A stretch of DNA of 9,150 bases, from the IMG/VR virus record IMGVR_UViG_2541047807_000006; one strand, written 5' to 3'. Positions 1-9,150 of this stretch are shown here, in pieces. Source of the stretch: a virus (Duplodnaviria > Heunggongvirae > Uroviricota > Caudoviricetes). The translations under genes were made by a program, and so were the position numbers. Positions within the stretch are counted from its first letter, which is position 1. Each line of letters starts with the position of its first letter. The notes under the pieces are model-generated. The model was not told where the DNA came from. It did no database searches and was given only the letters and a program-made list of their open reading frames with translations.

Positions 1-1239
1 ATGAGCAGGGCAATTCATAGACTTAGCGACACTCTTTTACGAAAATTAAGCGGATCACCAACCACAAAAAACACCTTTTTTAATGATGGTGGCAACCTTA
101 GCGTAAGGCATTCAACCAATGGCCTGTTAACCTGGTATTTCACTTACAGGGCCGGAACTGGCAGGCAGGTATCACCGGAACGCCTGAGACTGGGCAACTA
201 TCCCGATCTGAGCCTGAAAGCAGCCAGAGAAAAAGCGGCACAGTGTCGCGCCTGGCTGGCGGAGGGGAAAAATCCACGCCATGAGCTTAATCACACAGTG
301 CAGGAAGCGTTAGCACCTGTAACGGTTAAGGACGCGATCACTTACTGGCTTGAGTCATACGCGAAGGAAAAGCGCACTGACCACGAATCACTGAAAAGCC
401 GGATCAATAAGCACATAATCAGCCAGATTGGTGCTATGCCGCTGGATAAATGCGAGTTACGCCACTGGCTGGCCTGTTTTGACCAGCTTGCTAAGCGTAA
501 TCCGGTATCAGCCGGCTTTTTGTTGCAGGTATGCAAGCAGGCGCTTAAGTACTGCCGTAAACGTCGCTACGCCGTCAGTAACGTTCTTGATGATATGGTC
601 GTAGGTGATGTGGGAAAAAAAGCAGAAATAAGCGAGCGAGTGCTAACAAACAAGGAGCTTGGCGAGCTACTCCGCGCACTGGATGAAAAAATTTTCCCGC
701 CGTACTACAGCGCCTTAATTCGCCTTCTGATTGTCTTTGGATGCCGTACCACTGAGCTAAGACGCTCCGAGGTTCAGGAATGGGATTTTAAAGAAATGCT
801 CTGGACTGTGCCGAAAGAACACAGCAAAACGAAGGTAGCAATATTCAGGCCAATACCGGAAGCGATCTTGCCGTTTGTCATGAAGCTGGTGGAGAAGAAC
901 AGGCACACGGGCTTATTGCTTGGAGAACTGAAAGGGCAATCATCCGTAGCAGAGTACGGAAGAACGGCACACAGACGCATTAATCAAGCCCCCTGGTCGT
1001 TGCATGACATCCGGCACACATTTACAACCATGCTGAACGATTTAGGCGTGGATCCGCATATTGTCGAGCAGCTTACCGCCCACCAGATGCCGGGGATGCA
1101 ACGAGTCTATAACCACTCCCGTTATCTTGATGCAAAACGTGATGCTCTTAATCTATGGGTAGACCGTCTCGAGCTTCTCCAGAACAATGATGAAAAAATC
1201 GTTGTTATGACCCCGCGAATTTACCCCCAAAATTCTTGA
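1..1239 (+). CDS. int: Tyrosine recombinase / phage integrase (P4-type), 412 aa
   Basis: Long ORF starting at window position 1. C-terminal catalytic region HDIRHTFTT...MPGMQRVYNHSRY carries the H-x-x-R and terminal Tyr pattern of tyrosine recombinases, and the N-terminus resembles the arm-binding domain of P4-family integrases. The upstream att/tRNA context lies outside the window, and the true start could be upstream. Confidence 0.9.
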   Translation: MSRAIHRLSDTLLRKLSGSPTTKNTFFNDGGNLSVRHSTNGLLTWYFTYRAGTGRQVSPERLRLGNYPDLSLKAAREKAAQCRAWLAEGKNPRHELNHTVQEALAPVTVKDAITYWLESYAKEKRTDHESLKSRINKHIISQIGAMPLDKCELRHWLACFDQLAKRNPVSAGFLLQVCKQALKYCRKRRYAVSNVLDDMVVGDVGKKAEISERVLTNKELGELLRALDEKIFPPYYSALIRLLIVFGCRTTELRRSEVQEWDFKEMLWTVPKEHSKTKVAIFRPIPEAILPFVMKLVEKNRHTGLLLGELKGQSSVAEYGRTAHRRINQAPWSLHDIRHTFTTMLNDLGVDPHIVEQLTAHQMPGMQRVYNHSRYLDAKRDALNLWVDRLELLQNNDEKIVVMTPRIYPQNS

Positions 1240-1280
1240 CAAATTACGGCTGTTTTTTCTTTAAGAGATTACAGCCGTGA

Positions 1281-1320
1281 ATAAATCGTAGAATATCGGA
1301 AAATATCTGCAAATATCTTC
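1281..1320. repeat. Four tandem 10-bp phased repeats, consensus (A)AATATC, in the int-alpA intergenic region
   Basis: Seen directly: ATAAATCGTA / GAATATCGGA / AAATATCTGC / AAATATCTTC with exact 10-bp periodicity. Function as binding sites or curved DNA is inferred. Confidence 0.4.
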
Positions 1321-1658
1321 GCTTTATATATGTCAACCATCAAAAAATTGGAATGTCTTCTTCTGAACTTTTATTCTCTGTTTCTTGATTGTTCCAACAC
1401 TTGATGGTTTATCTATTTGTTTTTAATGAGATAATTCAAGCGTAATGCCAAGTAACGACATTTTTTGTTGCATCGCTTAAAAACTCGTGACACGATTTTA
1501 AACACTAACGAGCTTCTACGAACCTTAGCGAACAAAGCCTTTAGCAAGGTTGTGTTTTTAATTTAAGAGGTGAAAAAAGAATCTAAGTAATATCCGATCT
1601 CATATATCTACAGCTAAGAGAAAAGTTTATATACGTAATTTTTTATGTAGGTTTTTGT

Positions 1659-1868
1659 ATGCGTGAAATAAATGAAGATCGCGTAATCCGTGAGGATGAA
1701 TGTCGTAAGTTAACTGGAGTGTGTCGCACTACACGCTATGAACTGGAGAAAAAAGGGAATTTCCCGTCACGCCGTAATCTGGGCGGTCGTTCTGTAGGTT
1801 GGCTGCTGTCCGAGGTTATGGAATGGGTTAAAAGCCGGGATCGCATTAATTCAGGCAAGGCAGCGTAA
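1659..1868 (+). CDS. alpA: AlpA-family phage transcriptional regulator / excisionase-like protein, 69 aa
   Basis: Sequence LTGVCRTTRYELEKKGNFPSRRNLGGRSVGWLLSEVMEWV matches the AlpA/Vis-type winged-HTH pattern (HTH followed by GxRxVGW...EV.EW). Its size and position directly after int are typical of P4-like and Gram-negative PICI elements. Confidence 0.85.
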   Translation: MREINEDRVIREDECRKLTGVCRTTRYELEKKGNFPSRRNLGGRSVGWLLSEVMEWVKSRDRINSGKAA

Positions 1869-1982
1869 AGGGGAGCATATGACATATAAAACAAAGGCGA
1901 CCGGGGGCGGTCGCCAATGGATACACACTAAACTTGAACGCATCACCAACAATGCCACATTTGCGGCTGGTGGGCAATGTGA

Positions 1983-2171
1983 TCAGTCAGATTTGGTTCG
2001 TTCCAAGGTTTGCAACGAGAGCTTTTTCCTGTGCTCTTTAAGGAATTTCTCAAGAGCAAAAGCACATGGCGCGAATCTTTCTGATTCATGCTCTATCTTT
2101 CTGCGCCGTCTTTTCCGTGCCGGTGATAATGTTTTGGTCAATTCTTTATCGGTCATTGTGTTGTCCTGCAT
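1983..2171 (-). CDS. Hypothetical small basic protein (62 aa), possibly co-transcribed downstream of the RHH gene
   Basis: ORF on the same strand, 42 bp downstream of the RHH gene stop. Very basic (KRRRRK) with no recognisable motif. No clear Shine-Dalgarno at the first ATG; a weak AGGA precedes the internal ATG (MTDKE...). Could be spurious. Confidence 0.25.
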   Translation of the reverse strand: MQDNTMTDKELTKTLSPARKRRRRKIEHESERFAPCAFALEKFLKEHRKKLSLQTLERTKSD

Positions 2172-2213
2172 AGCAATGCGCCGTAGTTACTCACACCACG
2201 GCGCTGGTGATGG

Positions 2214-2393
2214 TTACTCCTGCTCTTTGGCCTTGCGACGCTGGCGGCGTTTGATCTCGCCTTTTGCGGCAGTAACTAAAAAACCAGCGGTACTTTCGCC
2301 AGGTTCTTTAAGTTGCTCAATATCATCCATTACTTCATGTGGGATTCTGACAGTTGTCATTTGTGATTTTGCGTTCTTTGCACCAGTTGCCAT
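2214..2393 (-). CDS. Ribbon-helix-helix (CopG/Arc-like) DNA-binding protein, about 59 aa
   Basis: Start trimmed to the internal ATG at 2393, which is preceded by AGGAGA with 7-nt spacing. The protein MATGAKNAKSQMTTVRIPHEVMDDIEQL... has an N-terminal beta-strand (TVRIP) followed by two helices, as in RHH folds. The N-terminal 56 codons of the track ORF run through an AT-rich region and look non-coding. An alternative start is the ATG at 2360 (48 aa). Confidence 0.55.
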   Translation of the reverse strand: MATGAKNAKSQMTTVRIPHEVMDDIEQLKEPGESTAGFLVTAAKGEIKRRQRRKAKEQE

Positions 2394-2459
2394 TTCTGGA
2401 TCTCCTAAAAATTGGTGTATGTCAGTATACGCAAAAAAAATGATAAAAAAAGGCTTGAA

Positions 2460-2505
2460 GTGTATTTCACCAGTGAGTAAATTAAAAAGCAAAGGTGAAA
2501 TACAC
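2460..2505. promoter_or_regulatory. Perfect 12-bp inverted repeat GTGTATTTCACC-N22-GGTGAAATACAC in the divergent promoter region; candidate operator
   Basis: Seen directly. It lies in the AT-rich gap between the minus-strand RHH gene and the plus-strand small-gene operon. The operator role is inferred. Confidence 0.45.
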
Positions 2506-2586
2506 CTGAAAGAGCAACGCCCCGCAGTGCTCGCAACACATGCAGGGCGTCTAACCACCAACGATAGAAAGCGTATCGAGGTAGCT

Positions 2587-2790
2587 ATGTTAAATCATAC
2601 CACACACCCGCAAGGGCGGGACTCGCACAACCTGAATAAATACATCTGGCGTTTTATCGCCCTGAGCACGGCACAACCGCGCGTAATCCACATCGAGGCC
2701 ACCAGCGAACAGAAAGCCCGTCAGCAATCCCCGGCTGGCTACGTGATGGTATTCGCCGCCCGTATTCGTCAGGGGGTGTGCCATGCCTGA
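2587..2790 (+). CDS. Small hypothetical protein, 67 aa (possibly Icd-like; tentative)
   Basis: Internal ATG at 2587 preceded by GAGG with 5-nt spacing. Only the last 67 codons of the 303-codon frame look protein-like (YIWRFIALSTAQPRVIHIEATSEQKARQQSPAGYVMVFAARIRQG). The stop overlaps the next start (ATGCCTGA). Resemblance to Icd-like small proteins of P4-like prophages is from memory and unverified. Confidence 0.5.
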   Translation: MLNHTTHPQGRDSHNLNKYIWRFIALSTAQPRVIHIEATSEQKARQQSPAGYVMVFAARIRQGVCHA

Positions 2791-3103
2791 TATGTCAAAT
2801 TACCAGTACCTGATTAATCCGCATTTTAACTGTGAGCATGATATTGCTAAAAAGGTTTATTCCGCTGCTGATGGGGCTACTGACAATATATCAATGGCTG
2901 TTGCGTCAATTGGTAGCCTGATGTGGCATGCGTCAGAAAATGAGGACTATGACGAAAAGGCCATGCGCATTGATATGGGTAATATCGGTTTGTTACTGGC
3001 AATGCTTGGGCAGTTTGATATTTCGTTACGGTGCACCATTGAAAATGCCACAGATGCATTAAATGCCATAAAGAAAGCGAATACTGATTCAAATCGGGGA
3101 TAA
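2783..3103 (+). CDS. Hypothetical protein, 106 aa
   Basis: ORF with a GGGGG Shine-Dalgarno upstream, overlapping the stop of the preceding ORF by 8 nt. No recognisable motif. Confidence 0.55.
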   Translation: MPDMSNYQYLINPHFNCEHDIAKKVYSAADGATDNISMAVASIGSLMWHASENEDYDEKAMRIDMGNIGLLLAMLGQFDISLRCTIENATDALNAIKKANTDSNRG

Positions 3104-3109
3104 ATAATC

Positions 3110-3409
3110 ATGAGAACATATTTATCTGGCTTGACTGCCAGCGGTTATGCACACCCCAAAATTATCCCCGGCGCTATTTATCTGGATAAGAACGGTAACA
3201 GAGTAACGGTAAAAGAACTGATGTTTGACCGTGTGTATTTTATTCGTGATGGCTATTCATTTCATAGTTCGCTGAACGTGGAGATCTTTATTAGCAGATT
3301 CCGGCGGGAAATCCCGACTTCCAGAAATAACCATGTGTCACGTGTGGATGTGGATAAAAAACTGCAGGAACTGAAAAACATGATTGCCGCGTGGAGAGAG
3401 CCGAAATGA
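3110..3409 (+). CDS. Hypothetical protein, 99 aa
   Basis: ORF with GGGGA upstream. Its stop TGA (3407-3409) overlaps the ATG (3406-3408) of the primase gene in an ATGA arrangement, indicating translational coupling. No recognisable motif. Confidence 0.55.
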   Translation: MRTYLSGLTASGYAHPKIIPGAIYLDKNGNRVTVKELMFDRVYFIRDGYSFHSSLNVEIFISRFRREIPTSRNNHVSRVDVDKKLQELKNMIAAWREPK

Positions 3410-5223
3410 AAAAAGCGCCAAATTTAAAACACCAGCCGCGTGACAAAATGACGGAAGTCATCATTTTTGCGGGTAGTGATGCGTGGGCACATGCGAAGCA
3501 GTGGCAGGAACAGGACGGGCGACTGGCTGGCGATAACGTGCCACCTGTCTGGCTTGGAGAGCAACAACTTGCCGAACTGGACAACCTGCAAATCGTACCG
3601 GACGGACGCTATCGCGTGCGTCTCTACCAGGCGGGGTTATTGCGTCCGGGGCTTGTTAATACCATCGGGCAGAAACTGGCAGCGGCAGGTGTCAGGGATG
3701 CTGATTATTACCCTGAAGGAATGCACAGCCAGAAACGGGAGAACTGGCGCGAATATCTGGAACGTGAACGGGCAGAGCTGGCGGAAAAGAAAAAGGTAGT
3801 TGAACTGCCTGTAAAGAAAAAAGAGCGGGTAAAAGACGATAACGCTTCATCACTGGCGCTTAACCAGATGGGAGCAAGTCAACGCGGCGAAGTTCTCCTG
3901 GCACATTATGGCGGTGAACTGGCGATTCATGCTGACTCTGACACTGTTCACCATTACAACGGCGTTGTATGGGAGCCGGTTCAGGATAAAGAGTTACAGC
4001 GTGCTATGGCGCAGATTTTCATTGATGCGGAGATCAGCTATTCGCAGAACGCCATTAAATCGGCGGTCGATACCATGAAGTTAAGTTTGCCTGTAATGGG
4101 GAATACAGCCCGTAACCTGATTGGATTCAGTAACGGGGTATTTGATACCAGAACAGGTAATTTTCGGGAGCATAACAAAAACGACTGGTTGTTAATTGCC
4201 AGTGAATTACCTTTCAGCCCACCAGCAGAGGGGGAAACGCTGGCAACACATGCGCCGAATTTCTGGAAGTGGTTACGCCGTTCGGTGGCTGAGAATGACC
4301 GCAAGGCGGATCGCGTACTGGCTGCCTTATTCATGGTGCTGGCGAACCGGTACGACTGGCAGTTATTCATTGAGGTAACAGGTCCAGGGGGAAGTGGTAA
4401 AAGCGTGATGGCGGAGATTTGCACCATGCTGGCGGGTAAGGCCAACACAGTATCGGCAAGCATGAAGGCGCTGGAAGATGCAAGGGAACGCGCGTTAGTG
4501 GTTGGCTTTTCGCTGATTATCATGCCGGATATGACCCGCTACGCTGGTGATGGGGCAGGGATTAAGGCCATTACAGGCGGTGACAAGGTGGCAATTGACC
4601 CGAAACACAAAGCCCCCTACTCAACGCGTATTCCGGCAGTAGTGCTGGCGGTTAACAATAACGCCATGTCATTCAGTGACCGCAGCGGGGGGATCTCACG
4701 TCGTCGGGTGATATTCAATTTTTCGGAAGTTGTACCGGAGAACGAACGTGATCCAATGCTGGCGGAAAAAATAGAAGGTGAGCTGGCGGTAGTGATTCGC
4801 CATCTGCTTACACGGTTTGCTGACCAGGACGAAGCCAGACGCCTGTTATATGAGCAGCAGAAATCTGAAGAAGCACTGGCGATAAAGCGAGAGGGGGATT
4901 CGCTGGTGGACTTCTGCGGCTATCTCATGGCGTCGGTAATGTGTGATGGCCTGTTAGTGGGTAATGCTGAAATTGTGCCATTCAGCCCACGCAGGTATCT
5001 CTATCATGCCTATCTGGCTTATATGAGGGCACATGGGTTTGGTAAACCTGTAACACTGACGCGCTTCGGTAAAGATATGCCGGGGGCAATGGCGGAATAT
5101 GGCAGGGAGTATATGAAACGGAAAACGAAGCACGGTTTGCGTTCAAACGTGACACTGACGGAGGAATCAGAAGACTGGATGCCATCATGTGTATCGGTCA
5201 CTAATGACGATAGCAAAAATTAA
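3406..5223 (+). CDS. P4 alpha-like replication primase/helicase (D5_N-like region plus SF3-type P-loop NTPase), about 605 aa
   Basis: Walker A GPGGSGKS and a Walker B-like LIIMPDM are seen directly, and the NGVFDTRTGNFREH region resembles D5 N-terminal-type domains. The track start at 3391 is a GTG; the ATG at 3406 has GGAGAG upstream and overlaps the preceding stop, so is preferred. The gene is immediately followed by TGTTCACC iterons. Confidence 0.88.
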   Translation: MKKAPNLKHQPRDKMTEVIIFAGSDAWAHAKQWQEQDGRLAGDNVPPVWLGEQQLAELDNLQIVPDGRYRVRLYQAGLLRPGLVNTIGQKLAAAGVRDADYYPEGMHSQKRENWREYLERERAELAEKKKVVELPVKKKERVKDDNASSLALNQMGASQRGEVLLAHYGGELAIHADSDTVHHYNGVVWEPVQDKELQRAMAQIFIDAEISYSQNAIKSAVDTMKLSLPVMGNTARNLIGFSNGVFDTRTGNFREHNKNDWLLIASELPFSPPAEGETLATHAPNFWKWLRRSVAENDRKADRVLAALFMVLANRYDWQLFIEVTGPGGSGKSVMAEICTMLAGKANTVSASMKALEDARERALVVGFSLIIMPDMTRYAGDGAGIKAITGGDKVAIDPKHKAPYSTRIPAVVLAVNNNAMSFSDRSGGISRRRVIFNFSEVVPENERDPMLAEKIEGELAVVIRHLLTRFADQDEARRLLYEQQKSEEALAIKREGDSLVDFCGYLMASVMCDGLLVGNAEIVPFSPRRYLYHAYLAYMRAHGFGKPVTLTRFGKDMPGAMAEYGREYMKRKTKHGLRSNVTLTEESEDWMPSCVSVTNDDSKN

Positions 5224-5236
5224 ACTTATGGAATAA

Positions 5237-5459
5237 CTGTTCACCACTGTTCACCCTGTCATAAATATCTTTTATATCAGTATATTATAGGGTGAACAGT
5301 TATTTATGAACTGTTCACCAAACTATTCACTGTTCACCTTTTTGGTTGTTTATTGAGCTTCAAGGGTGAACAGTGGTGAACAGTTGGTGAATAGTTTTTG
5401 TGAAACTGTTCACCCCTTAACATTATGAATTAAAAGAGAAAATATCAAAAGGTGAACAG
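5237..5459. repeat. Iteron array of about 10 copies of CTGTTCACC / GGTGAACAG in both orientations; candidate P4-type replication origin (ori/crr-like)
   Basis: Seen directly: tandem copies at 5237-5245 and 5247-5255; inverted pair GGTGAACAGTTA-TTTAT-GAACTGTTCACC (5291-5319); further copies at 5330-5338, 5365-5373, 5375-5383, 5406-5414 and 5451-5459, with a degenerate GGTGAATAG at 5386-5394. The octamer TGTTCACC is, from established knowledge, the type I iteron bound by P4 alpha protein. Confidence 0.75.
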
Positions 5460-5596
5460 GTGAAGGGTTAAAACGCAAAAATTTTAATTTACTGCTGTGA
5501 GATAAAGCCTATGACAGCGAAGCACACCAAAACAACAGGCGGGGAATGATGATCCGTACGGGGATAACATACCGTTTTAAGCAACGAGTAACAGAA

Positions 5597-5618
5597 GCCG
5601 GAGCAATCCGCCTTTTTT
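5597..5618 (+). terminator. Terminator-like hairpin GCCGGA-GCAA-TCCGCC followed by T6; 5' end of repeat copy 1
   Basis: Seen directly: 6-bp stem with one C-C mismatch, a GNRA-type GCAA loop, then TTTTTT. The structure, not the stem sequence, is shared with the copy-2 hairpin. Confidence 0.45.
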
Positions 5619-5692
5619 ATGGGTCCTCCCGGTGGAGTGGTCTGCCACGGGGCGGGAGCGTCGCGGAAAAAGGCTGGTTTTTGCATTTTCAT
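5608..5692 (+). repeat. Direct repeat copy 1 (85-bp conserved core, GC-rich with internal dyad symmetry)
   Basis: Three mismatches over 85 bp against 8143-8227. Contains nested complementary segments CTCCCG...CGGGAG and GTGG...CCAC. Confidence 0.85.
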
Positions 5693-5879
5693 GGCGGCGG
5701 CAGCATGTGTGATAATTTATTGATAATTAAAAGTTATTTCTGTTTTCACCTGTACAATATTTTTTTCTCCCTGTCATTAGACCAGTTTGCAATTAATTGA
5801 AATATATAAATAAATCTGTTTTTCACCTGCCAGGTGGAGTTGCCTGTGTCAAAACGTGTTCAGATGGCGGGATATTTAT

Positions 5880-5902
5880 GCCGGATTTTCTCCGGCTTTT
5901 TT
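5880..5902 (+). terminator. Rho-independent terminator-like hairpin GCCGGA-TTTTC-TCCGGC followed by T6, in the leader upstream of the capsid operon
   Basis: Seen directly: perfect 6-bp stem, 5-nt loop and a downstream TTTTTT tract, about 100 bp upstream of the first ORF of the capsid operon. Confidence 0.55.
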
Positions 5903-6004
5903 GTGTCTGAATCTCATTAATCTATTTTTATGATAGAAATATGTTTATCTACCACTTTTATCGATCAATAATGTGCACAGTTTAGTCAGTAAGAGGAAGT
6001 TACT

Positions 6005-6211
6005 GTGAGTTGTATTAATGACCTGAACACGGGCGATATCAGGGGTGGTTCCGTTCATCTGGATGCGCAGACCGTTATGCGCCTTAAGCAGTACAGGATC
6101 GACCATATAAATCATCATCCTGACAAACCATTACCAGGTGTGGCGCAGATTGTCAGACATGCCGTAAACACCTGGCTTAATCAGAATGGTTTTGCATCGG
6201 TGGGGGAATAA
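6005..6211 (+). CDS. Hypothetical small protein, 68 aa, GTG start, translationally coupled to the protease-capsid gene
   Basis: GTG at 6005 preceded by AAGAGGAAG. The stop TAA overlaps the ATG of the next gene (TAATG at 6209-6213). No recognisable motif. Confidence 0.45.
   Translation: MSCINDLNTGDIRGGSVHLDAQTVMRLKQYRIDHINHHPDKPLPGVAQIVRHAVNTWLNQNGFASVGE

Positions 6212-9150: not shown

What the first reader, a model, noticed from the sequence alone, without database searches (positions are those of the whole stretch)
2214..2586. Divergent RHH regulator with a perfect 12-bp palindromic operator, possibly paired with a small basic protein
The only confidently minus-strand gene in the window encodes an RHH-type protein with a strong Shine-Dalgarno. 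The intergenic region it shares with the plus-strand operon contains the perfect inverted repeat GTGTATTTCACC-N22-GGTGAAATACAC. This looks like the element's repressor/switch controlling the accessory-ORF/primase operon. The RHH gene is followed on the same strand by a 62-aa highly basic ORF (1983-2171), so a two-gene module such as an RHH antitoxin with a small toxin cannot be excluded.
Basis: partly seen in the sequence, partly recalled or inferred. Interest (0 to 1): 0.5.

Follow-up and report, generated by a model that had tools for sequence, protein, structure and literature searches.

The report
Candidate repressor switch of a phage satellite
A tiny DNA-binding protein, its three matching binding sites and a small antisense RNA form the likely on/off switch of a phage-parasitising island (PICI) in enterobacteria; no repressor has been identified for this group of islands.

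Summary
There is a 59-aa minus-strand gene (CDS 2217-2393, stop 2214-2216, AGGAG 8 nt upstream) and a perfect inverted repeat GTGTATTTCACC (2460-2471) / GGTGAAATACAC (2494-2505).

The "palindrome" is really two of three copies of an 11-bp unit, GTG-N5-CAC:
- O1 (2415-2425) overlaps the predicted -10 of the RHH gene's own promoter.
- O2 (2460-2470) fills the spacer of the predicted rightward promoter.
- O3 (2495-2505) lies at that promoter's predicted start site.

In 66 related loci from many enterobacterial genera the three sites sit at fixed offsets. O3 is direct in 36 loci and inverted in 28. The inner 5 bp co-vary almost one-to-one with beta-strand residues 12-14, giving roughly 15-20 specificity classes. 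The cassette is swapped between otherwise identical elements.

The same module is present in EcCICFT073, the model Gram-negative PICI, for which no repressor is known.

A conserved, roughly 81-nt SymR-like antisense RNA (about 2508-2588, minus strand) covers the ribosome-binding site of the first rightward gene.

The 62-aa ORF is real but found only in Escherichia. The toxin-antitoxin reading is not supported. All function is inferred; nothing was tested experimentally.

The parts
2214..2393 (-). 59-aa RHH protein gene (YlcI/YnfO family); stop codon 2214-2216, ATG 2391-2393
2402..2406 (-). Shine-Dalgarno AGGAG, 8 nt before the ATG
   Evidence: Read directly from the sequence.
2415..2425 (.). 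Operator O1 (plus strand GTGTATGTCAG; gene sense CTGACATACAC). Degenerate copy that overlaps the -10 and start region of the RHH gene's promoter.
   Evidence: A copy sits at offset -32 with at least 8/11 matches to O2 in 63 of 66 loci.
2424..2429 (-). Predicted -10 (TATACT) of the leftward promoter P_L for the RHH gene
   Evidence: TATACT in 53 and TAnnnT in 62 of 66 loci at the same offset. The consensus scanner did not call it because it has no good -35.
2455..2460 (+). Predicted -35 (TTGAAG) of the rightward promoter P_R, abutting O2
   Evidence: TTGAnn in 65 of 66 loci at this position.
2460..2470 (.).
2478..2483 (+). Predicted -10 (TAAATT) of P_R, 17 nt after the -35
   Evidence: TAnnnT at 16-18 nt in 64 of 66 loci.
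2495..2505 (.).
   Evidence: Present with at least 9/11 matches in 64 of 66 loci, 28 inverted and 36 direct.
2508..2588 (-). Predicted ~81-nt cis-antisense RNA (SymR-like). It has a 5' hairpin carrying the anti-SD, a single-stranded UUGGUGGUUA stretch, a long terminator hairpin (2516-2552) and a U-rich tail. It is complementary to the 5' UTR, the SD (2578-2581) and the first bases of the AUG of the Icd-like gene.
   Evidence: RNAalifold and pair counts on 52 loci: 97.3% of cells paired, 17 of 23 pairs with compensatory change, 0 of 500 shuffles as high. 162 G.U cells on this strand against 6 on the other. Folding energy -38 kcal/mol, z -4.95, against -24.1, z -2.28, for the plus strand. Sub-threshold SymR hits on this strand in relatives. 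The ends are predicted, not mapped.
2594..2599 (-). Predicted -10 (TATGAT, preceded by TGg) of the antisense-RNA promoter, inside codons 3-5 of the Icd-like gene
   Evidence: TAnnnT is invariant in 52 of 52 aligned loci. L001 has TGgTATAAT.
2587..2790 (+). First gene of the rightward operon, a 67-aa Icd-like protein, followed by orf106, DUF4222 and the D5-type primase (to 5223)
   Evidence: NF033153 69 bits; Pfam for DUF4222 and primase; synteny.
1983..2171 (-). 62-aa ORF (probably 57 aa, starting at 2156). A small basic protein found only in Escherichia, co-directional with and downstream of the RHH gene. It is an accessory gene, not a conserved partner.
   Evidence: phrog_21027.
1886..1915 (-). 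Terminator-like hairpin GGCGACCGCCCCCGGTCGCC plus T-run, ending the leftward RHH-orf62 transcript. It has no T-run on the plus strand after alpA.
   Evidence: sequence.

Best explanation
The 59-aa protein is a ribbon-helix-helix repressor. Its beta-ribbon most likely reads an 11-bp site, GTG-N5-CAC. The invariant Arg16 would read the invariant outer triplets, and residues 12-14 would read the variable inner 5 bp.

Three such sites organise a back-to-back promoter region. O1 overlaps the -10 and start of the repressor's own promoter, which would give autoregulation. O2 and O3 occupy the spacer and start site of the rightward promoter. That promoter drives the Icd-like gene, the accessory ORFs and the primase, which together form the satellite's replication operon. 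Occupancy would keep the integrated island silent.

A constitutive, roughly 81-nt cis-antisense RNA adds a second lock. It covers the ribosome-binding site of the first rightward gene and terminates just before O3.

Protein head and operators are exchanged together as a cassette among satellites, giving many mutually exclusive specificities, like phage immunity regions.

Shown here: the fold, the site architecture, the protein-DNA co-variation, the RNA covariation and strand, the cassette swapping, and the presence of the module in EcCICFT073. Inferred: actual binding, the sign of regulation (repression), promoter activity and how repression is lifted. One possibility is AlpA-driven transcription from the convergent alpA gene running antisense through the repressor gene. 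Another is a helper-phage factor.
For: Fold:
- The AF2 model (pLDDT 86.5) has an extended N-terminus followed by two helices.
- The inter-helix turn G32-E33-S34 is conserved.
- hhalign puts residues 12/14/16 on Arc Q9/N11/R13 (low probability).

Operators:
- Three copies sit at offsets -32, -77 and -99 to -113 from the ATG in 63-64 of 66 loci.
- The sites are 94-100% identical within a specificity class, while spacers and the UTR are 61-91% (61-74% in the two classes that span several genera).
- Between classes the inner 5 bp are only 30-34% identical, below the 53% of the spacer.

Co-variation:
- Protein positions 12, 13 and 14 carry the highest mutual information with operator class (2.21, 2.03 and 2.63 bits).
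- Position 14 is fully determined by the class, and R16 is invariant.
- The mapping is close to one-to-one.
- It correctly predicted the EcCICFT073 pair, QALKARVP with GTGTGGCCCAC.

Cassette:
- Window against L001 is 100% identical over 1860-2237, 64-69% over 2261-2510 and 87-94% beyond.
- Window against L002 is 99-100% identical over 2261-2510 and near-identical on to about 2556, with unrelated flanks.

Promoters: -10 and -35 elements are conserved at fixed positions overlapping the sites.

RNA.

Context:
- The synteny int / alpA / RHH (opposite strand) / divergent operon ending in a primase holds from Escherichia to Xenorhabdus, Proteus and Gilliamella.
- EcCICFT073 has the same layout.
Against: - There is no experimental evidence of binding, repression or transcription.
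- The generic promoter scanner did not call P_L or P_R (8-9 of 12 matches, weak -35 for P_L).
- GTG and CAC lie 8 bp apart, which is wide for a single RHH ribbon, so the stoichiometry per site is unknown.
- O1 in this window and in EcCICFT073 has 2-3 mismatches.
- Overexpressing AlpA alone induces EcCICFT073. Any repression by this protein must therefore be overridable, and its weight in the real switch is unknown.
- Protein-operator co-variation is partly confounded by shared ancestry.
Confidence: 0.7

Rival explanations
1. The RHH protein is the antitoxin of a type II toxin-antitoxin pair whose toxin is the downstream 62-aa basic ORF. The repeats would be the autoregulatory operator of that pair.
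Against: The ORF family was found only in Escherichia, whereas the RHH gene spans many genera. At least 22 loci have only 155-430 nt and no ORF of 35 aa or more between the RHH gene and alpA. The E. ruysiae locus has an identical RHH cassette without the ORF. There is no toxin, Pfam, NCBIfam or PADLOC match. The RHH protein ends a few residues after helix 2 and has no toxin-binding extension. Two of the three operators sit on the rightward promoter, not on the pair's own promoter.
Confidence: 0.05
2. The protein binds the sites but only autoregulates, or acts as an activator or architectural factor of the rightward operon rather than as its repressor. AmrZ-type RHH proteins can do both.
Against: O2 fills the -35/-10 spacer and O3 lies at or just after the -10/start of P_R in 64 of 66 loci. 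That is the classic position for steric repression, not activation. Operator placement is preserved even where the orientation of O3 flips.
Confidence: 0.15
3. The inverted repeat acts as an RNA or DNA hairpin (a terminator or attenuator between the divergent genes), not as protein-binding sites.
For: The arms could pair as 12 bp with a 22-nt loop. The terminator scan flagged a small hairpin within O3 followed by T-rich sequence.
Against: In 36 of 64 related loci the O3 copy is direct, not inverted, and the spacing ranges from 11 to 24 nt, so no hairpin is conserved. A third copy lies 45 bp away. The changes keep the sequence identical between copies rather than complementary.
Confidence: 0.02
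4. The repeats are replication-origin iterons or packaging (cos-associated) sites. The YlcI-family protein would then be a replication or packaging accessory factor, as hinted by DLP12 ylcI lying divergent to the terminase gene nohD across cos.
For: DLP12 ylcI faces nohD with the cos region between them. The family has no assigned function.
Against: A separate iteron cluster (ACTGTTCACC repeats, 5226-5437) lies right after the primase gene, where PICI origins are reported (PMC6092414). The GTG-N5-CAC sites coincide with promoter elements. Packaging genes are 4-6 kb away.
Confidence: 0.05

Closest known systems
Phage P22 immI region (Mnt and Arc RHH repressors, divergent P_mnt/P_ant, sar antisense RNA)
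   Same: A small RHH repressor is transcribed divergently from the operon it controls. Operators overlap back-to-back promoters. A short cis-antisense RNA, whose promoter lies inside the controlled operon, covers the ribosome-binding site of a downstream gene. The Arc residues Q9/N11/R13 align with positions 12/14/16 here. The description of P22 is from established knowledge, not tested here.
   Different: No detectable sequence homology (Pfam and PDB searches negative). There is one repressor, not two. There are three 11-bp GTG-N5-CAC units instead of the 21-bp Arc or 17-bp Mnt operators. The controlled operon encodes an Icd-like protein and a primase, not an antirepressor. The host element is a satellite, not a phage.
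YlcI/YnfO family (NF041551; DUF3950) of E. coli cryptic lambdoid prophages DLP12 and Qin
   Same: The protein scores 64 bits against a cutoff of 30. It has the same length class and the same N-terminal basic arm, beta strand (xIRFP), helix, G-S turn and helix layout.
   Different: YlcI itself is only distantly related (hhalign probability 12%). It sits next to cos/nohD in a prophage, not in a satellite regulatory region. No function is published for either, and the literature search found only listings.
Stl/Rpr master repressors of Gram-positive PICIs (SaPIs)
   Same: The position and logic match: a regulator transcribed divergently from the excision/replication operon of a phage-inducible island (PMC6092414).
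   Different: Stl proteins are large proteins inactivated by helper-phage proteins. This is a 59-aa RHH protein with no obvious ligand domain. In this island int and alpA lie on the other side and are transcribed towards the repressor gene. Derepression is unknown, and AlpA is the demonstrated activator.
SymR antisense RNA (Rfam RF01809) of E. coli symE, and the R1162/RSF1010 countertranscript (RF00043)
   Same: A ~77-nt cis-antisense RNA starts just inside the target's coding region. It has a 5' hairpin, a UUGUG(A/G)UUA single strand and a terminator hairpin with an AGUGUUG...GCAC top. Full-length model alignments were obtained in relatives (L031: 39.1 bits, E 3.6e-6 in 301 nt; L055, L060 and L037: 25-32 bits). 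RF00043 also aligns (28.4 bits; 18.3 bits in the window).
   Different: All scores are below the gathering thresholds (61 and 55 bits). The window's own copy gives no SymR hit. The target is an Icd-like gene heading a primase operon, not the SymE toxin or IncQ repA.
CopG / omega (plasmid RHH copy-number repressors)
   Same: These are the best structural matches. They are very small RHH proteins that repress a replication operon. Omega likewise accepts direct or inverted arrangements of short repeats, and in pMV158 CopG works alongside an antisense RNA (established knowledge).
   Different: The repeat unit is different (7-bp heptads for omega, a 13-bp element for CopG). There is no sequence similarity. 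The element here is a chromosomal satellite.

Membership tests
Ribbon-helix-helix (MetJ/Arc/CopG) superfamily | N-terminal beta strand followed by two helices | tested here: met
Ribbon-helix-helix (MetJ/Arc/CopG) superfamily | G-x-S/T/N turn at the start of helix 2 | tested here: met
   G32 at 90% or more; E33 and S34 invariant in 39 sequences.
Ribbon-helix-helix (MetJ/Arc/CopG) superfamily | Dimer with an antiparallel beta ribbon inserted in the major groove | not testable with these tools
   Only a monomer could be modelled. This needs a multimer or DNA-complex model, or a solved structure.
Ribbon-helix-helix (MetJ/Arc/CopG) superfamily | Beta-strand residues specify repeated operator subsites | tested here: met
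   Comparative only. Mutual information peaks at residues 12-14, R16 and the GTG/CAC triplets are invariant, and the class mapping is near one-to-one.
Ribbon-helix-helix (MetJ/Arc/CopG) superfamily | Significant match to a curated RHH sequence family (Pfam RHH_1, Arc, CopG and others) or to a solved RHH protein by sequence | tested here: not met
   No Pfam RHH family at E up to 1. PDB profile search found only noise. Foldseek was not significant.
YlcI/YnfO family (NCBIfam NF041551) | HMM score above the curated cutoff | tested here: met
   64 bits against 30, E 9.2e-18, profile positions 1-42 of 42. RefSeq gives relatives the same name.
Type II toxin-antitoxin module with RHH antitoxin | Conserved adjacent co-directional toxin gene | tested here: not met
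   The ORF was found only in Escherichia. There is no downstream ORF in at least 22 loci, and it is absent in L002.
Type II toxin-antitoxin module with RHH antitoxin | Partner matches a known toxin family | tested here: not met
   No Pfam, NCBIfam or PADLOC hit; only a PHROG of unknown function.
Type II toxin-antitoxin module with RHH antitoxin | Antitoxin has a C-terminal toxin-binding extension | tested here: not met
   The protein is 59 aa and helix 2 runs to residue 58.
Gram-negative PICI (EcCICFT073 type) | int and alpA co-oriented at one end, a primase-type replication gene with downstream iterons, and a small size | tested here: met
   int 1-1239, alpA 1659-1868 (PF05930), D5-type primase 3391-5223, iterons 5226-5437. 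Relatives are inserted between cspD/yljB and clpS (the annotated island genes span about 9.7 kb in L001). Gene-for-gene synteny with EcCICFT073.
Gram-negative PICI (EcCICFT073 type) | Induction and transfer by a helper phage | not testable with these tools
   Shown experimentally only for EcCICFT073 itself (PMC6092414).
SymR RNA (Rfam RF01809) | Covariance-model score at or above gathering (61 bits) | tested here: not met
   No hit in the window. Relatives score 24.9-39.1 bits.
SymR RNA (Rfam RF01809) | Cis-antisense to the 5' UTR, RBS and start of its target, with its promoter inside the target's first codons | tested here: met
   Predicted only. Invariant TAnnnT in codons 3-5, structure and G.U bias on the antisense strand, terminator before O3.

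The most novel reading that the evidence does not exclude
The RHH protein, its three operators and the SymR-like antisense RNA together form the missing immunity or master-repressor system of EcCICFT073-type Gram-negative PICIs. Its roughly 15-20 exchangeable specificities would decide which satellites can coexist or cross-repress in one cell. It would be overridden on helper infection by AlpA-driven convergent transcription through the repressor gene. This would be a satellite immunity switch built on different parts from both SaPI Stl and P4 CI RNA.
Probability: 0.35. Interest if true: 0.75.

Novelty: new member of a known kind. Interest (0 to 1): 0.6.

Why it matters
Gram-negative PICIs are widespread satellites that move virulence and defence genes. 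In the model element EcCICFT073 only the activator AlpA is known, and its authors stated that the existence of a repressor is unclear (PMC6092414).

This analysis gives a concrete candidate that is present in EcCICFT073 itself:
- a 59-aa protein;
- exact operator coordinates;
- a predicted recognition code (residues 12-14 matched to the inner 5 bp);
- an unannotated antisense RNA.

It also assigns a probable function to the uncharacterised YlcI/YnfO (DUF3950) family. The many matched protein-operator pairs could serve as orthogonal repressor parts.

All of this can be tested with standard EMSA, reporter and deletion experiments.

Tried and rejected
- Foldseek against the PDB: no significant match; the best hit was the SeqA N-terminal domain at E 2.6.
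- Profile search against PDB sequences: noise only.
- Pfam: no RHH family. The weak hits (Sigma70_r2, DUF7557, GhoS) are all far below their cutoffs.
- tblastn against 50,697 phage records: no match, so there is no close helper-phage homologue in that set.
- Rfam on the whole window and on 2380-2700: nothing above noise. C4/isrK-type immunity RNAs, reported for some Gram-negative PICIs (PMC10111431), are absent here.
- PADLOC: no defence or toxin match for the RHH protein, the 57-aa ORF or the Icd-like protein.
- The generic sigma-70 scan did not call the promoters I propose. They rest on conservation, not on consensus strength.
- Toxin-antitoxin reading: rejected on the comparative evidence.
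- Hairpin reading of the inverted repeat: rejected because most relatives have direct repeats.
- Origin-iteron reading: rejected because a separate iteron cluster follows the primase gene.
- Literature searches for YlcI/YnfO/DUF3950, RHH plus PICI, EcCICFT073 since 2019, and Icd-like plus satellite: no description of this regulator. The library lacks most subscription papers, so prior description cannot be excluded.
Full report
**What the window is.** The 9150-base window is a small phage satellite of the Gram-negative PICI type.
- It encodes a tyrosine integrase (1-1239), AlpA (1659-1868, PF05930) and a D5-type primase (3391-5223).
- It also encodes a ClpP-protease/major-capsid fusion (6211-8124) and a DUF1441 protein (8294-8866).
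- Near-identical elements in E. coli sit between cspD/yljB and clpS.
- Gene for gene, the left half matches EcCICFT073, the experimentally studied model Gram-negative PICI. The order is int, alpA, a 57-aa hypothetical gene (minus), a 59-aa YlcI/YnfO family protein (minus), an Icd-like protein (plus), small ORFs, DUF4222 and the primase.

**Checking the observation.**
- The minus-strand gene is real. It runs from the ATG at 2393 to the stop at 2214-2216 and encodes 59 aa. An AGGAG lies 8 nt upstream.
- RefSeq annotates the same CDS in relatives.
- Synonymous codon changes greatly outnumber replacements among homologues: 17 against 3 versus a Yersinia copy, and 1983 against 800 over all pairs of one group.
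- The perfect inverted repeat GTGTATTTCACC (2460-2471) / GGTGAAATACAC (2494-2505) is there.
- Its 11-nt core occurs nowhere else in the window. A third, degenerate copy lies at 2415-2425.
- Seven matches at up to 2 mismatches were found against 2.4 expected, and no shuffle out of 200 reached that count.

**What the protein is.**
- It scores 64 bits (cutoff 30) on NCBIfam NF041551, the YlcI/YnfO family, which has no known function. It also matches two PHROGs of unknown function.
- Pfam RHH families, PDB sequences and Foldseek gave nothing significant.
- An AlphaFold model built on 39 homologues (pLDDT 86.5) shows an extended N-terminal segment and two helices, 19-28 and 35-58.
- The G32-E33-S34 turn before helix 2 is conserved.
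- I accept the RHH call at the fold level. Sequence-level membership in a curated RHH family was tested and not met.

**What the repeat is.** I fetched 77 loci encoding relatives from one-genome-per-species contigs. They come from Escherichia, Yersinia, Pectobacterium, Dickeya, Serratia, Hafnia, Kosakonia, Raoultella, Xenorhabdus, Proteus, Morganella, Providencia, Gilliamella and others. I then aligned the upstream regions on the start codon.
- In 66 loci of the main clade the same architecture recurs.
- An 11-bp unit of the form GTG-N5-CAC starts at -77 (O2).
- A second copy at -32 (O1) begins CTG because it overlaps a TATACT hexamer.
- A third copy lies at -99 to -113 (O3).
- O1 is recognisable in 63 of 66 loci and O3 in 64 of 66.
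- O3 is inverted relative to O2 in 28 loci and direct in 36.

It is not a single palindromic operator, and it cannot be a conserved hairpin.

**Protein-operator co-variation.**
- The inner five bases differ between groups of loci and track the predicted beta strand.
- Examples: QMTTVRIP with AAATA, QQLNARFP with AATCG, KKLEARVP with TCAGC, LQVSVRLP with AACAC, QALKARVP with TGGCC, KRFDVRVP with TCGGA and QSVTxRxx with TCTTA. There are roughly 15-20 classes in total, and the mapping is close to one-to-one.
- Mutual information between operator class and protein column peaks at residues 12, 13 and 14 (2.21, 2.03 and 2.63 bits).
- Residue 14 is fully determined by the class.
- Arg16 is invariant, like the outer GTG/CAC.
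- A low-confidence hhalign alignment puts residues 12/14/16 on Arc Q9/N11/R13. From the literature, those are Arc's base-contacting residues.

Shared ancestry is a confounder, but two further observations argue against it.
- Within a class spread over many genera the sites are 94-100% identical, while neighbouring spacers and the 5' UTR are 61-84% in the two classes that span several genera.
- Between classes the inner pentamers are only 30-34% identical, less than the spacer at 53%.

The rule derived from other loci also predicted the EcCICFT073 pair correctly: QALKARVP with GTGTGGCCCAC at O2 and O3.

**Cassette behaviour.**
- Against E. coli KGu016 (L001), the window is 100% identical from alpA through the 62-aa ORF into the last 15 codons of the RHH gene (1860-2237).
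- It then drops to 64-69% across the N-terminal about 44 codons and the operator region (2261-2510), and returns to 87-94% beyond that.
- Against E. ruysiae (L002), the opposite holds: 2261-2510 is 99-100% identical, with near-identity continuing to about 2556, and the flanks are unrelated.
- The reading head and its operators thus move together by recombination, with breakpoints in the conserved C-terminal tail and in the antisense-RNA terminator. This resembles the behaviour of phage immunity regions.

**Promoters (predicted).**
- On the gene's strand, TATACT (window 2424-2429) is present in 53 of 66 loci, and TAnnnT in 62. It is always fused to O1.
- On the other strand, TTGAnn (window TTGAAG, 2455-2460) abuts O2 in 65 of 66 loci. 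A TAnnnT hexamer follows 16-18 nt later in 64 of 66 (window TAAATT, 2478-2483).
- This puts O2 in the spacer and O3 at or just after the -10/start.
- The generic scanner did not call either promoter.
- The layout is the classic one for steric repression of both promoters, but the sign of regulation is inferred.

**A second layer: an antisense RNA.** A GC-rich hairpin between O3 and the Icd-like gene (2516-2552) is conserved in position in nearly all loci, although its sequence varies.
- On an alignment of 52 loci, RNAalifold predicts a 5' hairpin whose loop carries the anti-Shine-Dalgarno CCUC. A conserved single strand UUG(U/G)GGUUA follows, then a long terminator hairpin and a U-rich tail.
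- 97.3% of cells pair, and 17 of 23 pairs show compensatory changes. No shuffle out of 500 reaches the observed values, and slid controls pair at 33-44%.
- The strand is decided by wobble pairs. There are 162 G.U cells and 97.3% pairing on the minus (RHH-sense) strand, against 6 G.U cells and 84.3% on the plus strand.
- The window's copy folds at -38 kcal/mol (z -4.95) on the minus strand, against -24.1 (z -2.28) on the plus strand.
- A TAnnnT hexamer is invariant in 52 of 52 loci about 7 nt upstream of the predicted 5' end. In the window it is TGgTATGAT, with the -10 at 2594-2599, inside codons 3-5 of the Icd-like gene.
- The predicted RNA runs from about 2588 to about 2508. It is complementary to the 5' UTR, the SD (2578-2581) and the first bases of the start codon of the Icd-like gene.
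- Rfam has no significant hit in the window.
- In relatives the same stretch, on the same strand, aligns full-length to SymR (RF01809) below its threshold: 39.1 bits and E 3.6e-6 in a 301-nt search of L031, and 25-32 bits in three others. It aligns more weakly to the R1162 countertranscript model.
- I therefore call it SymR-like, not a SymR family member.

**The 62-aa ORF.**
- It is a genuine small gene. Homologues diverge to about 55-60% identity (alignment), keep a conserved core ERFAPCAFALEKFLKE and carry in-frame indels. All start at the sixth codon (57 aa).
- The family was found only in Escherichia, including E. albertii and Shigella.
- It is missing next to an identical RHH cassette in E. 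ruysiae.
- In at least 22 loci only 155-430 nt with no ORF of 35 aa or more separate the RHH gene from the convergent alpA.
- No toxin or defence profile matches it.
- The toxin-antitoxin reading is therefore unlikely. The ORF looks like a lineage-specific passenger in the leftward transcript, which ends at a hairpin plus T-run at 1886-1915.

**How it most likely works.**
- Shown: the fold, the site anatomy, the co-variation, the RNA structure and strand, the cassette exchange and the presence in EcCICFT073.
- Inferred: RHH dimers occupy O1-O3, shutting off their own promoter and the rightward replication operon in the integrated state. The antisense RNA blocks translation of any leaky rightward transcript.
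- Unknown: how the lock is opened.
- Published work shows that AlpA is an activator, that helper phages induce alpA, and that AlpA overexpression alone triggers excision and replication of EcCICFT073 (PMC6092414).
- alpA is convergent with the RHH gene in nearly every locus. The hairpin after alpA has a T-run only for the leftward direction.
- AlpA-driven read-through, running antisense across the repressor gene and on into the rightward operon, is therefore an attractive but untested route.

**Comparison with known systems.**
- The closest analogue in logic is the P22 immI region: RHH repressors Mnt and Arc, back-to-back promoters and the sar antisense RNA.
- The closest in structure are the CopG and omega plasmid repressors. 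Omega also tolerates direct or inverted repeat arrangements.
- The positional analogue in Gram-positive PICIs is Stl/Rpr.
- None of these is homologous by sequence.

**Literature.**
- Papers found with YlcI, YnfO or DUF3950 only list the name, where checked (PMC13612085 was read).
- No paper found links an RHH protein to PICIs.
- The EcCICFT073 papers and a survey of Gram-negative PICI organisation do not mention this gene or RNA.
- The small CDSs carry late-added locus tags in CFT073 (C_RS30120, C_RS30800, C_RS30125). They may have been absent from the original annotation.
- The library lacks most subscription journals, so an earlier description cannot be excluded.

**Verdict.** The operator anatomy needs revising. 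The toxin-antitoxin alternative is not supported.

In kind this is an ordinary RHH repressor-operator system, so I rate it a new member of a known kind. Its interest lies elsewhere:
- It is a well-defined, testable candidate for the unidentified repressor of a much-studied satellite family.
- It comes with a readable recognition code.
- It gives a probable function to an uncharacterised protein family.
- It is accompanied by an unannotated structured antisense RNA.

Noticed in passing
window 2508-2599 (minus strand): Conserved, structured, roughly 81-nt cis-antisense RNA over the ribosome-binding site of the Icd-like gene. Its -10 (TAnnnT) is invariant in 52 of 52 loci and sits inside the gene's first codons. 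It is SymR-like but below the Rfam threshold.
   Followed up: yes
window 2261-2510 compared with L001 8661-8910 and L002: The N-terminal two-thirds of the RHH gene plus the operators are exchanged as a cassette. Flanks are 100% identical to L001 while the cassette is 64-69% identical. The reverse holds for E. ruysiae L002.
   Followed up: yes
window 5226-5437: Cluster of ACTGTTCACC-type iterons in direct and inverted orientation right after the primase gene. This is presumably the satellite's replication origin.
   Followed up: partly
window 5599-5692 and 8134-8227: A 94-nt direct repeat (93% identical) lies upstream of the capsid operon and again upstream of the DUF1441 gene. It contains ACGGGGCGGGAGCG, which from memory resembles the lambda cosN region. 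It could be a duplicated cos or late-regulatory site.
   Followed up: no
window 6005-6211 (+): A 68-aa ORF just upstream of the protease-capsid fusion (phrog_4934). It has a strand-helix-helix-like pattern and the same weak DUF7557 hit as the RHH protein, so it may be a second small RHH-type regulator.
   Followed up: no
proteins P0135, P0139, P0151, P0169, P0170 (homologues of the 62-aa ORF): Some homologues of the small basic ORF end in ...GD(A/V)(K/E)EQ(E/K). Most of them match the KEQE that ends the RHH protein. This suggests recombination or fusion events between the two genes' 3' ends in some elements.
   Followed up: no
L060 6842-6911, L026 6469-6537; window 1240-1658: The Rfam int-alpA RNA (RF02996) is found above threshold between int and alpA in two related loci. 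It is not found in the 420-nt int-alpA spacer of this window.
   Followed up: partly
L079 (E. coli K-12 DLP12) 4252-4834: The family's namesake ylcI is transcribed divergently from the terminase gene nohD, with the cos region between them. Its protein has the same strand-helix-turn-helix layout.
   Followed up: partly
window 2587-2790: The first rightward gene is named differently by different libraries. NCBIfam calls it a host cell division inhibitor Icd-like protein. PHROGs (phrog_6196, E 4e-42) calls it a transcriptional repressor.
   Followed up: no
window 1886-1915: The hairpin between alpA and the 62-aa ORF has a T-run only on the minus strand. alpA transcripts may therefore read through, antisense, into the repressor gene.
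   Followed up: no

Follow-up and report, generated by a model that had tools for sequence, protein, structure and literature searches.

Organization of the locus

The window, a stretch of 9,150 nucleotides from the viral record IMGVR_UViG_2541047807_000006, carries three small genes (ORF1, ORF2 and ORF3) that lie downstream of alpA and upstream of a primase gene (Table 1). Their presence, coordinates and lengths (67, 106 and 99 aa) agree with the original prediction, and RefSeq names the trio 'Icd-like', 'hypothetical' and 'DUF4222'. The order of alpA, small genes and primase had likewise been recognized correctly, although the interval between alpA and ORF1 also contains two minus-strand ORFs that had been left unmentioned, one at positions 1983-2171 and the other the YlcI/YnfO-family gene (2214-2393). 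ORF1, ORF2, ORF3 and the primase gene form one tight same-strand chain that runs straight into the primase, in line with the earlier proposal that they are likely one operon.

The small genes had also been described as overlapping one another, which is true for two of the junctions. ORF1 and ORF2 share 8 nt (ATGCCTGA), with a GGGGG sequence located 6 nt before the ORF2 ATG, and ORF3 overlaps the primase gene by ATGA, such that the primase ATG is at position 3406 with a GGAG sequence 9 nt upstream. In contrast, ORF2 and ORF3 do not overlap. The TAA stop codon of ORF2 is followed by a 6-nt gap (ATAATC) and then by the ATG of ORF3, with a GGGGA sequence upstream. Any translational coupling at this point would therefore take the form of re-initiation, and the gap also allows ORF3 to initiate independently. 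The replicase itself is readily assigned, as the phrog_864 'DNA primase' profile matches it with an E-value of 4e-192. Based on the known layout of phage-inducible chromosomal islands (PICIs) (PMC6092414), the iteron field that follows is likely to be the replication origin served by the operon.

Table 1. Features of the locus and their positions in the window.
Feature	Coordinates	Strand	Description
Divergent YlcI/YnfO-family gene	2214-2393	-	59 aa, ribbon-helix-helix-like sequence
Divergent control region	2414-2510		three GTG-N5-CAC-type palindromes and a weak promoter-like pair
Structured 5' leader	2517-2586	+	hairpin 1, 2517-2550; hairpin 2, 2557-2582
ORF1	2587-2790	+	67 aa, basic, pI 10.4; Icd-like / P4 Kil-like; first translated gene of the chain
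ORF2	2783-3103	+	106 aa, acidic, pI 4.6; uncharacterised satellite-restricted family, predicted long helical hairpin
ORF3	3110-3409	+	99 aa, basic, pI 10.0; DUF4222 / RgdR family
Primase-helicase-type replicase	3406-5223	+	last gene in the coupled chain; Pfam D5_N, DUF5906, Pox_D5
AT-rich iteron field	5226-5461		at least 11 copies of GGTGAACAGT / ACTGTTCACC; likely replication origin

Conservation and synteny

The original prediction had allowed that the three frames might prove unconserved in related elements and devoid of synonymous variation. The opposite was found, since all three frames are intact, with synonymous variation, in six other E. coli elements. For ORF2, dN/dS is approximately 0-0.26 in the more divergent comparisons and 0.39-0.52 in pairs with very few changes, and the window differs from one related element (L001) by six synonymous and no non-synonymous changes. 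The corresponding ratios are approximately 0.23-0.4 for ORF3 and 0.4-0.6 for ORF1. ORF1, ORF2 and ORF3 are real genes under purifying selection. Of 5426 complete E. coli genomes, 474 carry the ORF2 allele, 472 carry the ORF3 allele and 1472 match the ORF1 region.

We compared eight related elements gene by gene, a check of conservation and synteny that had been suggested with the prediction, and found that the layout recurs and that the middle slot varies. An Icd-like gene opens the chain in all eight elements, is basic in seven of them, and overlaps the next gene in these elements also. A DUF4222 gene (pI 8.7-10.8) closes the chain before the replicase in six of the eight. Between these two genes lie one to five shuffled small ORFs, most of them acidic (pI 4-5.6) and some of them basic. 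Overlaps are found at 34 of the 41 junctions (4 nt at 16, 8 nt at 14, 11 nt at three and 1 nt at one), and five others are gaps of 4-6 nt. In the five of eight elements in which DUF4222 directly precedes the replicase, the two genes meet at ATGA. This layout is combined with any of three unrelated replicase types (D5-type, AAA_25 RepA and Toprim/DUF927) and recurs at the prototype capsid-forming PICI locus of O157 Sakai. The module is common and already annotated, and is not a new system.

This position in satellites had been said to often hold helper-interference, host-takeover or anti-phage genes. The variable small-gene slot of the related satellites fits this statement, but nothing links any of the three genes to anti-phage defence. 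PADLOC-DB models match neither ORF1 nor ORF2, and the only hit for ORF3 (Cmr7, E = 0.02, 13 bits) is not significant.

ORF1 is a member of the Icd/Kil family

The resemblance of ORF1 to Icd, which had been proposed only tentatively, is real and strong. ORF1 scores 69.1 bits with the NF033153 model, whose cut-off is 25 (E = 2.4e-19, model positions 1-48), and phrog_6196 matches with an E-value of 4e-42. The NF033153 model also matches the P4 Kil region (E = 7.8e-21) and ECs1577 of Sakai Sp7, and the 65-aa P4 Kil protein and ORF1 align end to end. Profile comparison of ORF1 with P1 Icd using hhalign yielded a probability of 95.5% and an E-value of 1.5e-8, with approximately 31% identity over 45 residues. 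Judged by its sequence, ORF1 corresponds to P4 Kil and P1 Icd, which are cell-division killers.

RefSeq places the start of one homologue at the GTG corresponding to position 2527. We dropped this start in favour of the ATG at 2587 because the Shine-Dalgarno sequence and this ATG are invariant across the compared elements, and because the bases upstream form a conserved leader. We also considered whether a long frame that runs into ORF1 (1798-2790, 330 codons) could encode a protein similar to P4 Eta. In 12 of 15 loci the frame stays open over 248-462 codons, and in the other three it closes at 102 codons. However, a domain search of the long frame found no match upstream of the Icd part, and on the bases that both frames share, dN/dS is lower for the minus-strand YlcI frame (0.15-0.34 versus 0.33-0.62). 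The long frame is probably a shadow ORF of the minus-strand genes.

ORF2 represents a satellite-restricted family

The small-gene region had been singled out as the likeliest place in the window for an undescribed function. This now applies to ORF2 only, which is the one gene of the three without a studied relative, whereas ORF1 and ORF3 both have such relatives. ORF2 is matched over its full length by phrog_15327 (E = 1.4e-71) and has no match in Pfam, NCBIfam or PADLOC and no sequence match in the PDB. A profile search assembled 135 protein clusters in the family, and none of 80 members subjected to a Pfam scan has a significant match. The family is already catalogued under the phrog_15327 identifier as hypothetical proteins, and 8.7% of complete E. 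coli genomes carry it. Nothing yet shows ORF2 to be anything unusual.

Near-invariant positions of the family core include M47, G69, G39, G44 and Y56. The AlphaFold2 model of ORF2, built from 80 sequences, has a pLDDT of 83.7 and places helices at residues 19-52 and 58-105, so the protein is predicted to be an acidic helical hairpin. Structure searches with this model returned generic hairpin matches only, and for all three families, profile searches against solved structures found no relative. Two-helix hairpins of the WXG100 / ESAT-6-like kind (HP0062, EsxA/EsxB and prefoldin arms) are 6-10% identical to ORF2, which differs from the WXG100 type in carrying no WXG motif, and the Foldseek E-values exceed 0.5. 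A long helical hairpin is a generic shape that is uninformative on the function of ORF2.

Three other assignments were set aside. Many entries of the family, including those from Klebsiella, are named 'ubiquinol-cytochrome c reductase'. This name is unsupported because the members that bear it have no NCBIfam match, the 80 scanned members have no Pfam match and there is no PDB match, and it is probably a propagated mislabel. A membrane hairpin is not supported, given that the protein is acidic and that its highest 19-residue hydropathy is 1.46 (usual threshold 1.6). Matches to long TPR_12-type proteins arise from one hairpin-length motif summed over 12-13 repeats and were treated as convergence.

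The family is limited to satellite-type elements of Enterobacterales and Orbales, and a tblastn search of 50,697 phage records found no match. In elements from Escherichia, Klebsiella, metagenomic sources and Gilliamella, its members reside within a small-ORF chain upstream of a satellite replicase. The pairing of an Icd-like gene with an ORF2-family gene is also found in Serratia and Pantoea loci, where the pairing alone was examined. A Rahnella locus with an ORF2-family gene has no large replicase ORF inside it. Some elements carry an ORF2-family gene without DUF4222, namely L005, L009 and that of Gilliamella.

ORF3 belongs to the DUF4222 / RgdR family

ORF3 had been described as having no recognizable motif, which is incorrect. 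The Pfam model PF13973 (DUF4222) matches residues 16-67 with 61.1 bits (cut-off 27, E = 7.2e-17), and RgdR (ECs1581) is a full-length homologue, aligning without gaps over 99 of 99 residues with 31% identity (E = 1e-13). The identity of the Sakai ORF is confirmed by its computed mass of 11,703 Da and pI of 10.09, which equal the published values for RgdR (PMC3378721). RgdR activates LEE1 and type III secretion, represses motility and binds DNA non-specifically, and an RGD tripeptide at residues 20-22 is important for its activity (PMC3378721). Deletion of OI-51 lowers colonization (PMC3378721; PMC10877973), and Fillol-Salom et al. found RgdR in every E. coli PICI that they analysed and list it as an accessory gene (PMC6092414). 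The RGD tripeptide, after which RgdR is named, is absent from ORF3, which has P-G-A at residues 20-22. Therefore, ORF3 is a member of the DUF4222 family but not a strict orthologue of RgdR.

No homology was detected by hhalign between ORF2 and P4 epsilon or orf151, nor between ORF3 and P4 Cnr (probabilities of 0.05-0.3%). P4 ORF106, annotated as DUF5375, is presumably Cnr, and one of the related elements (L013) encodes a DUF5375 protein in addition to DUF4222.

The upstream control region

The 59-aa minus-strand gene matches NF041551 with 61.8 bits (cut-off 30), and a YlcI/YnfO-type gene is divergent from the Icd-like gene in most of the related loci. A literature search on YlcI/YnfO function found nothing informative. 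Between this gene and ORF1, a repeat search identified palindromic sites of the GTG-N5-CAC type at 2414-2424, 2455-2471 and 2494-2510. In related elements, the three sites are alike within one element and different between elements. The 59-aa protein is likely the repressor of the ORF1 operon. A weak candidate promoter may lie at 2455-2483, where TTGAAG (2455-2460) and TAAATT (2478-2483) match the promoter consensus at eight of 12 positions; a promoter scan did not pick up this pair.

The region between these sites and ORF1 forms a leader that is conserved in 14 elements, including those of Serratia, Pantoea and Sakai Sp7. Its second hairpin contains the Shine-Dalgarno sequence of ORF1, GAGG (2578-2581). 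Covariation was assessed with approximately 13 related sequences, in which 95% of the cells of the proposed structure pair, compared with 28-53% when the partners are slid. Double changes occur in seven pairs, and none of 500 shuffles reaches the observed values. The leader has a minimum free energy of -24.1 kcal/mol (z = -2.0) and matches no Rfam family. The hairpins could instead act at the DNA level.

A C4/CI or isrK antisense RNA upstream of ORF1, as found in P1 and P4, was ruled out. A scan of the window for these RNAs at E <= 10, including a permissive scan of 2380-2800, detected none; the positive controls scored 75 bits (P4) and 51-61 bits (L010). Among the elements sampled, a YlcI-type gene and the isrK and C4 RNAs never occur together in one element.

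A proposed gated early operon and its alternatives

Induction of E. coli PICIs depends on a helper phage and AlpA. AlpA switches on PICI genes, and uncontrolled induction harms growth (PMC6092414). We consider it somewhat better than an even bet (a probability of roughly 0.55) that ORF1, ORF2 and ORF3 are the promoter-proximal genes of the early (replication) operon of a satellite, with gated expression and with the roles given below. The gene order, junctions, family memberships, conservation, leader covariation and synteny are observed, and the repression, the gating and the three biochemical roles that we infer would operate as follows. While the satellite is integrated, two mechanisms probably keep the operon off, namely repression by the small, putatively DNA-binding YlcI/YnfO-type protein acting at the three element-specific palindromes and burial of the ORF1 ribosome-binding site in the leader hairpin. 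Upon induction, ribosomes would load at ORF1 and then travel down the chain by coupling, reaching ORF2 through the 8-nt overlap, ORF3 by re-initiation over 6 nt and the primase gene through ATGA. With the chain coupled in this way from ORF1 onwards, translation of ORF1 would gate primase synthesis.

As a member of the Kil/Icd family, ORF1 may stop host division or growth. ORF3 could be a small basic DNA-binding cofactor, co-made with the replicase, that modulates the transcription or the DNA architecture of the element, with effects on host genes, as in the RgdR family, arising as side effects. ORF2 would be one allele at a variable slot that holds small helical proteins, most of them acidic, and most likely binds another protein (of helper, host or satellite) rather than acting as a catalyst.

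A different possibility is that the chain is an abortive-infection or superinfection-exclusion module, in which a protein of an incoming phage triggers the expression or the activity of the Icd-like protein with its linked genes, and growth stops or the cell dies before the phage completes its cycle. P4 Kil is toxic, and there is a prophage-encoded programmed-cell-death locus of ECOR61 in which an Icd-like protein, linked small genes and a DNA primase act together (bioRxiv 10.1101/2023.04.06.535777). Removing the Icd-like gene abolishes the effect of this locus (Silas et al., bioRxiv 10.1101/2023.04.06.535777). However, the ECOR61 Icd-like protein carries a long N-terminal extension with no counterpart in ORF1 if translation of ORF1 begins at ATG 2587, and the absence of significant PADLOC matches extends to all three ORFs. 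Moreover, the ECOR61 deaths could represent satellite induction by a helper-like signal, which is covered by the early-operon explanation. We regard an abortive-infection module as unlikely.

ORF2 and ORF3 might also be plain replication accessories, with Cnr-like roles such as origin binding, primase loading or copy-number control and no role directed at host or helper. This would agree with the position of ORF3-type genes, which adjoin the replicase gene and are translationally coupled to it, with the almost perfect co-occurrence of the ORF2 and ORF3 alleles in E. coli (474 versus 472 genomes), with non-specific DNA binding by RgdR (PMC3378721) and with a candidate iteron origin directly after the primase gene. 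However, DUF4222 precedes the three unrelated replicase families named above, which argues against a specific replicase partner. In addition, ORF3 is unrelated to P4 Cnr (DUF5375) and both protein types coexist in L013, the ORF2 family occurs without DUF4222 in the three cases noted, and RgdR alters host transcription (PMC3378721). A purely accessory role in replication is, in our estimation, improbable.

The opposite charges of ORF1 and ORF2 (pI 10.4 and 4.6) and their 8-nt overlap raise the idea of a toxin-antidote pair, in which the acidic hairpin neutralizes the basic protein and the overlap sets the ratio of the two. Icd-like and ORF2-family genes are close even where their order is swapped (Rahnella and Gilliamella), and L003 and L004 also have an acidic helical protein after the Icd-like gene. 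We nevertheless judge such a pair very unlikely, since many Icd-like genes have no ORF2-family gene behind them, the gene after the Icd-like gene is basic in Sakai Sp7 (pI 8.2) and L013 (pI 9.6), P4 Kil and P1 Icd lack a partner of this kind, and no toxin-antitoxin or PADLOC model matches.

Lastly, host-benefit cargo, in the form of small RgdR-like regulators that retune virulence, motility or surface genes of the host independently of the satellite life cycle, would account for the effects of RgdR on LEE1, type III secretion and motility (PMC3378721), for the loss of colonization with OI-51 (PMC3378721; PMC10877973) and for the 'accessory' label given to RgdR in all E. coli PICIs analysed by Fillol-Salom et al. 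(PMC6092414), but we find it highly doubtful because cargo normally is neither inside a replication operon nor translationally coupled to it, DUF4222 homologues occur in strains and genera lacking LEE, ORF3 lacks the RGD tripeptide and is only 31% identical to RgdR, and a gene in every element of a class resembles a core function.

Wider implications

Phage satellites of E. coli, including PICIs and capsid-forming PICIs, are common and mobilize virulence and defence genes. Work on these satellites has centred on int, alpA, the primase and the packaging genes. Small genes at the head of the replication operon are found in every related element examined, but their part in the satellite cycle has, to our knowledge, received no study. 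With the early-operon explanation, the homologies to Kil/Icd and RgdR, together with a putative repressor, its operators and a leader that hides the Shine-Dalgarno sequence, suggest how replication of the satellite is gated and how the host is arrested. The effects of RgdR on EHEC virulence genes may be a by-product of a core satellite function. The ORF2 family is satellite-restricted, strongly conserved and not in the domain libraries, and may reasonably be considered a candidate new small effector.

A more far-reaching and quite tentative proposal, to which we give less credence than to the gated operon, is that the stretch from the Icd-like gene to DUF4222 is an unrecognised satellite cassette array, that ORF2 is the first of a new effector family and that the leader is a new translational riboregulator replacing the C4/CI RNA. 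If so, the cassettes would encode small helical proteins, most of them acidic, and would be exchanged between elements at conserved junctions of Shine-Dalgarno sequence, ATG and stop codon. Each cassette protein would bind and disable a particular helper-phage or host protein, for instance in helper takeover, anti-defence or the sensing of phage infection.

Comparison with known systems

As part of the early-operon explanation, and with the same slightly better than even confidence, the layout would correspond, in PICI-type form, to the P4 left operon and the P1 c4-icd-ant operon. The P4 left operon (vis, kil/eta, epsilon, orf151, cnr and alpha) has the same order, with an AlpA/Vis-type gene first, a Kil/Icd-family gene of approximately 65 aa translated first, then small ORFs and then the primase. 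An eta-like feature can also be discerned in the window, namely the long open frame from just after alpA into ORF1, although in the window this frame is probably a shadow of the minus-strand genes. In the account of Forti 1999 summarised in PMC10111431, P4 Kil kills and translation of kil/eta blocks termination. Apart from ORF1, the correspondence with P4 is positional, as epsilon and orf151 are not homologues of ORF2, nor is Cnr one of ORF3. The control elements differ as well. P4 and L010 carry isrK/C4 (CI) RNAs, whereas the window has a YlcI/YnfO-type gene and a different structured leader.

In the P1 immI operon (c4 RNA, icd, ant1/ant2), a small Icd gene also comes first and is overlapped by the next gene. 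The P1 record describes icd with the words 'inhibitor of cell division; apparently required for expression of ant', and the overlap of ant1 with icd is 4 nt. According to this annotation, the next gene, joined by an ATGA overlap, needs translation of icd. The genes downstream of icd encode an antirepressor in P1, in contrast to ORF2, ORF3 and the primase in the window, and neither the P1 C4 RNA nor C4 target sites are found in the window. The regulatory analogy with P1 and P4 is only partial because the C4/CI antisense RNA is absent from the window. Control by C4/CI antisense RNA is a feature of the P1/P4 regulatory system and not of the Icd protein family.

A further likeness is to the chain of Sakai Sp7 (O-island 51, CP-933C; the prototype capsid-forming PICI EcCIEDL933). 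This chain also opens with an Icd-like gene, although its three middle ORFs are different ones and none is of the ORF2 family. Like ORF3, its RgdR is a basic DUF4222 protein of 99 aa that is encoded by the last small gene and overlaps the primase gene by ATGA.

The small-ORF chain ahead of the primase gene

The chain of small genes between alpA and the primase-type gene is real but ordinary in kind. It belongs to a known and already annotated module, in which only ORF2 lacks a studied relative. The window represents a phage satellite of the PICI type that carries, in order, genes for a tyrosine integrase, AlpA, the small-ORF chain, and a D5_N/DUF5906/Pox_D5 replicase, followed by an AT-rich iteron field and genes for a ClpP-protease/major-capsid fusion and a DUF1441 protein. 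It resembles the capsid-forming PICIs around EcCIEDL933 (bioRxiv 10.1101/2022.09.08.507074). The iteron stretch lies directly past the primase stop codon and is likely to be the replication origin.

Features of the satellite discussed in the text, with window positions
Feature	Position	Strand	Size	Remarks
alpA	1659-1868			
Minus-strand ORF	1983-2171	-		between alpA and ORF1
Minus-strand ORF (YlcI/YnfO family)	2214-2393	-	59 aa	between alpA and ORF1
Three palindromic sites, GTG-N5-CAC type	2414-2510			between the YlcI/YnfO-type gene and ORF1, around a weak promoter-like pair
Leader, two hairpins	2517-2586	+		ahead of ORF1; second hairpin encloses the ORF1 GAGG (Shine-Dalgarno)
ORF1	2587-2790	+	67 aa	
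ORF2	2783-3103	+	106 aa	
ORF3	3110-3409	+	99 aa	
Primase-type gene	ATG at 3406	+		next after ORF3
Iterons	5226-5461	both orientations		10-nt unit GGTGAACAGT / ACTGTTCACC in at least 11 copies; AT-rich (35-38% G+C)

Re-reading of the window sequence showed that the coordinates and lengths originally proposed for the three ORFs are correct. Their description as coupled ORFs holds overall, with an 8-nt overlap between ORF1 and ORF2 (ATGCCTGA) and an ATGA overlap between ORF3 and the primase gene, but ORF2 and ORF3 are separated by a short gap (TAA, 6 nt, then ATG). Likewise, the position between alpA and the primase gene is right, although this interval also holds the two minus-strand ORFs. As read from the sequence, a G-rich, Shine-Dalgarno-like run precedes every start by 6-9 nt.

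Rather than being unconserved or devoid of synonymous variation, all three frames are intact in six further E. coli elements, among which synonymous differences occur. For ORF2, dN/dS is ~0-0.26 in the more divergent comparisons and 0.39-0.52 in pairs with very few changes. The window and the related locus L001 differ in this gene by six synonymous and no non-synonymous changes, and L001 and L019 by eight and one, respectively. The corresponding ratios are ~0.23-0.4 for ORF3 and ~0.4-0.6 for ORF1. In a set of 5426 complete E. coli genomes, 474 carry the ORF2 allele, 472 carry that of ORF3, and 1472 have a DNA match to the ORF1 region. RefSeq names the genes, in order, 'host cell division inhibitor Icd-like protein', 'hypothetical protein', 'DUF4222 domain-containing protein', and 'DNA primase family protein'.

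ORF1 is a member of the Icd-like/Kil family

ORF1 matches the NCBIfam model NF033153 ('Icd-like') with 69 bits (cut-off 25). The same model matches the C-terminal part of the old 'cI ORF137' of phage P4 (E = 7.8e-21), within which Kil is located, and the alignment of ORF1 with the 65-residue P4 Kil spans both proteins completely. In addition, P1 Icd is matched by a profile built from ORF1 homologues (probability 95.5%, E = 1.5e-8). Two members of the family to which ORF1 belongs have thus been studied, and both match it in position and size. The P1 record describes icd as a cell-division inhibitor gene that is apparently needed for expression of ant, with ant1 overlapping icd by 4 nt. According to the summary of Forti et al. 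(1999) in PMC10111431, over-produced P4 Kil kills cells, and translation of the kil/eta region blocks premature termination. ORF1 fits the family by model match, homology, and gene position. It lacks antisense RNA control of the P1/P4 type, which is a property of P1 and P4 and not of the protein family. A PHROG label of 'transcriptional repressor' on ORF1 should be disregarded, as it was probably inherited from the old P4 cI annotation bearing the same label.

The ORF1 frame is open from position 1798 to 2790 (+), a span of 330 codons that starts inside the end of alpA and brings P4 eta to mind. Among 15 related loci, 12 keep this long frame open over 248-462 codons and three close it at 102 codons, and no domain match is found upstream of the Icd part. 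Both minus-strand ORFs lie antisense to the long frame, with the wobble positions in register. Over the shared bases, dN/dS is lower in the minus-strand frame than in the long frame, which favours the minus-strand gene, and thus the long frame is probably a shadow ORF. The ORF1 start is taken as the ATG at 2587, and an Eta-like product from the long frame is the less likely reading.

ORF3 is an RgdR-family paralogue

ORF3 matches Pfam DUF4222 with 61 bits (cut-off 27). In the literature, this domain is tied to RgdR (ECs1581), a protein encoded on O-island 51 of E. coli O157:H7 (PMC10877973). RgdR, which is basic and 99 aa long, is an activator of LEE1 and type III secretion and a repressor of motility, and it binds DNA without specificity (PMC3378721). 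In the Sakai genome, ECs1581, whose computed mass and pI agree with the published RgdR values, is the last small gene of the prophage-like element Sp7 ahead of the primase gene, which it overlaps by 4 nt, and the chain leading to it opens with an Icd-like gene. ORF3 aligns with RgdR over 99 of 99 residues without gaps (31% identity, E = 1e-13). It fits the DUF4222/RgdR family by domain match and full-length similarity, but has PGA in place of the RGD motif. ORF3 is therefore an RgdR-family paralogue in its canonical position, and not a novel protein.

ORF2 represents an existing but uncharacterised family

The sole match for ORF2 is phrog_15327, a PHROG of unlabelled function, and neither ORF2 nor 80 family members match Pfam, NCBIfam, or PADLOC. 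An exhaustive phmmer search with ORF2 yielded 16 matches in 1.84 billion representative proteins, and a profile search gave 135 clusters, mostly of ~100-106 aa and mostly from Klebsiella, Escherichia, Raoultella, Erwinia, Kluyvera, and Phytobacter. Scanning of genomes extended the family to Serratia, Pantoea, Rahnella, and Gilliamella. The family already exists in databases but is uncharacterised. Among 50,697 phage records, tblastn found no match to ORF2, and ORF1 and ORF3 are essentially absent. Many of the Klebsiella, Raoultella, and Erwinia homologues (P0036-P0128) are named 'ubiquinol-cytochrome C reductase', which has no HMM, Pfam, or PDB support and is probably a propagated misannotation.

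ORF2 is acidic (pI 4.6; family median 4.62), and the conserved residues of the family are mainly small or hydrophobic and placed to pack two helices. We conclude that ORF2 is a predicted protein-binding or oligomerising hairpin.

A modular chain in related elements

Eight elements were compared gene by gene (the window, Sakai Sp7, L003, L004, L005, L009, L010, and L013). An Icd-like gene opens the chain in all eight, and is basic in seven (pI 8.8-10.6), while a DUF4222 gene closes it in six (pI 8.7-10.8). Between these ends lie one to five small ORFs, drawn in varying combinations from several recurring families. Most of their products are apparently helical and have an acidic pI (4-5.6), although some are basic. 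The chains have 41 junctions in total, of which 34 are overlaps and five are gaps of 4-6 nt. The junction preceding DUF4222 is always a small gap or one of 30-34 nt, and the DUF4222/replicase junction is ATGA wherever the two genes are directly adjacent (five of the eight elements). Three unrelated types of replicase follow the chain. The window is the shortest version of this widespread modular chain.

Several unrelated cassette proteins (in L003, L004, L013, L020, and the window, e.g. 2770-2790) end in a common '..EV-x-H-A' tail, which recurs because the 8-nt junction GAGGTnnnnCATGnnTGA encodes this tail and at the same time holds the ribosome site and start codon of the next gene. It is possible that this junction serves as a recombination joint for cassette shuffling. 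The G+C content of positions 2850-3300 (ORF2 and ORF3) is ~40-42%, compared with 50-57% for the primase gene, which fits the status of an exchangeable cassette.

The ORF2 and Icd-like families stay near neighbours across bacterial orders. Their order is reversed in Rahnella (L021/L022) and Gilliamella (L026/L029), where the ORF2-family gene comes first, and in Gilliamella this gene is located between the AlpA/AntA region and a P4-alpha-like primase. Related satellites have likely cargo for defence or toxicity, located outside the small-ORF chain. L001 encodes a HEPN-domain protein past its primase gene (12215-12928), and L029, from Gilliamella, encodes a toxin of the RnlA type (150-1244).

The upstream control region

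The YlcI/YnfO-family protein resembles, by its sequence, a ribbon-helix-helix protein, and in most related loci its gene and the Icd-like gene point away from each other. Just downstream of the other minus-strand ORF, a G+C-rich hairpin with a T-run on the minus strand (1896-1915) could plausibly terminate the YlcI-type transcript, which would prevent read-through into alpA. Related elements likewise carry three palindromic sites, with cores that are alike within an element and different between elements. This is the pattern expected for operators of an element-specific repressor, and the palindromes look like candidates for this role.

The two-hairpin leader is kept in 14 elements assigned to four genera, with Escherichia, Serratia, Pantoea, and metagenomic sequences among them, and seven of its base pairs show double compensatory changes. 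Overall, 95% of cells pair, compared with 28-53% for slid partners, and none of 500 shuffles reached the observed values. The leader matches no Rfam family; its sole sub-threshold resemblance is to an R1162-like plasmid antisense RNA (18 bits, E = 0.9), with which it has the CUAACCACCAA stretch in common.

At the equivalent place, P4 (L015 8420-8692) and the helper-embedded Klebsiella satellite L010 (4431-4623) have isrK and C4 RNAs. These two lack a YlcI-type gene, and elements with a YlcI/YnfO-type gene lack the RNAs. Because the two were not found together in this small sample, the putative protein repressor with its leader and the antisense-RNA system look like alternative front ends (immunity modules) of the same operon, although the pattern is incomplete in that Sakai Sp7 has neither.

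Proposed mechanism and comparison with known systems

The operon is probably kept off at two points, namely the palindromes and the concealed ribosome site of ORF1. PICI induction depends on a helper and on AlpA (PMC6092414). Such induction would lead to translation of ORF1, which would carry ribosomes on into ORF2, ORF3, and the primase gene. Presumably, ORF1 would then halt division or growth, ORF2 would bind some protein partner, and ORF3 would act as a small DNA-binding cofactor co-produced with the replicase. Other roles were considered, including abortive infection resembling that of the Icd-like cell-death locus of ECOR61 (Silas et al., bioRxiv 10.1101/2023.04.06.535777), a purely accessory replication function for ORF2 and ORF3, a toxin-antidote pair formed by ORF1 and ORF2, and regulators that benefit the host. 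Each of these four keeps a low probability, with specific evidence against it.

As far as could be found, the covarying leader, the cassette-like junctions, and the putative alternative front ends have no earlier description, and these features lift interest in the locus somewhat. The chain itself has the same architecture as the P4 left operon and the EcCIEDL933/OI-51 locus.

What the first reader, a model, noticed from the sequence alone, without database searches (positions are those of the whole stretch)
5225..5465. Dense TGTTCACC iteron array directly after the primase gene: P4 alpha-type origin
About 10 copies of the 9-mer CTGTTCACC / GGTGAACAG fall within 230 bp, including two tandem copies at 10-bp phasing and two inverted pairs with 5-bp AT-rich spacers. 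The octamer is the P4 type I iteron recognised by alpha protein, so the adjacent primase/helicase is probably the cognate initiator. Note that the RHH operator palindrome (2460-2505) ends in TTCACC, a partial iteron, hinting at cross-talk between the replication protein and the regulatory region.
Basis: partly seen in the sequence, partly recalled or inferred. Interest (0 to 1): 0.6.

Follow-up and report, generated by a model that had tools for sequence, protein, structure and literature searches.

The report
Replication origin of an E. coli PICI satellite
The repeat cluster is real and is very probably the replication origin of a known type of E. coli phage satellite (an EcCI224-like PICI), built from the same protein-binding repeats as the phage P4 origin, so it is an ordinary feature of a known kind.

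Summary
Nine exact CTGTTCACC/GGTGAACAG 9-mers plus three degenerate copies lie in 5237-5467, starting 14 nt after the stop codon of the upstream gene. About 0.3 octamers are expected in the whole window.

The window is a phage-inducible chromosomal island (PICI). Positions 2545-9149 are 97.9% identical to EcCI224, catalogued by Fillol-Salom et al. 2018.

The array is a 237-bp imperfect palindrome of two inverted ~105-bp modules. Each module is collinear with the annotated P4 ori iteron set and with each 120-bp crr repeat.

The upstream protein is 51% identical to P4 alpha over the helicase and C-terminal winged-helix domains. The winged helix matches PDB 1KA8 at E = 1.8e-24.

EcCICFT073, whose rep-ori was shown experimentally to be functional, has the same positional layout but a different iteron (TGTCTACC) and a diverged winged helix. 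Binding domain and iteron therefore co-vary.

Three things differ from P4:
- There is one compact locus, not a split ori plus crr.
- There are no type II repeats.
- The initiator lacks the Zn-ribbon and Toprim primase domains of alpha, so "primase" is unsupported.

The proposed cross-talk with the operator at 2460-2505 is not supported. Verdict: a new member of a known kind, of modest interest.

The parts
3391..5223 (+). rep gene ('pri-rep'). The ORF is 610 aa from GTG 3391. RefSeq relatives start at ATG 3406, giving 605 aa. The protein is an SF3 (D5-type) helicase initiator.
   Evidence: Pfam D5_N, DUF5906 and Pox_D5. Residues 150-600 are 51% identical to P4 alpha residues 320-771. RefSeq annotation of EcCI224.
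3406..3800 (+). N-terminal domain of Rep (about aa 1-130), shared among PICI initiators. It is not the P4 alpha primase domain.
4888..5190 (+). [quoted passage not shown]
   Evidence: phmmer against PDB 1KA8, the P4 alpha origin-binding domain: E = 1.8e-24 over aa 502-598. It is 48% identical to P4 alpha but only 33% identical to the EcCICFT073 Rep, which has a different iteron.
5237..5338 (+). Left origin module. Iterons: 5237-5245(+), 5247-5255(+), 5291-5299(-), 5311-5319(+), a degenerate copy at 5323-5331(+), and 5330-5338(+). This is a P4 ori-type module in reverse orientation.
   Evidence: alignment A1.
5256..5290 (.). AT-rich spacer inside the left module (80% AT), a candidate DNA-unwinding element.
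   Evidence: The homologous spacer is present in P4 ori and crr.
5339..5364 (.). Central spacer (69% AT). The centre of the imperfect palindrome lies at about 5352.
   Evidence: The array aligns to its own reverse complement, 5234-5470, at 69% identity, E = 8e-17.
5365..5467 (+). Right origin module. Iterons: 5365-5373(-), 5375-5383(-), 5386-5394(- with 1 mismatch), 5406-5414(+), 5451-5459(-), and a degenerate copy at 5459-5467(-). It is collinear with P4 ori 9310-9413.
   Evidence: Iteron offsets are 0, 10, 21, 42, 86, 94 against 0, 10, 21, 43, 86, 96 in P4 ori. blastn hits P4 ori 9304-9378.
5415..5450 (.). AT-rich spacer inside the right module (81% AT), a candidate DNA-unwinding element.

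Best explanation
The array at 5237-5467 is the vegetative replication origin of an EcCI224-type phage-inducible chromosomal island.

Proposed mechanism:
1. After induction and excision, the Rep protein encoded just upstream (3391/3406-5223) binds the 9 exact and 3 degenerate ACTGTTCACC iterons through its C-terminal winged-helix domain. That domain is a homologue of the P4 alpha origin-binding domain.
2. The iterons form two inverted ~105-bp modules, each homologous to the P4 ori/crr module. Bound Rep therefore nucleates its SF3 helicase domains on both arms, probably as two oppositely oriented hexamers.
3. DNA melts in the ~80% AT spacers (5256-5290, 5415-5450) or the central spacer.
4. Bidirectional theta replication then amplifies the ~10-11-kb circle before packaging.
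5. Rep has no recognisable catalytic primase domain, so primers probably come from host DnaG.

What is shown: the iterons are present, locally enriched and conserved; they are homologous in sequence and syntax to the P4 origin; the binding domain is homologous; the iteron and the binding domain co-vary in the tested EcCICFT073 origin.

What is inferred: binding itself, the melting site, the double-hexamer geometry and the source of primers.
For: - Enrichment: 9 of the 10 octamers in the window fall within 222 bp, against 0.3 expected.
- Conservation: iterons are conserved while spacers drift, 81% against 44% invariant columns, p = 3e-9.
- Same octamer and syntax as the iterons annotated in P4 ori and crr.
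- The Rep winged helix matches 1KA8 at E = 1.8e-24, and the helicase is 51% identical to alpha.
- EcCICFT073's pri-rep-ori segment supported plasmid maintenance, and deleting rep or ori impaired it (PMC6092414). Its iterons lie at the same offsets from the stop codon: 15, 24, 72, 92, 103, 112, 145, 156, 224, 233, against 14, 24, 69, 88, 100, 107, 143, 153, 164, 183, 229 here. Its iteron is TGTCTACC, and its winged helix is only 33% identical although its N-domain is 69% identical.
- A third Rep lineage (L100) has a CFT073-like helicase (46.6% identical to the window's) but keeps the YLYHAYLAYM motif, and it has TGTTCAC-type iterons.
- In 29 of 29 IMG/VR loci with this N-domain there is exactly one such array abutting the rep 3' end and none elsewhere.
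- A complete circular 10,790-bp record of the element exists in an E. coli assembly. Its only iteron cluster is this array.
- No ORF of 50 aa or more, promoter-like site or terminator-like site lies inside the array.
Against: - No experiment exists for this allele. Binding, origin firing and the start site are all inferred by homology.
- In P4 the region directly downstream of alpha is crr, a cis-required enhancer, not the mapped ori. Position alone does not show that initiation happens here.
- No catalytic primase domain was found in Rep, so one step of the P4 mechanism cannot be transferred.
- The circular 'plasmid' record could be an excised, non-replicating circle captured by the assembler.
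Confidence: 0.85

Rival explanations
1. The array is only a crr-like cis enhancer or Rep-loading site. Replication would start at a different site in the element, as in P4 where ori and crr are separate.
For: The array sits where P4 has crr, just past the 3' end of the initiator gene. P4-type elements in the survey consistently keep a crr there and a distal ori.
Against: The complete 10,790-bp circular copy has no second iteron cluster. None of the 15 PICI-type loci with at least 5 kb of upstream sequence has a distal cluster. The right module reproduces the full six-iteron P4 ori set, not only the crr variant. The positionally equivalent EcCICFT073 segment was sufficient together with rep.
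Confidence: 0.07
2. The array mainly serves regulation: Rep autoregulation or copy-number control by handcuffing, incompatibility, or control of the downstream morphogenesis genes. It would not be the origin.
For: Iteron arrays in plasmids often double as copy-control or incompatibility loci. The array lies between the rep operon and the capsid genes.
Against: The array is downstream of rep, not at its promoter. No sigma-70-like promoter or terminator lies within it. Homology to a known origin and to the tested EcCICFT073 origin is direct. A copy-control role would add to origin function, not replace it.
Confidence: 0.05
3. The array is a packaging (cos/pac) or recombination site, or a chance low-complexity repeat.
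For: PICIs do carry helper cos or pac sites in non-coding DNA. The array is a large imperfect palindrome.
Against: Chance is excluded. The repeat unit is the annotated P4 replication iteron, and it co-varies with the Rep DNA-binding domain, not with packaging genes. The same array occurs in PICIs with different morphogenesis or packaging modules: SSB/ProQ/PerC-type, classical capsid-remodelling type and ClpP-MCP type.
Confidence: 0.03

Closest known systems
Replication origin of Gram-negative PICIs (EcCICFT073 pri-rep-ori; Fillol-Salom et al. 2018, ISME J, PMC6092414). This includes the catalogued elements EcCI224 and EcCIRM13514.
   Same: The array lies immediately 3' of the rep gene and consists of sets of iterons around AT-rich DNA. 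Iteron positions relative to the stop codon match EcCICFT073. The Rep N-terminal domain is shared (69% identity). The element backbone matches too: int, alpA, YlcI-like, icd-like, DUF4222, rep. Window 2545-9149 is 97.9% identical to EcCI224. The EcCIRM13514 Rep protein (WP_000833603.1) is followed by the same TGTTCACC array.
   Different: The iteron is TGTTCACC, not TGTCTACC. The helicase and winged-helix domains are as close to P4 alpha (51% and 48%) as to the EcCICFT073 Rep (47% and 33%). This allele has not been tested experimentally. The int/alpA module differs from EcCI224 and is of the IHE3034 type.
Satellite phage P4 ori and crr, with the alpha protein (GenBank X51522; alpha origin-binding domain PDB 1KA8).
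   Same: The type I iteron is identical. The ~105-120-bp module has the same syntax: three tandem iterons, ~21 bp, one inverted iteron, a ~43-bp AT-rich spacer, then two tandem iterons. The SF3 helicase and the C-terminal winged helix are homologous. There are no DnaA boxes at the origin.
   Different: P4 has one ori module plus two direct crr modules about 4-4.7 kb apart. This element has two inverted modules at one locus. It has no type II repeats. Its initiator lacks the Zn-ribbon and Toprim primase domains of alpha. It has no sid-delta-psu genes; it carries a ClpP-capsid fusion gene instead.
SaPI-type origins of Gram-positive PICIs, and palindromic origins of SF3-helicase viruses (SV40 large T, papillomavirus E1). 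These are comparisons from general knowledge.
   Same: The origin lies 3' of pri-rep, with iterons flanking AT-rich DNA. The initiator sites are arranged in inverted symmetry, which fits head-to-head assembly of two SF3 hexamers.
   Different: There is no sequence homology. The double-hexamer analogy is an inference and was not tested here.

Membership tests
P4 alpha-type origin (ori/crr) | Multiple type I iterons TGTTCACC in both orientations | tested here: met
   There are 9 exact and 3 degenerate copies in 5237-5467. The same octamer is annotated as 'ori type 1 repeat' in X51522.
P4 alpha-type origin (ori/crr) | Iteron order, orientation and spacing of the ~105-120-bp module | tested here: met
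   The right-module offsets are 0, 10, 21, 42, 86, 94 against 0, 10, 21, 43, 86, 96 in P4 ori. The left module is the same in reverse. All five modules align.
P4 alpha-type origin (ori/crr) | Bipartite cis requirement: ori plus a distant crr of two direct 120-bp repeats | tested here: not met
   The complete element has a single locus of two inverted modules and no other cluster. The PICI-type and P4-type organisations separate cleanly in 66 IMG/VR loci.
P4 alpha-type origin (ori/crr) | Type II repeats (CAYTTAAAGN x3) next to the type I set | tested here: not met
   There are no matches near the array, and the window-wide count is at chance level.
P4 alpha-type origin (ori/crr) | Initiator has an alpha-type C-terminal winged-helix origin-binding domain | tested here: met
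   1KA8 matches at E = 1.8e-24 over aa 502-598. Identity to alpha is 48%.
P4 alpha-type origin (ori/crr) | Initiator carries a DnaG-type primase (Zn-ribbon plus Toprim) fused to the helicase | tested here: not met
   [not shown]
P4 alpha-type origin (ori/crr) | Specific binding by the initiator, and origin activity | not testable with these tools
   This needs EMSA or footprinting and a replication assay.
Gram-negative PICI replication origin | Located immediately 3' of the replication initiator gene | tested here: met
   The first iteron starts 14 nt after the stop codon. The published criterion is in PMC6092414.
Gram-negative PICI replication origin | Sets of iterons flanking AT-rich DNA | tested here: met
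   There are two inverted iteron modules. The spacers are 80-81% AT and the centre 69% AT, against 53% for the whole window.
Gram-negative PICI replication origin | Resides in an element with PICI hallmarks (int, alpA, rep, rightward unidirectional genes, ~10-12 kb) | tested here: met
   Pfam and NCBIfam assignments. Window 2545-9149 is 97.9% identical to EcCI224, listed in Table S1 of PMC6092414.
Gram-negative PICI replication origin | Same positional architecture as an experimentally validated PICI origin, with iteron and DNA-binding-domain co-variation | tested here: met
   Comparison with EcCICFT073. The L100 lineage adds a third case.
Gram-negative PICI replication origin | The rep-ori segment drives autonomous replication | not testable with these tools
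   There is only indirect support: a circular 10,790-bp record, pZ1323HEC0475-3, of the same element.

The most novel reading that the evidence does not exclude
This replicon may be a natural hybrid between two satellite families. A PICI-specific N-terminal domain (Toprim-like fold, catalytic Glu lost) would be joined to a P4-alpha-type helicase and winged helix. P4's separate ori and crr would be condensed into one palindromic origin.

If so, P4-like satellites and these PICIs, both common in E. coli, share initiator specificity. They could trans-activate, compete with or exclude each other's replication. The conserved N-domain would be an adaptor that recruits host primase, not a primase itself.
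Probability: 0.3. Interest if true: 0.5.

Novelty: new member of a known kind. Interest (0 to 1): 0.3.

Why it matters
The result assigns a concrete function, and a testable cognate protein, to a conserved non-coding block present in about 11-13% of complete E. coli genomes (594-688 of 5426).

It also shows that a PICI replication module is clearly homologous to that of P4: 51% identity over the helicase and winged helix, the same iteron, and the same origin module. Published surveys treat the satellite replicases as different in sequence or merely analogous (PMC6092414; PMC10085698).

That raises the possibility of replication cross-talk or incompatibility between co-resident satellites. It also offers a natural experiment on how a split ori/crr and a compact palindromic origin do the same job. 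None of this changes the basic picture: the array is an iteron origin of a known kind.

Tried and rejected
- Rfam scan of the whole window at E up to 1: only two chance-level eukaryotic hits, so the array is not an RNA gene.
- Promoter and terminator scan of 5100-6300: nothing inside the array; one terminator-like hairpin at 5880-5896.
- DnaA boxes (TTATNCACA) and P4 type II repeats (CAYTTAAAG): none at or near the array, and window-wide counts are at chance.
- The isolated TGTTCACC at 3945 inside rep is absent from the diverged relative L003, so I treat it as chance.
- Cross-talk with the operator at 2460-2505: rejected, because the operator varies independently of the Rep DNA-binding domain and iteron.
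- The second 'place' per genome in the distant BLAST looked like co-resident P4 elements. It is the array matching its own reverse complement.
- hhalign of the PICI N-domain profile against the P4 alpha Toprim region: no similarity.
- The primary P4 paper (PMC413647) is not held, and a literature search for P4 crr found nothing useful. The statement that alpha binds type I iterons therefore rests on the GenBank annotation, on PMC2777425 for the domain organisation, and on general knowledge (Ziegelin et al. 1993).
- The iteron sequences in Fig. 2a of PMC6092414 are not held as text. I could not confirm whether TGTTCACC is printed there.
- The C-terminus of the L039 VapE-type protein shows no sequence similarity to the window winged helix or to any PDB chain.

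Full report
**1. The observation**

The octamer TGTTCACC occurs 10 times in the 9150-bp window, against 0.30 expected. None of 200 dinucleotide-preserving shuffles reaches 10. Nine copies lie in 5238-5458, and all nine extend to the 9-mer CTGTTCACC/GGTGAACAG. Most extend to the 10-mer ACTGTTCACC.

Three degenerate copies complete the set: 5323-5331, 5386-5394 and 5459-5467. They occupy positions where relatives have good iterons.

The array starts 14 nt after the stop codon of the upstream gene. It is 66% AT, against 53% for the window. It contains no ORF of 50 aa or more, and no promoter-like or terminator-like site.

Elsewhere the octamer is rare:
- one copy in 47 kb and one in 17.2 kb of E. 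coli CFT073 chromosome;
- one copy inside rep, at 3945, which is not conserved in a diverged relative.

They are 11 bp, not 5.

**2. What the window is**

The genes, in order, are:
- a tyrosine integrase, 1-1239;
- AlpA, 1659-1868;
- a YlcI/YnfO-like gene on the minus strand, 2214-2561;
- an Icd-like gene;
- a DUF4222 gene, 3110-3409;
- the 610-aa 'primase family' protein, 3391-5223;
- a ClpP-protease/major-capsid fusion, 6211-8124;
- a DUF1441 protein, 8294-8866.

Positions 2545-9149 are 97.9% identical to E. coli Ecol_224 at 1965-1971.6 kb. That stretch lies inside EcCI224, a PICI listed in Table S1 of Fillol-Salom et al. 2018 (PMC6092414). The integrase/alpA end is of another type, 91.5% identical to a record with an IHE3034-type integrase.

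The 401-bp array region is present in 594 of 5426 complete E. coli genomes at megablast level and in 688 at blastn level. It is followed by different downstream modules in different elements. One hit is a complete circular 10,790-bp 'plasmid', pZ1323HEC0475-3, which is the same element as an episome.

**3. Anatomy of the array**

The iterons form two modules in inverted orientation around a centre near 5352.
- Left module, 5237-5338: + + [43] - [20] + (+) +
- Right module, 5365-5467: - - (-) [21] + [44] - (-)

The array aligns to its own reverse complement over 244 nt at 69% identity, E = 8e-17. Inside each module the long gap is a 35-36-bp spacer of 80-81% AT. The central spacer is 69% AT.

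Spacings are close to whole helical turns: 10, 11, 21 and 43-44 bp.

**4. Homology to P4**

blastn of the region against phage records hits P4 at 9304-9378, annotated 'origin of DNA replication | ori type 1 repeat'. In X51522 the type 1 repeats are this same octamer. They occur six times in ori (9310-9413) and five times in each of the two 120-bp direct repeats of crr (4291-4590).

The right module has iteron offsets 0, 10, 21, 42, 86, 94, against 0, 10, 21, 43, 86, 96 in P4 ori. The left module is the same read backwards. Both window modules, P4 ori and both crr repeats align as one family (alignment A1).

In P4, crr lies just beyond the 3' end of the alpha gene, and ori lies about 4.7 kb away. 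The window's array therefore has the position of crr and the content of two ori-type modules.

**5. The adjacent protein**

Residues 150-600 are 51% identical to P4 alpha residues 320-771, E = 1e-163. Residues 502-598 match PDB 1KA8, the alpha origin-binding winged-helix domain, at E = 1.8e-24. The domain organisation of alpha is described in PMC2777425.

The first ~145 residues have no counterpart in alpha. P4 alpha carries Zn_Ribbon_Prim and Toprim_3 there, while the window protein has no Pfam or NCBIfam hit.

This N-domain is a conserved module. It has invariant TEVIIFAGSDAW and is also found fused to RepA/AAA_25-type helicases and to a third module in other PICIs.

- profile comparison with the P4 Toprim region is negative;
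- the residue after strand 1, where Toprim has its catalytic Glu, is an invariant Ala;
- there is no zinc ribbon.

'Primase' is therefore an annotation label that comes from the D5_N/P4-family helicase part (TIGR01613, below its cutoff). It is not a demonstrated property.

**6. Evidence that protein and array belong together**

- *Phylogenetic footprint.* Across five diverged arrays (window, 67-1, RM13514-type, 2013C, vB_KppS-Ant), 81% of iteron columns are invariant against 44% of the other columns, p = 3e-9.
- *Co-variation with a tested origin.* EcCICFT073's pri-rep-ori segment was shown to drive plasmid maintenance in a rep- and ori-dependent way (PMC6092414). Its repeats lie at the same offsets from the stop codon but read TGTCTACC. 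Its Rep is 69% identical to the window's in the N-domain, 47% in the helicase and only 33% in the winged helix.
- *A third lineage.* L100 has a CFT073-like helicase but keeps the YLYHAYLAYM helix shared by the window Rep and alpha. It has TGTTCAC-type iterons.
- *Survey of loci with the 19-mer CTGTTCACCACTGTTCACC.* All 29 IMG/VR loci whose Rep has the PICI N-domain have exactly one ~221-bp array abutting the rep 3' end and none elsewhere. Of the 37 loci with a P4-type Toprim alpha and a complete 3' end, 28 have a crr-type cluster 72-82 nt after alpha plus a distal ori-type cluster about 4.05-4.75 kb upstream of its 3' end.
- *Species-representative genomes.* They give mostly P4-like elements across Enterobacteriaceae, plus one compact PICI-type array next to a 66%-identical Rep in Oceanisphaera.

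**7. Mechanism**

The best-supported reading is that this is the element's origin. The proposed steps are:
1. Rep binds the iterons through its winged helix.
2. Its SF3 helicase domains oligomerise on the two inverted modules.
3. The AT-rich spacers melt.
4. Bidirectional replication amplifies the excised circle.

The inverted symmetry suggests head-to-head loading of two hexamers, as at other SF3-helicase origins. This is an inference. Priming is the open step. With no recognisable catalytic primase in the element, host DnaG is the likely source, unlike P4. No DnaA boxes are present.

The rivals are a crr-like enhancer only, a regulatory or copy-control array, and a packaging site. They are disfavoured mainly because:
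- the complete element has no second cluster;
- the right module reproduces the whole P4 ori set;
- the array co-varies with the Rep DNA-binding domain and not with the packaging genes.

**8. The operator note**

Positions 2460-2505 hold a perfect 12-bp inverted repeat, GTGTATTTCACC ... GGTGAAATACAC, in the divergent promoter region between the YlcI-like and Icd-like genes. It shares only 6 of 8 bases with the iteron.

This region is hypervariable among PICIs. EcCI224, whose Rep helicase and DNA-binding domains are identical to the window's, has a different operator without TTCACC. I found no support for cross-talk.

**9. Novelty**

The following are all known:
- an origin immediately 3' of rep, made of iteron sets around AT-rich DNA, in Gram-negative PICIs;
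- EcCI224 itself;
- the P4 type I iteron.

EcCIRM13514, one of the four Pri-Rep alleles compared in that paper, carries the same TGTTCACC array.

What I did not find stated in the papers I could search:
- this allele's helicase and winged helix and its origin module are homologous to those of P4;
- the split ori/crr of P4 corresponds to one palindromic locus here;
- the 'Pri' part is not a recognisable primase.

Published texts describe the PICI Pri-Rep proteins as different in sequence from alpha, or the satellite replicases as probable analogues. I rate this a new member of a known kind, of modest interest.

Noticed in passing
window 5599-5692 and 8134-8227: A 94-nt GC-rich direct repeat, 93% identical. 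Each copy starts with a small hairpin plus T-run and ends at the ATG of a minus-strand ORF (5489..5692 and 8033..8227). The two copies precede the two morphogenesis gene blocks. The second copy folds better than shuffles on the + strand (z = -3.4), partly because of an intrinsic terminator right after the capsid gene. There is no Rfam match.
   Followed up: partly
[not shown]
   Followed up: partly
L039 1-2200 (contig CAMHPW010000004.1, MAG labelled uncultured Clostridia): A VapE-type primase-helicase ORF (49-1689) is followed at 1721-2148 by 13 exact GGTGAACA/TGTTCACC octamers. Their first part has P4-ori-like syntax: three tandem copies at 10 bp, an inverted copy 23 bp on, then two tandem copies. 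Its C-terminus shows no detectable sequence similarity to the window or P4 winged helix. Whether this is homology, convergence or mis-binning is unresolved.
   Followed up: partly
window 2244-2545: The YlcI-like repressor/operator segment is an allele distinct from both EcCI224 and the episomal record, with no megablast match. It is flanked by near-identical DNA. The operator inverted repeats differ in every PICI compared, which suggests immunity-type diversification of this module.
   Followed up: partly
NZ_CP148328.1 (L002), whole record: A complete circular 10,790-bp 'plasmid', pZ1323HEC0475-3, in an E. coli assembly is this PICI as an episome. Compared with the window it carries an extra insert annotated as tail and tail-assembly fragments between the capsid gene and DUF1441. 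A related rep+array (73.9% identity) also lies on a 69.9-kb Klebsiella pneumoniae plasmid, NZ_CP030728.1.
   Followed up: no
L050 (IMGVR_UViG_2690316346_000015), arrays at 3882-4102 and 9471-9691: One viral contig carries two identical-type arrays 5589 bp apart. This may be a tandem or concatemeric assembly of a much smaller rep-ori element.
   Followed up: no
window 5512-5550: Downstream of the array, an ATG-initiated reading frame (ATGACAGCGAAGCAC...) stops after 12 codons. In relatives (L004, L005) the homologous start opens a 149-aa gene upstream of ssb. The window-type element has therefore lost or replaced the SSB/ProQ/PerC block found in other PICIs with the same origin.
   Followed up: no
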